Part shown: positions 1 to 64,000 of the stretch, piece after piece
Position numbering within the stretch: the stretch's first letter is position 1
Layout: every line of letters begins with the position of its first letter
From: a virus
IMG/VR virus record: IMGVR_UViG_3300046463_000548
Location: 64,001 to 128,000 of that record
DNA length: 64,000 nucleotides
Direction: 5' to 3' (one strand)
Program-made: the position numbers and the translations under genes
Notes under the pieces: generated by a model
Databases searched by the model: none
Seen by the model: only the letters and a program-made list of their open reading frames with translations
What the model was told of the DNA's origin: nothing

Positions 1-1
1 C

Positions 2-145
2 AGGGATGAAGCGGAAGGCCGGATTGACTGGGTCGTGATTTACGGCGCAACTCCAAAGCAGGCTGTGCAGATCGTGCAGCGGCAGATGCGTGTAGCACAG
101 AAGCCCGGTGCGCTGATCGAAAGCGTGCGGGCCGTAGCTCTTTGA
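2..145 (+). CDS. 3' end of a hypothetical protein (truncated by window edge)
   Basis: Open frame from position 2 (RDEAEGRIDWVVIYG...VRAVAL*) ending just before the next gene's SD (gagga). Confidence 0.55.
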   Translation, partial: RDEAEGRIDWVVIYGATPKQAVQIVQRQMRVAQKPGALIESVRAVAL

Positions 146-161
146 TCGAAGCGAGGACAAA

Positions 162-392
162 ATGAAGAATCTCGGAACGGTGAACGGGTTTGTTGAAATG
201 ACGGCGCGCATCAAGGGAAAGATGTTTTTCTTTGACGGAACGACGCTGGGTCTGACGAACGCTGCAATCAAGGCAGGGGCTGTCGAGGGAACCCGGATTG
301 AAAGCGAGTTCGGAACGCACGTGCTGGAAGCGAATCCGTGCGAAACGCGCGTGCCCGAAAAGCTCTGGGCCGTTCGTGCTTCCAACAGCTAA
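162..392 (+). CDS. hypothetical phage protein
   Basis: ATG with GAGGA SD; co-oriented with dense early gene array. Confidence 0.7.
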   Translation: MKNLGTVNGFVEMTARIKGKMFFFDGTTLGLTNAAIKAGAVEGTRIESEFGTHVLEANPCETRVPEKLWAVRASNS

Positions 393-437
393 CCACTTCA
401 CAATTGCACAAAACCACACAACGTAAGGAGCCACACC

Positions 438-764
438 ATGTCGAACTTTCCGCAAAAATGGATCATCTGCGGGTGCTGCTCTGGCAACGGGCGCGTCGAG
501 AATCAGGCGTTCTCCAACGGCTTCTCTTCGAGCGAGTGGGCAGACATGGACCAGGACGGACGGGACGCGTACATGCGCGGTGACTACGACGTTACCTGCG
601 ATCCTTGCAGGGGTTCGGGCAAGGTGCAAGTCCCGGACGCGTCGCGTATGACGTTCGCACAGAAGCGCGAGTACGTGCTCGAACTGCGCGAGGCACGCGA
701 AGAAGCTGCCGATCTGGCCGACATGCGCCGCGAAGAAGCCGCAGAGCGCCGCATGGGTTGCTGA
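438..764 (+). CDS. small protein with DnaJ-like CxxCxGxG zinc-finger motifs
   Basis: AAGGAG SD; CGCCSGNG and CDPCRGSG motifs. Confidence 0.75.
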   Translation: MSNFPQKWIICGCCSGNGRVENQAFSNGFSSSEWADMDQDGRDAYMRGDYDVTCDPCRGSGKVQVPDASRMTFAQKREYVLELREAREEAADLADMRREEAAERRMGC

Positions 765-787
765 CCGAACACAAAGAAGGGGATGCA

Positions 788-1054
788 ATGAAAGTCATGA
801 TTAACGATCAGCCGTACGTGTCGGTTGCCCTGCTCGAACGGGCGCTCGCTGCACACGGTGAAGCGCTCCAAGCGTACCGGCAACTTTGCGTAGAAACGAA
901 CGGCTGGTCGATCCCGGAGGGCTTGACCGAGCGTCAGAAGGAAAACATCCGCGCGAGCCTCAACGGATTCGAACGACAGGCGGATCGCTCGGAGAAGGTG
1001 GCGGAAAAATTGCGTCGCGACATCGCTGCGCTGAACGAACAAGCATCTGCTTAA
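788..1054 (+). CDS. hypothetical protein
   Basis: Start re-called at MKVMIND (ATG 788) after AAGGGG SD. Confidence 0.7.
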   Translation: MKVMINDQPYVSVALLERALAAHGEALQAYRQLCVETNGWSIPEGLTERQKENIRASLNGFERQADRSEKVAEKLRRDIAALNEQASA

Positions 1055-1067
1055 CAAAGGAAAAACG

Positions 1068-1619
1068 ATGACCACTATTTGCTGCCCGTCCTGCGACTGG
1101 ACCGGCTATTCGTACGAAGCGAACAGCCTGACCAACGATCAACTTCGCGCACTGCAACCCGGCACGCCGGTACCGTACGGCGCGTGCCCGCTCTGCCGCA
1201 CGCCGCTCATTCCGGGCCAGGTCTTCGCGACCGACGAACTTCACCCGGAATTCGATTGGAACGCGGAACGTCCCGAACGTCAGAACCTCACGCAGTATCA
1301 GCGCGACTGCCTGGTGAACCTGATTGCGAAGCTGGTGCCGGACCATCCGGGTTTCCTGGGCTCGAACGAAATCGCGTTTGCTCTGCGCTCGACTATCGGG
1401 TCTGAAATCCCTATCGACTGCCCGCCGTTCAACCAGTTGACGTTGGCCCCGTACATGCAATCGTGGGTCTATCCGCTGCTGGTCGGCGCACTCTACGGTG
1501 AGCCGTATCCTGGACATCGTCGCCATGTGACAGACGACGCCGCACAAGTGCGCAACGCAGTGAAGATCAAGCGCATCGCGCCAGAACAGACGGGCAGCAC
1601 GGACGAGCTTCTATCATGA
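1068..1619 (+). CDS. hypothetical protein with N-terminal zinc ribbon
   Basis: AAGGA SD; CPSC...CPLC. Confidence 0.7.
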   Translation: MTTICCPSCDWTGYSYEANSLTNDQLRALQPGTPVPYGACPLCRTPLIPGQVFATDELHPEFDWNAERPERQNLTQYQRDCLVNLIAKLVPDHPGFLGSNEIAFALRSTIGSEIPIDCPPFNQLTLAPYMQSWVYPLLVGALYGEPYPGHRRHVTDDAAQVRNAVKIKRIAPEQTGSTDELLS

Positions 1620-1831
1620 CGACTACTGGACGCGAAAAGCGCATACCACTATCCGAGCGCGAGGTTCGGTTCATCATTAAGAAGGCGGGGCACCACCGGC
1701 CGCTTGAACTGACGTTTGGTCGGCGCGTGTGCCTGCGCGTCACGGATGAGAGCGCGTGGGCTATTCCGTACGTCATGGTCTGTCGCCTGCAAACGATAGA
1801 CCAACTCATTCAATACGGCGTGCTGCATTAA
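1616..1831 (+). CDS. hypothetical protein
   Basis: ATGA overlap with upstream gene. Confidence 0.55.
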   Translation: MTTTGREKRIPLSEREVRFIIKKAGHHRPLELTFGRRVCLRVTDESAWAIPYVMVCRLQTIDQLIQYGVLH

Positions 1832-1864
1832 CCAACGTGCACGGCAAGTAATAAAGGAGAAGAA

Positions 1865-2164
1865 ATGTCGGTCGAAGATTTGCACGAAGTTGCAGGCGTC
1901 ACAGGTGGTCACGCAGTGGTCAAGATTCAGTCCGGGACCGATCACAAATGGATCGAGCTTTACGACGACGAGTGGGATACGATTCTCGGCACGCTGCCTG
2001 CGGAGACGGGCGCGGATACGATCAGCACAGTGCTAAGCATGATCAATCGCGCGTTTGATCGCGGCTTCGAAACGGGCAAGGCACGCAAGCAATACGAACT
2101 GTGTGAAGTGCTCGGAGTGCATCGGCTCGTGCGTGATCTGAAGGACGAAATCAGGGAAAGGTGA
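1865..2164 (+). CDS. hypothetical protein
   Basis: AAGGAG SD, ATG. Confidence 0.7.
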   Translation: MSVEDLHEVAGVTGGHAVVKIQSGTDHKWIELYDDEWDTILGTLPAETGADTISTVLSMINRAFDRGFETGKARKQYELCEVLGVHRLVRDLKDEIRER

Positions 2165-2349
2165 CTGGAGTGATAACGGAGAAAGAGTTGCCAAAGGGCT
2201 ACGCGTGCGAAGCTTGTGGCACGGAGCACCGGTTCCCTGCCTATGTGTACGCACACTGGGAGGTGCGGATTACGCACTCGTGCGACTGCGGGGCGAAGCA
2301 CAGCGTTCTGTGCGGCGTTGCTACACTTGTTGAACAAAACGAAGAATAG
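2161..2349 (+). CDS. small zinc-ribbon protein
   Basis: GTGA overlap; CEAC...CDCG. Confidence 0.6.
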   Translation: MTGVITEKELPKGYACEACGTEHRFPAYVYAHWEVRITHSCDCGAKHSVLCGVATLVEQNEE

Positions 2350-2377
2350 TTGACGGTTTGTGCAGGACCTGTATAAT
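2350..2377 (+). promoter_or_regulatory. sigma70-type early promoter
   Basis: TTGACG-16 nt-TATAAT in an intergenic gap. Confidence 0.75.
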
Positions 2378-2419
2378 CGGTTCTGTTGGTGTTGGAGGTG
2401 AAACGAATCGGGGATCGAA

Positions 2420-2662
2420 ATGAGCAAATTTACTGACCAGTTTGACGCGGTGGTGGCGGCGTTGAATAGTGCACCATTCGCCGCGCAAGTTGCTTGGGAT
2501 TCAGCAAGTTGCCATGCTCAAGACGTTCTTGGTGGCGAAGCATGCAAGTGGGAAACGGAGGCATTCAAGGAATACGTTGTCGGCTGCGTTGACCAAGCTT
2601 CGTACTTTCAGGAAAGCGCTGAGGCACGGGAGTTTTTCGAAGAATTCGGTATCTTTGGCTGA
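2420..2662 (+). CDS. hypothetical protein
   Basis: First ORF after promoter; GGGGA SD. Confidence 0.7.
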   Translation: MSKFTDQFDAVVAALNSAPFAAQVAWDSASCHAQDVLGGEACKWETEAFKEYVVGCVDQASYFQESAEAREFFEEFGIFG

Positions 2663-2672
2663 GGGGAACGGG

Positions 2673-3062
2673 ATGGACGGACAAGTGATCGACGTTTCTG
2701 TGTGCTCTGATCTGTACGTAGCGGGCCGCACCGAAGACGGTGAAATGTACACGGCCGAAGTTTATCTGGTGTGCGCTGAATTTGCGGACGGTTCCGTGTA
2801 CGCGCATAGCGAGCGCTTCAAGGGCTGCAAGATCGAAGAGTGGGCAGACGAAGACGATCACGGTACCGCGTTCGTTGACATCCGTGAAGAACAGAAGGCA
2901 AAGGCCGAGAAACTGGCTGCGCGTGTCAATCAGTGTGTGGCTACAGGCCGCAAGCTCGATCCGCAGTTCTGGACGTTTCATCGCACAGTGTACGGGTCTT
3001 CAGCCTACCTCCACGAAGTTGCAGAAATGACGCCACGCCAACGCGCGGGCGAACCGGATTAA
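2673..3062 (+). CDS. hypothetical acidic protein
   Basis: Start re-called at MDGQVID after GAGGGG SD. Confidence 0.7.
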   Translation: MDGQVIDVSVCSDLYVAGRTEDGEMYTAEVYLVCAEFADGSVYAHSERFKGCKIEEWADEDDHGTAFVDIREEQKAKAEKLAARVNQCVATGRKLDPQFWTFHRTVYGSSAYLHEVAEMTPRQRAGEPD

Positions 3063-3073
3063 GGGAGTAGCAG

Positions 3074-3301
3074 ATGGGTATCAAGTACGCCGTAGAGCAG
3101 CGCCTTCGCTTCATTGATTTTTTGGTGTCTCACTACGGCACGATCAACAGGGAAGCGCTCACCGACTACTACGGTATCTCGTTGCCTCAGGCGTCTGACG
3201 ACATCGCTGAGTACAAAAAGATGGCACCGAATAACATCGTGTATGACAACACCAAGAAGACCTACGCAAGGGGCGCACTGTTCGCGCGGGTGTGGGACTG
3301 A
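3074..3301 (+). CDS. stand-alone winged-HTH resembling the N-terminal domain of CapW/BrxR-type WYL repressors
   Basis: QRLRFIDF..G.INR.AL..YYGIS.PQAS.DI..Y...AP.N..YD...K.Y pattern; only 75 aa with no WYL/WCX domain. Confidence 0.75.
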   Translation: MGIKYAVEQRLRFIDFLVSHYGTINREALTDYYGISLPQASDDIAEYKKMAPNNIVYDNTKKTYARGALFARVWD

Positions 3302-3333
3302 TTTTTGACAGAGCGCTACCACTCACACAGGTC

Positions 3334-3741
3334 ATGAAAATAAACAATCCTTTTCCCATAGAGATTGACGAACTGATGGCCCAGATGGCTGCGTTCGAGG
3401 AAGCCAACACGAAAGCGTGTATGGGTCCTGCACAGCGTACGGAGGGATTTCTGCTGCTCGGTACCTTCGCGCAGGCATACGTAAGTCAGGAGGTGTCGAG
3501 TCGTTTTGTCGGCTGGGTGATGGCGTCCATGGCGAGCGGGCGTAGTGTCCTGCCTGAGCCCGGAAGTGCGCACGATCTGCTGCGCTGGTGCAAGAAGTAC
3601 GAAAGTGTCCTGTCCAGTAGTCTGCTAGCGATGGAGGCTTCGAAAACTGACGCTGAAATACTGGAAGACTGTAGGGGCATGCTCGAAGCGTTGCGCGAAA
3701 CAATTAAGGTTGCGGAGAGCGGACAAACAGTGCGTCACTGA
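3334..3741 (+). CDS. hypothetical protein
   Basis: ORF in array; start re-called at MKINNP. Confidence 0.6.
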   Translation: MKINNPFPIEIDELMAQMAAFEEANTKACMGPAQRTEGFLLLGTFAQAYVSQEVSSRFVGWVMASMASGRSVLPEPGSAHDLLRWCKKYESVLSSSLLAMEASKTDAEILEDCRGMLEALRETIKVAESGQTVRH

Positions 3742-3755
3742 CAAGGCAAAGGAAA

Positions 3756-4001
3756 ATGACAAAAGCACAGCTTCAGAAACGGCTCGATGCGCTGGCTTCA
3801 GAGATTAATGCAATCGCTGGGGAACTGACGAAGCAATACGGGGAGGGCGCGAATCTCTACTTCGAGGCTGGCGGCACCATCTACGCGCTGACGCCAGAAC
3901 GACGCGCTCCGTTCAACAGAGATGCAACGCCGAACGAGCGACAGGCGCGGGTCATTGCGTCGAGCAGCGAGTACTGCAACTTTGATTGCGGTGCTTGGTA
4001 G
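3756..4001 (+). CDS. hypothetical protein
   Basis: AAGGA SD. Confidence 0.7.
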   Translation: MTKAQLQKRLDALASEINAIAGELTKQYGEGANLYFEAGGTIYALTPERRAPFNRDATPNERQARVIASSSEYCNFDCGAW

Positions 4002-4017
4002 CAAACACGGATAAACA

Positions 4018-4878
4018 ATGACAAAAAATCTTGATAACGAGCGCGCTGCATTCTCCGCATGGGCACGATCCAAGCGAGTAGCGGATAACGACTTTCACTT
4101 CTCCATCTGGCAAGCGGCGCTTGCATCCACTGCGACGAGTGATCCGGCCGCTGCCTTGCATGCAAGCCAGGTTCGAGCGTTGGCCGCTACCGTTCAGCGC
4201 CGAATCGACGCGTGCGGTGTCGCTGCGAATACGCCAGACGCTGATTATTTCGACGCGTCAACGAACTTGATTATCGCAGCGCGTGAACTGCTGTCTGCTC
4301 TGTGCGGCCAACCGGCCGATGCGACGCCTCTCGATGAGGACGCGTCCAAGGGTGCGACGTGCACTTATCCGCGATGCGCTTGTGCGCAGCCTTGCGCTAG
4401 TCGCGCCAATGGGGCGCGTGAAAAGTGCGCCGGGTGCATAGAGCGTTGCACCAACGATCCGCCCGATTGCTATGCCGCCAATGTGGCAATTGGGGAGCGG
4501 GGAATGTCTCTGCCTGAAGCTGGAACGGCCCTAGCTACAGCATTGGAAGGGGGGCAAGAGCCAGTTGGGTACGCATGGCAAAACGAGTTGGATGCCCTGA
4601 AAAATGGCGAAAAGATTAAGTGCCCGTTGTGGGCAAAGCCGGATGGTGATGAGGGGGAAGTGGCCCTCTATGCCGCCCCGCAACCAGCACAGGCACAGGT
4701 GAAGCTGACGGAGATTCAGCAGGCCATCGCCGACTATCACTTCGCTCTCGACACTCGCGCCCACGGCGGGGTTGCTCAGGACCGCGCGTTCAATGCGATT
4801 TGCAACGTGCTGGGCATGCACTGGAAACAGGGGGAGGAATTTGATCGACGCGCCAGAATGACGACGAGGACTGAATGA
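4018..4878 (+). CDS. mosaic phage early protein (EPVGY...LYAAPQP module, Cys-rich segment)
   Basis: Module typical of accessory Ea/Eaa-like proteins of proteobacterial phages. Confidence 0.6.
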   Translation: MTKNLDNERAAFSAWARSKRVADNDFHFSIWQAALASTATSDPAAALHASQVRALAATVQRRIDACGVAANTPDADYFDASTNLIIAARELLSALCGQPADATPLDEDASKGATCTYPRCACAQPCASRANGAREKCAGCIERCTNDPPDCYAANVAIGERGMSLPEAGTALATALEGGQEPVGYAWQNELDALKNGEKIKCPLWAKPDGDEGEVALYAAPQPAQAQVKLTEIQQAIADYHFALDTRAHGGVAQDRAFNAICNVLGMHWKQGEEFDRRARMTTRTE

Positions 4879-5288
4879 AGGTATCTGAATTGACCGGCGC
4901 AACGCTGGACTACTGGGTCGCCCGAGCCGAGGGCTTCAAGCAAGCCGATGGGCATTCTGACCCGATGACGTTGCAGTTTCCTGCCGGAAGCCTGTACGAT
5001 TTCCAGTTCGGCTACACAGCGCCACCGTTTTCGAGCGCCTGGCGATATGGTGGCCCGATCATTCAGCGCGAGAACATCGGCTTTCGTCGCGAGCGCGGAC
5101 TGGACGGTAGTGAGTATTGGGCCGCAGTGGTTGACCAGTTGTATCTGCATGAGCAGGACATCTATCAGGGCGGCGCTAATGAGTTCGGCCCTACACAGCT
5201 AATTGCCGCGATGCGTGCTTGGGTCAAAAGCAAGTTTGGTGAGACCGTCCACCTGGACACACAAGGGGAAGTGACGCCCACTGACTGA
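4875..5288 (+). CDS. NinX/DUF2591-like phage protein
   Basis: SELTG..LDYWVA.AEG...W..GGPII.RE.I...GPT.LIAAMRA. Confidence 0.75.
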   Translation: MKVSELTGATLDYWVARAEGFKQADGHSDPMTLQFPAGSLYDFQFGYTAPPFSSAWRYGGPIIQRENIGFRRERGLDGSEYWAAVVDQLYLHEQDIYQGGANEFGPTQLIAAMRAWVKSKFGETVHLDTQGEVTPTD

Positions 5289-5355
5289 TGCAAACTGCAT
5301 ATGTCCATGCTGTGATTTACAATTCGACGTTGCGAAAAACTACAGAGAATAAGAA

Positions 5356-5577
5356 ATGCTGTTCTTTCGGGATCGAAAAAAGGGTACCGGCGACATACCG
5401 GTAGTAAGACAGTTCTCGCGCCACGGCAACGACACGCTAGTACGCTGCCCGTTCTGCGCGGAGCCCACGGTTATTGAAGGCCCTGACAGGCACGTTTTCG
5501 GCAAGAGCCTGGTGCATGGCTGCGGCCATTCATTCATCGTGGCACGGGACGCAGAATATGACCCGTCGATAGAGTGA
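5356..5577 (+). CDS. small zinc-ribbon protein
   Basis: RCPFC...HGCGH. Confidence 0.55.
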   Translation: MLFFRDRKKGTGDIPVVRQFSRHGNDTLVRCPFCAEPTVIEGPDRHVFGKSLVHGCGHSFIVARDAEYDPSIE

Positions 5578-5708
5578 TGCTGCTGCTGTAGCACGACACC
5601 TAGTGGGTTGGTTGAAGACTGGGGTGACAAACAGTTGAGCATCGGCAGCACAGCCAGAGCGAATGTGCATGGGCCGCAAACAATGCAGTCAAGCAAGGAT
5701 AGAACAGA

Positions 5709-6527
5709 ATGACAAAGGTGTCTCACGCGCCTCATGGGCTGGAAGCGTTTCAATGGCCGAAGCTGCCGGATTTACCGGCTCCGGAGAAGGTCGAGCTAAA
5801 AGGGCCATCGTTCGCGCACGCGCAACCGATCAACTACTTTACCGAGCATCAGATGCAAGGCTATGCAAACGCGTACGGCGAAGCTGTTCGTGCTGCCGTC
5901 ACGGCCGACAAGCTGGCGGTGCAAGAGGTGATGGGTTTCGATGAATTCTGGCGGATGCTTGCAGCGAAAGGCTACAGGTGCGATTTCGATAGAGTGGACA
6001 GTGCTTATTTCGGATACAAGTTGGCTATCGAACTTGCCGCGCAGTCTGCTGAGCACGACACAACTCCGCAAGACCGGGCAGGGTGGATTGATGCGAACGT
6101 GTCTGGAAATCCAACGCTGCTACAGGCCATGAAAAACATTGCGAACGCCGCTCCCGATAATGGCGCAGGCGATCACACGACAGCACAGCCGGTGCAGAGT
6201 GAGCAGGCGCGGACATCGGAGAACCTCATGGAAATGACCAATGAGACTTTGAAAGGCATGCGCGCGTTGCTGTCGAGACGCGCTAGTGCAGTTCAAGTGC
6301 TGCGCGAGCGGCTTGCCCAATCCAAGCAAGCCCTGACGACGCTATCAGCGATGAAGGGCGCGGAGCTTTTGCCTCTGATCGACGCGTACGGAGCAGCCGA
6401 GCGCCGGTTTGGTTACTACGAAGGGTCTGGCGAGGTCTTTAATGATGCGGTCAAGAGAGCAGAGGCACAATTGAACGGAATTCGCGCACGGGCCAGGGAG
6501 AAAACAGGCAATGGCAAAGTTGAATGA
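5709..6527 (+). CDS. mosaic hypothetical phage protein
   Basis: Long ORF in array, AGGA SD. Confidence 0.65.
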   Translation: MTKVSHAPHGLEAFQWPKLPDLPAPEKVELKGPSFAHAQPINYFTEHQMQGYANAYGEAVRAAVTADKLAVQEVMGFDEFWRMLAAKGYRCDFDRVDSAYFGYKLAIELAAQSAEHDTTPQDRAGWIDANVSGNPTLLQAMKNIANAAPDNGAGDHTTAQPVQSEQARTSENLMEMTNETLKGMRALLSRRASAVQVLRERLAQSKQALTTLSAMKGAELLPLIDAYGAAERRFGYYEGSGEVFNDAVKRAEAQLNGIRARAREKTGNGKVE

Positions 6528-6876
6528 GGAAGCAAAAAAGCTGCTGGAAGATGCAACGGTGGAGCGGGCGGATTGGAGTGACCGAGAGTTGAACATCCAT
6601 CCAGATTTTGCGGCTGACTATCGCTCGTTTCTGAAAACATGGAGCAATCAGACGCCAACGGAAGACATGAAGTCGCTGTGCTTCTACTACTTCCGTATGG
6701 GATCAATCAGCGCCGCACTCACCCACGAAAAGAGCTTGCCACTGAGCGTGGAACAAAAAGCCGCTCTCGATCTGGCGGTGCTGAATCTCAAGACTCACGG
6801 CGATGATCAGTTGCTGGCTGCGGTAAAGCCGATCATCGAGTATTTGCAACGCGTTTCGCAAGCGCCAAGTATTTAA
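6511..6876 (+). CDS. hypothetical protein
   Basis: Short overlap with upstream gene. Confidence 0.65.
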   Translation: MAKLNEEAKKLLEDATVERADWSDRELNIHPDFAADYRSFLKTWSNQTPTEDMKSLCFYYFRMGSISAALTHEKSLPLSVEQKAALDLAVLNLKTHGDDQLLAAVKPIIEYLQRVSQAPSI

Positions 6877-6929
6877 CGAAGCAGCAAACAAACCGCAGTA
6901 GAACTAAAACCAAACCACGAGAGACCATC

Positions 6930-7133
6930 ATGTTGAGCAAAATCGCAACGCTGTTGAAAAAGGTTCTGTCCGCAACGAAGCGCCCGGAACTTCCGGAAGA
7001 CCACACCTGGAGTCAGGCGTCGATGACTGCTCAACGTGCCAAGGGCGAGATAGAAGCCCTGCGTCAGGAGTCAGGCAATCGAGCGGCCCCGGCCGATGGC
7101 GCACAAGGTCTGACCGACAGCGCTTCGGCCTGA
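6930..7133 (+). CDS. hypothetical protein
   Basis: ATG ORF in array. Confidence 0.55.
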   Translation: MLSKIATLLKKVLSATKRPELPEDHTWSQASMTAQRAKGEIEALRQESGNRAAPADGAQGLTDSASA

Positions 7134-7150
7134 CGCAAAGGGGGCCGCAC

Positions 7151-7477
7151 ATGCTGCTGCTACTGCTGAAGCTGATAGCCAGGGCTCTTAGGCGAGCCCC
7201 CGATCCGAGGGCGACACGCCGCGCGCAGTGGGCGGCAGTCAAGTCCACGGCCCACATAACGCGCGATCCTGCGCTGATAGCGGCGATTGCAGACGCGGAA
7301 CAACGCGCTAACGAAGCGCTCAGGGAAACGTATGGCTCCGCTGCTATCGCACACCCCACGCCCAAGCAGGCAGATGAACTGTGCGGGCTGGCACTGCGTC
7401 TTGTCTCCGATACAGACGGGTACATCGTAACGAAGAATAGTGAGGATCAACATGTCGGATTGGATTCCCGTAGCTGA
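7151..7477 (+). CDS. hypothetical protein
   Basis: AGGGGG SD. Confidence 0.55.
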   Translation: MLLLLLKLIARALRRAPDPRATRRAQWAAVKSTAHITRDPALIAAIADAEQRANEALRETYGSAAIAHPTPKQADELCGLALRLVSDTDGYIVTKNSEDQHVGLDSRS

Positions 7478-7637
7478 CGCGAAAGTAGACGGCCAACAGT
7501 GCGCCCTGAGGTTCCGTGATCGGTTGGCTTCGTATGAAATCGAAGGCCCGTTCGTTTTGCACGATGACGGCCAATGGTACCGGATCGACCCACCATCGCA
7601 ACTAACGGTCAAGCCGACGCACTTCCGCCTGCTGTAA
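7452..7637 (+). CDS. small hypothetical protein (DUF551-like W...P THF pattern)
   Basis: GAGGA SD; MSDWIPV...KPTHFR. Confidence 0.6.
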   Translation: MSDWIPVADAKVDGQQCALRFRDRLASYEIEGPFVLHDDGQWYRIDPPSQLTVKPTHFRLL

Positions 7638-7639
7638 GC

Positions 7640-7698
7640 GTACACACCGGGATTTACACAACCCGAAAAACGGTCTATAGTACATACGTCGTACACAC
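7640..7698 (+). promoter_or_regulatory. vapBC promoter with GTACAYAC operator-like repeats
   Basis: TTTACA(7653)-17 nt-TATAGT(7676); GTACACAC 7640, GTACATAC 7680, GTACACAC 7691. Confidence 0.7.
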
Positions 7699-7717
7699 AC
7701 GATGTGAGGAACAACGA

Positions 7718-7954
7718 ATGACCACTACACGGGTTTTCAAGAACGGCAACAGTCAGGCCGTTCGTATCCCTGCTGAGCTTGCATATGACCGTACGGATAT
7801 CGATCTTGAAATCGAGCGCGTAGGGGACGAGATTCGCATTCGACCGATTGCCCGACCGCTGACCGGAGTGCTCAGGAAATTCGCGAAGTTCGGTGCAGAT
7901 TTCATGAGCGAGGGGCGCGGTGATCAGGAGCAGACTGAGCGGGAGGGTCTCTGA
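7718..7954 (+). CDS. vapB: AbrB/SpoVT-type antitoxin VapB
   Basis: TRVFKNGNSQAVRIP motif; start re-called at ATG 7718; TGATG coupling to toxin. Confidence 0.92.
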   Translation: MTTTRVFKNGNSQAVRIPAELAYDRTDIDLEIERVGDEIRIRPIARPLTGVLRKFAKFGADFMSEGRGDQEQTEREGL

Positions 7955-8361
7955 TGCCCCGCTACATGCTCGATACCAACATGTGCATCTACCTGATGAA
8001 GAATCAGCCTGAGCAGGTAGCCAAGCGGTTTGCGCAATGTGTCGTGGGCGATGTGGTGATGTCTGCCATCACGTACGCAGAGCTTGAATACGGCGTGGCT
8101 GTTTGCGAAAACCCTGCACGCGAGCGGCGTAATCTTTCATCGCTGATCGAGGACATTCCGGTCGTTCCGTTTGATGCACCGGCCGCCGTTGCGTACGGGC
8201 CGATTCGGCAAGCCACCCGCGACAAGAAAAAGGACCATCTGGACAAGCTCATAGCAGCGCACGCGGTTTCCCTTGACGTTCTGCTGGTCACGAACAACAC
8301 AAAGGACTTCGTGCAGTATCCGGGCGTCCGTCTGGAAAACTGGCTTGATGAAAGCCACTGA
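7954..8361 (+). CDS. vapC: PIN-domain toxin VapC
   Basis: YMLDTN...SAITYAELEYG...DKLIAAHA...LVTNNTKDF...ENW. Confidence 0.95.
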   Translation: MPRYMLDTNMCIYLMKNQPEQVAKRFAQCVVGDVVMSAITYAELEYGVAVCENPARERRNLSSLIEDIPVVPFDAPAAVAYGPIRQATRDKKKDHLDKLIAAHAVSLDVLLVTNNTKDFVQYPGVRLENWLDESH

Positions 8362-8373
8362 TCAGGGGTTCCT

Positions 8374-8742
8374 GTGGTTAATCTGAATGCGCTGTTCAAG
8401 CTGAAGAAGCCGTGTGAAAACTGCCCGTTCCGCAAGGTCGGAGCAATCCAACTGCGGCCGGGTCGTGTGGAAGCAATCGTTGACGGCTTGATTCGAAACG
8501 ATCAGTCCACGTTCCATTGTCACAAGACTGTGCATGGGCCGAAGGGTGGCGGTGACGGCGAACTGACGGGCGAAGAAAGCTACTGCACGGGCTCTATGAT
8601 CTACTTGCAGAAGATCGGCCAGCCGAACGTGGCGATGCGTATGGGTGCCGGGTTGAAGATGTTCAAGCCTGACGATCTGGCTGCTCAGTACGATGTCGTG
8701 CTCGATGAGATTCCAATCAACCACGAAACAGACGATGACTGA
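8374..8742 (+). CDS. Cys/His-rich protein (DUF6283-like)
   Basis: PCENCPFRK...FHCHKT...CTG. Confidence 0.6.
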   Translation: MVNLNALFKLKKPCENCPFRKVGAIQLRPGRVEAIVDGLIRNDQSTFHCHKTVHGPKGGGDGELTGEESYCTGSMIYLQKIGQPNVAMRMGAGLKMFKPDDLAAQYDVVLDEIPINHETDDD

Positions 8743-9268
8743 ACACGATGACGATCTGACACAATGGGCAATCGAGCAGGCTTCAGCGCTGCGTTCGGGC
8801 CGTGTGTCTGAACTCGATCTGACCAATCTGGCGGATCAAATGGAAGGCTTGGCAAACACCGAAAAGAGCGCGGTCGAAGGACTTCTGGGAAGCCTGCTGG
8901 TGCAGTTGCTGAGACACGAGTTCCACTGGTCCCGCAGAGACAACGGGACGCGCGCAGCAGTGCAGGTAGCTCGTATGCGCCTGCTCAGGAAAACCAGCGC
9001 TCGCTCCCTATCCAAGCATATGCGGGACGAACTGGAAAAGGGTGAGGTGTACAAGCTTGCGCGGCTCAGTGCAGTGGTCCTAACCCGTTTGCCGCCTACG
9101 ATGTTTCCTGAAAAGTGTCCGTACACGCTGGAGCAGGTGCTGGACGAATCGTTCATACCGGAGTCGGGGTACCCGCTCAATCGTAGCGCCCCACTGGCGG
9201 CCGGTCCGACGCATCGAACCAGTAAGCGCGCAAAGAACCCAGCCAAGCAATCTAACCCAGAAAACTGA
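8735..9268 (+). CDS. DUF29 family protein
   Basis: W..EQA..LRSGR..ELD..NL...LL..LL...FPEKCPYTLEQVLD; start re-called at 8735. Confidence 0.85.
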   Translation: MTEHDDDLTQWAIEQASALRSGRVSELDLTNLADQMEGLANTEKSAVEGLLGSLLVQLLRHEFHWSRRDNGTRAAVQVARMRLLRKTSARSLSKHMRDELEKGEVYKLARLSAVVLTRLPPTMFPEKCPYTLEQVLDESFIPESGYPLNRSAPLAAGPTHRTSKRAKNPAKQSNPEN

Positions 9269-9369
9269 GCCCGGAACCGCATCGTAGCATCGATTTTTAC
9301 TGTGATTTTTACAGAGGAATCGGGGCTAAAATGTGCCCTGAATGGGTTTGTACTCCAGAGTAGAAAAGA

Positions 9370-9996
9370 ATGAAAGTCATACTGCAAGCAGACGCCCGCT
9401 TCGATCTAAAGCTGACCGAAGCGCATGTTGAGCTATTGGTCCTGTACGCGTCCAGACACTACGATGCGAAGTGTCGCAGCACAGCGGTATCGATTCAGAA
9501 TCAGCATCATCCGTTCGAGGGTCTGCTCGTTGGATGGCGTAATACTCTCAACTTCTGGGCAGACAGCGGGAGCCCAGAGAAAAGCTACGTGACTGCCACC
9601 AGTTCGCAGATCGATCTGCTGCGAAAGGTTTTGGAGTTCCGCCAACCAGGCACGACGCCTGAGCAAGAAGCGCTCAGGTCCGAACTCCAGGATGTATTTG
9701 CGGACTGCTATCGTAAGTGGAACAACTTATATGATCAGTGGCGCGTAGAGTGGGATTCAGGCGCACAAAACGGCACTAAAGCGTGGACGGACTACCCGTT
9801 CACCGAACTGGGCGACACCCCGCACCAGAGGGCACCGATCCGCGAAGTCCGGGTGATCAGCTACGACGGGAACAAATACTGCAATGTCGAGGTCGCAGGT
9901 ATCCAGTCTTCGGTGAAGCTCGGCTACCTGTACACGGAGCCGGGGCGCTGCGGTGAAGTGCCGAAGCTGGACAGTAGACAAATTCGGAGGAATTGA
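9370..9996 (+). CDS. hypothetical protein, probably two fused domains
   Basis: C-terminal AWTDYPF.ELGD...SYDGNKYC...K.GYLY phage module. Confidence 0.65.
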   Translation: MKVILQADARFDLKLTEAHVELLVLYASRHYDAKCRSTAVSIQNQHHPFEGLLVGWRNTLNFWADSGSPEKSYVTATSSQIDLLRKVLEFRQPGTTPEQEALRSELQDVFADCYRKWNNLYDQWRVEWDSGAQNGTKAWTDYPFTELGDTPHQRAPIREVRVISYDGNKYCNVEVAGIQSSVKLGYLYTEPGRCGEVPKLDSRQIRRN

Positions 9997-9997
9997 A

Positions 9998-10207
9998 GTG
10001 TCGTTAAGCCAGCAAGACCTGAACACTCTCGCTCAGTTGCATACGCTACGTGCGGCAGAAAAAGACGCAATCGACAAGGCGCTCAGGGCAGCAGTGCAGG
10101 AGATAGAAGCAGCCAATTTCGTAACGCTCGGAGACTCCCACCTTGCGGCCCTACAGGCAGCGCTGACCAGGTATTTCCTCGCGTCGAATCCGGACATCTT
10201 GCCGTAG
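9998..10207 (+). CDS. hypothetical protein
   Basis: GTG start after GGAGG SD. Confidence 0.6.
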   Translation: MSLSQQDLNTLAQLHTLRAAEKDAIDKALRAAVQEIEAANFVTLGDSHLAALQAALTRYFLASNPDILP

Positions 10208-10231
10208 CTGCAACACCCGTCAGGCCCAAAG

Positions 10232-10272
10232 AAAAAGCCCCCGAATCCAATACAGGAGACGGGGGCTTTTTT
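10232..10272. terminator. bidirectional rho-independent terminator at the convergence of + and - gene blocks
   Basis: AAAAAGCCCCCG...CGGGGGCTTTTTT. Confidence 0.85.
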
Positions 10273-10276
10273 GTTG

Positions 10277-10786
10277 CTAGTTGGTCGCTTCCGCTTTCAA
10301 CTGAGGGCCGAACGACAGGGGCAGCGGGTCGGCTGCTAGCTCGGTGTTTTTCTGCTCGACCCACAAGCGTAGCTGCGCGGTGTTAGGTGCATCGTAGGAC
10401 AGCGTGAGATGCGCACGGTAGTCCGGGAACGAGTGCTGCAACCCTTCACCCAGCAACTCGGAGTGCAGCCGCTGTAGGTCCGGAGAATCGAGATAGGCAA
10501 CGAGCACCGGCCGCTGCTTGTGATCGAGCCACACCTGCAGGCTAGTCACCGATCCTTTGCACACGCGATCTGCTGGCGGCTTTACACCGAACGGAAGATC
10601 ATGCTTGTGGTAAAGCACAGTCACGTGAAAATCCGTGGAGTGGTTCGGCTTGAACGGCGCACCCGACAGAAAGTTGCCAAGACTCAGGATCGACTGCTCA
10701 TCCGGATCGGCCCACACGTAGAGTCCGGAGCCCGAATCAGCCTCCCGGATTTGATCGTAGAGAATCTGCGCTTCTATCTTGAACAT
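10277..10786 (-). CDS. acb1: anti-CBASS Acb1-like (T4 gp57B-like) 2H phosphodiesterase
   Basis: GLYV, HVTVLY and HSFPDYRAHLTLSY: two HxT motifs in the T4 57B layout. Confidence 0.8.
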   Translation of the reverse strand: MFKIEAQILYDQIREADSGSGLYVWADPDEQSILSLGNFLSGAPFKPNHSTDFHVTVLYHKHDLPFGVKPPADRVCKGSVTSLQVWLDHKQRPVLVAYLDSPDLQRLHSELLGEGLQHSFPDYRAHLTLSYDAPNTAQLRLWVEQKNTELAADPLPLSFGPQLKAEATN

Positions 10787-10898
10787 ACACTACCTTCATT
10801 GTTTATAGGGCTACCCGGATAGCATCGACCGTGAGCGCTGACTTTTGTGTTGATCGGTGTACGCTATCGCTTGCTGTCGTTTGGAACCCGCTATGCAG

Positions 10899-11465
10899 TC
10901 AACTCCATTTGATCGACATGATTTCATCGATGTCCTTTGCTGAAGCCAACTTGGCCTTTAGCTTTGAACGCGTCTGGAAAGCCTCCCACCCTTGTGCGGT
11001 TATGGCTGCGTTTAAGCCCTGAATATCTTTCAGTGTGAAGGGAACCGGGGTGTTATCTGACGATATCCAGTAGAACCCGCTGGGAGTTTCGCCTAGGATG
11101 GAATACGATTGCGCTGCTCTTGCAACAGATGCCGCACTTTCTGCATCAGCCTCAAACTTCTTGGTCACACCCCCCTCTGTAGTGAAGGAGATGTCGCTGA
11201 CCACAGCGGAGTTGTAAGAAGCAGTTATCGTCCTCTTCTGTGCTCCGCGTGCCTGCGACAACAGGAATTCAGGCGAGGGCGGAGATAGCTTGTCGTCATT
11301 TACTGTCCAGCCGCCTTGCACCGCGAGACAGGCTTGCCATTCGTCATGGCTCAGGGCAATCGCTTCTACGCCTTCTGGCACTGGACTGTCAGTGCTATCG
11401 TAGAAGGCAACGATAACCCCATTCTTATCATATGCTGCGTACTTCTGACCCATGTCGGTCTCCAT
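10899..11465 (-). CDS. tail fibre assembly protein (DUF4376-like)
   Basis: Directly follows fibre gene; AFYD...P....ALS.DEW; W...DN..V.FT...A...I.W. Confidence 0.8.
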   Translation of the reverse strand: METDMGQKYAAYDKNGVIVAFYDSTDSPVPEGVEAIALSHDEWQACLAVQGGWTVNDDKLSPPSPEFLLSQARGAQKRTITASYNSAVVSDISFTTEGGVTKKFEADAESAASVARAAQSYSILGETPSGFYWISSDNTPVPFTLKDIQGLNAAITAQGWEAFQTRSKLKAKLASAKDIDEIMSIKWS

Positions 11466-13084
11466 TAATAGCCTATTGCGAGCCAGTTAGCACCTTTCTG
11501 ATCGGCTCCGATAACAGCGGACGAATTTGTGAAACTCACAACTCCGCTGTAGTTGTTGTTGGCAACGTTTCCGGGGCCAAACAAAGAGACGCTGTTTAAT
11601 ACCCTCAAGCAAGCGTTAGGGAACGTAATAGGGAAATTAACGGTGGGGAACGTTTGATTGCCGGGGGTGGTGCCCCACTGGAGAATTAGTCCATCTGGTA
11701 AAACGTCATACCCGTTCCCTGCGAACAGCGTGCCGCTACCTAGTTTTCCGCGCATTGAAAACGGGAACCAGTCCGTCCAGTTAGCACCGTTGTTGTAGCC
11801 TTGTCGCCAGTACGGGGGATACCCACCGACACCGTGACTGTCGCCACCGCCTGTATTCCACGGATACGCGATCTGCGTGATGTCTGAGCCGTGCGCGCCG
11901 GACACACCGTCACCGATGTTGTGAACCCAGATGTTGCAGTTCCAGTTGATCGGCATGTTGGCAGGTAGGTTGCCCGAAGTCGCAATGTACAGCCCAGATG
12001 CAAGCGCGTTGCTGTTCAGATCGTCCGCACTGGTCAGTTGGCGTCCGCTGCTCGTTGACGGGCTCTGAAGCATGCCGACCGCTTGAATCACGCCCGGTTG
12101 CGGCATGTACAGGCCGGAACCACCGTACGCGAGACCAGGTGTGCCCACAGTGGCGAGAGGCGCGCTCGGAGGCGGGTCGATGATCTGCGAGTAGTAAATC
12201 TTCAGTCCCGATTGCGTGGACGAATACAGACGGCAGTGGCTACCAACAGCCGGTGAATTCAGCAGCGGGATATTGCTGTACGTGCCATCGTTCGTCACGT
12301 TCAGATTGAACCGGTAGTTAGCGCCTGACGTAACGATGCTCGACACTGACCGGAAAAATCCGTCCGGTGTTTCGAGGACCCACTGACGATTAGCAGATGC
12401 GAGCGCAGCAGGCGTGAACAGGGCCGGTGAAAACTCAACCCATGTCGTGGACGAGTTCAGGACCGGTGCCGCGTTGTTTACCTGATAGTAGGTCGTGCCC
12501 AGTGTCCACGCTGAGTCACTCGAATTTTGCAGGAGCGACGAATCACCTGAGGGGCTTAGCTCGCGCACAACGTACAGCGGAACATCGGGGTTAGCCGATA
12601 CACCGGGCGGGTACACGTCGGACCACTGGTAGATGTCCAAGACCGCAGGAGGTGCACTGACTGTGTCGATCTGGAACACGGCGACCGACTGCTCCAACTT
12701 CAAAAGGCAGTTGAACGTGTAGCTCGTTACGACGTTCGTGCCCAAGCTCGAATACTTCGTTTGCGGCTCGTCAAACACACCCTTTGCAAACATCACACCG
12801 CCATCCAGATACAGCGCGACTTCACCGAACTGGAAAGGACCGGCAGCGACCGGAATCTGACAGATGATGTTGAGCGTGTTGTTGCCGATGTATTCGTAAC
12901 TCGTTGGCACACCTGTGAAAAGCAGGTTGCCATTCAGACCGGCATCAGTGCGTTGCGGATCGTAGCCATAGGCCGATCCAACTTCAAAGCTGGTGATGTG
13001 AACGTAGGGACCTTCAGGCATCGCGGTTGACGCGACAGCAAGCCCCGCATTGGTGATCACCAGAAGTGGTGTGCCGTTACTCAT
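11465..13084 (-). CDS. tail fibre protein
   Basis: N-terminal ITNAG baseplate-attachment domain; knob-like DLN...SGLY segment; C-terminal LPDGLILQWG...FPITFPNAC. Confidence 0.88.
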   Translation of the reverse strand: MSNGTPLLVITNAGLAVASTAMPEGPYVHITSFEVGSAYGYDPQRTDAGLNGNLLFTGVPTSYEYIGNNTLNIICQIPVAAGPFQFGEVALYLDGGVMFAKGVFDEPQTKYSSLGTNVVTSYTFNCLLKLEQSVAVFQIDTVSAPPAVLDIYQWSDVYPPGVSANPDVPLYVVRELSPSGDSSLLQNSSDSAWTLGTTYYQVNNAAPVLNSSTTWVEFSPALFTPAALASANRQWVLETPDGFFRSVSSIVTSGANYRFNLNVTNDGTYSNIPLLNSPAVGSHCRLYSSTQSGLKIYYSQIIDPPPSAPLATVGTPGLAYGGSGLYMPQPGVIQAVGMLQSPSTSSGRQLTSADDLNSNALASGLYIATSGNLPANMPINWNCNIWVHNIGDGVSGAHGSDITQIAYPWNTGGGDSHGVGGYPPYWRQGYNNGANWTDWFPFSMRGKLGSGTLFAGNGYDVLPDGLILQWGTTPGNQTFPTVNFPITFPNACLRVLNSVSLFGPGNVANNNYSGVVSFTNSSAVIGADQKGANWLAIGY

Positions 13085-13139
13085 TTACATACCTCTGTTA
13101 ATGATTGAAGTGCGGGCTCTCGCATTAGTGGTTTACCCG

Positions 13140-13480
13140 CAAAATGTTGATAAAATCCATTATGTCAAGTTCTGCTGCAACGCACCAAATGAATGAAATC
13201 AAATACATAGGTCAAGTAGCTGACCCTTTAATGAGTAAAAAGCGACAAAACAACACTTATTGCGTGCCCAGGCAACCAATATGCAATTGTTTTTCTGTGC
13301 AGCTATTGACAGTTTGTGCAACCCGTGCAGGTGCGAGTCATCGATGTCGAATCGAGCGGAAAAAGTTATCCACACGGCACTCAAGCCGCGTAGTTATCCA
13401 CGTGCAGGGGAGTTGTTCACAATGCGTGAGGCTTATCCAACGCTTCGCGACTTATGCACAGCGTTGGAGCGTTATGCGTA
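13140..13480. other. oriC-like locus: IHF site, AT-rich tract and phased DnaA-box array
   Basis: TTATCCACA 13366, TTATCCACG 13394, TTGTTCACA 13413, TTATCCAAC 13433, TTATGCACA 13452, TTATGCGTA 13472; TATCAACATTTTG (- strand, 13140-13152) matches WATCAANNNNTTR. Confidence 0.65.
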
Positions 13481-14593
13481 CTGCTGCAGGATGTCGGAGA
13501 GGCGTTCCATGTTCGTGTGCAGCCGGAAGTCTTGCCGCTCGCGTGTCGTGTGCACGTAGCCAGCCGGACGTGTCGAACCATCGAAGAACACCAGGTACAG
13601 ATACTTGTAGCCCTTGTGCAGGGCCCCGCGAGCCTTGCGCGTAATCTCGTCTGTCACGCTTCCCCTATCGGCCGGGGGCTCGCTTGTGAGGTCGATCACC
13701 AGACCGCGCTTTTCGATCCACAGATCAGGCGCGTAGTCGCGTCCTTCCGAGCGATACGTTGGGCCGGATGTATCGATAGATTGCGCAGCGATTCCCTCAG
13801 TCAGGAGCCACGGAATCGCCACCTTTTGGGTGCCAACGACCAACCACGAAGCGCCGCCCGAATCGAGCCGTTGTGGGGCGTTTTTGAAGGCCGCACGCAG
13901 CGCTTCGACGGGTTCCAGAGGCGCGACCGGCAGCGCCTTTTTCTTGATACGCACGGGCACCGGCAGATCGTCTTCAACTTCGATCTTCAGGTTGTGTGTT
14001 GAGTCCCGGAGCTTTTCCCGCACCTCCCGCCGTTGGCTCGAACTGGTGCGTTTGCCGTTGCTGCGTTCTAGCTCGTTGCGCCGGTTTGATTCCACGCGTT
14101 TGGCTATCGCTTCCGGACGTGATCGCGGATCGACGGATGTCCCGTTGGAGCGTTCAAGCTCGCGATCCATGATCATTTCTTTGTACGTCTTCGAGCGACG
14201 TAGCGCGCGGCTTCGGTTTCTGAGTTCCGGCCGCTGCGCTACGTTCGTGTACTTGCCGCCTGATCGTTCTAGCTCGTTGCGTCTGCGCGTCTCGATCTTC
14301 GCCGGGTCTTTCCACGAGCACGCAGCAGAGCAGTAGCTGATGTACTTCAGTGCGCGTTTATCGAACCGGACCGTTTCGTTGCAGCCCGGAGTCTTGCACG
14401 TTGATCGCGCGTTAGGAAACAGGTGCGTGTAGAACTCAAGCTGATTGAACCGTGAGCCCAATGCGTCCTGCAATTCACTAAACAGTTCCGCGTCTATACG
14501 GTTGCGCAGCCATGCACTGAATCCACCTGGTCCGCTAGGTTTGGATAGCTGCAGCAGCCCCCTCACATCCTTTATAACAAGTTTCTGGTCCAT
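13472..14593 (-). CDS. homing-endonuclease-like DNA-binding protein (Zn finger, three basic repeats, degenerate PD-(D/E)xK domain)
   Basis: CKTPGC...YCSAAC; (N/R)ELERS(G/N)G repeats x3; YAPDLWI...VIDLTS. Confidence 0.65.
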   Translation of the reverse strand: MDQKLVIKDVRGLLQLSKPSGPGGFSAWLRNRIDAELFSELQDALGSRFNQLEFYTHLFPNARSTCKTPGCNETVRFDKRALKYISYCSAACSWKDPAKIETRRRNELERSGGKYTNVAQRPELRNRSRALRRSKTYKEMIMDRELERSNGTSVDPRSRPEAIAKRVESNRRNELERSNGKRTSSSQRREVREKLRDSTHNLKIEVEDDLPVPVRIKKKALPVAPLEPVEALRAAFKNAPQRLDSGGASWLVVGTQKVAIPWLLTEGIAAQSIDTSGPTYRSEGRDYAPDLWIEKRGLVIDLTSEPPADRGSVTDEITRKARGALHKGYKYLYLVFFDGSTRPAGYVHTTRERQDFRLHTNMERLSDILQQYA

Positions 14594-14623
14594 CTACATA
14601 TCCCGCAGTTTGCTTGCATATAG

Positions 14624-14631
14624 CTCAAATT
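14624..14631 (-). promoter_or_regulatory. putative phage promoter motif AATTTGAG
   Basis: Same core recurs at 28866, 34658, 42847 and 62644; about 30 nt upstream of the start codon. Confidence 0.45.
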
Positions 14632-14725
14632 GGGGTATGTGCGTGTAGCGCTTCAGATGTGTTGGGCTATACAACGTGCAATCTATATAGCGTTCGGCTG
14701 CTTTGCTTTGCTTTGCGTTTTGTGT

Positions 14726-15844
14726 TCAGAACAGACGGCTAGACTGTATGTTCAGTGCACGTTGCTGCTGATCCGATTGTAGACCGAACACGTAGTTGCG
14801 GAACCCATAGTTGATATCGAACATCACAGGGAACGACGGTTGACTGACCTTAGAGCCGGTTACCGTCAGTTGCTCTGTATCAGCCCATGACAGAGATATG
14901 ATCCCTGATTGGGTAGTTGAGTTGTTGGATGAGGGTTGCAGCGTCCCCTGTGTTTGGTTGTTACCAGCGAATCCTGAGAGCATCTTGATGAAGTACTGTC
15001 TCTGTGTAAGCTGTGCAGTAGTCGGTGAGTTAGCTGGGGTCATAAGCTTGCCGTTGATGAGGAACTGCGATCCATACTGAACAAACGACGTGCCCATTGA
15101 TCCGCTTTGTGTTCCCATGAATCCCCAGTAGGCTGACGTATCTGTCATGTTTACTGTTGAACCTAGCAGCTTGACGTAGCCATGGCTCGATGAATCCATG
15201 TTCCTCACTACATCTGCATAGATCGAATACAGAGCGATTGACGGAGTGGCTGGTGCTTGGGGGAGATTCAGGGCCACCCCTTCAAACGTGATAGACCCGC
15301 CGTACCTGTTGATTCCGTATAGAACCCATTGCGCGTTTGTTTGGCCTGTTGAGAACGTGATAGTCGGTCTCTGGAGGTCTTGCATATACTGTGATTTACA
15401 CTGTGTTCCGGAGACCAGCGTGTCGAAATCCCCGTAGTTGGAATCTCCGTAGAACGTGAATACGAGGTTAGCTCCGGTGTAGATCGCAACGTCTGACTGA
15501 GGGAACGCAAAGGTCTGGGAGGCGAGTAGCGCGATATACACAGAGCCCGTTATCTGCTGATTCGGAAACAGCGATTGGGCTGCTTGTACGGCTTTGGCTA
15601 TAGTCTGGAACGGCTGTGCTTTGGTACCCGGGTTCGTGTCTGAACCTGAGTTGGACACGTAGAAAGCGGTGAACGAACCGAAGTAGGAGTGGCTCCCAAC
15701 GTACACGCCATCTGCATTAGATTGAACGAGGTTACCGGGTTGCTGTGAAATCGGCACCTGAGTCGGGGGGATGGTTGCTGACGGGTCCATCGGCCGCGTT
15801 ACCTGAAGGGCTGAATCGTAAAACGAAGGAAGCTGGTATGTCAT
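14726..15844 (-). CDS. virion tail/baseplate-associated protein
   Basis: FYVSNSGSDTNPGT..QPFQTI.KA (DUF1565-like) motif; S/T/N/G-rich; position in tail module. Confidence 0.7.
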   Translation of the reverse strand: MTYQLPSFYDSALQVTRPMDPSATIPPTQVPISQQPGNLVQSNADGVYVGSHSYFGSFTAFYVSNSGSDTNPGTKAQPFQTIAKAVQAAQSLFPNQQITGSVYIALLASQTFAFPQSDVAIYTGANLVFTFYGDSNYGDFDTLVSGTQCKSQYMQDLQRPTITFSTGQTNAQWVLYGINRYGGSITFEGVALNLPQAPATPSIALYSIYADVVRNMDSSSHGYVKLLGSTVNMTDTSAYWGFMGTQSGSMGTSFVQYGSQFLINGKLMTPANSPTTAQLTQRQYFIKMLSGFAGNNQTQGTLQPSSNNSTTQSGIISLSWADTEQLTVTGSKVSQPSFPVMFDINYGFRNYVFGLQSDQQQRALNIQSSRLF

Positions 15845-15848
15845 GTTT

Positions 15849-17093
15849 TCACCAATAAGGGACGTACTGATTAGCTGAAAGCTGCGTGAACCCTTTGGGG
15901 TTGCACAGAAGGTTCTGGCGTTGGCCTACGATCTGGGCCGGAATCAGGTTTAGGCCCTGCGTGCGCTCGACCGGTACCGACGTATAGAACGGGATACGCG
16001 CGTCTGATCGGGTGGAACCTGGTACGGGCATCCACCCAACGGGGCCCAGAAGCACTGAATAGCCGGATGTCTGACCGTTCGTTGATTCGCCGCCCATTAG
16101 CGTTGAGGGAACCACTCCGCTTGTTGAACCCTGTCTGTCGGTCGCTGCGTATGCCGGTATGGAGTTGCCGTTCGTGTCTTTAATCCACGCAGTAGGCTGC
16201 CCCAGCATATAAACGCCGCTGTAGTTCGTGTTTGCCGGTGTTTGGGTCAGCGCACCCATCGGTATTTGAGGCGACACATCGAACGTGGGGGGAGCATCTG
16301 ACCCATACGAAAACAGATTGGACATCACGATTTCGTTGTTTGCCCACAGACCTATGGCCACGACCTCCGCATCAGTCCGTTCTCTCGTTTCGTCGTCCGT
16401 CACCCACATATCGAACGATATATCGACCGAATGCAACACGAGGTTGTAGTTGGCAATCTCGTAGAAGAACGAAATCAGCGTGGAGATATCCAAGCCCTGT
16501 AATCCGCCTTGCGCGACAATCGCCACGTGCGTTGTCGGGTACCACGTGCCTCCTTCCCACAGAGGTGTACCGATAGCCGCGTCTCCGTCCTTGAAAAAGT
16601 GCACGTAATCCTGCGTCCACAGACGTGACACCTGAAGCGATGAGCTTAGGCAGTAGTTGATGAAGTTGATAAACGACTGCGTGCCCTTGCCGAACCAGTA
16701 AGCACCGACCCAGCGCGCAATCGCCTGGTACGAGTCGTTGGATATGATCCCCGCGTTCATCAGCTTCATGCCAAGCATATTCACCTGTTTGACGAGAATC
16801 TGACGTTCGGGCTGTGACCACGCCTCAAACGGGATTAACTGCGCTTCTTCGACATACTGTGTTTCCAATGCAGGATTCGATACCCACATGTTTCGCAGAT
16901 CACCTAGAATCTCGGTCGGGATATCGACTGAAGCTTCGAACACATCGTCAATCGCATCCATAAATTCAACGAAATATGGGTTCTGCGCCATGTACGGCGG
17001 AAGAAGGATTGAACGCGGGGTCCGGTACCCCAAACGCTTGTTCTCAACCGGATTCGTGGATGGAACATCCAGCGTGTACTGATATTGAGTCAT
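15849..17093 (-). CDS. baseplate wedge protein (gpI/gp7-like)
   Basis: Follows the J-like gene; W..KGT.SFI pattern. Confidence 0.6.
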   Translation of the reverse strand: MTQYQYTLDVPSTNPVENKRLGYRTPRSILLPPYMAQNPYFVEFMDAIDDVFEASVDIPTEILGDLRNMWVSNPALETQYVEEAQLIPFEAWSQPERQILVKQVNMLGMKLMNAGIISNDSYQAIARWVGAYWFGKGTQSFINFINYCLSSSLQVSRLWTQDYVHFFKDGDAAIGTPLWEGGTWYPTTHVAIVAQGGLQGLDISTLISFFYEIANYNLVLHSVDISFDMWVTDDETRERTDAEVVAIGLWANNEIVMSNLFSYGSDAPPTFDVSPQIPMGALTQTPANTNYSGVYMLGQPTAWIKDTNGNSIPAYAATDRQGSTSGVVPSTLMGGESTNGQTSGYSVLLGPVGWMPVPGSTRSDARIPFYTSVPVERTQGLNLIPAQIVGQRQNLLCNPKGFTQLSANQYVPYW

Positions 17094-17102
17094 GGATCAT
17101 CC

Positions 17103-18950
17103 TTAACCTATCGAGCTACGTGACGGCTGGCCTGAATCGATCTGCTGCTGACGCTCTGAATAGAACACGTTGATAACCGGAGGCTGAGCCAGCGTGTTGT
17201 ACTGGATAGGCGTGTTAGCTATCGTTGTGGGCGTCGGTCCCGAAGGCGTCAGTGTCCCGTTGTCCGTGAACGTGTAGGTAGCTGCGGATGTTGCCGCAAC
17301 CGTCGTCAGAATCCCCAGACTTGCGCCCGGTGCACGTCCCCACACTGTGTACGACGCAGCGTCCATCACTGCGGGCCATGTCAGCGTGATTCCGTAGTCG
17401 GCGGTTGTCGAAACGACCTGAGGGAATACCCAGTTCGTTGGGGTTCCCGACTGCCCATTCGTCAGCGTCGTTGAAATCGCATAGCCGTACACCAGTTCAC
17501 CAAGCGATCCGCCACCTGGAACGAGCGTGTACGTGATTTGCGGGCTTGTTGGAGCCGTCACGATCATCGGCCCTGTCGGGGACAGCACCTCTACGTACGA
17601 AATCTGTCCGGGGCTCGATTTGAATGCTGCGCGCTCAAGATCGGATTCATAGAAGTTCGTCCGAAGCAGGCCGGGGCGTGGAGCAAACAGCTTTATGATC
17701 GCGTCCGTCACCTGCGTCTGCACCTGTTGCGGAAGCGCAGAGTTGAAGATGTAGACGTTCATCTGCACGGTGCGCGGGACCGCAATGGGCTCCTGCCACA
17801 GGAAATAGCATGAGTACATGCTCACAGCCTGACAGTAGTCCGTGAACTCCTTGATCTGCGCTTGTGACCATGGGCTGGTGGTGAGTCCCGACACGCGGAT
17901 CACGTTCATCCAGCGGTAGTCGCTCGGATTGATTTCGCGCTGCGCTTGTGTCACCGCATCAACGATTCCGGGAAACGTTGCGACGGTCGCGAGATACTGC
18001 GATTTTGTGACTGCTGACTGATACGTGCCGAACCCGCCTGATGCCACGTTTTTGTACGCGAGAGTCGGATTCTGGTTCGATCCGCCTTGCGGATTGTCAG
18101 TCATCACGCCATAGATCAACGGGAATCCGGTGACCGTGACTTGTGTGCCCGATGTCGTCAGCGAGTTGCCGTTTGCACCATGAGTCACCGGGTACGTGAT
18201 AACGACCGTGTCCGAGACTTGCGGAATCGAGCCGAACGCTTGCAACGTGCCGAACTGCGCAGACGTTCCGCCCAGGTTGCCGAACTGCAGGAGCAAACGC
18301 CCATCGCTTGTCGTAATGTCCGCGTATCCAGGAAGTCCATCGAAGTTCCACAGACCGCCATACGATTTCGGGATAATCGTGCTGTTGATCTGAACAGTCA
18401 CGTCCTGATCAGAGACCACAAACGCATCCTGCGAGCCCACAAACGTCTGGCGCTCGGTGCCCAGGCCGTTCATCTGGTAAGAGTACAGTTGCCCCTCATA
18501 CAGCGTCACAGCCAGCGGAATATTCGCTTTGAAGGTCAGCGCGTCACGGTTGAAGAAGTAGTTACCAGCGGCTGAGAATTGCGTGTAGGGCGGAAGCGTG
18601 ACATCGACCGGACTCGTGATCGACGCGGGAGCCTGAGCGGGCAGACAGCGAGCAATACGCAGGCCCTGCATTTGCGTGATTGACAGGATCGCTGAATCTG
18701 ACTGTGCGGTTTCAGCGAATGCGTCCTCCGCTTCGCGGATCACACGGCCTTGTGCAAATGTGCCGACAGTCGAAACCAGTTCGATTAGCGTCTGCGAGGT
18801 CTGCGTCGTGAGGTTACCGACCCAAACAGGTTTCTGTTGCAAATAGGCTTGAAACTGCTGCACGAATTGATCGACATCGGCAGTCAGGTCGCTCAGTACA
18901 AGCGTTACTGCTGGCGTCGATGTGGTGCTTGAGGTAGCGGGCGTAGACAT
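17103..18950 (-). CDS. baseplate wedge subunit (T4 gp6/gpJ-like)
   Basis: AF.ETAQSDSAI, YPVTHGANGN, GGS.., SAVTKSQY motifs. Confidence 0.85.
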   Translation of the reverse strand: MSTPATSSTTSTPAVTLVLSDLTADVDQFVQQFQAYLQQKPVWVGNLTTQTSQTLIELVSTVGTFAQGRVIREAEDAFAETAQSDSAILSITQMQGLRIARCLPAQAPASITSPVDVTLPPYTQFSAAGNYFFNRDALTFKANIPLAVTLYEGQLYSYQMNGLGTERQTFVGSQDAFVVSDQDVTVQINSTIIPKSYGGLWNFDGLPGYADITTSDGRLLLQFGNLGGTSAQFGTLQAFGSIPQVSDTVVITYPVTHGANGNSLTTSGTQVTVTGFPLIYGVMTDNPQGGSNQNPTLAYKNVASGGFGTYQSAVTKSQYLATVATFPGIVDAVTQAQREINPSDYRWMNVIRVSGLTTSPWSQAQIKEFTDYCQAVSMYSCYFLWQEPIAVPRTVQMNVYIFNSALPQQVQTQVTDAIIKLFAPRPGLLRTNFYESDLERAAFKSSPGQISYVEVLSPTGPMIVTAPTSPQITYTLVPGGGSLGELVYGYAISTTLTNGQSGTPTNWVFPQVVSTTADYGITLTWPAVMDAASYTVWGRAPGASLGILTTVAATSAATYTFTDNGTLTPSGPTPTTIANTPIQYNTLAQPPVINVFYSERQQQIDSGQPSRSSIG

Positions 18951-18960
18951 GAATTAAGCC

Positions 18961-19392
18961 TTACGTATTTGTTGTACTCACACTGAAACTGACGGCGGAA
19001 GGCTGTAGATTCAGATTGATGGTGAATGCGATACGCACCTGATACCCCGGTAGCGTCATATCAGGCGTCACATACGAGTTTGAGTTATCGAGCGTGATGC
19101 GTGGCTCCCACCGCTGTAGAGCCTGGATCATCGCCACGTTCATTTTGTTCGCGGTTGATTGATCAATGGGCTCTTGCAGGAACTGGTACCAGAGCGAGCC
19201 ATACAGGGGCTGAAAGATTCGGGAGCGTGCGCCAATCGCACAGTTGCAGATGTTGTAAATTGAGTTCTGCACAGCCAGAACGTTGGGCAGTCGGTCGGGG
19301 GCCGCATTCAGCGTGACAAGACTATTTACGTCGATCCACGTTGCCCCGTTCAGTGAGATTTGGTAATTCGTTAGTTGTGCCATAGCTATCAA
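18961..19392 (-). CDS. gp25/GPW-like baseplate (sheath initiator) protein
   Basis: G.R..IFQPLYGS..FLQEPID...LQRWEPRI. Confidence 0.88.
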   Translation of the reverse strand: MIAMAQLTNYQISLNGATWIDVNSLVTLNAAPDRLPNVLAVQNSIYNICNCAIGARSRIFQPLYGSLWYQFLQEPIDQSTANKMNVAMIQALQRWEPRITLDNSNSYVTPDMTLPGYQVRIAFTINLNLQPSAVSFSVSTTNT

Positions 19393-20174
19393 ATCTGCGG
19401 GGTAGGTGTGTTGGTATTTCGCTGCGACCCATCATCGTCATACACGTGGAAATGCTCGTTGTAGAACGTGCGCATGTTCGCCATCGTTTGGCCATTGCCG
19501 GTGCTCGTGCTGTCCGTGATGTCGCCGCCAGCCGAAATCGTTGTGCTTGCGACGACTGGGCCATTGAACTGGTGGACAGATGCTGTATACGACGCGGGGC
19601 CTGACGCGTTCAGGTTGAACGCTGAACAATTGATGTTCGCGGTACCCGTCACCTGGAACTGCAGATTCCCTGCAACCTGATGCGTTTCGGTGGCTTTCAC
19701 CACCTGAACAACGTTGCCCGCTTGATCGTAGGAAATCGTGTCGCCTGACTGATGGGTCCACACCCACGTACCGGCTGACATATCGACTTGCAGCGAATTG
19801 CCTTGCGGATCGACAAAGCCCCATCGTGTGGGTACGTTGAACCATGGGTGCGCGTTAGGCTGCGTGTAGAGCGTCTGATACAGAGGCTTGTGCTCATCCC
19901 CGTTCTGAAGCTCTACCATGACCGTAGACCCCACCTGAGGAAAGCCGTAGACCCCATAGGGGCCCTTCGGGCCTGTACCGAAACCAAAGGGGGAATCCTT
20001 GATTGCGCCGATCCACGGAACAGCGCCCTGCGTCGGATCGAACAGGCCGGGTACCGTTGCCTGGACCCTGGCGATGCCCAGTGAGTCCGTGTTCACAGAT
20101 ACCGTGCCAGCGTAATAGCCTTGCCCGTAGTCTTCTTTGTGTTGAACAGCATCGTTGATTGTGTTGAGCGGCAT
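19389..20174 (-). CDS. baseplate central spike (gp5/gpV-like)
   Basis: OB-fold RVQA.VP...PQVGS.V.V...GD..KP; beta-helix; C-terminal HxH metal site (EHFH). Confidence 0.88.
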   Translation of the reverse strand: MPLNTINDAVQHKEDYGQGYYAGTVSVNTDSLGIARVQATVPGLFDPTQGAVPWIGAIKDSPFGFGTGPKGPYGVYGFPQVGSTVMVELQNGDEHKPLYQTLYTQPNAHPWFNVPTRWGFVDPQGNSLQVDMSAGTWVWTHQSGDTISYDQAGNVVQVVKATETHQVAGNLQFQVTGTANINCSAFNLNASGPASYTASVHQFNGPVVASTTISAGGDITDSTSTGNGQTMANMRTFYNEHFHVYDDDGSQRNTNTPTPQI

Positions 20175-20177
20175 AAA

Positions 20178-21299
20178 TCACCCTGACGTATAAGGAGTAT
20201 TCACACCCTGGCGAACACCCAAAATCTTTTCTGCGTATTGCGCACCCGCCACCAGAAGCGAACGGCCGCCCACGATGTACGTACCTGAGTACGCTATGTC
20301 CTGCTTGTTGACATCTGAGTCCACGGCAAACGTGAACGTATCGAGAAGCTTGAATGTCGTAGGCGTCTGGATCAGAAATTCGACATCAAGCGAATACAGA
20401 TTCGCGATGCGCATGTTCTGGTAAATCGCGCTCTCATAGTTCGCATGCGTGTTGCCTACGTCGATGCCGCCGAACGACTGATATCCTCTCGCGACAGTCT
20501 GCTTAACCGTTGAGTTGAAGAGGGGGCTTGAAACGTCTGGAGAGAAGGTGACCTGTTCGTTCGCTATGCTAAGGTTCGCCCCCACCATAGACTGCGCGTA
20601 CCGGGTGTTCTGATAGCCGGTCATCTTGTTTGCGATACCGGATTTCGCTTTCGGGTTGTAATCGGCCGCTGTGTACGCGCCTGATTGATACTCGCCAAGA
20701 ATGACTGTCTGCGTAGGTGCCGGGAGCTTCGTCACGTCCCGATAGACCATCGAGCCATCGGGATTAACTCCTAGCTCCATGTACGACGTTGCCGACGCAT
20801 AGCCACGACGCTTTATGATGTTGGCGAACTCGCCGTACGTACGGTTTCGAGGCATCCACAACTGGGCGTCGTTCGTTGAGTCTCCAGAGAACGTCATTCC
20901 GCATTTGCTTGCGATCTGCTGGAGCGCCGCACTCGACGTGCCCTGAATTCCACCTATCGACGTGCCTGCCCAATACAGGGGGAAGTCCAGATAGCCGTCC
21001 ACCTCATAGGTGAAGCCGTTACCGTTAAAATCCTTCGTGTGGTGAAACTTCCGGAAGTTGTAGGTAACGGTAGGAGATGCGAGCGGTTTCAGCGTAATCC
21101 GGATCGGTATGCCGTCCTGAAGCTCAAGCTGATCGAGCGAGTGCAAACCATCGAAGATGGAGAAGTGACAGAGCGGCAGGATTCCACGCGTCCACCAACT
21201 GATCTTGAGGAAGTTGAGCGTGTTGATAGATTCGAGCGGAAATTCCTGATTGTTTATGAACAGCGATACTTCAATTTTCCCCTCAACAACGTATCCCAT
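20178..21299 (-). CDS. baseplate hub protein (gp27/gpD-like)
   Basis: Position upstream of spike; size and L.QIA.KCGM motif. Confidence 0.65.
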   Translation of the reverse strand: MGYVVEGKIEVSLFINNQEFPLESINTLNFLKISWWTRGILPLCHFSIFDGLHSLDQLELQDGIPIRITLKPLASPTVTYNFRKFHHTKDFNGNGFTYEVDGYLDFPLYWAGTSIGGIQGTSSAALQQIASKCGMTFSGDSTNDAQLWMPRNRTYGEFANIIKRRGYASATSYMELGVNPDGSMVYRDVTKLPAPTQTVILGEYQSGAYTAADYNPKAKSGIANKMTGYQNTRYAQSMVGANLSIANEQVTFSPDVSSPLFNSTVKQTVARGYQSFGGIDVGNTHANYESAIYQNMRIANLYSLDVEFLIQTPTTFKLLDTFTFAVDSDVNKQDIAYSGTYIVGGRSLLVAGAQYAEKILGVRQGVNTPYTSG

Positions 21300-21306
21300 T
21301 TGTACC

Positions 21307-21657
21307 TCAGATCGTTACCGACGCCTGCTGAGTGGACTTCTGCTTACTCAGGTATGCGAGCAGCGCGCTCTTCGTCGGTATGTTCAAAACAATGCCAATC
21401 GCTATATCTGAAAGCGGATCGGAATAGCCGTTGTATGCGAGCAGGCCACGCCATAGCGAGGTATCACCAAAGAACCGATAGCTGAGACCCGGCAGGTTTG
21501 CCATATCCGTTGCAGTCAGTTGGTACTGCGTCTGCGGCTGCACGTTGAACCGTATGTTTTTGTACGCGGACCGAAAAATGTCGTAGTTTTGTCCGGTTGA
21601 ATCCAATGGCGTGTAATTCGACCAGTTGAAGTCCCCGGTGTAGCCGATAAAAGGCAT
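21307..21657 (-). CDS. LysM-like baseplate wedge protein (gp53/gpX-like)
   Basis: LSYRFFGDTSLWRGLLAYNG..DP...G.VL.IP. Confidence 0.8.
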   Translation of the reverse strand: MPFIGYTGDFNWSNYTPLDSTGQNYDIFRSAYKNIRFNVQPQTQYQLTATDMANLPGLSYRFFGDTSLWRGLLAYNGYSDPLSDIAIGIVLNIPTKSALLAYLSKQKSTQQASVTI

Positions 21658-21668
21658 GAGTCACCCCA

Positions 21669-22628
21669 TCAAAGACTGAATGTGTATGCCGAATTTCCCG
21701 ACACACCGAACGAGTTGGACTGCGGAACGCCAGAGCCGGAAGGCAGCGAGAACTGCGAAGCTGATGCCGTAGCTGGAGTTGAGTTCGCGCCGGGATTGAC
21801 AAACAACGACTCCAAGTCGCCCTGTGTCAGCATGAACAGAGGCTTGAACGTGACTGTTACGCGTGCATGGTGTGGAAGCCCAGTCTTTGCGTCGAAGTTC
21901 GACAGGAACGTCTGACGCACGCCAGTGACAACCACCGAATCGAACTTTAGATAGTTGCCAATCCAGATCGTGATCGGATTCTTGACCAGCGATTTCCAGT
22001 AGGCGGCAGAGCCGATGCCAGGATTCTGCGTGATCGACTGTACCGCTGCACTGTTCGATCCGTCCGTTGTCTGCGTGTTCGGGTCCGTCATCTGACCGGA
22101 CTGTGTGCCGACCCCCAACTGACTAGCGGCACCACCCGCAAGGTTTGAGGCACCTTGAAAGAGCGCACCCAGTACGGAAGAGCCGGATGAAAAAGCGGTC
22201 TGCAGAGTGGTGATCGCAGCAGAGCCCGCAGCCGCCCAATCGATGTAGGGCCCGGGACTCGACAGGAAACCAGTGGCCGAACTAACCGAGGGCATCACCA
22301 TCTTCAACAGATTCACGATGTTATTGCGCACATCGGCTACAGGATCGGACTCTGTGTGGAATTCAATCTCAACAGCGAGTTCGGTATCGGTTGACCCCGA
22401 CCAAAGCTGTGCGGTAAATGCCTGCACCGCAAGCTTGGTTCCCATTAGAGCCGCACCGATGTTGATTACCTTATTGTTGCTCAGGCCCTGAGGCAGCATC
22501 TGCTCATATGTCGCGCCCACATCCATTGCAAATGATTCAGGCATTGGTGCTTCGACAGTGAGCGTGCTCGACCCAGAATTGTTAGACAGCGTCTGCTGTA
22601 TAAGCACAACGTAACTCGTATTAGCCAT
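21669..22628 (-). CDS. tail tube initiator-like baseplate protein
   Basis: I.IGNYLKF..VVVT.V...A.VTVTF tube-fold pattern; context. Confidence 0.6.
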   Translation of the reverse strand: MANTSYVVLIQQTLSNNSGSSTLTVEAPMPESFAMDVGATYEQMLPQGLSNNKVINIGAALMGTKLAVQAFTAQLWSGSTDTELAVEIEFHTESDPVADVRNNIVNLLKMVMPSVSSATGFLSSPGPYIDWAAAGSAAITTLQTAFSSGSSVLGALFQGASNLAGGAASQLGVGTQSGQMTDPNTQTTDGSNSAAVQSITQNPGIGSAAYWKSLVKNPITIWIGNYLKFDSVVVTGVRQTFLSNFDAKTGLPHHARVTVTFKPLFMLTQGDLESLFVNPGANSTPATASASQFSLPSGSGVPQSNSFGVSGNSAYTFSL

Positions 22629-22635
22629 AGCTATC

Positions 22636-24069
22636 TCACGTATTTACTGCGATCATTTCGCCGTTCTTTCCGGTCAAGATCGTCTTGCTTCCTGATGGCT
22701 GAGGCAGCAAGCCACCCGCGCCTGGCTGCGACTGAGCGACCTTCGAGGGGGTTGTTGCTGCGTTTGATATCGTGGTTCCGGGCTGCACCGAAACACCAGA
22801 GTCAGCTACCCTTGTGGGATTCGCGTTGGTAGCTAGCAACGCAATGACTTCGCGTGCGCGGTTGCCGACCTGTGTGAACCACGCGCTCGAAGTCAGCGAT
22901 TGAACCGCGCCTTCGATGTTGAACATCTGCATGAACTTGGTGAACTGCGGCCAGCGCTTCCACCACGACGCACCCATGTTGTACGTAAGGTCGATCATTG
23001 CCCCCTGACCCTTGGGATTCAGCCGGTCGAAGTTTGGAATCTGCATTGCGGCTTTCTTGTGAGACTCGAAGTCCTTATCGAACAGAGCCATCACTTCCTG
23101 CATGCTGAATTCGCGGTTCCACTCCGGGGGTAGCGATCTGCCGTCACCGATCAGGTGACCTACCCCGACGGTCCACAGTCCGCGTGAGTCCTTATAGGGC
23201 TTCGTCTTCACACCCTCGTGACGCATGATCATCTTTTTAGTGTCTGCGTCACTGCCGGACAAATTGGTTGCTACTGCGTCACCTGCTGCGTGCGGTGCTT
23301 CGGCAACAATCGCTTTACCGCTATCTGCGACGGTTGGTGTGGACGTTGGTGTGGACGTTACCGGCGATGAAGGGGCGATAAACGATGCGCCGTGATCGGC
23401 AGCAGTCTGCGCATCGGGAACATCAGACAGCGCAGCTTCGTTTGCGAGGCTCGAAGAAACAGTGTCTGTTGGCGCTGATTCAGTAGACGAGCCCTTGAAG
23501 AACTTGTCGTAGACGTACCAGGCCAAGGCCGCCACACCGCCAGCAATGGCGATGAAAGGCCACAGTTCCGGATTGACCCCTATGAACTCAAGAACGCCCA
23601 TGAAGATAGGGCGGATCAGCCATTCGAGGACACCGCGAATTGCGTAACGTACAACTGTTTTAACGACATCCCAAATGGCTTCTAGCGCGAAGCGCATGAT
23701 GCGCTTTATAACGGTTTTGAGCACCTTCTTGATCGTGCTCTCAACTAGGCGTTTGATCAATTTCTTGCCCAGACTCTTGAAGAAGTCCGCGCGTTCTCGC
23801 CTCTTAACTTCTGCAAGGATGTCTACAGACTCAAGCATCGCTTTCACGATGTCGTCTTTGTCAGCGTCCGTCAGTTTCGATGAGTGATACTCGCCCAACG
23901 CTTCGAACGTCCATTCAACAGTCGGCGTGTTCTGCGCGTTGGGCACGACCATGATGTCCAGCAGATCGTCCAGAGGCATTTCACCAAGAGATGCCATGAC
24001 CCGCTCTTCATCAACGTCGTCCGATTCCTTGAGGGGAACCAGCGACGCGGCATCCATTAGTGTTTGCAT
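22636..24069 (-). CDS. tail-associated lysozyme (GH24) with N-terminal helical/TM region
   Basis: HEG....YKDSRGLWTVGVGH (E-x8-D-x5-T catalytic triad); DLTYNMG; WFTQV..RA. Confidence 0.85.
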   Translation of the reverse strand: MQTLMDAASLVPLKESDDVDEERVMASLGEMPLDDLLDIMVVPNAQNTPTVEWTFEALGEYHSSKLTDADKDDIVKAMLESVDILAEVKRRERADFFKSLGKKLIKRLVESTIKKVLKTVIKRIMRFALEAIWDVVKTVVRYAIRGVLEWLIRPIFMGVLEFIGVNPELWPFIAIAGGVAALAWYVYDKFFKGSSTESAPTDTVSSSLANEAALSDVPDAQTAADHGASFIAPSSPVTSTPTSTPTVADSGKAIVAEAPHAAGDAVATNLSGSDADTKKMIMRHEGVKTKPYKDSRGLWTVGVGHLIGDGRSLPPEWNREFSMQEVMALFDKDFESHKKAAMQIPNFDRLNPKGQGAMIDLTYNMGASWWKRWPQFTKFMQMFNIEGAVQSLTSSAWFTQVGNRAREVIALLATNANPTRVADSGVSVQPGTTISNAATTPSKVAQSQPGAGGLLPQPSGSKTILTGKNGEMIAVNT

Positions 24070-24071
24070 TG

Positions 24072-25958
24072 CTAACCTGTGAAGTACGGTGTGTTCATCA
24101 TCATCAGAGAGTCATCGGTACCCGTATGGAAGTTGAACGTTGACATGCCAATCTGAGGACCTCCCTTGGAGGGGCGGTTATCTCCGGTACCCGCTGACGC
24201 GGCCATACCTGCGGCAACCCCTGTGTTAGGGACCGCAACACCAGCCGCCATAGACGCGGACTGAGCGGGCGCTGAGGTCGTTGATGTCGTGTTGCTGATT
24301 GAGGTAGGACCCGATACGCTTGAGCGATTTCCACCAATCGTCGTTGTCGAACCCCCAACGTTCACTGAAGACTCGCCTGGGTTCGTGGTGGTGCCACCGA
24401 CCGAAGTTGTGGAGCCCTCAAGATTCACCTTGTCCGCACCAACAGTAATTCCCAGCTTGTTTGCAACCCACGACTGCCAACTTTGATTCCCCGTTTCCCC
24501 TTGCGGTTTAGCTGACGCAACGCTCGCATTGGGATTGTGGTCCCTGTTAGCTGCGTCCATCTTCGCCATTTCCGCCTTTTGTTCCGGCGTCAGGTTGTTG
24601 ATGTCTGCATGGCCCGCCTTAGGTCCCGTAAGTTTCGCTGCCGGACCATTGCGTGATGCGTCAACGTCCTTCTGAGTTACCGTATCCGACTTTGGATGCA
24701 GCTTTTCGAGCACCCAATCGAGCACCTCATGCGCCTGTTTCCCGACCCAATCCCACGCTTCACCGACCGCCTTTTTCAGGTTGTCCCACGTTGCGTACTT
24801 GGTGATCAGGTCACCGATTGTCTTAAACAGTTGCGGATTCGTTGCCATCAGGAGCAGAGCGGAGCCCAAGGTTTTTAGCCAGCCCCAGCCCTCGTCGTCA
24901 TCCTTTTTCTTCTTGCCCTTCGATGGATCACCGACAATCGACTTGTACGAATTCCAGAACGTGTCCGCTCTGTTCTCGTCCTCTTCCTTCTGGTCTACGG
25001 TTGACTCGTCATCCTTTTGCAGGAAGTCCATCAGCTTCTGGTAAAGCGATGTCTGGTCGGTTGCGGCCTTCGTGATCGCCTGTTCTGCGGCCGAACTCAG
25101 CGATATTGAGGTTGAAGCAACGGACGACTTCGCGTGAGGTTCCATACCTCCGGTCTGATCCGTCAACGCCCTATGTTCAGCGGGACGCACAAGCTGCATC
25201 GCGTTGTCTACAATCGTGTGAGGCTCTACGTCCGTCACAGCGTGTGGGACACCACGACGCATAGGCATCAGGTTCGTGCCGTCAGCATCCAGGATTTCCT
25301 GATGGCCTGGGGCGGGCAACGCTAGCTGACCGCCGTGCGCGGCCTTCCCACGTGAGGCTGCGCGTTCCTTGTTGATCTGTTCCGCAAGATCGCGAAGCGT
25401 CGTCTTGAACACGTCGGCAATCTTTTCGATCAGCGACGTTTCGCGAGTCTGCCAGCGATTCGCATCAGCTTCGAGCAGCGACTCTTCCAGCAAGTCGTTC
25501 GCAGCAAGTAAATCGCTAGTCGAAGGAAGATCAGTCGGCAGCGCCTCGTGCACACCTGTGAAGCCGGTGTTCATCGTCTTCGTCAAATCCTCGTTGGATT
25601 CGAGGGCAGACAGTTCGATGAATTCCTTGATCGTTCCGACTATGTTCGGCTCGATTGTCTGGAGTGCTGCGTTAAGCGCTTTCTCATAGGCCGTCAGGTT
25701 GTCTGCGTTGTCTGCGCGGATACCCTGTTCCAACTGTGCGTACGACGCTTCGAATTTCTTCGCCTGCACTTCGGATGCGGAGATTGCCTGTGCGAATGTG
25801 GTTGCTGCGAGAGACGAAAGACCGTTCAGGACCGAAGAGACTCGCGAGAAGTCTGCGGTGGATGCTCGACCCTGAACGATGTTGTTGAGTGACGAGCCTG
25901 CGCTGTTTTGCAGGCTCTGCCATTTCTTTGATGCCTGATCACTATTGAACCCAGCCAT
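24072..25958 (-). CDS. putative tape measure protein
   Basis: Long Ala-rich helical protein with spaced Trp and a hydrophobic segment, between chaperone-like and lysozyme genes. Confidence 0.55.
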   Translation of the reverse strand: MAGFNSDQASKKWQSLQNSAGSSLNNIVQGRASTADFSRVSSVLNGLSSLAATTFAQAISASEVQAKKFEASYAQLEQGIRADNADNLTAYEKALNAALQTIEPNIVGTIKEFIELSALESNEDLTKTMNTGFTGVHEALPTDLPSTSDLLAANDLLEESLLEADANRWQTRETSLIEKIADVFKTTLRDLAEQINKERAASRGKAAHGGQLALPAPGHQEILDADGTNLMPMRRGVPHAVTDVEPHTIVDNAMQLVRPAEHRALTDQTGGMEPHAKSSVASTSISLSSAAEQAITKAATDQTSLYQKLMDFLQKDDESTVDQKEEDENRADTFWNSYKSIVGDPSKGKKKKDDDEGWGWLKTLGSALLLMATNPQLFKTIGDLITKYATWDNLKKAVGEAWDWVGKQAHEVLDWVLEKLHPKSDTVTQKDVDASRNGPAAKLTGPKAGHADINNLTPEQKAEMAKMDAANRDHNPNASVASAKPQGETGNQSWQSWVANKLGITVGADKVNLEGSTTSVGGTTTNPGESSVNVGGSTTTIGGNRSSVSGPTSISNTTSTTSAPAQSASMAAGVAVPNTGVAAGMAASAGTGDNRPSKGGPQIGMSTFNFHTGTDDSLMMMNTPYFTG

Positions 25959-25961
25959 CTT

Positions 25962-26114
25962 TTACCCCACGTACTGTTTTCCTTCCTGTGCCGCTTTGAT
26001 ACGGTCATCCCGCCGCGCCTGTGCAGCATCGGAAAACTGCTGGAATTGATAGATAGGGGTGTCCTCGCTGATCTGAACGTGGTATTCGCTCAGAATCAGC
26101 AGATGCCTATCCAT
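25962..26114 (-). CDS. small tail-assembly protein (own ATG at 26114, or frameshift extension of upstream gene)
   Basis: AAGGA upstream of ATG; frame is open back to 26159. Confidence 0.55.
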   Translation of the reverse strand: MDRHLLILSEYHVQISEDTPIYQFQQFSDAAQARRDDRIKAAQEGKQYVG

Positions 26115-26127
26115 CACTTCCTTGGCG

Positions 26128-27471
26128 CTAGTTAGCGGGAAAGAAGCTGTGGGCAGCAAGCGAAAGCTTACTTTCGCTCATTGCACCACACCCCTTGCAC
26201 TGGATTTTTACGGTTTGATCTACGCCATAGTTACGAACTGCTTTGTCGTAGTCCTTAATTAGCTGCACCTGATCAGGAGTCGCGTTCTCAACGATGGCCA
26301 CACGCTGATCCAACGTCAGATGAAGCTCCTGATGTTGGATGTGCGTAGCCAACTGCGCGAGGAACGAAAACTCAGCACGCTGATCCGGGTCCTGCATCTT
26401 CGGATGCTCTGCGAATTCGATTACATCGCGCATCGTCGGCGGACGAAACACCATGGTCGATGCGTCGCTGAAGTGATAAATCTCCGGGTCAGGAATCGTT
26501 TCGAGTTCGGTGACTTTGACTGACGCGTTGGTGATGACTTGCGAAATCTCCAGCGACGATTCAGGAAGAACTGCCGCTTCGATTTCCGCGTAGTGCTCGT
26601 CCGTCATCTGGCCCGCGCGCACCATCGCCTGGAAGTCGATCAAGCGCAGACCATTCTCTACGCGACGTGTATGCTCCGGGTTCTTGCATCTCGTGGTGTG
26701 CACGAAATTCGATTTCGTGAATGAGTTCTGACGCAGCCAGAACAGCACGAAGTAGAAATCAGGTAGCGTCAGTTCGAACGCGAGAGGCACGCCATTCCAT
26801 GCCGGATCACTCGTGTACAGAACAGAAGACACAGCCTCAACTACAGGCTGCAGCGACTGCTCGCGATGCGCCTTCTGGAGCTTGGCTATATGCTTGGCGA
26901 GAAACGGCTTTGCATAGAGGTCCTTGAACCCGTAAAAGGCGAAATGCGAGGGCAGACCCAGCGAGAATGAGGAACCATCCGCGACCGGTGTCTGAAACCC
27001 GGGCATGGGATTGCCCACTTGATTTTGTGTATCCGGCGCGGTCTCGTGCTGTTGCATGGACTGATGGACCCACGAGAAATCATCGGCCGCTGGTACCTGC
27101 GGTTGCACAGCCTGAGCAATCGGCCGTTGCTGCGTTTGCGGGGGCCGTGATTGAGCCTGTTGCTTGGCCTGCGGAGGAACGCGGTGCTGAACCATCGGAG
27201 ACGGCTGCGGTTGAGCAGCCGGTGCTGCATGCGTTTGCGTTTGAGCCAGAGCCATCTGGTCCAAGCTCTGCGCGTGCATTGCAATGCCAGGACGCTGCGG
27301 CTGCTGTACACGGGGACCTTGGTCCTCAGTCGGCACCATCATCGGAACGCCCGGGAGCTTGATCGGCTTCGGAAAATGCGCGACGCTTTTCATGCGGTCC
27401 TGTTGGGCGCGTGCCAGTGCATCCTTTTTGTCCTGCGTAAATGGCATGAATTCTGTCTTCTTTTCAGACAC
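26128..27471 (-). CDS. T4 gp26-like baseplate hub/tail assembly chaperone with Q/P-rich N-terminus
   Basis: LPS...Y; LT.PDFYF.LFWLR.NSF; FRPPTMRD; C-terminal CKGCG...FFP. Confidence 0.7.
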   Translation of the reverse strand: MSEKKTEFMPFTQDKKDALARAQQDRMKSVAHFPKPIKLPGVPMMVPTEDQGPRVQQPQRPGIAMHAQSLDQMALAQTQTHAAPAAQPQPSPMVQHRVPPQAKQQAQSRPPQTQQRPIAQAVQPQVPAADDFSWVHQSMQQHETAPDTQNQVGNPMPGFQTPVADGSSFSLGLPSHFAFYGFKDLYAKPFLAKHIAKLQKAHREQSLQPVVEAVSSVLYTSDPAWNGVPLAFELTLPDFYFVLFWLRQNSFTKSNFVHTTRCKNPEHTRRVENGLRLIDFQAMVRAGQMTDEHYAEIEAAVLPESSLEISQVITNASVKVTELETIPDPEIYHFSDASTMVFRPPTMRDVIEFAEHPKMQDPDQRAEFSFLAQLATHIQHQELHLTLDQRVAIVENATPDQVQLIKDYDKAVRNYGVDQTVKIQCKGCGAMSESKLSLAAHSFFPAN

Positions 27472-27500
27472 GTTGTTAACTCCGGTTTATGAGCAAGAAT

Positions 27501-28655
27501 TTAGAGTGAGGCGAAGCCCGAACCAACGGCATTAATCCCGCGTTGAAGCAGGGCAGAGCCCGCGTTGGTTATCACTGAACCAAAGCTGTTGATGGTTGCG
27601 GTTATCGCGTTGTTAGTGCCGTTTTGAGCCACCGAGCCGGGAAGGATTGAACCCGCGTCCACCAGGTTCACGAAAACGTCCCCGACTTCGAAGGTCACTT
27701 GATTGATGATCCGGTTGCTGTTGCCAGATTCCATGGCGTACGACTCAACGTTAGACGGCCAGCATTCGGTGTACTCGACAATCGCGAGAACGTTCGACGT
27801 AACGTCCAGCAGGTAGATGAAGATCGGAAACTTGTAGTCGGAAGGACGACCCCAACCACCTCCCATACTCGCTGCCTGATTAGCGGAGAACGGCGTGATA
27901 ATCGCGTTCTGCCACGCCTGTATGTAGGTCAGCGCAACGTTTGATGAGTCCGCGTAGATTCCGAGACGCAAGCTGCCGACTGAATACTTCGCTGGGTACG
28001 CACGCGGGCGGCCCTCACGGAAAATGTGCTGAGCCTCAAACGTGCGGAAGGGCAGGGTAGCCTGCTCAACGTAGTACCACGGAAGCTGCGCGGCGTTAGA
28101 TGTTGCAATCTGGCCGCCCAAGGCCGATGTCAACCCACCGGCCAGTGCTGAACTCAGGTTCGATAGAATCGAACTGGAAGTCGCATTGGATGCCGTCTGG
28201 TTCGAGCCGGGAGTAATCACGGGCATCTGCGCGTACCACGTGTACGCGAGCATAGGATCGGAGCGAGCTTGCGCACCAGCCAGATCGTAGCCCGGGTTGA
28301 TACCGTTATTTGACGAGCTTTGGAAGGAGGTCCCGGGACTCGAAAGCACGGAGCCGGAAGACGCCATCCCACCTAAGCCGGATATAGCGGCCGAAAATGC
28401 GTTTGCCGGGGCCGAGGCGAGCGTAGAAACCGCTGCAGAGACATTCCCCGTGAGTAGGTCACCGGCTGCACCAACGACCGAACCTAAGGCCGATTTGACG
28501 GTATTGGACGCGGCACCTACGACATTGGATACAACTGTGTTCTTGGCGTTTGAAACGGCACCGGTAATGCCAGTCTTGATACTGTTGATCTGGCCTTTGG
28601 TATTTACTTTGATTTGACTTTCGGCGGAAGATACTGCATCGGAGAGAAACGACAT
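27501..28655 (-). CDS. tail-tube-fold protein (gp19/gp54-like)
   Basis: VEQATLP...YIQAWQN...YK...LLD...ECWPSNV...VTF. Confidence 0.7.
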   Translation of the reverse strand: MSFLSDAVSSAESQIKVNTKGQINSIKTGITGAVSNAKNTVVSNVVGAASNTVKSALGSVVGAAGDLLTGNVSAAVSTLASAPANAFSAAISGLGGMASSGSVLSSPGTSFQSSSNNGINPGYDLAGAQARSDPMLAYTWYAQMPVITPGSNQTASNATSSSILSNLSSALAGGLTSALGGQIATSNAAQLPWYYVEQATLPFRTFEAQHIFREGRPRAYPAKYSVGSLRLGIYADSSNVALTYIQAWQNAIITPFSANQAASMGGGWGRPSDYKFPIFIYLLDVTSNVLAIVEYTECWPSNVESYAMESGNSNRIINQVTFEVGDVFVNLVDAGSILPGSVAQNGTNNAITATINSFGSVITNAGSALLQRGINAVGSGFASL

Positions 28656-28678
28656 AGGGCAGACCTTTCAAAAGGTGC

Positions 28679-28735
28679 GCCCTAACAATGAATGACAGGC
28701 GTTTGAACCTCTAACGCCTGTCTGTGCGTTAGGGC
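28679..28735. other. long imperfect hairpin upstream of tail operon
   Basis: GCCCTAAC/GTTAGGGC enclosing GACAGGCGTT/AACGCCTGTC. Confidence 0.7.
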
Positions 28736-28778
28736 AAAAAAGAGGGCGGCAAACCCTCGAAGGTCTTAGCGCCGCCCT
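28736..28778 (-). terminator. rho-independent terminator
   Basis: AGGGCGGC...GCCGCCCT followed by CTTTTTT on - strand. Confidence 0.75.
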
Positions 28779-28789
28779 TGATACAGTTA

Positions 28790-28848
28790 CATGCAAGCCC
28801 CCTTCCCTATGGGAATTCCGTGGCCCTTGCTCAAAGCCAACTTGCATG
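28790..28848 (-). ncRNA. candidate small structured RNA (three-way junction)
   Basis: CATGCAAG/CTTGCATG closes two hairpins; flanked by promoter-like motif and terminator. Confidence 0.4.
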
Positions 28849-28865
28849 CACCTGTTCGAGTTACT

Positions 28866-28873
28866 ATGAAATT
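28866..28873 (-). promoter_or_regulatory. putative phage promoter motif AATTTCAT
   Basis: Recurrent intergenic motif. Confidence 0.45.
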
Positions 28874-28878
28874 GGAGG

Positions 28879-29337
28879 TCAGTTGCCCCAGATCATCAAC
28901 AACGCCGGGTCTACCGGGATATAGCCATTAGGTGCTGGTCTCAGCAGTGATATGGAATCCGGCGCGAGCCGCCCCTGCGGAGGCAAGTAATAGCCGTTGT
29001 TTCTGGCGTCATCAAGAACGACCATCTTGGGATCGGCCTTCGGCACGTACAGGTCACGCTGAATCAGCGTCCGTGTGTTTTCCACTTCTTCCGGCCAGTG
29101 CTCTTCTGTCCGATAGGCAATCCAGTCCTTGGCTAGTTCCGGCTTTACGAGCAGGGTCAATCCGAGTCCTGAAAGCATACGTTCCGGCTGCTTGTCGAGA
29201 CCAACGACCACCACCTCTGAGTACTGTTGACGGGCGTTAGCCAGCAGCGTAAGACAGTCGCGAAGCATCTGCCCTTCAACTGCTGGCGTGTACTTCGTGT
29301 AAGTCACACCGATGTAGAAAATACGAGGCTTTTTCAT
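28879..29337 (-). CDS. hypothetical protein
   Basis: ATGA coupling to upstream gene. Confidence 0.65.
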   Translation of the reverse strand: MKKPRIFYIGVTYTKYTPAVEGQMLRDCLTLLANARQQYSEVVVVGLDKQPERMLSGLGLTLLVKPELAKDWIAYRTEEHWPEEVENTRTLIQRDLYVPKADPKMVVLDDARNNGYYLPPQGRLAPDSISLLRPAPNGYIPVDPALLMIWGN

Positions 29338-29561
29338 CTCTTTGTCCCCTTAGCTAGGGCTCGCGCTTTCTCCAGCGGAACCAGATAGACGCGATCATTT
29401 GATGTCAGAGTAAATCGCACCAGGTCAGGATCAGAGGACTGACGAACTCCAAACTTTGTACCTTTCTCCAAAGTAACACTGCTCGTTATCTTCAACGACC
29501 GGCCGCTGTAAGTGAACCAGTCGAAGTTTTCCTCAGTTTTCTTCAGAAGGAAGCTGTACAT
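29334..29561 (-). CDS. hypothetical protein
   Basis: TAATG coupling to portal gene. Confidence 0.65.
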   Translation of the reverse strand: MYSFLLKKTEENFDWFTYSGRSLKITSSVTLEKGTKFGVRQSSDPDLVRFTLTSNDRVYLVPLEKARALAKGTKR

Positions 29562-31456
29562 TATTTGTAATTCCCAAAACCCGGAAGCGTTGCGCGGCCC
29601 AGCTTTTGCACGTTAGCCCGACGCAGCTTCTCCTGATAGTGCGGGTCACCATCGACCTTCTTCGCGATCTTCATAATCTGATCGTGCGCACGGTGGCGAC
29701 GGTCTGCCATCGCCGCAGAAGGGATGTGCCGAACCTGATCGGTTTTCGTCAGCGCCCACGCATCACCCGAATCACCGAAGTCACGTGAAAGCAGGGGCTT
29801 GCGGTACGCGCGTTGCTGCATGAGGTTTGCGCTCATCGACGTATGCTGGTTAGTCCGTTCGATCAATGCGGAGAGTTCCGGCTGCTCTGCGTCATCGATT
29901 TCACGCTCGTCATCATCGAACTCGTTGGAGAAATGATCCTCGCCCTCGTGCGATGTATCCTTGCCGGTGAATTCCTCCAGGCGCTGACGCAACACCTTGT
30001 CTTCATCGAGGTCGCGTACCAGCGCGTCCGGGTCGATCTTTGCAGCGGCCATCCACATCTTGAGAGGGATAGGGACGCCCTTTTCCGAAGCCATTTCGAG
30101 CAGTTCCATCATGTTCTCTTCGCCCTTCGCTTCAAGCTCCTTGTGCCAGTGAAGCTGCGGCATCTTGAGGTTCGAACGGTTGGCGCGGTTGAACAGGAAG
30201 TCCACAATCTTGCCGCTCTTCGCTTTGTTCTTCGGATCGACATACAGATCGTTGACCACAGCAATCAGCGGGAACAGCTTCGCGTAGAACACGCGGTCCG
30301 TCAGGTCTGTGCGGTAGCTATTCATCGTTTCGAGGAACGTTGAATATGCAGACTCTGCTGCCGCGTACGACGATTCGCCAGACAGGAACGACTCACTGAT
30401 GCCCAGCGCCCGGAGCTTGTACGGAACAAGCACATCGGCCATGTCCGTCCACTTCCAGAAATCGCCACCTGGTCGGATGTCTGCAGCCTGCACCGAATTA
30501 CGTGTCGAAATCCATCCGCCCAACGGGTCGAATTCGGCCTGCTGGAACTGCGATACGAGCGCCTGGAGTTCTTCGCCGGTCGGAGTCCAGTTGTCATCGC
30601 CAGCCGTCAGGTGAGTCATCGCGCGTTGACGACGCTGAGCCTCAACAAGCGTCCCACGGAACAGCGTCTTTTCGATCAGATACATCGGCAAGATGCGGTG
30701 CAAGTAGGACGTGTATGCGCGGTCCGTTGTTGAACGGCGCGGGACGAACAGTGTGGTCACCGGGTCCAGCGTGAACGCGCCCGACTTCAGCATGTCCAGG
30801 AACTGCGGAGGCATCGAGTCGAGATACTTCCGCGCGTACTCTGACGTGTCGTGCATGAACTGCTGTGTTGACTGTCCAACACGCACATTGATCGTCGGGT
30901 CGATACCCCAGAACGGGGAGGGGATCACGGCGCAGGACAGCGCGTCATGAATCAGCGTGTCCATGAACTGCTTTGAACGGGGATCGAACACCAACGATCC
31001 ACAGAAGAAACCATCAGTCAGGTGAGCCGTCGATATCGTAGGCATCATCTGGCGGAGGTTCAGTCGGTCTAACGCCTCTTCATAGAACTTCAGTTCTTTC
31101 TCTTCCAGACCGCGCAGTTCCCAATCGGAGAACGGAAAATGCGACTGGATGTCCACAGACGAACCCGCTGTGTTATCGAACAGATACATATCCCGGTAGA
31201 ACAGGGCTAGGGTAGAGGTGTCGATCAGATGCGGGTCTGCCGGGATGATACCCGTCATGTAGTACTGGTAGTTCGACTGCCAAAACCCGTTCACGGACAT
31301 TGATGCGCCGCCCGATGTTCCGCTCATACCCATGCTTGCGGTCACCTGCGTCATCGAACGCGGGGACGCACGGTGTACGATGGTGTTCCCCGGTGATTCG
31401 CCCATCATGTTTATTGAGCCGTTTGTAACGCCCAAAATGCGCTTCTTGCTGTACAT
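29561..31456 (-). CDS. portal protein (probable)
   Basis: About 630 aa near terminase; YRDMY, FPFSDW, KLRALGISESFLSGESSY helical portal-like pattern; start re-called at MYSKKR. Confidence 0.7.
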   Translation of the reverse strand: MYSKKRILGVTNGSINMMGESPGNTIVHRASPRSMTQVTASMGMSGTSGGASMSVNGFWQSNYQYYMTGIIPADPHLIDTSTLALFYRDMYLFDNTAGSSVDIQSHFPFSDWELRGLEEKELKFYEEALDRLNLRQMMPTISTAHLTDGFFCGSLVFDPRSKQFMDTLIHDALSCAVIPSPFWGIDPTINVRVGQSTQQFMHDTSEYARKYLDSMPPQFLDMLKSGAFTLDPVTTLFVPRRSTTDRAYTSYLHRILPMYLIEKTLFRGTLVEAQRRQRAMTHLTAGDDNWTPTGEELQALVSQFQQAEFDPLGGWISTRNSVQAADIRPGGDFWKWTDMADVLVPYKLRALGISESFLSGESSYAAAESAYSTFLETMNSYRTDLTDRVFYAKLFPLIAVVNDLYVDPKNKAKSGKIVDFLFNRANRSNLKMPQLHWHKELEAKGEENMMELLEMASEKGVPIPLKMWMAAAKIDPDALVRDLDEDKVLRQRLEEFTGKDTSHEGEDHFSNEFDDDEREIDDAEQPELSALIERTNQHTSMSANLMQQRAYRKPLLSRDFGDSGDAWALTKTDQVRHIPSAAMADRRHRAHDQIMKIAKKVDGDPHYQEKLRRANVQKLGRATLPGFGNYK

Positions 31457-31493
31457 GTGTTTAATCCTGTTGTTCGATGCACTCGTACACGGC

Positions 31494-31991
31494 TCATTGC
31501 CTTGACCTTCGCGCGTATCGGTTAAAGTCGGCATTCCGGAAGGCCAAACGTATGCATAGGTTCAGCTTTGTGTCAGAGGCGATTTCTCGGTATTCCGCAC
31601 GTTGAACCATGCGCAGGGTGTACCTAGCGCTCGCACCGTTCTTGGCTATGAACTTACGGACAACGAAGATGCCAACGCCTTTCGGAATGTCGCCCTTGAT
31701 CGTCTCGTAGGTCTTGGAACCAACTACGAAAAACAATTTATTCGAGTAGTCCAGATACTTGGGCCACTTACCTGCACGGTGATCCACGTAGAAATCAGCG
31801 GGGCAGCTTTTGATTTCGCAGATGACGACTTCGCCTTTCATGTTGACGGCGAGTAGGTCTGCACGCAGCGCCCCGCTTGGGTTTAATCCGACCTCCGCAT
31901 TCACCGCATAGCACTTATCTGTGTAATACCTTCGCACCTGATCCTTCAGAAGCTGTGCGATATCCTTGCGGGTCATCTGTGTTTTGATCAT
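31494..31991 (-). CDS. MmcB-like PD-(D/E)xK endonuclease
   Basis: RADLLA...ICEIKS...DF..D..KW.KYLDYS.KLFF. Confidence 0.85.
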   Translation of the reverse strand: MIKTQMTRKDIAQLLKDQVRRYYTDKCYAVNAEVGLNPSGALRADLLAVNMKGEVVICEIKSCPADFYVDHRAGKWPKYLDYSNKLFFVVGSKTYETIKGDIPKGVGIFVVRKFIAKNGASARYTLRMVQRAEYREIASDTKLNLCIRLAFRNADFNRYARRSRQ

Positions 31992-32677
31992 CGTTGAAGG
32001 AACTTCACCATGTCGTCTCGTATCTTTCCGTACTGATCCTGGAGGAACGCTGCGATACGTTCCCGGCTATCCAGTTGGACCTTTCGAAACTGTTTGTACT
32101 GTTCCTCGTCACCCACAACTTCCTTGGTATCGTGCGCAACCTTTGCATACTCGGTCATCACCTGCATCGCCATGTCCAGGAACGCGGGGCGCAAGATGTT
32201 TTCTGTTATGGCGACGCCTAGCGCGCCCCGATCCTTAGTTGATTGCAGATCGATCACAAGCTCGCGAATCGTCTGAACCAGCCCGTTGTACGAGTGGACA
32301 CCGTACCGGCCGTTCGACTCGTGAACGCCCTTTTCGACTTGCGCAATCAGGTTGATTGACGACTGAATCAGTCGCTTGTTGAGTTTGGAGATAGTGGAGT
32401 CATCATCGTCACCAGACTCCAGCAATTCGACCATCTCTTCAGCGTCGTCACCGAAAACGGTGCGGAGATTGGCGAGGTTCGACGGAGCGTCTGTCGCTGC
32501 TTTCTTACTCTTGCGCTCAGGCTCAACGATCACCAGTTCTGTGCTCGCTTTCTTTTTCTTCAGACGGGGTTGGTCGTCATCATCGTCATCCAGCGACATC
32601 GTGGGGCGCTTGCTCTTCGGCTTGCGATTAAGATTGAAGTCCTCATCGACTTCGACAGCAACAGACTTTTTCGGCAT
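31988..32677 (-). CDS. hypothetical helical protein with charged N-terminal tail
   Basis: ORF coupled to neighbours; D/K blocks. Confidence 0.7.
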   Translation of the reverse strand: MPKKSVAVEVDEDFNLNRKPKSKRPTMSLDDDDDDQPRLKKKKASTELVIVEPERKSKKAATDAPSNLANLRTVFGDDAEEMVELLESGDDDDSTISKLNKRLIQSSINLIAQVEKGVHESNGRYGVHSYNGLVQTIRELVIDLQSTKDRGALGVAITENILRPAFLDMAMQVMTEYAKVAHDTKEVVGDEEQYKQFRKVQLDSRERIAAFLQDQYGKIRDDMVKFLQR

Positions 32678-32680
32678 GGC

Positions 32681-33187
32681 TTAGACTTGGGAATCAGGGA
32701 TCGGTATTGCGATGCGATGCTCGTCGCACGTGAGCACCGGGAATCCGTTTGCGTGGGAGCGCTCCATCGGCTTGCGGCACTCCGGGCAGAGACCGGCACC
32801 GGCCACGTCGGCGGACATGTCGATACGCGCGTGAACCTTGGACGCAGACGCTTCGAGCTTTTTCTGTTTGTCAGAGACGGTTGCAGATGCCGTCATAAAT
32901 GCTGCTGGTATCTTCTTCATAATCAAGTCCTTTGGGGTGAATAAGGCATCCTGACGGGGCGTCATTCCGTCAGGACACGCGAGATACTGAATGGATGCCA
33001 CGCCCACCGAACCCCAATGGGGATTTGACCGTTCGGCGTCTAGCCTACGTAACTCCTGGCAGTAGTCCCTTCGCCACACAACGCCTAGGTGAGCAGCGGC
33101 TTTGGAGGCGAAATATTTCGGGTTTCTATGCCACTCGGTGATCGTTCCGTCTTTCAAGACACACCGTCCCCACACGTACCAGTTCAT
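32681..33187 (-). CDS. hypothetical protein with C-terminal zinc ribbon (possible internal start at 32920)
   Basis: CPEC...CDEHR; ATGA coupling at 33187; second AAGGA SD before MKKIP. Confidence 0.55.
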   Translation of the reverse strand: MNWYVWGRCVLKDGTITEWHRNPKYFASKAAAHLGVVWRRDYCQELRRLDAERSNPHWGSVGVASIQYLACPDGMTPRQDALFTPKDLIMKKIPAAFMTASATVSDKQKKLEASASKVHARIDMSADVAGAGLCPECRKPMERSHANGFPVLTCDEHRIAIPIPDSQV

Positions 33188-33699
33188 AATTGGGGCCCGG
33201 TGATCACAGCTTCGTGGTTCAGACCGTGCACGATCAAAATACTGACCTTGGCAAACAACGTGTACGGCGGGTCGGCTTTGTCGCTGTTCCGGAACGGAGA
33301 CATGAGCGGACAAACCGTAACGAAAATGCGGGGGCACACTTCGCCGCGAACCTGTTGGCGCATCATCGAGGTGATTGTCTGAATGATGGAGTGGGTGAAT
33401 ACGTGCGCTCGCGCTTCCTCATCTTTCGCAGATGTCACAACTTCCAGGCCGAACGGCAGCGGGGTATAGATACGACCGTCAACCTCATGTGTGGGCTGCT
33501 CACCCTCTCCAAGGATTGCGCAGTTGATACCCATATCGTTCAGTCCGGCCGTCACTACGTCGGGAAGGATTAGGCTCATCGGGTGGTACCGATGCATATC
33601 GACAAGCTTGAGTTCTGGCATCTTTGATTTTTGTCTTTGAATAACAGTTTCAGGGCTAACCCCGTCCACGGATGAATGTTGCGTGTGCCCGCAGTACAC
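33184..33699 (-). CDS. hypothetical protein
   Basis: ORF in minus-strand array; start uncertain. Confidence 0.6.
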   Translation of the reverse strand: MYCGHTQHSSVDGVSPETVIQRQKSKMPELKLVDMHRYHPMSLILPDVVTAGLNDMGINCAILGEGEQPTHEVDGRIYTPLPFGLEVVTSAKDEEARAHVFTHSIIQTITSMMRQQVRGEVCPRIFVTVCPLMSPFRNSDKADPPYTLFAKVSILIVHGLNHEAVITGPQL

Positions 33700-34018
33700 T
33701 GACGAACGTGTTCACCTGATAGGTGCCGTTCTCGATTTCAACAACGTGAATCTCACGGAGCGTCATCTTGTCCGTACCTTCAGTCGCGGCCTTAGCAAAG
33801 GCACTAGAGAAATCCCGCAGCAGATCACGCGCGACTTCAAAAGGCGTTGGCGTGTGATCGTAGCTTTTGGTCCACGGAAATTCTGGGCAGGTGATCCACT
33901 TGCCTCGTTCCGGACCTTTAGTCACGGACCAAGCGGAGACCATTCCGTCGTCCAGCCAGACCAACCTAACCCCTTGTTGATCTAGATATTCCTGAATCCG
34001 TTCGGAGTTCGTGATCAT
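33656..34018 (-). CDS. hypothetical protein
   Basis: ATGA coupling to RuvC-like gene. Confidence 0.65.
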   Translation of the reverse strand: MITNSERIQEYLDQQGVRLVWLDDGMVSAWSVTKGPERGKWITCPEFPWTKSYDHTPTPFEVARDLLRDFSSAFAKAATEGTDKMTLREIHVVEIENGTYQVNTFVSVLRAHATFIRGRG

Positions 34019-34632
34019 GCTGAATCCCTTCGGATGCGCCGCTGCTTCGGGGGCAGGAGCGATGAGTTCTCCGCCTGCATCATGATCTTGTGCGGGTCAT
34101 AATCGAGCAGCGAGCCGGTTCCCTTTTCCAGACCGAAGATGCCGATGAAACACGCGTCCAACTGGTGAGGGGTGATCGCGCATTCTGCGTACATCGCATC
34201 GAGAGTCAGCGGATCAAATCGCCTGTTCCAAGCGTTCTTCCAGGTAGCGGCTGTGATTGCCTTGATCGGCAGTCTGTAGCCCCCTAGAAGCCCGACCATG
34301 ACCCCCACGTATTCGATCAGGGGCCCAGACTGTCCGCGCGTCTGGAACCGCTCTACGACGATTCCATTAGGCTGGTACACCGCAACCCATTTGTCGATTT
34401 CGGCAAGGAAGTCGTTGCGCTGCTGACCGTACGCAACCAGATCAGAAATCGGCTTTGTTACCAGCGAGTTCGCAACGATCTTCACCTTGCCGTGTTCGTT
34501 GCACGCAACTACTGAAATTCCGCAGTTGCGCGAACCAGGGTCCAGAGCGAGCACACGTTTTGTTGCATCGAGCAAGCCCGAACTTTCCGGAAGTGTGTAT
34601 TCCTTGTTCGGTTTTATTGGTTTTTTCGGCAT
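34015..34632 (-). CDS. RuvC-like Holliday junction resolvase
   Basis: VLALDPGSRNCG, VVERF, TWK, HQLDA. Confidence 0.85.
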   Translation of the reverse strand: MPKKPIKPNKEYTLPESSGLLDATKRVLALDPGSRNCGISVVACNEHGKVKIVANSLVTKPISDLVAYGQQRNDFLAEIDKWVAVYQPNGIVVERFQTRGQSGPLIEYVGVMVGLLGGYRLPIKAITAATWKNAWNRRFDPLTLDAMYAECAITPHQLDACFIGIFGLEKGTGSLLDYDPHKIMMQAENSSLLPPKQRRIRRDSA

Positions 34633-34657
34633 CTCTTATAGACCTCAGGAAGATGCT

Positions 34658-34665
34658 ATGAAATT
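34658..34665 (-). promoter_or_regulatory. putative phage promoter motif AATTTCAT
   Basis: About 26 nt upstream of RuvC-like start. Confidence 0.45.
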
Positions 34666-34678
34666 AAAGCGAATCACC

Positions 34679-36889
34679 TCATCTGTAGCGCTGGCCGTAG
34701 CGGTTAGCCATACCGGAACGTGACGCAAATCCTGGCATTGGCATGCCCACTCGATTGCCGTCGTAGTTGTACTTTCGAGCCTCAGACAAGCGCTCCATGA
34801 CCTTTTCGTTATGGATGCATTTAGTCAGCAGCACAATCGCCCGCCAGATATCGTCCGTGGTGTGTTCGCCCTTTTCGGGTGCCCGCGTCGGGCCCGCATC
34901 GCGAACGGTCACTGCCTGCAACAGGAAGTGAGCCACGGGCTTATTCATCATTTCCGTACGGTAGTTCTCCACGCGTCCGTCCAAGATGAAATCGATGTCT
35001 ATTTGCTGGACTGTCGGCAGTATCAGGTTCTTGTTCTCGAACATCGCACGTGTCGCCTCAAAGTCGGCACGCTTTGGCGAATACTGCTTTGGCAGGGTCC
35101 GGGGTTTTCCATCCGGATTCAAGCCCATGTCCTGACGTATGCGGTACAGCAAGTCAATCGACTGCCACTGGTCGGCACCGAGCCCCACGGCGTTCAGGTC
35201 CTTTGCCAACTTCAAAATCACTTCCTGATATAACAGGTTGAAGTTGATCTTTCGGCCGTCCGTAGGCATACATTCAAGAATCGTGGATACGATGGTCTTG
35301 CCCGTATCGAAATCGTAGTGCCCACCAGTAATCACGAATGAGTTGTTGGTGTGCCCCGCGTCGATTGCGATCACGGAGGGGTAGCGGAACGTTCTGATCT
35401 TCTCGATCTTTCCGTAGACCTCGCCCGCGATGTCGTACTGGTAAATGAAGTTGTGACTGTTGTTGCCGTTGACGAAAATTCCTTCCTTCATCGTAGACGG
35501 CTGGATAAAACGCGAGTGCACCGCTGGAGGGTTCGCGCCCCAATCTCGCTCTGCTTTTTCATAATTAGAGTTATAAGCAGCGACGATCATTGGTGATTGT
35601 CGTGTGAAACCTGGGTTCACTTCCCAGGTTGGCAAGTTAATGCCTAAGATGGTTTCACGTCCTACGTCTGTCTCTTTCGATTCCTTCAGCAGGCGCATCA
35701 TCTTGTCGCGCATGGAGTAGGGTGAGGACACATTGAAGAGAACAGGTTTCGGGCAGGTGAAGTAGCCTTGCTTCATCAGGCTCTCATACACCATGTTCAT
35801 CGTACCGAGACTTGTGAAAAGCGATTTGTGAGCTTCGTCAGCGTTGGCACGCTCCGAAGTCTCGTCTTCTTCCGTGTCGCCCTTCGGCAAAGGGAAGAGA
35901 CCCAACTCGTCCAGACCGGCGAAGATTCGCGTGTCACCACGGAGAACCGTTGAGCGCGGTCCAGACGGGTAGATAAAGAGGTTCCGGTGGTGGAATCGCA
36001 TGTACTCGGTTGATACCTTGTACAGTTCCTTGCCGTATTTCTCTTTGTAGTGATCCATGATTTCGAAGTACTGCTGGAACCACACAGAGTCTTCGATAAT
36101 CTTTTTATACGGTGCCCACATCAAACCACGGGCTTTGCCAAACGTCAGGCTGACGAACGTACCCGTAAGTTCGGTTGACGACTGCATCAGCTTTGTGAGC
36201 GTAGCAATCGGCGGGAATTTCAGATGCTTGTGCGTCAAGTACGACGAGTACATGGCCAGAGTCAGCGACTTACCGGAACGCTGACCTAGGACGTTCGCCA
36301 ACTGGATATAGTCGTTCAGACCATACTTACGTTTCAGCAGACGCTTCGACCGGCCGCAGTCAGGACACTTTCCCTTTTCCAGCAGTACGAGGTGGCGGGT
36401 GAGCTTACGGGTGTCGTAGTCCACCGGCACATTGTGGACATCTAGCCATTCTTTCTTCGAGCAGCAGGGGCACACTTCACCGAAGAGCATCAACCCAATC
36501 CACATTTGCCGTGCGAACGGTGGATTGATCTTCTCGCCAAGAAGGTTGAAGCAGTAATCGAAGAAGTTTTTCGCCATCTTCAGATCGCGAGTATCAATCT
36601 TCAGATCGTGCAGGGTCCCGGTCTCGTGATCCTCCGCCTCGTGCATGTAGCGACGGATGTCGAAGTCATCAATAGGGGAGCCGTCCGTGTCGTACCCGCC
36701 ATCCTTGATGATATATTCCGTGTCCTTAACTTCCTTGACCTTGACGCCCCTTGGTGTGCTCTTGATCCGCTTTTTCTGAATGTCCTCCATCTGACTATCC
36801 GACAGGAGCATCGGAAACAGAATGTCGGCTTTTGCCTTCATCAAGCGAGTCGTCGCATCGTCTACCTGGCTATAATCTACCTTTCTCAT
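34679..36889 (-). CDS. terL: terminase large subunit
   Basis: Walker A GQRSGKS, Walker B FAGLDE, motif III VSSP, nuclease IAIDAG/DQWQS/DD. Confidence 0.9.
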   Translation of the reverse strand: MRKVDYSQVDDATTRLMKAKADILFPMLLSDSQMEDIQKKRIKSTPRGVKVKEVKDTEYIIKDGGYDTDGSPIDDFDIRRYMHEAEDHETGTLHDLKIDTRDLKMAKNFFDYCFNLLGEKINPPFARQMWIGLMLFGEVCPCCSKKEWLDVHNVPVDYDTRKLTRHLVLLEKGKCPDCGRSKRLLKRKYGLNDYIQLANVLGQRSGKSLTLAMYSSYLTHKHLKFPPIATLTKLMQSSTELTGTFVSLTFGKARGLMWAPYKKIIEDSVWFQQYFEIMDHYKEKYGKELYKVSTEYMRFHHRNLFIYPSGPRSTVLRGDTRIFAGLDELGLFPLPKGDTEEDETSERANADEAHKSLFTSLGTMNMVYESLMKQGYFTCPKPVLFNVSSPYSMRDKMMRLLKESKETDVGRETILGINLPTWEVNPGFTRQSPMIVAAYNSNYEKAERDWGANPPAVHSRFIQPSTMKEGIFVNGNNSHNFIYQYDIAGEVYGKIEKIRTFRYPSVIAIDAGHTNNSFVITGGHYDFDTGKTIVSTILECMPTDGRKINFNLLYQEVILKLAKDLNAVGLGADQWQSIDLLYRIRQDMGLNPDGKPRTLPKQYSPKRADFEATRAMFENKNLILPTVQQIDIDFILDGRVENYRTEMMNKPVAHFLLQAVTVRDAGPTRAPEKGEHTTDDIWRAIVLLTKCIHNEKVMERLSEARKYNYDGNRVGMPMPGFASRSGMANRYGQRYR

Positions 36890-36891
36890 GA

Positions 36892-37599
36892 TCAGTCCAG
36901 TTGTTCAGACTCTTCGCTGATTGGTTTTCGTTTAGGCTTCGACGTTACCGGCTGCGGCTGCGTTGATGCTGATCGGCGCTCCGGTTCTGTTGGGTGGAGT
37001 ATCATCACTTCCTTTTTGGGAGTGATCGAGCCGACGAGTTCAGGAACGAGCGTTTCCGGCACGCCCATGTATTTCGCGATGAACTGTGCCATCCGGTAGC
37101 CGTGTGCGTACCGCATCATTTTTTCGAACTGCGCGAACGGCTCCTGATCAATAGGGGCGTCCAGTGTTCGCTGAAGCACGTCCATCGCCTGCGTGGTGCC
37201 CGCACTGACAGCCAGCACCTTGGGACCCATTTCCTTCGTGAAGAAGGAATAGACCTTTTCAATGTTGGGCGTCAGCTTAGGCGGCAGTTCCTTCGCGTAC
37301 AGCTTGAGCTTCTTTTCAACTTCGCCGTTCACCACTTCCAGAGTGGTTGGTTGCACGCCTTGTTTAAGCGTATCCACCGACTCAGCGAACGATGGGCTTA
37401 GATGAAAAAAGAAGCGCGAGCGTTTCTTTTGCTGCTTGTTCTTTTCGGGCTTTGGTTTGCGCTTCGGGGCAGGGTCATCTGCAGCACGCTTCGCTGACGG
37501 CGTTGCGTACGCAATGTTAGCAATGGCCGAAAGCACGTCATCTGCATCCTGCTCCTGCTTCCTTGTCTGAAGAACCAAATAACTGCTGCTTCCGGCCAT
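36892..37599 (-). CDS. hypothetical protein directly upstream of terL
   Basis: ORF tightly packed between recA-like and terL genes. Confidence 0.65.
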   Translation of the reverse strand: MAGSSSYLVLQTRKQEQDADDVLSAIANIAYATPSAKRAADDPAPKRKPKPEKNKQQKKRSRFFFHLSPSFAESVDTLKQGVQPTTLEVVNGEVEKKLKLYAKELPPKLTPNIEKVYSFFTKEMGPKVLAVSAGTTQAMDVLQRTLDAPIDQEPFAQFEKMMRYAHGYRMAQFIAKYMGVPETLVPELVGSITPKKEVMILHPTEPERRSASTQPQPVTSKPKRKPISEESEQLD

Positions 37600-37604
37600 T
37601 TCGT

Positions 37605-39023
37605 TTATTCCTCGTCGCTCTCTGCGGTCTTGCCAGCCTGACGTGTCAGGCTGAACAGTTCTTCTGCCTTGCCGGACCGCATCTGTTTGAAACAGTATTT
37701 CCGCAAGTCAAACGGCTTGTAGCCGAGTTGATTACAGATTTCCGTTTTCTGTGCCTTGTCGCCCAGAATCCATTGCTTCAGAGTCAGCCAATGAACAGGC
37801 TTGGCTGTCGGTCCAAAACCGTCGATGTTGACCTTCAGCTTCTTGCGGTCGTTACCGACAATCTGTCCCGTCAACTGCATGTAGTACAGCGTGTCGAACA
37901 CAGGATCGATACCGCGAGCCTCACCCTTTTGGTCTTCAACCCAAAGGCGAATCCAGACCTTGCGATCTGGTAGCGAAAGCTTGTTCTTCTTGTTCTGGAT
38001 ACGCACGTAGCGGTAGCGGTCCACGCCTTTACCATCGGCAGACTTCTCGATTTCGCGGCGCTCTTCCTTGTCCAACTGACCATTGAACGGAAAGCCTGAG
38101 GTCAGCGACGTGAACCATGAGCGCGCGTCACTGTAAAACTTGAGCGCGTTACCGCACGCTTCCTTTTCCTTCGGTCCATACATGGCCATCGGAATTTCGC
38201 GCAACTGGTTCAGGCCGTACAGCGCGACCATCTTGTCAGCCATGCGCGCCTTGATCCGGGGCAGGTGCTTTGCGTAGAATCGTGCGTGAACACCCAGCGA
38301 GTTATCTACTTCTTCCTCGTCGTTCGAATCCGGATTCAGCGCAGGCCACGAGTCCATAATGATCAGGCCCTGGAGTTTGCCGTCTTTGGCTTTAACCCAC
38401 AGACCCTTACCGTATTTCCGGCGCATGGTTGCATCTGCAACATCGCCTACCATCGCTTTGTGTTTCTTGTTGTCCTCATCGAACACGAGCCACCACTCAT
38501 CACCAACGTAGCGCTTGTCCGGTAGCATCTTCAGCGTCGAGTGAAACCAGTTGAAGAACCGTTCGCCAGACTTCGGGCTCATGTAACGAACGCGAGGTGT
38601 GATCACCCACTTGCCGCTGGTCTTGTCCTTCTTGCCGAAGAGTTGGTCGGTCGTGAGGTTCACGCCCATCGTGCGCAGAATGTTCGACACGTACGGAATC
38701 GAATTGCGCGTTGAGCCTTCTGCGTCGGCAAAGACGATCATGTCGATGTTTTCCTGCACGGCCGATGCCATCACGTTCACTGCCGCAGTCGTCTTCGATG
38801 ACTGCTCGAAGCCCGCGCCACCGTACATTGCCGGACGGACACCGCCACCCAACAGGTGGTCATAACACAGCAGGCCGGTTGACATCGGCTCCGAGACATC
38901 ATTGATGTCTGTATCGAGACCTTGCCGAGCACCGACCTCGTCAAGCGTGTCGTTGATCATCCCCGAAATATCGAAGTATGATGTTTCCTGTGTTGCTTCT
39001 TTCGCAACTTTTTTCGTCGCCAT
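37605..39023 (-). CDS. uvsX: RecA/UvsX-like recombinase
   Basis: STG...D.LLGGG, GFEQSSKTT, DAEG, IIMDS, NQLRE, GNALKFYSD.R. Confidence 0.9.
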   Translation of the reverse strand: MATKKVAKEATQETSYFDISGMINDTLDEVGARQGLDTDINDVSEPMSTGLLCYDHLLGGGVRPAMYGGAGFEQSSKTTAAVNVMASAVQENIDMIVFADAEGSTRNSIPYVSNILRTMGVNLTTDQLFGKKDKTSGKWVITPRVRYMSPKSGERFFNWFHSTLKMLPDKRYVGDEWWLVFDEDNKKHKAMVGDVADATMRRKYGKGLWVKAKDGKLQGLIIMDSWPALNPDSNDEEEVDNSLGVHARFYAKHLPRIKARMADKMVALYGLNQLREIPMAMYGPKEKEACGNALKFYSDARSWFTSLTSGFPFNGQLDKEERREIEKSADGKGVDRYRYVRIQNKKNKLSLPDRKVWIRLWVEDQKGEARGIDPVFDTLYYMQLTGQIVGNDRKKLKVNIDGFGPTAKPVHWLTLKQWILGDKAQKTEICNQLGYKPFDLRKYCFKQMRSGKAEELFSLTRQAGKTAESDEE

Positions 39024-39047
39024 TCAATGCACCTGAGTTTGGGGTAC

Positions 39048-39088
39048 AAAAGAAAAGGCCCGCAGCCCTCAAGAGAGGGTCACGGGCC
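39048..39088 (-). terminator. rho-independent terminator after SSB-like gene
   Basis: GGCCCG...CGGGCC then TTTTCTTTT on - strand. Confidence 0.7.
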
Positions 39089-39112
39089 GGGTTTCAATCG
39101 AGGGACTAACGA

Positions 39113-40618
39113 TCAATCGTCTAGGTCGTCGTCATCCTCATCACGGGCAGGCTTACGCTTCGAACTGCGCTTAGGAGCGGGTTCGTCGTCTTCATCTTCA
39201 TCCGGATCGGGACGGCGTTTCTTCGAGGTGCGCTTCGGTGCCGGTTCGTCGTCTTCGTCTTCGTCATCGCGGGACGCTTTGCCACGCTTCTTGGGCGGCT
39301 CGTCGTCTTCATCTTCGTCGTCTTCATCCGGATCAGGGCGACGCTTCTTGTTCGACTTCGACTTGGCGCTCACGCCTTCGTCGTCCTCGTCTTCGTCTGA
39401 ATCGTCATCCCCGTCATCGTCGTCTTCCTCAGAGGCACGTTTTGAGCGACCCTTGGCTGAACTGGCGCTGCTTGTGCCGGTCTTGCCTTTGCCACGACGC
39501 GGTTCATCGTCATCATCGTCTTGATCGTCATCGTCTTCATCCTCATCGCGCGATGATTTCGAACCACGCTTCTTGGGCGGCTCATCCTCATCGTCCAGAT
39601 CGTCGTCATCGTCATCACGCGACGGCTTACCGCGCTTTTTCGAAGCGGGTTCGTCGTCGTCATCCTCATCCTCATCCGGGTCGGGGCGGCGCTTGCTGCT
39701 ACGCTTGGGGCGATCTTCTTCGTCCTCGTCTTCATCTTCGTCAGATGAACGACGCTTGCTGCGCTTCGGCTGCTCGTCCTCGTCGTCCTCGTCTTCGTCA
39801 CGCTTCTTCGAACGTTGCTTGCGCTTCGGTTCGTCATCGAGTTCGATACCGGCGCGTTTGCAGAACCCTTCAAAGTCGCGCTTGACTTCTTCGTCGGTCT
39901 GCTCGGTGACCAGATTCGACGTGTCGTAGCGGAGAAGTGCCAGTTCTTCTTCGGTCAGCGGCGTGCGCTCGCCCAACTGAATCTGATACTGATCAGCCGG
40001 TGACTTCTCACCGTCGTAATAGATGCGAACATCGCAACCGTATGCTTCGTCGGCAACGCTGTAGGCTTTGCTACCTGACTTCTTCGAACGAACGACGTTC
40101 AGCCCCTTGAGTTCCTTCACCTTCTCAACGAGTGAAGGGGGCATTGCAAACACCGTCCATGGCGTCCACGTGTCCGAATCCTTGTCCTTGAATCCCGACT
40201 CGCGCTCTGCACGCGTGGGCTTCGTCAGAGTTGACGGAGCCTGACGTTGTGCCGAGCGCAACAGGAAGTCCGCATAGAACTTCTTGTTGATCTGGATCGT
40301 CATCTTCTCTTTCGCTACACCCTCGTCCTTCTCTTTCTGCCAGAGCGCGAACCAAGGATCGTAGATCGTGGAATCGAACGAGCCAGACTGCGGGTCCCAC
40401 GAGCGAAGATTGACCGGGAATTTCCCCTTGCCGCCGCCGTCCTTCTTCTTGTAATTAACCCAGCCGGTTGCATAGCTGTTCAGTCCGCCATACAGTCGCC
40501 CCGTTACCCATTTCTTTTCAGGAAGCTTGAGTAGGTTGACCAGGTCAGTTACCTTGACCTTTTCTGAGCGCGAGTTTGTCTTAGCGTCGTCAAAAGAGAC
40601 GCTTCGTTGCTTAGCCAT
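39113..40618 (-). CDS. ssDNA-binding protein (gp32-like, probable) with ~240 aa D/E-K/R block tail
   Basis: Upstream of UvsX; aromatic-rich folded N-half (D..YGCDV.I.YD....Y); acidic C-terminus DDDDLDD. Confidence 0.65.
   Translation of the reverse strand: MAKQRSVSFDDAKTNSRSEKVKVTDLVNLLKLPEKKWVTGRLYGGLNSYATGWVNYKKKDGGGKGKFPVNLRSWDPQSGSFDSTIYDPWFALWQKEKDEGVAKEKMTIQINKKFYADFLLRSAQRQAPSTLTKPTRAERESGFKDKDSDTWTPWTVFAMPPSLVEKVKELKGLNVVRSKKSGSKAYSVADEAYGCDVRIYYDGEKSPADQYQIQLGERTPLTEEELALLRYDTSNLVTEQTDEEVKRDFEGFCKRAGIELDDEPKRKQRSKKRDEDEDDEDEQPKRSKRRSSDEDEDEDEEDRPKRSSKRRPDPDEDEDDDDEPASKKRGKPSRDDDDDDLDDEDEPPKKRGSKSSRDEDEDDDDQDDDDDEPRRGKGKTGTSSASSAKGRSKRASEEDDDDGDDDSDEDEDDEGVSAKSKSNKKRRPDPDEDDEDEDDEPPKKRGKASRDDEDEDDEPAPKRTSKKRRPDPDEDEDDEPAPKRSSKRKPARDEDDDDLDD
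39120..39840 (-). repeat. low-complexity coding repeats (RRPDPDED x3, PPKKRG/PAPKR, poly-D/E)
   Basis: TCR-rich trinucleotide runs on + strand. Confidence 0.9.
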
Positions 40619-40655
40619 CTGGAAAGTCCTTTGAGGGGAGGGTTACACTATTTAT

Positions 40656-41021
40656 TTACTGCGGAGCAACCGGTTTCATGTGCTCAACACAACTCGTTAA
40701 ATCTCGCAACATGTCCAATAAAATCCGCCGTTGTTCAGCAGCGTCCTGCGTTTGAAGCACAGCGTTGAGAGAGACAACCGTTGCTTGAAGCACTGCCTGC
40801 TGCTGAACGGAGCGCTCATATGCCTTAAGCTTGATTTGCTCAGTGATCAGCGAAACGACGGCGGCCATTTGCTGGTCGTTCAGTTTGTCCATGAGCAGGC
40901 GACCCGCTAGCTCTTCAGCTTGCTTCGCCCGCATCGCATAGTTGGAGACGAGGCTCTTCATCGCAGCTAGCGACAGTTCAAGTGAGGCTTCGCGGCTGTT
41001 GTTGCGTGACTGGAATGTCAT
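40656..41021 (-). CDS. hypothetical coiled-coil protein
   Basis: GGAGG SD, ATGA coupling. Confidence 0.7.
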   Translation of the reverse strand: MTFQSRNNSREASLELSLAAMKSLVSNYAMRAKQAEELAGRLLMDKLNDQQMAAVVSLITEQIKLKAYERSVQQQAVLQATVVSLNAVLQTQDAAEQRRILLDMLRDLTSCVEHMKPVAPQ

Positions 41022-41992
41022 GCATCCTCCAGAACAAACATTCGGAGTATTTCGCGATGCTCAGGACTGACGGTCTCAGGTATGCCCATGGACGCGCGGA
41101 GTATCCCCAGAGGGTCGAGCGGCTTCGTGATGTGCGCAACGTGCTCGATCAACTCTGAGGAAGTGTCTTGCTCGCAGTAGCCGATTACGTCTGAGACGGA
41201 ATCTCCAAGCTCTTCAACCAGAGACTCATACGACTGATCGTTCTGTGTCTTGGCTAACTCAGCTACTTCGGATCGGCCGCTCTTAAACCAGTTCTGAATG
41301 AACGTCGTGAGAACACCCTGACGCGCGTCGCACCGGTCAATCGCCCGCGATGTCACCATGAGATAAATCTGCACAATGTCATCGAGCTTGATGTAGTGGT
41401 TGTAGTCCTTGTACGTGGCTTGGGCGGAGTTCAGCGCCAACCGGTAATACTTCTCGGTGATCATCTCCTTCCACTTTTGCGCCTTCTCATACCAGTACTT
41501 GACCTGGAGAATGCAGTTGTAGAGTGAGCCGCCCGTGCGCAGACCAACGGCGCGTTCCATCTGCCACATTTTCGATTTGCGGATCGTCGTGTCCATCTCG
41601 ACAAACGGCGAATGCAGCTTCTCGTAGCCTGCCAGGCAGCGTAGGAAGACCAGGATCAATCCGAATGACAGACCACGGTTCAGGAACATCTTCTTCGCGT
41701 GCTCGCGCGCCTTAACCGTATCCTGCGTTGTCACCAGATTGAAGAGATGGATGGGCAGCTTCGAGCGGTCGTCGCTGGAAAACTTGGTGCTCGATTTGAG
41801 CGTCTGGTTGGAGACAACCTTAGCGATGTAGTTATTGAAGAAAGCTGGACACTCATCGTGTATCGGGGATAGCGCGTTCCATAGGAACATGTCCAGCGTC
41901 TGCAAATATTCCAAGCTGAGAAGATTCTTTTCGATCTTCTCCCGTATGTTCTTCAGCTTGGAAAATGATTCTGAATGTTCATAGTCCTTCAT
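41018..41992 (-). CDS. phage sigma-70-like transcription factor
   Basis: Region-2-like RLA...DDIVQ......RAIDRCDARQG.LTTFIQNWFK. Confidence 0.7.
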   Translation of the reverse strand: MKDYEHSESFSKLKNIREKIEKNLLSLEYLQTLDMFLWNALSPIHDECPAFFNNYIAKVVSNQTLKSSTKFSSDDRSKLPIHLFNLVTTQDTVKAREHAKKMFLNRGLSFGLILVFLRCLAGYEKLHSPFVEMDTTIRKSKMWQMERAVGLRTGGSLYNCILQVKYWYEKAQKWKEMITEKYYRLALNSAQATYKDYNHYIKLDDIVQIYLMVTSRAIDRCDARQGVLTTFIQNWFKSGRSEVAELAKTQNDQSYESLVEELGDSVSDVIGYCEQDTSSELIEHVAHITKPLDPLGILRASMGIPETVSPEHREILRMFVLEDA

Positions 41993-42819
41993 TTTCTACC
42001 TTTCGATGCCGGACCACGGTTCGCGCGTCCCGGTGCGGATTTCGAGCTTGGCGCTCGCATTGCTGCGGGTGGCGGTTTCACGGCTACGGGCTTCGGTGCT
42101 GTTCTGGGGGCAGTCATCATCGCAGGGGGTGCTGAGCGCGGAGGCTGCGACTTAACGGCTGGTGATTTCTTCGCTGGCGGGTTCTGCATTGACTTCGGAA
42201 GCGTGGATTGTTTCTTGCCCGGTTTCACTGAACGCTGAACATTCTTCGGCGTGTTGATCTTCACGGGCTTGATCAGTTGCTCCTTGCGTTTGCGTTCTTC
42301 CTCTTCCTTCCGGCGCTTCAACTCGGAAGGCGGAACCTGAATCTCAGGCACACCGATGGGCGACTGGCCCTTCTTAGGAGGCTTCGGTCTTGGCAACTGA
42401 TCTTTGATCTTGTTGTACAGAGCAACAAGGTGCTTGCACTGAGCGGGCCGCATTTGTGGGTTGCGGATCACTGGCAGTTCGCCGTTCGAATATTCGATGT
42501 CGGCCGCCTGCTTGTGATTCAACGCGACTTCCCAACGGTATTTGAAGTCAGCACACGAGCACGAAACAATCACGTGTAGATACGTGTCGAGAAAGATGAT
42601 GACGGTCACGTACCGGTTTGGCTTTCCGTTCTTGCCCGTCTTGTTCTTTACGAATTTCTGCTTGTAGTGATCCCAGACCTTTGTTGAGTAGGATGCGGAG
42701 GCAACATAGCCACGTCCCAGCGAATCCCAGCCCTTTTTCTGGTGCACGATCTTTACGTACTTTGCAGACTCGTGGCGACGTTTGTTAACTCTTTTGACAA
42801 TCTGGGGCAGCGTTAGCAT
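41989..42819 (-). CDS. SWIM zinc-finger protein with K/P-rich tail
   Basis: SCSCADF...CKHLVAL. Confidence 0.8.
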   Translation of the reverse strand: MLTLPQIVKRVNKRRHESAKYVKIVHQKKGWDSLGRGYVASASYSTKVWDHYKQKFVKNKTGKNGKPNRYVTVIIFLDTYLHVIVSCSCADFKYRWEVALNHKQAADIEYSNGELPVIRNPQMRPAQCKHLVALYNKIKDQLPRPKPPKKGQSPIGVPEIQVPPSELKRRKEEEERKRKEQLIKPVKINTPKNVQRSVKPGKKQSTLPKSMQNPPAKKSPAVKSQPPRSAPPAMMTAPRTAPKPVAVKPPPAAMRAPSSKSAPGRANRGPASKGRK

Positions 42820-42846
42820 AGTTACCTCTAATGCCTTATGTAGAAC

Positions 42847-42854
42847 ATCAAATT
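42847..42854 (-). promoter_or_regulatory. putative phage promoter motif AATTTGAT
   Basis: About 28 nt upstream of SWIM gene start. Confidence 0.45.
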
Positions 42855-42874
42855 ACGCTGCCCCGTGCTTCGCT

Positions 42875-43936
42875 CTATGCTTCGTACAAGAAGGTTGTGC
42901 CTCCGACAAGTTTGCGATTCGCAGACGTTGACTGAACAAAAACCGTGTACTTGCTTGTATCAAAACCTGCATCCCGTGGATTCAGATTGATAGATGCACC
43001 ATGGGGCAGACCCAACACCTCACGAGCAGCCGCACCCTCGAACAGGTCACCGGTCTCGCGGTCGAGAATCAGGACTTCTTTCGATGCCTGAATCGTTTCG
43101 CGCTTGGTGAATTCGTAGAAGCCACGACCGATCTTGAAAACAAGGCCGTTATCGAGCACGAACTCCTTGATAGCTCGGTCTGTCGTGACTGGAATGCGTT
43201 GGAATCGCGATGGGTCTGTAGCACGGGCATCGACCGAAGCGAACGTGCCGGTTGCCGGATCACGCTTCATCACCTTGTCGAAGATCGCGGACAGCGAACG
43301 GGTCATGCGCTTTTCGGCTACGACTTCGGCCTCGTACGTCTGTACCGCTTCCGGACTCACCTGGCTGTAGGCAAGCGCAACCAGCATTTCCGTCGCTTCG
43401 CTAAACTGCGAGAGACGCAGGTGGGCACCACCAGTTGTCGCTGCAATCGTCTGGTAGAAAGATTCGGCGTACCGGTTGTTGAGAGCCTGCACGCCGTGGA
43501 TCACGACACCCAGATCGAGCAGCGCTTTCGCTTCGGCTCTCCAGTCGATATGTCCAGGGTTATGCGCAAGCATGTGCGGCACATCGTCCCCGATCATGAT
43601 CAACAGACGACGCGAGTCGGGCGTCCACTGCATTTTCGTGCGGGCCTCTTGAAGCACCAGTTCGTAGCATTCGGGCGCGTCACCGCCGTGGGTAGCTTCG
43701 ACGTTCTTGACGAAATATGAAACGGCGTTCGGATCGTTCGTCAGTTGCAGGTGCTTCGTCACGTAGGTCCGACCCGCGTCGCAGTAGTCACCGTGCGCGA
43801 TGATGCCAACGCGCAGATTGGGAACTTCCTTGAACAGCCGGGTAGCAGTCGCGTCCACACGACGGCGCACCTCAGACAGGCACGGGTACATTGAACCCGT
43901 TGTATCGAAGCTCAGAACAATGTCAATCGGTTGCAT
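42875..43936 (-). CDS. von Willebrand factor A domain protein
   Basis: MIDAS-like FDTTGSM; GGDAPECYE; IGDD.PH. Confidence 0.88.
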   Translation of the reverse strand: MQPIDIVLSFDTTGSMYPCLSEVRRRVDATATRLFKEVPNLRVGIIAHGDYCDAGRTYVTKHLQLTNDPNAVSYFVKNVEATHGGDAPECYELVLQEARTKMQWTPDSRRLLIMIGDDVPHMLAHNPGHIDWRAEAKALLDLGVVIHGVQALNNRYAESFYQTIAATTGGAHLRLSQFSEATEMLVALAYSQVSPEAVQTYEAEVVAEKRMTRSLSAIFDKVMKRDPATGTFASVDARATDPSRFQRIPVTTDRAIKEFVLDNGLVFKIGRGFYEFTKRETIQASKEVLILDRETGDLFEGAAAREVLGLPHGASINLNPRDAGFDTSKYTVFVQSTSANRKLVGGTTFLYEA

Positions 43937-44145
43937 TTATTCTCCAGGGAAGGGAGTTCGATCAGAACAGGCGGAAGAACACGCCGAACCACAGCATGCA
44001 AATTGTGTAGAAGCGCATCAGATGACCCTCACATGCTTGTAGATAAACGCGCAGGCCGCGCCTATCTGCTGCCCACACGACCAGATACCGCTGATCCCCG
44101 ACCATAAGATCACGGCGAGGATCAGCCCCCGCTGAATATGGCGCT

Positions 44146-45087
44146 TCATTTCGCTGTCCCGTAAAGAGCCACGGTCTTGCCGTACACTTGGCGCATCGCC
44201 TGGATCGAGCCAAGACGCTCCAAGATGTCGCGGTGCTGGAACCAGCCGCCTGTGAAGTTGCGGCAGGAGCCGTTAACCTCCGCACCGTATGCTTGGTGCT
44301 CGGTCGGTGAGGCGTGAAGTGGCTTGGACTCAACGAGCCGCTCATAGAGCGCAATATCTGAATCGCGCGAGGGATTTTTCTTGTCGTGAGTCAGATACGA
44401 AACGCGTGCGCAGCGTGCGGCCGACATCGCCAAAAGGTCACTGACGGGAACATGCATACGCTCTTCGAGCGAGATGTATGGCAGGTGCCAGTTGCGTGCG
44501 TCGGAGCCGTTTGATGCGTATTTCACGACGCGCGGCTTTGACGCTTCGTAGGCCGTGATCATCGTGTGTGCCAGGTCTTGAATGTCCGGCTGCGCGTCTT
44601 CGTGGTCACGCAGTTCGTACCAGTTCTCCCATTCCGTAGCGGTAGCTACGACAGAGATTCGGGAATACGGCTCCAGATGTCGATTCACGATCTGTTTGTG
44701 GTAACCGGCTTCTGAGAACGCTTCAGCCCAGTTAGCAGAGTGCGCGGCTGCACGGTCCCACGCTTCCTCGCGGGTCAGGAGTTCGCCCGTCATCGGATCG
44801 GCCACGAGGTTAGTGCACTCTTCGTGTGCTTGCATACCCGGTTGGTTCTTCCCCCAGTGCACGGGCTTTGCCGCATCCGTGCGTACTTCTTCGAGCAGCT
44901 TCGCAGTCGGGATGGCCCGCGACGAGGAAGCATTGCGCGAGAAGACTCGGTGAGTTAAGAACTCCGCATGGACGGCACGCCAGTAGCGTAGCTGGAACGT
45001 GAGCAGTTCTTTGCCGGTGTGTCCGTTGATCGAGTGTTCGATGACTGATACGAGTGCGGCTTTGCCTTGGAAGGTTTGATAGTTCAT
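44146..45087 (-). CDS. thyX: flavin-dependent thymidylate synthase
   Basis: THRVFSRNASSSRAIP, HKQIVNR.LEP, RCARVSY, HASPTEH. Confidence 0.9.
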   Translation of the reverse strand: MNYQTFQGKAALVSVIEHSINGHTGKELLTFQLRYWRAVHAEFLTHRVFSRNASSSRAIPTAKLLEEVRTDAAKPVHWGKNQPGMQAHEECTNLVADPMTGELLTREEAWDRAAAHSANWAEAFSEAGYHKQIVNRHLEPYSRISVVATATEWENWYELRDHEDAQPDIQDLAHTMITAYEASKPRVVKYASNGSDARNWHLPYISLEERMHVPVSDLLAMSAARCARVSYLTHDKKNPSRDSDIALYERLVESKPLHASPTEHQAYGAEVNGSCRNFTGGWFQHRDILERLGSIQAMRQVYGKTVALYGTAK

Positions 45088-46445
45088 TTCTTCTCTTTGT
45101 TGAACAAGTTTTGAGTTTTGGTTTCAGCCGTTTTTCGAGCGTGCTTGATCCGGGCCCGTGAAATCTCGACGTACTCTGGCGTCATGTCGATACCCGCGAA
45201 TTTGAAACCTTCGAGCATGCAGGCTTTGCCCGTCGAACCTGAGCCCATGAAGGGGTCAAGCACAATTCCGTTGGGTGGAGTTACGAGTCGGACCAGATAT
45301 CGCATCAAGTCTGTAGGCTTGACTGTGGGGTGAATATTGGCTCTTGGAAGATTCGGATTTTTAGCCGCATCTTTTGACCACCCACCGCCCCCGCCGTCCT
45401 TACTAGCTATGTGTGCCTTGGACTTCTTTTCAAAACTTTCCAGTCCGTCGTCACGATCTTTCTTTGATGCCTTGGCGCAGTAGAAGAACCGTGCGGCTGA
45501 CCCGCTGTCCGCATGAAAGGCACCCGCCACACGCTCCCGAACACCCGTAACGTTTCCGACACTTGCTCTGCTTTTCTCAGTTCCACGTACGGGGGCTGCC
45601 GCACCGCGCTCTCCAAACTTGGCGAATGCTTCTACCACTTCATCTGAACCATCGTGGATGATGTTAGCGGGCCATCTTCCGAGGTTTGAAGGGCCTTCGC
45701 GGTCTACGGTGTCACCTTGCTGTCCTGGCACCGCCGTCAGCTTCTTGGAGGGTCCTCCCCAACCGGGGGTACCTATCTTCGGCGCAATACCTTGGGGCCA
45801 ACCAACACGACACGCATCAACGTTCACAGCACCCGTTCTGTGCGTCAGCACATTGTTAGCTACTGTTCCTTTGAAAGGTTTGCGCGCAACACAGATGGGC
45901 TCGTGTGCCGGTTTAAGTGCGGTGCCCCACCCGTCCCATTCTTTTGCTTCATCGGTTGCGGCTGCTGTAATTTTGAGCGTTTGCGCGCCACGCATTGATT
46001 CAGTCCAGACATCTTGTGCGAACGTGCCAGCCCCGCCTATCCCAGCGCCTTTTCGGGTGCCGATAACTTTGCGTTCAGCACCGGCTGCTTTGTCCAGAGC
46101 CTTTCCAACATTCTGCGATTTTGGAAACCCACTTCCGTAAAGCCACATAATCTGGTCACGAATTTCGAAACCCGCATCTTCGATTGCGCACACCATCCGA
46201 TGGTAGGTACGCGATCCGCTGAACGCTAGAAGATGTCCACCCGGTTTCAGAACTCGAAGTGCTTCTTTCCACAGATCGACGTTGTTGGCTATCCCCGATT
46301 TGTCCCAACCTTTTCCCATGAATCCGAGTTCGTACGGCGGATCACAAACTATCGAATGCACGGAGTTAGAGGGTATGGTTTTTAGAACTTGTTCGGACTT
46401 CCCCAGGAACAACTGATATCTTGAACACTTATACTTTGGTTTCAT
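45084..46445 (-). CDS. amino (N6-adenine/N4-cytosine) DNA methyltransferase, beta class
   Basis: DPPY; HPTVKP; LDPFMGSGSTG; start re-called at MKPKY. Confidence 0.92.
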   Translation of the reverse strand: MKPKYKCSRYQLFLGKSEQVLKTIPSNSVHSIVCDPPYELGFMGKGWDKSGIANNVDLWKEALRVLKPGGHLLAFSGSRTYHRMVCAIEDAGFEIRDQIMWLYGSGFPKSQNVGKALDKAAGAERKVIGTRKGAGIGGAGTFAQDVWTESMRGAQTLKITAAATDEAKEWDGWGTALKPAHEPICVARKPFKGTVANNVLTHRTGAVNVDACRVGWPQGIAPKIGTPGWGGPSKKLTAVPGQQGDTVDREGPSNLGRWPANIIHDGSDEVVEAFAKFGERGAAAPVRGTEKSRASVGNVTGVRERVAGAFHADSGSAARFFYCAKASKKDRDDGLESFEKKSKAHIASKDGGGGGWSKDAAKNPNLPRANIHPTVKPTDLMRYLVRLVTPPNGIVLDPFMGSGSTGKACMLEGFKFAGIDMTPEYVEISRARIKHARKTAETKTQNLFNKEKK

Positions 46446-47169
46446 ATTCGAACGGCTGGAGTAGGTCTGGTTGGACCACGATGAACTGCGCACGCGACGA
46501 GTCAGAGCCCGGGTTCTCATTCACCCACTGCATGTTTCTGTCCAGTGCCATATCCGTGAAGATCAGGCGACCGTGAACCTCCAGGATCAGGCCAACCTTC
46601 TTGAACTGAGCGGGAGGGACAATCGCGTCCTTTTGGAACGTCTCGAAGTCATCGCTCAGAAGCTGAGCGGTGCTTGCGTCAACCACAATGTGCTGCACTT
46701 CGGGCATCGATATACGCTTGAGGAACTCGTCTGTCGTCGTGAAGTCGAGCCGTTTCACGTTTGCCGGGAAATGTTTGTAGCGGTAATGCTGTCTATGGCT
46801 CATAATTTCCTCGTAGTGGTCAACGCTTAAGAGCCAGTCACCTTCTTTTTCAAGCCGCCTGATGGGAAACACGCCACGAAATGCGAAACCGTCCACCAGG
46901 AAATCAAGCTTGGCCTGATAGGTAATCTCACCGAGTCGGTGGCCCATGAAGTAACTGAGCAGACACTCCAGGTGTTGAACAACGTTTCGATCTAGAGGGT
47001 CGAAATTGATAACGACTGTTTTATCCCGCGCAGGGTGTTGAAACGGAAGGGGCCGTCTGAACGCAACTAACTCGGAGGTCCCAAGCATCAAACCTAGAAC
47101 GCCTCCGCGCAGTTCGTAGCCTTCTTCAAATGCTTGTTCCGGTTGGTCCGGTAATCTGACTAGGCGCAT
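46429..47169 (-). CDS. hypothetical protein
   Basis: ORF in array. Confidence 0.65.
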   Translation of the reverse strand: MRLVRLPDQPEQAFEEGYELRGGVLGLMLGTSELVAFRRPLPFQHPARDKTVVINFDPLDRNVVQHLECLLSYFMGHRLGEITYQAKLDFLVDGFAFRGVFPIRRLEKEGDWLLSVDHYEEIMSHRQHYRYKHFPANVKRLDFTTTDEFLKRISMPEVQHIVVDASTAQLLSDDFETFQKDAIVPPAQFKKVGLILEVHGRLIFTDMALDRNMQWVNENPGSDSSRAQFIVVQPDLLQPFEYETKV

Positions 47170-47515
47170 AGGCGATTCCGCGTGGATGTTGAATGACGCA
47201 GTCCATGAATCTCTGACGGAACGACTCAGGAATGTCTGGGTGTTGCTTGACGAATTGGAGCAGGAGGTTCTTCACCTGGAGTGCAATGGCTCTTGGATCA
47301 GAGCCGTCCCAGATAAACGCATCAGTGAACTTGAGGTGGTGACCTCTGCGCGTTGATTCGAAGGCGAACTTGCAGGAGGCTTGAGGTCTTCCGACTGTTC
47401 CGTGGATGTTGAGGAAAGCGCGGCCCGAATTCATGTTCATTGAGTAACTGAAAGACGTTACGTCAACGGTCATCGCACCCTGCTTCTCATCTTTGAACGT
47501 AAATTTTGTTCCCAT
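47126..47515 (-). CDS. hypothetical protein
   Basis: ORF in array. Confidence 0.6.
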   Translation of the reverse strand: MGTKFTFKDEKQGAMTVDVTSFSYSMNMNSGRAFLNIHGTVGRPQASCKFAFESTRRGHHLKFTDAFIWDGSDPRAIALQVKNLLLQFVKQHPDIPESFRQRFMDCVIQHPRGIAYAPSQITGPTGTSI

Positions 47516-47727
47516 TGTTTGTAGTATTTCCGTTCGATTCGTTTTTGTATGTGAGCACCGCGATTGTCGTCAGGTGGATCAAACAATGGTTGGCACTGCT
47601 CAGCCTCAAAGACTTTCGCTTGTTCGACAAGAATTTTTGCGATGCTCTCTGACAAAGGGGATGGCCCCACAACGAGGATTGGCGTTCGATCACGTTGTGG
47701 TGAATCTTTCGGCTTCTGGTCCATCAC
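47470..47727 (-). CDS. hypothetical protein
   Basis: GGAG SD. Confidence 0.55.
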   Translation of the reverse strand: MMDQKPKDSPQRDRTPILVVGPSPLSESIAKILVEQAKVFEAEQCQPLFDPPDDNRGAHIQKRIERKYYKQWEQNLRSKMRSRVR

Positions 47728-48013
47728 TATCTCCGTTTGTCCACTGGCTAAGCCGCTCCCGCTCCTGTTCTACCCACCAGTCAGGCGGTCGCACATCTAT
47801 GTTCAAAAATCCACTTTGTATGGACTCAGGCGGGTTGTTTGATTCGTCGCATATCAGGATGTATTGAAGCGGTTCGATTGAACCCTCGTTCTTCCACTTC
47901 TCCAGCAACTGATGCGCACGGTTGGTGATTTCACGCAGCAGCATTGGACTGATGGGTTCAGAGAGGAATTCATCAACTAGCAAGTCGCGCAGGTACTGAG
48001 CGTTGACTGACAT
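47690..48013 (-). CDS. small protein resembling tail sheath C-terminal domain
   Basis: Y.LICDESNNPPESIQSG.LNIDV.P. Confidence 0.6.
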   Translation of the reverse strand: MSVNAQYLRDLLVDEFLSEPISPMLLREITNRAHQLLEKWKNEGSIEPLQYILICDESNNPPESIQSGFLNIDVRPPDWWVEQERERLSQWTNGDSDGPEAERFTTT

Positions 48014-48259
48014 CTAGCGCCTCCCAGTCCGAGCACGTGCTCGCTTCTTGTCTCGAGGGAGGGCTTTACGAAGCGCTCGATTTTTACGTCGAGCTTCTTC
48101 GGGGCGCTCCCAGCTATTGCCGTGGTACACGATCCATCCAGAAGCGCCCTCCGGTGGTGCGGGAAGTGTTAGGGTCAGAGTGTTCGATTCCGAGTCTGTG
48201 CAATCGGGAAGCTCTCTCCAACCGTTGCCGAAGGTCACATGCGTTGTCCTGAATTCCAC
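48014..48259 (-). CDS. small basic-tailed protein, paralog A
   Basis: GGAGG SD; shares I.Y.G..WER...ARARTGRR with neighbour. Confidence 0.65.
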   Translation of the reverse strand: MEFRTTHVTFGNGWRELPDCTDSESNTLTLTLPAPPEGASGWIVYHGNSWERPEEARRKNRALRKALPRDKKRARARTGRR

Positions 48260-48504
48260 TAGCGCCTCCCGGTACGAGCGCGTGCCTGCTTCTTGCGCTT
48301 ATGCAGAGTCTTTCGATAGGCGCGCATACGCAAGCGCCAGTCTTTCATCCGCTCCCAGTCGCGGCCCGTGTAGATGATGTATTCGGTAACACCTTCAAAT
48401 GGATTGAACGTCAGCTCTATTTCGGGTTCTTTAGAAGGCGCGCTGAAGTACGTCATTCGCGCTACTTCTCCTATCTCGCCGCTGATCAGGTCACTTGGAC
48501 TCAT
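48259..48504 (-). CDS. small basic-tailed protein, paralog B
   Basis: Same C-terminus as 48014-48259. Confidence 0.65.
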   Translation of the reverse strand: MSPSDLISGEIGEVARMTYFSAPSKEPEIELTFNPFEGVTEYIIYTGRDWERMKDWRLRMRAYRKTLHKRKKQARARTGRR

Positions 48505-49513
48505 TTTGTGTTCTCACATGGGACAGCGATTTCTCCACGAGAGCGACGATAGACTTCGGAAGCTTCACACCGGTCAGGTGCAGAGATACGGACTCAGCAA
48601 ATAGCTCAGCGACGCTCTTTGTGGCGTACTCGGTGACCAGCGGCTTCAGGTCGTTCATCGAGACGCCTGACACGGGCCACACCTCGCGGATGTCGTCTTT
48701 GAACCCGGCTTCGAACAAAACGTCCAATTCCTTGATCGAGAGCTTGTGCTGCTGCTTGATGTGCTTCAGTATCCACTTCAGGGCGAGTGAATTTTCTTCG
48801 TCCAGTTGACCCTTGAAATCAGATGGGAGGTCCTCCTGTGACAGAAACTGGTCTAGCAACTCAGTGCACACTTTCTTGCCGATGTCTTCGACCAGGATCG
48901 TTGAGTTGTACAATTGCACCCACTGACCACGCAGCGACTTCGAGTGCAGAAACTCGCGGTCCATGTGGTGTGCGTGCTCGTGCAGGATGACCCACAGATA
49001 GTCTTTCGGCTCAACCATTTCCGGCCGGAAGATGAAGCGGTGCGGATTCTTTTCGGGATCGCGCGAACGCTTGTACATACCGCAATACTTCTCGCCGTTG
49101 TAGCGCTGGATTTCCCAGATGCTCGATTCCGGCTGAATCGTAAAGTCCAGACGCTGTTGCTTGAGAACGCGTGCGGCTTTATCGAATGACTTGAAGATGC
49201 GTTCAGCGACTTCCTGTTCTGGTTTATAGAACCAGTAAAGGGTGCCAAACTGATCATGCGTCTTGCGACCCTTGTACAGCGTCGTCAAATCGCAGTCGTA
49301 CGCTTTGCCCGGTCGTGGGCTGCGCCCAAGATTTATGATGATGTCTTTGGTCGGAACCTCAACGGTTTTACGCAGGGCGCGCACATGAGAATCCTTTTCG
49401 AGGGCCCCCACGACAATCCCTTGATCAACACCGGACACCTTGAAAAGAAAATTCTTGCCGCTATCGCCAGTACTGGCAATGACGTAGTCACCACTTTCGA
49501 ATTTGGACATCAC
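48491..49513 (-). CDS. zincin-like metallopeptidase-domain protein
   Basis: LHEHAHH and VTEYA....ELFAE. Confidence 0.7.
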   Translation of the reverse strand: MMSKFESGDYVIASTGDSGKNFLFKVSGVDQGIVVGALEKDSHVRALRKTVEVPTKDIIINLGRSPRPGKAYDCDLTTLYKGRKTHDQFGTLYWFYKPEQEVAERIFKSFDKAARVLKQQRLDFTIQPESSIWEIQRYNGEKYCGMYKRSRDPEKNPHRFIFRPEMVEPKDYLWVILHEHAHHMDREFLHSKSLRGQWVQLYNSTILVEDIGKKVCTELLDQFLSQEDLPSDFKGQLDEENSLALKWILKHIKQQHKLSIKELDVLFEAGFKDDIREVWPVSGVSMNDLKPLVTEYATKSVAELFAESVSLHLTGVKLPKSIVALVEKSLSHVRTQNESK

Positions 49514-49525
49514 ACAGACCTATAG

Positions 49526-49559
49526 AAAAAGGCCCGAACCTTGTTTCAGGATCGGGCCT
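49526..49559 (-). terminator. rho-independent terminator
   Basis: AGGCCCGA...TCGGGCCT TTTT on - strand. Confidence 0.75.
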
Positions 49560-49581
49560 CGTACACGGAGCAGACGGGCAC

Positions 49582-50682
49582 TTATTGGGCCATCACCTGA
49601 ACAACGGGAGCTTGCGGAACGACAGGGATCACAATCGGTTGCGGAACCGGCTGCGGCTGAATCGTGATCGGCGTCTCGACCACTTCCGGGGCGGGTGCGG
49701 GCGCTGCGACTTCGGCAGGGATCAGAGCTTCAGTGACCACTGCGGGAGCCTCCACGGCTGCTTCCGGTGCTCCTGCGACCGTTTCTTGCGCGGCCAGGAT
49801 CGTAGCCGGATCGAACTCGCTTTCTGCGGAGCTAACAACGGGCTGCGCTGCCACGGGGCCAAGCTCCACAGCTTCCACGCCCGGGGTAGGTGCCGTATCG
49901 AGCGTCTTGTTCGCCGTGCCCACCAGAACCGCAGCGTACAGGCCGTTCACCGAGTATTCAGGAACGATGCCGATCCATGCGTCCCACACGATTTCGTCAC
50001 GGCGGAACTTCGTCAGGACCGTGAAGTAATCGACCGTGTTGACTTCTGTTGACGGGTGGAACACTTCGCGCAGCGACTCTTCCGTGATGTTGCCTTCGAG
50101 CGGGAAGAGCAGCTTGTGTTCGGTCAGGTCGTATTGTTCGTTGGGCGAGTTCGAGTACAGAACGACTGCCTGCGACAAGTCTTCAGCCGTCAGCTTCGGC
50201 ATGCGAAGGTCCGGATTCTGAGAGATTGCGAACGACACGCTCAGGTGCGTCGGCTCTTCGTTGCTCGCGGTCAATTCGCGCAGCATCTGCTCCGCAAGCG
50301 TCTCGTCGGAGTTTGCCGTGGCCGGTGCGCGAACGATCAACGAATCTTCGTCTTCGCCGTCGTCCGTGATTTGGATTACCGCGTCGTCTTCGTCTTCAAG
50401 GGTGCTGTAATCAGCCGGGTTGAAGACGATCAGGCGATTCAGGCGCTGTTCAAGCTCGCCATCGACGTTGTAGAACTGGTAGACCTTCAGAAACTTGTCC
50501 ACGTCACGGTTGTACACGTTGCCTTCAACGTCCGTGTAGATGACCTGTGGCGGATGGTCTTCCTGTGTTTTCGGGCTCAGGGTCAGGTTCGTCAGGAACA
50601 GGAATTTGACCTGGCTACCGTCCTTGCGCATCCATACACTGCCTTTTGACAGTTGCAAATCGAGGTTTTCGTTAGACGACAT
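49582..50682 (-). CDS. acidic hypothetical protein with A/P/V-rich tail
   Basis: AAGGA SD; biased codon usage; own terminator. Confidence 0.75.
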   Translation of the reverse strand: MSSNENLDLQLSKGSVWMRKDGSQVKFLFLTNLTLSPKTQEDHPPQVIYTDVEGNVYNRDVDKFLKVYQFYNVDGELEQRLNRLIVFNPADYSTLEDEDDAVIQITDDGEDEDSLIVRAPATANSDETLAEQMLRELTASNEEPTHLSVSFAISQNPDLRMPKLTAEDLSQAVVLYSNSPNEQYDLTEHKLLFPLEGNITEESLREVFHPSTEVNTVDYFTVLTKFRRDEIVWDAWIGIVPEYSVNGLYAAVLVGTANKTLDTAPTPGVEAVELGPVAAQPVVSSAESEFDPATILAAQETVAGAPEAAVEAPAVVTEALIPAEVAAPAPAPEVVETPITIQPQPVPQPIVIPVVPQAPVVQVMAQ

Positions 50683-50724
50683 TCTAAAAATCCTTTAGGG
50701 AAGGGGTTACGCCTGCTTCATTAG

Positions 50725-51099
50725 TTATTTACTCGTCGCAGGTGCATCTTTCGCAGGTATTTGTGCACCCGCTTTCACGTTTATATTCAACAACTTAGAG
50801 GTCAGTCGCACGTATCTGGCAAAGCGTCCGGAGCAGTCGGTATAAGCGTTTGCCCATGCAGAAATGGGGTCCAACGTGTCGCTTTCTGAGTACGGCCGGG
50901 TGTCAAGCAAAGCCATCGGCGTGCACGGTGCGATTAGCTGCTCGTCAATCGTTACGGACTGCTTGTTAGCCACGGTGGCCGGTAGGTCAGGGGCCACAGG
51001 TTTAGGCGGGGCCATTGAGCAGCCGCTAACAAGCACGGACACGCCAACAACAAAAAGTGCAAGTGCCACCAGCACTAGATCGCTCTTCTGTAGCTTCAT
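50725..51099 (-). CDS. outer-membrane spanin (Rz1-like lipoprotein)
   Basis: Signal peptide with lipobox VSGC; Pro-rich; two further Cys. Confidence 0.75.
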   Translation of the reverse strand: MKLQKSDLVLVALALFVVGVSVLVSGCSMAPPKPVAPDLPATVANKQSVTIDEQLIAPCTPMALLDTRPYSESDTLDPISAWANAYTDCSGRFARYVRLTSKLLNINVKAGAQIPAKDAPATSK

Positions 51100-51506
51100 T
51101 GAGATGCCCCGATAGGTGCTGAGGCAGGCGACTCAGCTTTCAGTATGTTGTTGATCGCTTGGACCGTTGGCAGAGACCAGCCGCACGATTTCGCTGTTTG
51201 CGGATTGGCTTCGCGATACTGCGTGACAACGCGCGACCGGGTAGTCATGGCCGCGAACGTAGCTGAGGCTGCGTCGGCGCGTGCGGCCTGCGCGTCACTC
51301 TCGAACTGCTCCAGCTTGCCGTTGTTTGCTGCAACCTGGAGATTGTTCGCATCGACCATCTTGTTGATTGTGGTTTGCTGCGTGTCCCAGGCCACTTGAT
51401 AGCCCTTGCTGTAGCCGTGACTCGAACCGGCCTCAAACGCACCGAGTAGGATCGCTAGGACTGCGACAAGGGGTAGCACGTACTTCAAAAGTAACGTTCC
51501 AATCAT
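51096..51506 (-). CDS. inner-membrane spanin (Rz-like)
   Basis: N-terminal TM, coiled coil, C-terminal Cys; start re-called at MIGTL. Confidence 0.75.
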   Translation of the reverse strand: MIGTLLLKYVLPLVAVLAILLGAFEAGSSHGYSKGYQVAWDTQQTTINKMVDANNLQVAANNGKLEQFESDAQAARADAASATFAAMTTRSRVVTQYREANPQTAKSCGWSLPTVQAINNILKAESPASAPIGASQ

Positions 51507-52546
51507 TCCTGCACCTCGCATGAGAAGTACTTCGATTTGATACGGTCGATAATCCACGCGGGACAGTTGCCGGGATCAAACAAATCAACCCCGTCCTCTT
51601 TCGCGCGTTTCGACGGTTCCGGATAGTGCGCATATAGCTGGTATGGCGAACCCTTCACGGCCCACAACCTGATGGCCACAACGTCGAAGAAATTCCTTAG
51701 CTGGGGTTTCAATTTGTCGGTTGCGTCGATGCCCGCGTCGTCACCGTCCATCATCAAAATGATGCGTTCGACTCCTGAGATTTCCAGCAGACGGGACTTC
51801 TTGTCCGACCATGACTGGGTGCCGAAAATACACACAGCAGGAATGCCCGACATAATCAAACGCAGCGCATCTCGCTGACCTTCGACCAGCACCAGCGTGT
51901 TCAATCCCATGTCCTTCATCATCTGCAACGACAGATCGAATGGCCACAATCCGCGCGATTTTGACCAGCCGTCGTGATCGATGGCAGCGGCCAGCAGGTA
52001 GGAGGGTTTGTCCTTTTTCTTCTTCAGACGTGCGAGAAAGAAGCCTTCGGTTTCACCCTTGACGACGACCGGGAAATGAATAAATTTTTCGGTTCCCCAT
52101 TTTTCATATTCTTCGAACCACCGATAACAAAAACGAGCGCCAAGCTCGATCAGGAGATTCGTGGGTATCTGACGCCAGAATTTGTTTCGGGGAAGCTTCG
52201 AGAACTTGAATTTGTCCTTGCGATATTTCTCTTGGACAGTGAGCATCGATAGACCTTTGCTCATTAACAGGTCCATCGCTTCCTCATCCTTGGGCGGCCC
52301 CTTGGTGTAGGGCTGCAGTCCCAAGCGAGGTGCAACTTCGTCCCACGTAGCACGAGCAGGGCACGCAAAGCATTTGAAACGGCCTAGTCCACGTTCCCCT
52401 AACCAGATGCTGCCTGAGGGCGTCCGCTCGCTGTGGTAGGGGCACAGGATCATCACCCGGTTACCTGCGTCTTTCTTCTGCCCCGCGTACCGTGCTAGCT
52501 GATCACGGATGAAGTTGTATTTATTCTGCCGATCAATCGCGTCCAT
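51503..52546 (-). CDS. DnaG-type DNA primase
   Basis: CPYH.E.TPS...CFAC zinc finger; TOPRIM VEGQRD and DGDDAG. Confidence 0.9.
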   Translation of the reverse strand: MDAIDRQNKYNFIRDQLARYAGQKKDAGNRVMILCPYHSERTPSGSIWLGERGLGRFKCFACPARATWDEVAPRLGLQPYTKGPPKDEEAMDLLMSKGLSMLTVQEKYRKDKFKFSKLPRNKFWRQIPTNLLIELGARFCYRWFEEYEKWGTEKFIHFPVVVKGETEGFFLARLKKKKDKPSYLLAAAIDHDGWSKSRGLWPFDLSLQMMKDMGLNTLVLVEGQRDALRLIMSGIPAVCIFGTQSWSDKKSRLLEISGVERIILMMDGDDAGIDATDKLKPQLRNFFDVVAIRLWAVKGSPYQLYAHYPEPSKRAKEDGVDLFDPGNCPAWIIDRIKSKYFSCEVQE

Positions 52547-53270
52547 TTTCCGTTTTCCGTCTAGGCGGAAGCACATCTAGATTCGGGTTCTTGTACAGCA
52601 CCGCTTCGAGCGCGTTAAACGCTTTCAGCAAGCCATCGGTTTCCGTGAACGTGTTGCCCCACGAGTACCAGCGTGAGCACAGACTTTGCGTGTGGATGAA
52701 CAACGGCCGGTTGTAGATCGCGGGGTACCGATAGAACACGTACCGCGTTGGCTCCTGATCGCGGATTTCCGGAATCCAGGAGTCGTCCGTCGAAAACAGC
52801 AGCCTCACAGACTTATTTACTACGTCGTAGCAGCCCGTGAGGTGTAGCGGAACTTTTTCGGCCAGGACAATGAAGTACGAGTGATCCGACTGGTTGTTGA
52901 TGATCGCTAGATACGGATCGTCTAACAGCAACCGAACATCCGACATCATCTGGTTGAGCTTGTACAGATTGCGTGCGCCTTCGAATCTTGAATCTATTTC
53001 CGTCAGCAACTCTTTGAGCTTGGTTGTGATGGTCGCAGATGCCGGACCGGATTCAGATATCACCGATACAGTGAGATACTTGTTGCGCTGGGGGATCGCA
53101 ACAACGTCCTCTGTCTTGTTCAGACTGGATATGAGCAGGGAATAGATACCGCGAAATCGGGATTCGGTGTGAGCCCCGTGTTTCGTCTGTTCGTCCCTGA
53201 AAACGGGGAACGGTTTTACTGGCGTTGTTGCAGCCAGCATCACCGAGCCATAGACAGATGACTCTTGCAT
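52533..53270 (-). CDS. hypothetical protein
   Basis: GAGG SD; in replication module. Confidence 0.7.
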   Translation of the reverse strand: MQESSVYGSVMLAATTPVKPFPVFRDEQTKHGAHTESRFRGIYSLLISSLNKTEDVVAIPQRNKYLTVSVISESGPASATITTKLKELLTEIDSRFEGARNLYKLNQMMSDVRLLLDDPYLAIINNQSDHSYFIVLAEKVPLHLTGCYDVVNKSVRLLFSTDDSWIPEIRDQEPTRYVFYRYPAIYNRPLFIHTQSLCSRWYSWGNTFTETDGLLKAFNALEAVLYKNPNLDVLPPRRKTENGRD

Positions 53271-53291
53271 AGGGGAACCTCTGAGGGCTGG

Positions 53292-53663
53292 TTAATTCGT
53301 GGCGAGCATCTGGGGGACGGTGATCGCGCGGTTGCGGACCGTTCCACCAAAGAGGTGCGCGAGTTCGACGGGATTCTCAATCTCTGAATCCATGAGCACG
53401 TCAATTACGTCGAATATCAGTAGCTCGCGCTGATCGGCCGTAGAGGCAAAAAACATCGTTGAGTACAGTTCCTGCTCAAAGACGTAAGTGCCTCTAGGCT
53501 CAGATGCGTCGTATGACGTGATGGTGAGTTGCATGTCGAACACGCCGCTAACCTTCGTCACAAACAGCAGATACGTGATGGGCGTGTCCTGCTTCTCCGC
53601 ATCAAATATCTGCCATTCATCATCACCAACCCGATCTACTGTGTATCGGGCCTGTGCTGTCAT
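53292..53663 (-). CDS. hypothetical protein
   Basis: ATGA coupling to polymerase. Confidence 0.7.
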   Translation of the reverse strand: MTAQARYTVDRVGDDEWQIFDAEKQDTPITYLLFVTKVSGVFDMQLTITSYDASEPRGTYVFEQELYSTMFFASTADQRELLIFDVIDVLMDSEIENPVELAHLFGGTVRNRAITVPQMLATN

Positions 53664-56600
53664 GCTTCTACTTCCTCCTTAATTGCGTCCCTGATCTGTG
53701 CGTCAAGATCGGGAACGTTCAGCAGCGGGAAATTCTTCTGGAGCCAACGGCGCGTATCCTTCATCGTCCACGGCTTGAGAATCTTCTCTAAAACTTCGGA
53801 CTGTGTGCCTTCGAGCACGCCTAGTTCCTCCGAGTCCTTCAGGGTTGATTTCAGACCGGAAATGAGGTTAGGCAACGACCAGTCCCACTTGTAGGTCTGT
53901 GCGTCGTGTGCCCCGATTTCGATTTCGATTTCGGGCTCGACCGTGAACTCGATGTTGAAGTCTTCGAGGTACGCTTGAGTCACGCCATACGTCGCCTGGT
54001 ATTGCAGAATGTGGATGAACGGAATCACCATTTCGTAGGGGACGCTGTAGTAATTTGCGTCGTGCACAGTTCGATTGAACAGAACACGCCAGTCCCAGTT
54101 GGTCCCATCGAGGCTTAGCCACTCCTTGAAGCGTCGCAGGTGCATGTAGTAAGCCTTCATGATTTCCCGCCCAGCCTTCACCCCAATCTCCGACGCCATA
54201 CCCTGCACTGGAGCGTTAGAACCACGCCGCACCTGTTCCGCAACGATTGCCCGGTTCTCTGTCATGGCCGCAGGCAGGAAGCGACGACGGCCGTTAGGCG
54301 CGTAGACGTAATACTCGTTTTCTGCCATCTCCTGCATCTTCTTGGTCCAACGCGCGCCAGCTTTGAATTCCTTGAACATCTTGTCGATGATGTCCTGCGC
54401 GTAGCCCGTGCGATCTTCTTCGAGCAGGGCGGTCAGTTTCAGGTCAAGCTCTTCGAGCATCTTGTTGATTTCGATCAGACGCTTGCTGTCCTTCGTGACC
54501 AGCGATTCTTCGTAGAGCGCGGAAATCTTGCCCTTCAACGAATCCATGTCACCCTTCTTCGTGTCGATACCAAGGGTCTTTGCTCCCTTGCCGTACAGCA
54601 CGCCGAACACAACGGCCTTCACTGCATCACGGAGCGGGTGATCCTTGTCCACCAACTGACCGAAGAACCGCAGCACGTTCAAGATGTGAATGTCACCTTT
54701 CTCCTTGATCGCCTTCTTGTTCTCGTCTGTCGGGTTCTTGATGAAGTCCTGACGCAGCTTCTGGCCTGCACGGAACGCTTCGGCCAATACCTTGTCCCCA
54801 GCGATAATCGACCACACGCGAACTTCGTGAGCAGAGTAGTCGTACCGGATCATCAGGTACCCTTTCTTCGCCACGAACATGCGCTTGATGATCTTCGCGA
54901 GCTTCCCGCGCGATGGAATCTGCTGAAGGTTCGGACCCATCGAAGCTAGACGGCCGGTGACCACGGCCCAGATCGAGTAGTCTGGTCTCAGGTGATTGTC
55001 GAACGCCGCGTCGATGTTCACGGTGAGCCGCTTGTACCACCCCTTGACGTAGGTGGACATCAACTTGTGCAACGCTTGAAATTCACCGTACAGCGAGATG
55101 ATCTTGTTCGTGTCCTTGTAGTGAGCAACGAACGCTTTGTCGATGGCCGGTGCGCCCGTAGCAGTCTGAGATAGCGGCTCTAGCCCCAGGATATCGAGAA
55201 AGAGCTTCCGCTTGTGGAGCGGCTTCGTCAGCTTGAACATCCAGGTTGCTGCGACATTCTTGAACCCTAGTCCCGCAGACTTGAATCCCGACTCGTTCAG
55301 CAGTTCCTTGTTTGCCTGCTTTACTTCCCGATGGACCTTGAACTCGCCTTCCGCCCGTGTCAGTTCCTTCTGGAGTGGCGACTCCGCACCGAGCAGGTGC
55401 TTCAGGTACGATTTCTGGATCAGAGACCCGTCCTGCTTCAAATGCGATAGCTGGTGAGCGGTGTCGCCCATCTGGCAGAGCATGTGCCGCAGGTAATACG
55501 GCTTGTAGTTCTGCCCAGCAATCTCCATGAACGACGAGCGGCGTATCTGCTCTTTACGTATGTGGAAAATCGACACAACGTCAGTCGCAGCGTACGCCAG
55601 AAAGTCTTTGGATGACGGATCGGTCGAACCGGTGTTCGAACGTTCCTCTTTCGAGAATGCGGCCTTGAAATAGAAGTCGTTGCCGTACGAGCAGTAGATC
55701 GGCCGCAGACCACCGAACTTCGAACTGTCGTTTGCTGCTTCATCGCGGATCGACGTGACGTGATTAAGCGCCGAAATGTTTTCGTCTAGCTCGTGCTCGC
55801 CAAACGTCACTTCCCAAACGTCGTGCCAGATGATCGGAATCTTCAGGCATTGTCTGATCACACGCAAATCAAACATGCCGTTCATCGTTATGAGAAGCTT
55901 GCGATCCTCGTAGTCCTTCGAGAACCGTTTTTTCAACTCACGTTTTATGTACAGACGCTCGTCGTCCGTCCAGTGCACCAGCGGGTGATCAACAGGAATC
56001 ACGTAGCCGGTTTCTGGCGCGTGGTCCATACAGAACTGGATCGTATATATTCGATTGAACAGGACCGACAGGTTACGTGTTTCCGTGTCTACCGCGATGA
56101 TCCGCGCTTCATCGAAACGGCGCATCACCTGGTTGAATTTCTCAATCGTATCTACATACTTTGGCTTTGCCTGTATGTGCGAGAGATTGTGCGGCATCCT
56201 TCCGATAAACAGATTCATCAGATGCCGACACCAGAACCCTAAGAGGTTTGCGTACTCGCCGTCCTTCTCCATGAGTTTGAAGAAGTCCAGGGTCGATACC
56301 ACTTTCAGATCGAGCCCCTGGACCTTCAGTTCGTGGACCCACCCACGTTTGTATTGTGGGTGTTCGATCATCGGAAATAGCGCACGCATCGCCTGATCGC
56401 CGGACACCAGGATGTGTGTCGGCTTGATTTTCTGAATCAGCTTGTGGATGCGTTCGGCAAACAGGCCCTCAGCCTCACGGCGATGGCCCGGACTCAAATG
56501 CAGATGTCGGAACGCGTTGAAGTTGGCAACCGTGTAAGCCGCTTCAGGTAGCCCCTTCTTCTGGTAGGGAACCGACAGCTTCCGTGCGTATTTGATAGCG

Positions 56601-56803
56601 TTCTTCACCGGGGTCATCGTGTCCTGATGACCAAGCATCTCGCCTTCTTTCAGGTCCCGGATGTCTACCGTCTGCATCACGACCAGGACGCGGGTCTTTG
56701 AGTCACCCCACGTCCTACACTGCTTGATGCCTAGCCCGTAAGGCTCGCGTTTGGCGAACGCTTCGGTTTGTATGTCAAATGCAAATGCCCGCTCAAGCAA
56801 CAT
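53660..56803 (-). CDS. polA: family A DNA polymerase with 3'-5' exonuclease and UDG-like N-terminal domain
   Basis: VDTET exo I; TGRLAS.GPNLQQIP; DYSAHEVR; R...K...FG.LYG; VHDA. Confidence 0.95.
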   Translation of the reverse strand: MLLERAFAFDIQTEAFAKREPYGLGIKQCRTWGDSKTRVLVVMQTVDIRDLKEGEMLGHQDTMTPVKNAIKYARKLSVPYQKKGLPEAAYTVANFNAFRHLHLSPGHRREAEGLFAERIHKLIQKIKPTHILVSGDQAMRALFPMIEHPQYKRGWVHELKVQGLDLKVVSTLDFFKLMEKDGEYANLLGFWCRHLMNLFIGRMPHNLSHIQAKPKYVDTIEKFNQVMRRFDEARIIAVDTETRNLSVLFNRIYTIQFCMDHAPETGYVIPVDHPLVHWTDDERLYIKRELKKRFSKDYEDRKLLITMNGMFDLRVIRQCLKIPIIWHDVWEVTFGEHELDENISALNHVTSIRDEAANDSSKFGGLRPIYCSYGNDFYFKAAFSKEERSNTGSTDPSSKDFLAYAATDVVSIFHIRKEQIRRSSFMEIAGQNYKPYYLRHMLCQMGDTAHQLSHLKQDGSLIQKSYLKHLLGAESPLQKELTRAEGEFKVHREVKQANKELLNESGFKSAGLGFKNVAATWMFKLTKPLHKRKLFLDILGLEPLSQTATGAPAIDKAFVAHYKDTNKIISLYGEFQALHKLMSTYVKGWYKRLTVNIDAAFDNHLRPDYSIWAVVTGRLASMGPNLQQIPSRGKLAKIIKRMFVAKKGYLMIRYDYSAHEVRVWSIIAGDKVLAEAFRAGQKLRQDFIKNPTDENKKAIKEKGDIHILNVLRFFGQLVDKDHPLRDAVKAVVFGVLYGKGAKTLGIDTKKGDMDSLKGKISALYEESLVTKDSKRLIEINKMLEELDLKLTALLEEDRTGYAQDIIDKMFKEFKAGARWTKKMQEMAENEYYVYAPNGRRRFLPAAMTENRAIVAEQVRRGSNAPVQGMASEIGVKAGREIMKAYYMHLRRFKEWLSLDGTNWDWRVLFNRTVHDANYYSVPYEMVIPFIHILQYQATYGVTQAYLEDFNIEFTVEPEIEIEIGAHDAQTYKWDWSLPNLISGLKSTLKDSEELGVLEGTQSEVLEKILKPWTMKDTRRWLQKNFPLLNVPDLDAQIRDAIKEEVEA

Positions 56804-56838
56804 GGGTTGATCCTTAGTTCGAACTCTCTACTTGCTAT

Positions 56839-57558
56839 TTACTGCGGGCAAAGCGCTTCATTGCGGTGTTGAGCGATGTCGTCCCCTAACGCCAGCAGAC
56901 AGTCGTTGAGGAAAGTTGACTGCATGTACTGCCCATGCTCGGTGTACATACGGGCACCAGTCAGGAACTTGCTAGTCTGTTCGATGAACCGATCATGATC
57001 AGACATGAAGTTGAAACCCATCTCCAAGCCCAGACCGATTGTCAGTTGACGACCTTCGGCTGAATAAATCATCATCAGATCGGCGTCACGCATGCACTGA
57101 TGCATGAGCGAAGCGGGTTCGCGGGGAAAGGTCCCGTTGGAGAACTCCGTGCAGCGGATGGTGTCGATCACCTTCGCGAGCGTTGAACTGGAGACCACGT
57201 CGTGTAGCCGGTACTGCGCGAAGCGGGTCGCGCGGTTGATGTTCTCGCGGTCGGACGTGCGGCCTCCGCTGTGATTGTGGTCATGGAACAGCGCAGCGAG
57301 GACGAGCGCGGGGATGCTGGTATCTAGCAGGGGGCCTGGGCTGTTCATGGCGCACGAGTGGGCCCAGTAAACACAACTCAACTCGTGGTGCAGATTGTGG
57401 TATGGGTTCTGCGTGTGCGTGCCCGATTGCGCGAGAAGCATGAGGGTACTGAAATCATCGGGGAAGTAATGCGAGAGAATATTCAAACCCTCAACTGAGG
57501 GTTCGAGTGCCACCTCGTCCGAGATTAGCGGGATGATCCGGGTGTTTTCGTTAGTCAT
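56839..57558 (-). CDS. HD-superfamily phosphohydrolase resembling class I cyclic-nucleotide PDEs
   Basis: NPYHNLHH...LAALFHDHNHSG...DADL. Confidence 0.75.
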   Translation of the reverse strand: MTNENTRIIPLISDEVALEPSVEGLNILSHYFPDDFSTLMLLAQSGTHTQNPYHNLHHELSCVYWAHSCAMNSPGPLLDTSIPALVLAALFHDHNHSGGRTSDRENINRATRFAQYRLHDVVSSSTLAKVIDTIRCTEFSNGTFPREPASLMHQCMRDADLMMIYSAEGRQLTIGLGLEMGFNFMSDHDRFIEQTSKFLTGARMYTEHGQYMQSTFLNDCLLALGDDIAQHRNEALCPQ

Positions 57559-58555
57559 TTTTGAGTTTGAGCAGGTGAGGGAGGATCATTGATGCGACGT
57601 GTTGCATCAGAGGAACAACCACTGAATTACCGAACTGCTTGTAGGCACGTGTGTCGGAGACTGGGATTACGAATGAATCGGGGAATCCCATCAGGCGCGC
57701 GCACTCGCGGGGTGTCAGCTTGCGTGGGTTCATCGAACCACGGCTAACGAGAATTTCGGAGCCGTCCTTGTAGTAGCGGGCACTCAGCGTACGCGCGACA
57801 TCTGACGGTCCGACGACCGAGCAGCCGAACCCGTTACCCGCGTCCTTGTGCTTCTGTGCGTAACCCTGAAGGAACGCCCACAGTTTGTCGCTCAGGACGT
57901 AGCGCGGATTAATGCCACCCGGAACGATGAAACGGTCGTCCACGGGCTCGGACCGTCTGTGTAGTACCTGAGCCATAGTGACGCCATCCGTAGTCGGTAA
58001 CGGCTTCTGATCGAAGGAGAAGGGCACGGGCCTGCGGAACCCAACGATCACAATGCGCAGCCGCTTCTGCGGTGTGAAGTGCTGGCCGTTCAGCACGCGA
58101 TAGTGCACGTCGTAACCAAGATCGGTCAGCGTCTGGTAGATCACGCGGAACGTGTTGCCGCCGTCGTGGGACAAAAGATTGCGGACGTTTTCAAGCATGA
58201 ACGCGTGAGGCTGCTTGTGCTTGATGATGCGTGCAACATCGAAGAAGAGGGTGCCGCGCGTCTCGTCTTCGAACCCGTGCTTGCGGCCCATCGAATTGTT
58301 TTTCGATACGCCTGCAATTGAGAACGGCTGACACGGAAACCCTGCAACCAGCACGTCATGGTCTGGAATAGAGGACGCTTTGATCTTCGTGATGTCCCCA
58401 TGGATCGGATCGTCACCGAAGTTAGCGCGGTACGTCTGCTGTGCGTAAGAGTCGAACTCAGAGGTGAACACGCATTCACCACCCACGTTTTCAAACGCAG
58501 TGCGGAGCCCGCCGATCCCTGCAAACAGGTCAATGAACGTAAATTTTCTATTCAT
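57551..58555 (-). CDS. dcm: DNA (cytosine-5) methyltransferase, Dcm/EcoRII-like
   Basis: DLFAGIGG, GFPCQPFS, ENV, Q.R.R, TLSARYYKDGSEIL, QFGNSV. Confidence 0.92.
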   Translation of the reverse strand: MNRKFTFIDLFAGIGGLRTAFENVGGECVFTSEFDSYAQQTYRANFGDDPIHGDITKIKASSIPDHDVLVAGFPCQPFSIAGVSKNNSMGRKHGFEDETRGTLFFDVARIIKHKQPHAFMLENVRNLLSHDGGNTFRVIYQTLTDLGYDVHYRVLNGQHFTPQKRLRIVIVGFRRPVPFSFDQKPLPTTDGVTMAQVLHRRSEPVDDRFIVPGGINPRYVLSDKLWAFLQGYAQKHKDAGNGFGCSVVGPSDVARTLSARYYKDGSEILVSRGSMNPRKLTPRECARLMGFPDSFVIPVSDTRAYKQFGNSVVVPLMQHVASMILPHLLKLKND

Positions 58556-58758
58556 GCTCTTTTGTTCCACAGTTCGACTGCCTCTCTCTCGCGCTCCCCA
58601 ACCGGTCCCGATGCTTCGGGCCCCAGAGCCCCGCATTTTGAGCAACGGACGCACCAGAACGAGAACCCGAAGCCAACTTCATAATTTTCAATTTCGTTGA
58701 GGCTACCTTTACCGTTATCGAATGGGCACGGAAGGATGGAAGGGAGCTTAGACTTCAC
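58552..58758 (-). CDS. Lar-family restriction-alleviation-like zinc-ribbon protein
   Basis: LPCPF...VRCSKCGA.GP...EA..LWN.R. Confidence 0.7.
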   Translation of the reverse strand: MKSKLPSILPCPFDNGKGSLNEIENYEVGFGFSFWCVRCSKCGALGPEASGPVGEREREAVELWNKRA

Positions 58759-58954
58759 GAACGATCCTCAGGGCCTCAACACGCTGGATATCCAGGCGAC
58801 CCTCCGGAGTGCTTACGTTCATTAGCAAGCGCCACGACCCGTCGGGCAGTTTGTCTAGATGGATGAATTCCTTTTCAACGGCGGGCGTCGCGAACTTCGA
58901 CAGGTCTAGCAACAGGTGAAGGTCAGGACCTTCAATCTTGATCGAGCGTTTCAT
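58748..58954 (-). CDS. hypothetical protein
   Basis: ATGA coupling. Confidence 0.6.
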   Translation of the reverse strand: MKRSIKIEGPDLHLLLDLSKFATPAVEKEFIHLDKLPDGSWRLLMNVSTPEGRLDIQRVEALRIVREV

Positions 58955-59553
58955 TTCGCGGGTGCCCTCTTGATGCGCGACAGGAAATCGGGATACTTCG
59001 AAAGAAGCTTCAGGTGGACTAGAGCCTGATTCTCTGCATCGTTGAGCGCTGTGTGTTGAGCTTCAGACGTGGGCCATTCGAGTTCATCGATATACAGAAT
59101 GCCTAGCGTCCGGAAGTCGATCTTCTTCTTGTAATGCCATGGCGCAGAGCCCCACATCGATTCCAGAACAGGCAGATCAAAGTCGTTGCCGTTGGCAGAC
59201 ATGTAGAGTTCGGTCGGGTCGTCCAGTTCTAGCGAGCACTGAACATCTGCATAGAACCTGCAGAACTCGGCTAGCGATTCGGCCACTGTCATTCGGTCGC
59301 GGGAGGCAACGTCGCGACGTGCGCTTTCTGACTGCTGGAGCCACCAGAAGAACGCATCTTGTTCCGGCTTCCTACCGGAGTCGAACTGCTCCTGTAGCTC
59401 GATAAACGCTTCGAAGCGCTTAAACACCCCGAACGTGAGGTTGTAGGCAACGGCACCAATACTCAGGACCGGGGCGCTCGACTTTAGCCCCATAGTTTCG
59501 CAATCGATCATGATGAACGAGCGGTCACCAGCGCCTTTAATTCCGTTTGTCAT
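58951..59553 (-). CDS. DEDDh 3'-5' exo(ribo)nuclease (Rv2179c-like)
   Basis: MIDCETMG, SIGAV, NGNDFD, HTALNDA..QA; start uncertain (59553-59652). Confidence 0.85.
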   Translation of the reverse strand: MTNGIKGAGDRSFIMIDCETMGLKSSAPVLSIGAVAYNLTFGVFKRFEAFIELQEQFDSGRKPEQDAFFWWLQQSESARRDVASRDRMTVAESLAEFCRFYADVQCSLELDDPTELYMSANGNDFDLPVLESMWGSAPWHYKKKIDFRTLGILYIDELEWPTSEAQHTALNDAENQALVHLKLLSKYPDFLSRIKRAPAK

Positions 59554-59623
59554 TATCTGTTCTTTTATGAGCATGACGATTCGCCGGTCTTCTTCCGGAT
59601 CGTCGTAAATGGTTGTTTGCAAC

Positions 59624-59965
59624 TCAGTCACCCAGCAGTCGATCTGCTGCACGCACGATGACTTTCACGGCCTTGTCGTCGTACAGCTTTTCCATATGTG
59701 GGTCTTTGATGCAGGTGACTTCCAGCCGCTGACCAATGTGCTTTTCGGTCCAGTCCTGGATAATCTTGGTTTTCTCTTCAACCGTCAGTTCGTCGTCTTC
59801 AGCGACACGTGCTGTGAATATCTTGACAGTCTTGCCCTGCGCGAGATAGCGCTTGATCAACGCCACGATCTTCGGTACGGGCTCACCAATGTGTTCCGAG
59901 CCTTTCCAGCCATCGTAGTAGGCCGTCGTGTTGTCCAAATCGAAACCGATCCAGCCGTCACTCAT
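59624..59965 (-). CDS. HAD-superfamily phosphatase-like protein
   Basis: GFDLDNT, IFTAR, K, YDDKA. Confidence 0.8.
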   Translation of the reverse strand: MSDGWIGFDLDNTTAYYDGWKGSEHIGEPVPKIVALIKRYLAQGKTVKIFTARVAEDDELTVEEKTKIIQDWTEKHIGQRLEVTCIKDPHMEKLYDDKAVKVIVRAADRLLGD

Positions 59966-60476
59966 GTCCCGCTCCGATATAAACAGGTATTGTCTGTTCA
60001 GCTAGCTTCATCCCTTCAGGGGAGATAGCGACGCTTGCGTTGTGCCGAAGTACATTCAATTCTTCGGGGCTGATCCAGGCATCAGGCTGACTTGCCCTAG
60101 GCCATTTGATCAATACCTCGTCTTCAATTGCACGTGCGAATTGACGCCATCCCCAAAGCTTCGCGAAGCTATCCAGACCACCGGGCATCGACTGCGCAAC
60201 CGTGTCGATATCTGGATCGGAGAGTCGTGGCGGGTCTGCTTGGGGAGCAAGTTCCGGTTTGCTATCGGAAAGCTTCCTGATGTTCCAGGCTTCACCAATG
60301 TTGAATGTCATATTGCGTGCGTACGAGAATTTCGGGCCCGTAGCTCCGCACCCGGTACACACGCAAAATAGATTGACGGCAGGTTGACCTTCGTAGCCCA
60401 CTGTTACGCCCTGCGAACCGCAGAAAGGGCATGAGTCAAAGACCGTTTGTGGTTGTTCCATCGATAGTGTTTCCAT
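59958..60476 (-). CDS. Lar-like zinc ribbon fused to accessory modules
   Basis: SCPFCGS...CTGCGATGP...AWNIR. Confidence 0.65.
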   Translation of the reverse strand: METLSMEQPQTVFDSCPFCGSQGVTVGYEGQPAVNLFCVCTGCGATGPKFSYARNMTFNIGEAWNIRKLSDSKPELAPQADPPRLSDPDIDTVAQSMPGGLDSFAKLWGWRQFARAIEDEVLIKWPRASQPDAWISPEELNVLRHNASVAISPEGMKLAEQTIPVYIGAGHE

Positions 60477-62081
60477 TTAATCCTCCGCTAGAACGAGAGC
60501 CATCGATTCAGAGGCTCTGGTTGCTGCTGTATAAAGATGATTCCAACGCTGATCGGCGAACACCTGTGATTCGTCAATGACCAGCGTCTTTCCGAATTGC
60601 GAGCCCTGCAACTTGTGCACGGTCCCCGCGTATGCGAACGTGAACGCGTCGGTTCCTGCAATGTCCTTCCAGTAGGGTTCGGGCAGACTCTCATCGAAGT
60701 GATGAGTCGAACACACTGTGTCGATAATCACGGGTGAGCCATTCGCATCGAACAGGTCAAGAGCACGGACCTTGAAGTGCAGACCCTCAACGCGCGTAGC
60801 TTCGAACCCAAGTTCTGGCCTACGGTGGTCTATGAGCTTCATCATCGGCTTGATTTCAGGCGTGGAGCACGTCCACTGCGTACCGTTCAGGAAGCCGTTC
60901 TGCTTGTTGTTCTTCGTGCACATCAGCTTGTCGCCGCGCACAGGGAACTGCGTATCAACGTCGAATTTCCCGCTCAGGATTCGGTGGCGTCGATTCAGGG
61001 TGTGTCGCGTGCGGTTCAGTCCAACGATGACCTGATCGCTGCCGATGATCATTTCATCGGTGACCTTGAAGCCGGGGCGGTACACGCGAGATTCGCCGTA
61101 TCTACCGGGCTTTGGTAATCGCCCGTTGCGAATCTCTGTCGCTAGCCAGATCAACGGATTTTCGGCCGCTACCCGCTCCACCTCTGTTAGGGTGATGTCT
61201 GCGTCGCCACGCGTGAAGAATCCTTCGCCCTTGATAGGCTTCACCTGACCGGGGTCTCCCAGCACGAGAATCGGGATACCGAACGAAAGTAGATCAGCCC
61301 CTAGCTCGTCATTGACCATAGACATTTCGTCACAGATCAGCAGCTTCGCCTCGCACAGCGGAGACTCAGGGTTTAGGGTGAATCCCTTCGCCTTGCCCGT
61401 TACGTAATCGATAACTGGCTTGTAGATCAGCGAGTGCAGGGTAGATGCACCTGCACAGCCTTTTGACGCTAGGACAGACGCAGCTTTGCCGGTGTATGCA
61501 GCGAACAGGACTTGCCCTCGTTCGCCACCGGACTCGCCGTTCTCGATACACCACGCAATCTCTTTGGCTAGTGTCGTCTTGCCGGTGCCCGCGAAACCGA
61601 ACAGCCTGAAAACCTGCTTGCGACCATTTGACTTGTACCACTTGAATACAGAGCGCAGCGCTTTCGACTGCTGCCCGTTCCACTTCAGATTGGGTCTATC
61701 GGCTACAACGTGCGAGCCGACTGCCGCGATCCCGCCGAACAGTTCGTCTAACGTTGGGTCGGGTACCGGTTGCGGTGGTTCGTCGTGCTTTGAAGGTTCC
61801 CAAAAATCCGCAGGATCATTGAGAACAAACGCGGTGATCAGGTCGTGCAAAAGAAGATAGCGCGAGTCCTCTTTCAACACAGGAGGATCGCGCTTCTCAA
61901 GTACAGATCGTCTTCGAAAAATGTTGTGTGGATCAGCTTCAAGGTGGACCATGCAGGAAGAAAATACGATACGTGTAGTTTGCTTCTGCAGGTCCAATAC
62001 CTGGTCAGTCGTCAGAGTCGTTCTGAGTGCAGCATCTTGGATGAGCGAACGAGTAACGCTTTTTGTTTTGTTCCGTAACAC
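60477..62081 (-). CDS. RecD/Dda-like SF1B helicase
   Basis: GFAGTGKTT, AYTGKAA, TLHSLIY, DEMSM, GDPGQ, TVHKLQGS, LYTAATRA. Confidence 0.92.
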   Translation of the reverse strand: MLRNKTKSVTRSLIQDAALRTTLTTDQVLDLQKQTTRIVFSSCMVHLEADPHNIFRRRSVLEKRDPPVLKEDSRYLLLHDLITAFVLNDPADFWEPSKHDEPPQPVPDPTLDELFGGIAAVGSHVVADRPNLKWNGQQSKALRSVFKWYKSNGRKQVFRLFGFAGTGKTTLAKEIAWCIENGESGGERGQVLFAAYTGKAASVLASKGCAGASTLHSLIYKPVIDYVTGKAKGFTLNPESPLCEAKLLICDEMSMVNDELGADLLSFGIPILVLGDPGQVKPIKGEGFFTRGDADITLTEVERVAAENPLIWLATEIRNGRLPKPGRYGESRVYRPGFKVTDEMIIGSDQVIVGLNRTRHTLNRRHRILSGKFDVDTQFPVRGDKLMCTKNNKQNGFLNGTQWTCSTPEIKPMMKLIDHRRPELGFEATRVEGLHFKVRALDLFDANGSPVIIDTVCSTHHFDESLPEPYWKDIAGTDAFTFAYAGTVHKLQGSQFGKTLVIDESQVFADQRWNHLYTAATRASESMALVLAED

Positions 62082-62108
62082 AGGCGGTCCTCACTGTGGC
62101 CTTTCGGT

Positions 62109-62612
62109 TTAATGTAGGTATGCTGGCACCTCATCGTCGGATTCTTCGTCCATGCCCAGGACCGTGTCCGCGTCAGAATCCAGATCGACAGTGCGCTGAG
62201 TCGGGACCTTGGACATCGAGCGCATTTCGTAGATCAGATGGCGCTGAACAAACTCTTCAAGCGCCTCTTCGGGCAGATCGTCAGGCAAGTCATCTGCATC
62301 CGGGATAAACGCAAGCGCCTGCCGGAAGATCAGAGCGCGCTGCCACTCTGGATGAGGAAGTACCGTGTACACAAAATCAATGAACCGATCTGTGTATATC
62401 TCCATAGCAAACTTTCGGTGCATGTAGGAAGCCGATGGAATCTGCTTGGCCTTCGCTATGTTTTCTTCGGTGAATTGAGGGCACTCCTTGATAAAGCCGC
62501 CGTAGTGCACGGCTCCAAGGAAATCAGCATCGGCTAGCGCTGGGTCATCTACGTCAACCAGGACCAGCAACTTGTCTACATCCGCATGGCTCATCGTCAT
62601 AACTAACCTCAA
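62109..62612 (-). CDS. acidic hypothetical protein
   Basis: ORF in array. Confidence 0.65.
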   Translation of the reverse strand: MRLVMTMSHADVDKLLVLVDVDDPALADADFLGAVHYGGFIKECPQFTEENIAKAKQIPSASYMHRKFAMEIYTDRFIDFVYTVLPHPEWQRALIFRQALAFIPDADDLPDDLPEEALEEFVQRHLIYEMRSMSKVPTQRTVDLDSDADTVLGMDEESDDEVPAYLH

Positions 62613-62643
62613 CTGAAAGTGGTACCTCTAAATGGGCACTACC

Positions 62644-62651
62644 ATCAAATT
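62644..62651 (-). promoter_or_regulatory. putative phage promoter motif AATTTGAT
   Basis: About 32 nt upstream of 62612 start. Confidence 0.45.
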
Positions 62652-62657
62652 CGGAGG

Positions 62658-63047
62658 CTAGTCTTTGCTCAGGAGCTTCATGTCTACGTCGATTACGTCC
62701 GGGTCCGATTCAATCAGGCGCGGTGCATACCGATGATGTGACGGCCCACTCAGCGCTGGCGTTCGCTCTACGCTAGGAGCGGCCTGCATGACCACACACC
62801 CGCCGATGTTGAACGTTGGGTTCGCCCGCTCACCGTCCCAAGACATGTACGATTTTCGAATCGGAACAGTGCACTGAAACCACATCGAAGGGCGGTCCAG
62901 TGTATGAAAGCAGTCGCCCACCGTCACCTGCGATAGGTACGCCTCGAAAATCTGGTTGCCCCGGAATATCTCTACGAGCTTATCGTTGTAGCCTTGTCTG
63001 TGATGCCCAAGAGCGTGCTCTTGCTTCTTCTGGATATCCTGGCCCAT
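62658..63047 (-). CDS. hypothetical protein
   Basis: AAGG SD. Confidence 0.65.
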   Translation of the reverse strand: MGQDIQKKQEHALGHHRQGYNDKLVEIFRGNQIFEAYLSQVTVGDCFHTLDRPSMWFQCTVPIRKSYMSWDGERANPTFNIGGCVVMQAAPSVERTPALSGPSHHRYAPRLIESDPDVIDVDMKLLSKD

Positions 63048-63057
63048 GATTTACCCT

Positions 63058-63435
63058 TCAATGGCGCGTCTGTGGTTCGAAATCTCCTAGTGAAGATTCG
63101 ACCTTCGAACCAGCCGTGTCCGCTACGTGCTGGAATTCTTCTTGCATGCTCAGCGGCCCGACGTTCGGGTGTTGTTCGCGAATACCCTTGAGGATGCCTG
63201 CGACGACATCTGGAGCGTTCGATAGTGCGCTGCTCTTGAGCAGAGAATCGGCGTAGTTTGCGGCCCAGATCGTGAGGATTCGCAGTTCGTGACGAGTGAT
63301 CTTGAGGTCCAGCATTTCGCGGAGGTCGGCGGGAATTCCTGCAGAACCGCAGTGAGGGCAAGACGTGGCTGTCGCTGTCTCTTCGGCCGTAAAGGTGGTT
63401 CTGCATTCCACGCACAGAATGTATTTCTCTGTCAT
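63058..63435 (-). CDS. zinc-ribbon protein
   Basis: GGAG SD; CVEC...CPHCGS. Confidence 0.7.
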   Translation of the reverse strand: MTEKYILCVECRTTFTAEETATATSCPHCGSAGIPADLREMLDLKITRHELRILTIWAANYADSLLKSSALSNAPDVVAGILKGIREQHPNVGPLSMQEEFQHVADTAGSKVESSLGDFEPQTRH

Positions 63436-63535
63436 TGTGTTCTCCGTTTTAACGGGGGCAAATACCCCTCACTTCTTATTTACGACAGTGCAGCAAGAAA
63501 GGGAAGCTGACTGGAAGTACGGGATCGACAGACGC

Positions 63536-63572
63536 AAAAAAGGGGAGTCGGATTTTAGTTTCCGCTCCCCTT
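63536..63572 (-). terminator. rho-independent terminator downstream of tRNA-like RNA
   Basis: AAGGGGAG...CTCCCCTT TTTT on - strand. Confidence 0.75.
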
Positions 63573-63783
63573 GCTATTTTCTTTCTTCTGAACACTTCAT
63601 AGTCAAATGTGCAGGAGAAAGAGCGAATGCAGAAATCGTAGCTGAATCTGCATCCGCACTTCGGACGTTAATCCCAATCACATAGAGCAAGTCATCAAGG
63701 CTAGTTACGATAACAAGAAAAGCCGACCCTCTACCGCTGAGGTACTCACCTCCCAAGATCACTTCAGCCGACAAATGATCTAG

Positions 63784-63966
63784 GGCAGGTGAGACGGGAT
63801 TCGAACCCGCGTCTTTCGACTTGAACCAGTGCTCTCATCCATTGGGTGCACTGGCAACCTTCCGCCTGCTTTAAACTGCGATTGCTTAATACAATGAGAT
63901 TTGGGTAATACGATCAATGAAAGTTGCCGCTCGCTGCCGCACGTCTACCAATTCCGTCACCTCTGC
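63784..63966 (-). ncRNA. tRNA-like RNA of about 183 nt with expanded anticodon region
   Basis: 5' GCAGAGGTGACGGAATTGGTAGAC (Leu-type D arm); 3' GTCGAAAGAC variable arm and GCGGGTTCGAATCCCGT T arm. Confidence 0.6.
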
Positions 63967-64000
63967 ACCAAACACGCTGCCATACTCAAAACCGGGTTAT

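Follow-up and report, generated by a model that had tools for sequence, protein, structure and literature searches.

The window analysed here is a 64-kb stretch, bases 64001–128000 of an IMG/VR virus record that measures 153.7 kb and has an estimated completeness of 63%. It encodes, among others, a tail fibre, a family-A DNA polymerase, and a helicase, and a search of the 153.7-kb record found no integrase. The 75-aa protein on which we focus, a short winged helix-turn-helix (wHTH) protein, has a 97%-identical counterpart on a 245-kb contig, and the source of the window is a large, probably virulent phage. The wHTH gene is part of a tightly packed rightward operon, and the features that matter here are:

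2350–2377 (+), sigma-70-type promoter TTGACG-16-TATAAT at the head of the operon, 11/12 matches
2420–2662 (+), operon gene 1, 80 aa, acidic, without a known family
2673–3062 (+), operon gene 2, 129 aa, phrog_1507 (unknown function)
3061–3067 (+), Shine-Dalgarno sequence AAGGGAG, 6 nt 5′ of the wHTH ATG, read directly
3074–3301 (+), short wHTH gene, ATG start, TGA stop, 75 aa
3334–3741 (+), next gene after the wHTH gene, 135 aa, 33 nt downstream, without a family match
3756–4001 and 4018–4878 (+), further genes of the operon
10277–10786 (−), predicted Acb1-type anti-CBASS phosphodiesterase gene, 169 aa, 7 kb from the wHTH gene

As the sequence-only reading of this DNA had stated, the ORF has its own Shine-Dalgarno sequence and its own stop codon. 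The Shine-Dalgarno sequence overlaps the stop of the preceding gene. The same reading placed it downstream of a near-consensus sigma70 promoter. The promoter holds up, but it sits ~700 bp 5′ of the wHTH gene, and since two small genes (2420–2662 and 2673–3062) intervene, the wHTH gene is third in the operon and not directly behind the promoter. The first 10 kb contain four promoter-like sites, a count not above that of shuffled sequences, and the site at 2350–2377 scores best. Further along the same rightward gene array, 4875–5288 (+) encodes a P22 NinX-like protein (PF10765, E = 1.6e-17; phrog_4389). At 7574–8361 (+), what by eye looks like an AbrB/SpoVT-like antitoxin followed by a PIN-domain toxin would make a VapBC-type pair; a promoter-like site (7653–7681) precedes the pair, and an 8/10 GTATA-type site at 7673 overlaps its −10.

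By its sequence and its modelled structure, the 75-aa protein is a stand-alone CapW/BrxR-type winged helix. A phmmer search against all PDB chains found only CapW and BrxR, in each case their N-terminal 70–80 residues. The best match was Pa CapW (7tb5, E = 3.3e-15), followed by Sm CapW (7tb6, 5.7e-10), BrxR (7qfz, 1.3e-8), CapW (9c5g, 2.4e-7), and BrxR (7t8k, 2.4e-3). An AlphaFold2 model built with 25 homologues (mean pLDDT 95) has three helices (residues 5–21, 26–33, and 37–50) and a two-strand wing (55–58 and 63–66). Foldseek superposed the model on the winged helices of CapW and BrxR with TM scores of 0.84–0.96 and rmsd values of 0.5–1.2 Å, and the next-best folds had TM <0.7. This is an excellent structural match to the CapW wHTH, and the earlier assignment to the N-terminal winged helix of CapW/BrxR regulators is borne out by sequence (7tb5) and fold (TM 0.92–0.96) alike. 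Pfam, PHROGs, and PADLOC gave no match for the ORF; the Pfam search came back empty because the model PF26109 was absent from the set searched. This domain (WHD_BrxR) is precomputed on all 24 close homologues, which share 53–97% identity with the protein. We also considered an excisionase or recombination directionality factor and rejected it, since such a factor requires an integrase neighbour and the record has none. A Paraburkholderia prophage with a short wHTH has a separate Exc that adjoins Int.

The domain is widespread as a stand-alone protein. The word-index search returned 24 clusters of 73–84 residues and no longer relatives; the full-length forms came from a genome scan and a profile search. 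Scanning IMG/VR identified 38 loci, in which the frame ends 0–3 residues past the domain, except for two that run on for 6 and 10 residues. Gp088 of Stenotrophomonas phage Sonora, a 75-residue homologue with 62% identity, also ends right after the domain, so that all 38 IMG/VR loci and the Sonora gene are of the short form. Bacterial genomes contributed six short copies (60–68% identical, ending 0–10 aa after the domain) from Paraburkholderia, Luteimonas, Sulfuriferula, Geobacter, and Desulfuromonadales. Three of the six are, judging from matching sequences, apparently on contigs of IMG/VR records, two of which are proviruses. Bacterial genomes also contained 12 full-length-type forms with 39–50% identity to the query, nine complete at 275–311 residues and three others of 220–359. 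Among 1.84 billion representatives, a profile search picked up 2171 relatives; the 39 best-scoring ones all stop where the domain stops, and full-length forms set in at ~91 bits and below. In this search the short form makes up dozens of 50%-identity clusters. In a quick tree from 76 columns, which is poorly resolved, the short/long label changes 7 times, compared with 36 times for shuffled labels. Close pairs of short genes have dN/dS values of 0.055–0.15. With the family conserved and the C-terminus uniform, we see no decay, and the gene is real and functional; the sequence comparisons indicate that the short family is old and diverse and not a recent copy of a host regulator.

No sensor accompanies the short form. 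WYL (PF13280) had no match in the 153.7-kb record, and no WYL domain scored over the cut-off in the 39 other carrier records, of which 18 are at least 90% complete; these range from 42 to 315 kb and include proviruses and records with terminal repeats. The gene that follows the wHTH gene (3334–3741) gave no match in family searches and is not a WYL or WCX protein, in agreement with the initial observation that no WYL/WCX gene follows. A split WYL partner was rejected, as the 39 records contained only one sub-threshold match. This is a 142-aa ORF in L032 (2871–3299, +; 17.9 bits, E = 2.9e-4) that lies ~700 bp upstream of a tandem pair of short genes. Such pairs of adjacent, overlapping short WHD_BrxR genes occur in two complete phages with terminal repeats, L032 (107 kb; 4007–4228 and 4225–4446) and L040 (101 kb; about 3990–4210 and 4230–4440), and may indicate a heterodimer or two specificities. 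The neighbours of short wHTH genes are small phage genes of unknown function. No partner gene is conserved across the short-form loci (the top "cluster" is the wHTH gene read in antisense): from phage to phage the genes upstream differ, and the wHTH is conserved. In several phages the gene sits mid-operon and is translationally coupled on both sides.

Published mutagenesis established that mutations of R32, S42, Q45, and S47 in Sm/Ec CapW and of R17 in BrxR-Efer abolish DNA binding. By the offsets of the phmmer alignments, the CapW residues (Sm numbering) correspond to R26, S36, Q39, and S41 of the query and R17 of BrxR-Efer corresponds to R10, and all five are invariant or nearly so across the short family. 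Column profiles show that the DNA face is equally conserved in short and full-length forms (kept columns: R10, R26, S36, P38, Q39, A40, S/T41, D43, Y47, K62, and Y64), and that the short family is variable at recognition-helix position 37. Most of the positions that distinguish the two forms belong to helix 1 or the C-terminal end and spare the DNA face; the signature (short/full-length) is Y5/W, R12/E, L17/R, H-or-Q20/W, Y21/E, A28/D, R66/A, and R72/P. In full-length helix 1, W5, R17, and W20 are nearly invariant, and E12 and E21 are common. Published structures of CapW and BrxR show that each wHTH packs against linker helices and the WYL domain of the other protomer. The loss of two near-invariant tryptophans in the short sequences fits a long adaptation to life without linker and WYL partners.

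To define the operator of the family, we searched for palindromes upstream of the 12 full-length relatives, several of which share GTATA-N5-TATAC. This palindrome matches the geometry and core of the site bound by E. coli upec-117 CapW, for which the published probe contains CGTATAATAATGCTACG (PMC11662680). With a threshold of at least 8/10 core matches, there are 14 sites in the 5.4 kb around the 12 full-length gene starts and nine in the remaining 100.6 kb, and nine of the 12 loci have a site within about 120 bp upstream. Four further full-length relatives were fetched independently, and three have a site, including a perfect CCGTATACTAATTATACGG. Pooled, a GTATA-N5-TATAC-like site lies just upstream at 12 of 16 full-length loci; the consensus was partly derived from two of these same loci, and neither the remaining loci nor the second set contributed to it. 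The operator is 35–120 bp upstream of the regulator genes at loci L051–L058, L074, L076, and L077, and at L054 its core occurs in up to four tandem copies. The relatives that share it are of the SxPQAS type and come from Acidobacteriota, Planctomycetota, Alphaproteobacteria, Lysobacterales, and metagenomes. Full-length relatives adjoin defence-type modules (ubiquitin-like/E2, E1/JAB/Schlafen-AlbA, HNH, and UDG/kinase). The full-length relative of Paraburkholderia sp. C35 (L072, 1423–2322) has a SEPAAT recognition helix, and the 100 bp upstream of it contain the palindrome CACAT-N5-ATGTG, which has the geometry of the GTATA site and another core. The pairing of this helix with this core fits a recognition helix that sets the operator core, as far as can be read from the sequences.

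The operator is absent from the phage DNA. Around 46 short-form genes, there is one GTATA-type site in 20.7 kb nearby and 52 in 375 kb overall, which is background, and other half-site spacings and orientations are not enriched in 439 kb of phage loci. The whole 153.7-kb record holds one 9/10 operator site, compared with a control count of 3, and no palindromic operator was found near the short gene or in the whole record. The short gene has therefore not brought the ancestral operator along, and a target in trans is plausible; if the specificity is retained, full sites lie outside the phage. The 64-kb window has a single GTATART heptamer (3.4 expected), at 2371–2377, where it forms the −10 of the operon promoter. 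As a hint of self-control this is weak, because any consensus −10 after a G produces the heptamer, which turns up at least once in 97 of 100 shuffles. The spacer that separates −35 from −10 in this promoter contains a 13-bp imperfect palindrome, as read from the sequence. We saw no upstream region common to the window phage and Sonora. In Sonora, two copies of the 12-bp direct repeat ACCGTTCGTCGG lie with their starts 22 bp apart (L001 4979–5012; phage 58840–58873), just upstream of the TTTACT-16-TATACT promoter that heads the short-wHTH operon. Five lysogens carrying the short form were also searched. Exact operator sites are at or below control in the five genomes, and a full-length relative, whose recognition helix and palindrome differ, is present in only one of them.

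The window also encodes an Acb1-like enzyme, as initially proposed. The ORF at 10277–10786 (−) matches 9q2g, "Anti-CBASS protein Acb1", over nearly its full length (E = 1.8e-35) and 7t26 (6.8e-8), has a weak 2H-phosphoesterase Pfam match, and is by these similarities likely a cyclic-nucleotide-degrading counter-defence gene. A general link between Acb1 and the short family was rejected, as only one of the 39 other carrier records has Acb1.

The short form resembles CapW, the wHTH-WYL-WCX repressor of CBASS (7TB5, 7TB6, and 9C5G), in fold (TM 0.84–0.96, rmsd 0.5–0.9 Å), in sequence (33–46% identity), in the SxPQAS recognition helix, and in the conserved arginines needed for DNA binding. Unlike CapW, it is phage-borne and consists of the wHTH without linker, WYL, or WCX, so that the ssDNA sensor and any known interface for dimerisation are missing. 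Its gene has no operator in front, and helix 1 shows the substitutions of the short family. BrxR, the WYL repressor of BREX and defence islands (7QFZ and 7T8K), shares the WHD_BrxR domain with all short homologues, and R17 of BrxR-Efer is the invariant R10 of the short form. BrxR differs in its WYL and C-terminal (WCX/BrxR_CTD) domains, and Acinetobacter BrxR reads DNA via a published SRQQ motif, whereas the short protein has a CapW-type SLPQAS. The CapW/BrxR pattern includes a palindromic operator in front of the regulator gene, next to a defence operon; in operator sites, short-form loci are at background. LexA Ind− and lambda cI ind− are repressor mutants that are not released by the damage signal. 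They are alike in concept, as repressors deaf to a signal, but they are point mutants of the cell's or the phage's own repressor, whereas here a separate phage-encoded head would act on host operators.

We tentatively interpret the short wHTH, in line with the initial proposal, which the analysis supports in part, as a signal-blind occupant of host CapW/BrxR operators, a reading to which we give somewhat less than an even chance. The protein would be synthesised early, from a promoter used by host RNA polymerase, and because its DNA-reading face is kept, it would most likely read the GTATA half-site, which forms part of the GTATA-N5-TATAC operators that overlap the promoters of WYL-controlled defence operons. 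Since the phage carries no such operator, the likeliest targets would be those of the host. CapW is pulled off DNA by ssDNA through the WYL/WCX sensor; a bound protein that has no such sensor would stay, and defence operons would be held at or below basal level while the infection makes the inducing signal. The defence-specific ancestry of the domain, its conserved reading head, the early promoter, and the operator-free phage DNA support this reading, and the co-resident Acb1 of the window phage also favours it. A motive is suggested by the finding that WYL-mediated derepression lets defence levels rise so far that the counter-defences of phages are overwhelmed (Seed-lab preprint 10.1101/2025.11.13.688357).

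Several points count against a signal-blind occupant. Linker, WYL, and WCX, through which CapW and BrxR form their domain-swapped dimers, are missing from the short protein, and even dimeric CapW is published to bind DNA only at 0.3–3 µM; BrxR-Efer with one half-site, however, is published to keep tens-of-nanomolar binding and repression. The family is ancient and diverse, and its identity to full-length forms does not exceed about 50%; it is therefore not tuned to one host's regulator. Only one of the five lysogens has a full-length relative, and exact operators are not above control. WYL repressors within one cell show no crosstalk (10.1101/2025.11.13.688357), Acb1 is not generally linked to the family, and repression cannot remove defence proteins already made at the time of infection.

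Where an early phage operon encodes a small HTH protein, this usually serves as a phage regulator. The short wHTH could likewise be the phage's own transcription regulator, for example a shut-off factor or autoregulator acting on its early operon, or a brake of the Aca type for an operon of anti-defence genes, in which case descent from CapW would not reveal what it targets today. We rate this only a little lower than the host-operator reading. The sole GTATART of the window is the −10 of its own operon, and a conserved wHTH behind variable upstream genes is the arrangement of Aca genes; Aca proteins, HTH regulators of co-encoded anti-defence genes (PMC13551039), are also small and phage-encoded and lie near variable small genes behind a strong promoter. 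These likenesses are countered by the lack of a palindromic operator near the gene or anywhere in the record, by the weakness of a G before a consensus −10, which most shuffles reproduce, and by the absence of an upstream region common to the window phage and Sonora. The mid-operon position, coupled on both sides in several phages, is not the operon end, and the promoter shows only the 13-bp imperfect palindrome. The short wHTH has no homology to described Aca families, and PMC13551039 names no winged-helix, WYL, or BrxR family among Aca proteins. The protein might also bind host DNA with another outcome, either as a monomer that competes with CapW/BrxR dimers and loosens repression or as a regulator of other host genes during takeover. 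The missing dimerisation domain, the variable position 37 of the recognition helix, and the lack of a full-length relative in most carrier lysogens would agree with this, but a virulent phage would suffer from derepressed defence, RNA polymerase should be hindered by whatever occupies operators that overlap the −10, and the DNA-contact residues are those of CapW; we consider it unlikely.

Binding to a protein instead of DNA is less probable still. The short wHTH would dock on the WYL or linker surface of host CapW or BrxR and jam the switch, and the packing of the wHTH on the linker helices and the other protomer's WYL domain in these regulators provides a precedent. The residues of full-length helix 1 are, however, replaced in the short sequences (W5 by Y, R17 by L, W20 by H/Q, E12 by R, and E21 by Y), the loss of the tryptophans would argue against docking on a host WYL domain, and the DNA face is at least as strongly conserved. 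That the gene is a decaying remnant of a captured full-length regulator is the least credible explanation, and we give it hardly any weight. Only the first 75 of roughly 290 parent residues are present, but the C-terminus is uniform in all 38 viral loci, dN/dS is low, the short form spans dozens of 50%-identity clusters, and the gene has its own Shine-Dalgarno sequence and a clean stop. A truncated pseudogene, as one form of such decay, is refuted by these conservation data.

In a literature search, stand-alone CapW/BrxR winged helices of phages did not come up in any paper. New here are the consensus of the operator, its lack in phage DNA, the dN/dS values, and the signature on helix 1. If the short wHTH is a phage-gene regulator instead of a signal-blind occupant of host operators, it still represents an unstudied, widespread family of phage regulators for which solved structures provide a template. 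The wider proposal, that short WHD_BrxR proteins are a widespread new type of phage counter-defence in which signal-blind operator mimics lock many defence islands off, is one that we hold as less likely than not, and the operator consensus makes it testable with defined DNA probes. Known phage counter-defences act on defence proteins or their signalling molecules, and a phage protein that took over the switch controlling transcription of defence islands would work at another level of the arms race. Given a GTATA-N5-TATAC operator that is conserved across phyla, one small phage protein could serve many hosts and lock CBASS, ubiquitin-like, and BREX-type islands off in them, and the priming response that overwhelms stoichiometric counter-defences would be blocked. 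A takeover of this kind would also explain why a sensor-free, defence-specific DNA-binding domain recurs in dozens of unrelated phages.

Follow-up and report, generated by a model that had tools for sequence, protein, structure and literature searches.

Does a large soil phage carry, inside its late gene block, a set of binding sites for the DnaA protein of its host, and what would such sites do there? The question is raised by a 387-bp gap separating two minus-strand genes in the window, the 64,000-nucleotide stretch analysed here (positions 64001-128000 of a linear 153,706-bp IMG/VR record with 54.7% GC and an estimated completeness of 63%); in record coordinates the gap lies at 77.1-77.5 kb. 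A first-pass annotation had taken the gap for a mimic of a bacterial oriC or, alternatively, a datA-like sink. Because the window sequence recurs, letter for letter, in two more metagenome samples, the locus is no assembly artefact. By weak DNA similarity and by its tail-fibre protein, the phage groups with the phiRSL1-, BCSR5- and Motura-type jumbo phages of Burkholderiales, and no close relative was found in the isolated-phage collection. The tail-fibre gene (539 aa, 11465-13084, minus strand, with Phage_tail_fib and Gp53-like_C matches) lies directly downstream of the cassette that contains the gap. At the end of the structural block, window positions 10277-10786 encode a 169-aa Acb1-type anti-CBASS 2H phosphoesterase (Pfam Acb1, E = 4e-17).

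Direct reading and a pattern search place six co-oriented DnaA-box-like 9-mers with the motif TTRTNCACA on the plus strand at 13366-13480. As first reported, they start at 13366, 13394, 13413, 13433, 13452 and 13472 and are spaced by 28, 19, 20, 19 and 20 bp. Measured against TTWTNCACA, the terminal box TTATCCACA (13366-13374) and the box TTATGCACA (13452) have no mismatch, TTATCCACG (13394) and TTGTTCACA (13413) have one each, and TTATCCAAC (13433) and TTATGCGTA (13472-13480) have two. The last of these is the weakest, overlaps the stop codon of the minus-strand 373-aa ORF and has no counterpart in the related locus L005. On the minus strand the terminal box reads TGTGGATAACTTTT, with the same letters in L005. 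The motif is drawn from ten intergenic boxes, those of the window and L005 combined, in which T1, T2, T4 and C6 are invariant, position 3 alternates between A and G, and position 5 varies among C, G and T. The latter corresponds to the free N of the DnaA-box consensus TTATNCACA, and box variation is concentrated there and in the A/G alternation at position 3; G at position 3 (A3G) is the normal variant in the DnaA boxes of high-GC Gram-positives. As for clustering, the six boxes form the densest such cluster anywhere in the 153.7-kb record, but at least four co-oriented boxes in 120 bp were also reached by 17 of 300 simulated genomes (P ~0.06) under a conservative null that keeps local composition at the 300-bp scale. 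By itself, therefore, the box count is only marginally unusual.

The comparison with L005, rather than the box count, is decisive for the view that the array is real. L005 encodes a homologue of the 373-aa protein that is 88% identical, followed by a 558-bp gap before its tail-fibre gene. This gap contains the boxes TGTGCATAA, TGTGCACAA, TGTGAACAA, TGTGAATAA and TGTGGATAA (positions 5136-5232 of L005; spacings 20, 20, 19 and 29 bp), which occupy the same positions and use the same words as the window array while the spacers have diverged. Box columns are identical at 41 of 45 positions and array spacers at 22 of 65 (91% vs 34%; Fisher P = 1e-9). The AT-rich DNA at 13140-13320 is likewise identical at 160 of 181 positions (88%), whereas the stretch between it and the array (13321-13365) retains 20 of 45; this unconstrained spacer nevertheless keeps its length, at 45 nt in the window and 44 nt in L005. 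The two flanking genes are just 51-57% identical at their four-fold degenerate sites. Since the identity of the boxes and of the AT-rich module is far above that of the spacers and the four-fold sites, this single pairwise comparison, between the two diverged genomes that bear the array, indicates that the 9-mers and the module are under purifying selection and that the DNA between them is not.

The array belongs to a piece of DNA that comes and goes among relatives. L002 has neighbouring proteins that are 49-58% identical to those of the window; there, a 370-aa gene and the tail-fibre gene lie 24 bp apart, and this junction implies that about 1.64 kb (13085-14725), absent from L002, is extra in the window. 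The site between these two genes is an insertion hot spot with several states. Homologues of the 373-aa protein in L006-L008 are 72% identical, and their stop codon abuts the tail-fibre ATG with zero gap; in L009 the homologue is 71% identical and is followed by a 236-bp gap that contains the AT-rich module only, inverted. Among 60 further related tail-fibre loci that were fetched, L035 alone carries a homologue (39% identical, abutting the tail-fibre gene), and no box cluster was found in any of them. Thus, among about 60 related tail-fibre loci, the array is carried by the window and L005 only; the relatives without array and insertion include complete genomes of 217-238 kb, and a genome-wide search of four relatives with a completeness of 97-100% (217-230 kb) found not one pair of exact phased boxes. 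The absence of insertion and array from about 60 relatives means that the array is not the essential origin of this family. It is accessory and lineage-specific, and the conservation expected of it among relatives holds for the boxes in L005 but not across the related loci, with the module standing alone in L009. The 9-mers nonetheless exist, match the DnaA consensus and are conserved against a diverged background.

The gene that adjoins the array (13472-14593, minus strand) encodes a 373-aa DUF7487-type protein, in which a zinc ribbon and three basic NELERSxG repeats are accompanied by a C-terminal domain with a PD-(D/E)xK (Hjc-like) fold. The ORF itself has no Pfam match, and the family name comes from distant homologues that match DUF7487. 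Its predicted structure has a mean pLDDT of 82, and the best structural matches of the C-terminal domain are all PD-(D/E)xK nucleases, such as archaeal Hjc, at a weak E = 0.02. This fold, together with the DUF7487 relatives, ruled out the gene as a Rep initiator. Homologues occur on metagenome contigs in differing contexts, and the gene is sporadic at one conserved site between conserved genes (window, L005, L006-L009 and L035, and no other related loci), so that it behaves, as far as its distribution tells, as a free-standing gene of the homing-endonuclease type. The PD of the catalytic motif is kept, and the (D/E)xK lysine is a threonine in P0001-P0004, where the motif reads D-L-T, and a lysine in P0005, P0006 and L035, with E-V/I-K in distant homologues; the putative nuclease may thus be inactive in the P0001-P0004 clade. 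The protein is nevertheless under strong purifying selection, being 88% identical in amino acids between the window and L005 as against 57% at four-fold sites, and may have been domesticated for DNA binding. Its nuclease domain has a paralogue at G000:C1:27565-27795.

On the other side of the array lies the conserved AT-rich module (13140-13290; no assigned strand), which is 74% identical to the inverted copy in L009. The AT-rich tract reported earlier is indeed there, with a GC content of 35-40% over 13100-13300 against 54.7% genome-wide, and 13141-13240 is the second least stable 100-bp duplex of the 153.7-kb record. Both sites proposed for IHF are present as well: TATCAACATTTTG on the minus strand of 13140-13152 fits the consensus WATCAANNNNTTR, and AATCAAATACATA at 13197 is IHF-like with one mismatch. 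The consensus is retained in two of the three copies of the module. Among the conserved blocks of the module are two palindromes with variable centres, TTGATA-N10-TGTCAA (13147-13168) and TATTG-N2-TGCC-N2-GGCA-N2-CAATA (13258-13281), which would fit dimeric DNA-binding proteins and a module that works in either orientation, as in L009. There, at L009:3120-3259, the module sits alone, inverted and without the array between the same two genes, which suggests that it behaves as an independent, orientation-free unit. Within the record no second copy was found. Five 18-mer matches in IMG/VR (L010-L014) and one in a bacterial coding region (L132) were set aside as chance matches because only short words are held in common. 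A small protein encoded in the module was also rejected: a 39-residue stretch is common to the window and L005, but the differences are mostly amino-acid-changing and the frame stops early in L009. An RNA element fared no better, as the locus has no Rfam match at gathering thresholds and two sub-threshold snoRNA matches only at permissive ones, and the consensus of the module folds weakly with little covariation.

Between module and array, three related words lie on the plus strand at 13295-13329, namely CTGTGCA (13295), TTGACAGTTTGTGCA (13306-13320) and CGTGCA (13324). TGTGCA does occur at 13296 and 13315, but the two are not the inverted half-boxes as which they had been described: one member belongs to a copy of the early-promoter word of the phage, TTGAC-N4-TGTGCA. 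This middle word (TTGACA-N4-TGTGCA) is a copy of the -35 element and spacer, lacks a -10, is directed into the array and has been kept in L005; a sigma-70 promoter scan of 12900-14800 found none. The record holds 17 copies of the word TTGAC-N4-TGTGC. About 12, all on the plus strand, have both a TAYAAT -10 and a conserved leader and are strong early promoters of the sigma-70 type. The members of this family, noted at window 2350 and 13306 and at G000:C1 4212, 4749, 5368, 6910, 7696, 8673, 17123, 58448, 63785 and 129266, are near-identical (TTGACG-TTTGTGCA-N7-TAYAAT, with a leader ending in GGAG), several more copies lack the -10, and the family resembles the mobile promoter cassettes of T4-type phages. 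The same words admit another comparison: in the origin regions of Burkholderia cenocepacia, CTGTGCA 7-mers are reported to form clusters alongside DnaA boxes, AT-rich blocks and an IHF site (Du et al., PMC4948915), and the presence of CTGTGCA, TTGTGCA and CGTGCA at 13295-13329 is a lead in that direction and not a test.

The wider gene content bears on whether this phage might replicate as a plasmid. Outside the window, three genes in a row form a parA-parB-rep-like module (G000:C1:13025-16828 = L141:4526-8329). They encode ParA (427 aa; AAA_31, E = 5e-37; PHROG ParA, E = 1e-56), ParB (343 aa; ParB_N and HTH_ParB) and a 411-aa Rep-like protein (G000:C1:15593-16828) that is 62% identical to the product of the gene after parAB on a 235-kb Paraburkholderia contig; the look-alikes of the Rep-like protein in the protein atlas (replication protein O, RepC, RepL and HTH_36 clusters) serve as a lead only. 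ParA proteins of Paraburkholderia show 84-86% identity to that of the phage, whose host is therefore probably Paraburkholderia or another member of the Burkholderiaceae. Searches of 19 related phage records, five of them at least 97% complete and 14 partial, found no ParA homologue. The window itself carries a vapBC toxin-antitoxin pair (7574-8361), a MazE/AbrB-type antitoxin of 126 aa followed by a PIN-domain toxin of 135 aa. As gains of this lineage, parA-parB-rep and vapBC make a plasmid-like state plausible, and the former suggests a jumbo phage-plasmid. The phage-plasmid state that the first-pass annotation had raised is strengthened by these genes.

The captured replicon also appears to have its own cis sites beside rep. 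CTGGAA repeats flank the gene and are common to the plasmid homologue L142, not to the phage relative L143. Downstream of it, the half-parS-like words GTTTGTTTCACGG and CGTGAAACA (L141:8390-8480 and L143:13880-14000), kept between these two phages, are candidate centromere or iteron sites. Because these separate repeats flank rep, a plasmid-type origin is more likely there than 60 kb away at the array. No repeated CG-centred 16-bp palindromes of the Bsr parS type were found in the record. The only other cluster of box words in the record consists of TTATGCACA, TTGTGCACC and an inverted TGTGGACAA (L141:4241-4275, G000:C1:12740-12775); it is located some 250-290 bp upstream of parA, and L143 has conserved it whereas L142 lacks it. 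L143 also encodes, at 17100-19802, a DnaB-type helicase with an intein that contains a LAGLIDADG domain.

What, then, binds the array, and to what end? Because the box-recognition residues are identical, the E. coli consensus has been used for the DnaA boxes of B. cenocepacia (Du et al., PMC4948915). Together with the fit of the 9-mers to that consensus, free position included, and with the finding of no gene for DnaA or for a DnaA domain IV in the 153.7-kb record (an estimated 63% of the genome), this makes host DnaA the most economical binder. We infer that DnaA binds the array and, over all possible roles together, consider such binding reasonably probable. Of the host-DnaA locus proposed at the outset, one part thus stands, in that the words are selected, match the consensus and lie beside a meltable module that bears an IHF site; the oriC and datA layouts do not.

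An origin is the most familiar use of DnaA boxes. In an auxiliary origin, DnaA on the array and IHF would open the AT-rich module for theta replication, in a plasmid-like carrier state or a first round, a role that we regard as unlikely. With E. coli oriC the locus does share boxes, a nearby easily melted AT-rich stretch and an IHF consensus, and where one or two boxes with at most two mismatches mark a bacterial oriC, the window has two perfect and two one-mismatch boxes. An origin would also account for an array adjoining the second least stable 100-bp stretch of the record, for the 88% conservation of the module and the retention of its IHF consensus in two of three copies, for the preserved array-module spacer (45 vs 44 nt), for parA-parB-rep and vapBC in this lineage alone and for the echo of B. 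cenocepacia origin parts (PMC4948915) in CTGTGCA, TTGTGCA and CGTGCA at 13295-13329. The fixed spacing and the extreme meltability fit an origin as well as they fit an accessory role, which counts against the latter. The layout, though, differs in most other respects. E. coli R1, next to its unwinding element, reads TGTGGATAA, whereas the window boxes, read from the AT-rich side, read TTATCCACA, the opposite orientation. The window boxes are separated by gaps of 10-11 bp as against 2-3 bp in E. coli oriC; the least stable DNA (13141-13240) lies about 125 bp from the nearest box instead of directly beside the boxes, and the IHF site lies about 215 bp from it. The basal unwinding system has at least three DnaA-trios within 0-16 bp of a DnaA box (PMC8287927), but no TAG/GAT-type run lies beside box 13366, and the flank where trios would sit, up to 16 bp from this terminal box, is not conserved in L005 beyond CTTTT, consistent with the 20 of 45 identities over 13321-13365. 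The GC skew of the record, which had been suggested as a guide, is flat and uninformative, no strand-switch is present, and the surrounding late genes, all on the minus strand, form a 68-kb co-directional block whose edge is 2 kb from the locus. Add to this that the module occurs alone and inverted in L009, that the array is found in no other relatives besides L005 and that a plasmid-type rep with its own repeats lies 60 kb away, and the description as an oriC mimic has to be given up. Sinks are the other precedent: E. coli datA and the DnaA-box clusters of Bacillus subtilis are DnaA sinks outside the origin, and datA also needs IHF, on which its stimulation of DnaA-ATP hydrolysis depends. By analogy, boxes outside an origin could in principle lower free or active DnaA here too. 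In datA, however, IHF binds between essential boxes, whereas the IHF consensus of the window (13140-13152) lies about 215 bp outside the array, so the locus is not datA-like in layout. Were phage copy to stay low, the titration by five boxes would be slight, which counts against the accessory reading favoured below.

The 9-mers could instead be sites of a protein of the phage or its plasmid module, whether the 411-aa Rep-like protein (the array then serving copy control, as at P1 incA), ParB (the sites then forming a dispersed centromere, as in N15), or the DUF7487 protein, with a likeness to DnaA boxes and nothing more; we give this the same low credence as the auxiliary origin. A direct-repeat period of 19-20 bp is typical of iterons, and the co-oriented repeats of about 19-21 bp recall P1 incC and incA and the Burkholderia c2 and c3 iterons, which are 19-21 bp (PMC4948915), in a phage that also has parA-parB-rep. 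The window unit, though, is conserved over 9-10 bp only, with a DnaA box as its core and spacers that are 34% identical; the adjoining gene encodes a nuclease fold rather than a Rep, and rep is 60 kb off, flanked by other words (CTGGAA and GTTTGTTTCACGG/CGTGAAACA). For ParB it may be said that some Burkholderia parS were called DnaA boxes by Ori-finder (PMC4948915), that the gain of par-rep coincides with the array and that no Bsr-type parS palindrome occurs elsewhere in the record. Bsr ParB centromeres, however, are repeated 16-bp palindromes with a central CG (PMC5450999), and the window boxes are asymmetric words with no palindrome. The DUF7487 neighbour has three predicted DNA-binding repeats, but its homologues occur without the array in L006-L009 and L035. 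The only other box-word cluster sits upstream of parA and is kept in L143 while missing from L142, which could point to a phage-encoded binder and counts against DnaA. Against all three proteins, it is improbable that an arbitrary word would match TTATNCACA, free position included, and the same words are arrayed in many unrelated phages. Finally, the locus might have no dedicated role at the DNA level and be a by-product, whether of a terminator or RNA structure past the end of the nuclease gene, of the decay of an early-promoter cassette or of homogenisation by recombination. A terminator-like hairpin followed by a T-run lies between boxes 1 and 2 (13370-13393, minus strand), a second hairpin overlaps boxes at 13436-13468, the early-promoter word without a -10 adjoins the array, and the site is an insertion hot spot. 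Yet in L005 the 9-mers are conserved and the hairpins are not, for which reason a terminator or hairpin role was rejected; Rfam matches are lacking, folds are weak with little covariation, most differences in the small module ORF alter amino acids and its frame is cut short in L009, and an identity of 91% vs 34% requires selection on the words themselves. Such a by-product is the least probable of the explanations considered here.

Arrays of this kind have precedents among phages, and the earlier view that nothing comparable had been described was too strong. In T5-like phages, the injection-stop (iss) region contains a conserved set of eight DnaA boxes, for which a role in replication was judged unlikely (Davison, bioRxiv 10.1101/866236). 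Like these, the window array consists of consensus or near-consensus boxes that lie off the known or likely origin, in a conserved non-coding part of a lytic-type phage genome and amid surroundings that diverge. The T5 boxes differ in being paired 3 bp apart within inverted repeats of the terminal repeat, whereas the window has five or six single co-oriented boxes 19-20 bp apart on an internal cassette by a mobile nuclease gene in one sub-lineage. In IMG/VR, 56 contigs carry three exact TGTGNAYAA words spaced by 19-20 bp, against a rough chance expectation well below one, and at least 119 carry triples at 21-22 bp, so that phased triple co-oriented boxes are found on at least 175 contigs in total (L076-L131, L144-L223). 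A spacing of 19-20 bp is not specially favoured, 21-22 bp triples being at least as common. What these arrays share with the window is a non-coding location and at least three TGTGNAYAA words in the same orientation, spaced by about two helical turns. Most of them, however, lie in main control regions, as in an abundant family in which the array follows a run of GTGCA repeats in a non-coding gap of about 1 kb beside terS/terL, while the window array lies in a late operon by a homing-endonuclease-like gene. We count both the T5-like iss boxes and the phased IMG/VR arrays as precedents for an accessory use of DnaA.

Altogether, we tentatively favour a model in which the array is an accessory set of host-DnaA sites on a non-coding, lineage-specific cassette with a role other than that of an origin, be it titration, sensing or a local block; titration or control is more likely than the firing of an origin. 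According to this model, the cassette would have landed between the mobile DUF7487 nuclease-like gene and the tail-fibre gene, and DnaA would be loaded at each of its five or six sites, which share one orientation and follow one another at intervals of about two helical turns. Because gaps of 10-11 bp are too wide for the tight site-to-site contacts of oriC, we read the array as an accessory landing pad for DnaA. What DnaA would bring about there is speculative: the landing pad might sequester or sense host DnaA as phage copies build up or, alternatively, block or regulate local transcription. The adjoining AT-rich module would be a separate unit of protein-binding palindromes.

A bolder combination of these elements is a jumbo phage-plasmid of Burkholderiaceae that has captured a Paraburkholderia parA-parB-rep and a toxin-antitoxin pair and that has, separately, an auxiliary origin, made up of the box array and the meltable module and fired by host DnaA, on a cassette associated with a homing endonuclease. 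We find this combination doubtful, more so than the auxiliary origin taken by itself. If it were true, origin-like DNA would move between phages as cargo of a mobile nuclease gene.

For the accessory array that we favour, the comparisons indicate an element that is functional and not a hidden copy of oriC, and that belongs to a recurrent but poorly understood kind: conserved DnaA-box arrays recur in many phages, from T5 to numerous IMG/VR contigs. The array described here offers a clean test object for that kind, as it is accessory and hence deletable, as its pair of diverged copies marks the functional bases and as the likely host genus is culturable. With the array and plasmid genes in one phage, the use of host DnaA and the persistence as plasmids of large lytic-type phages become directly testable.
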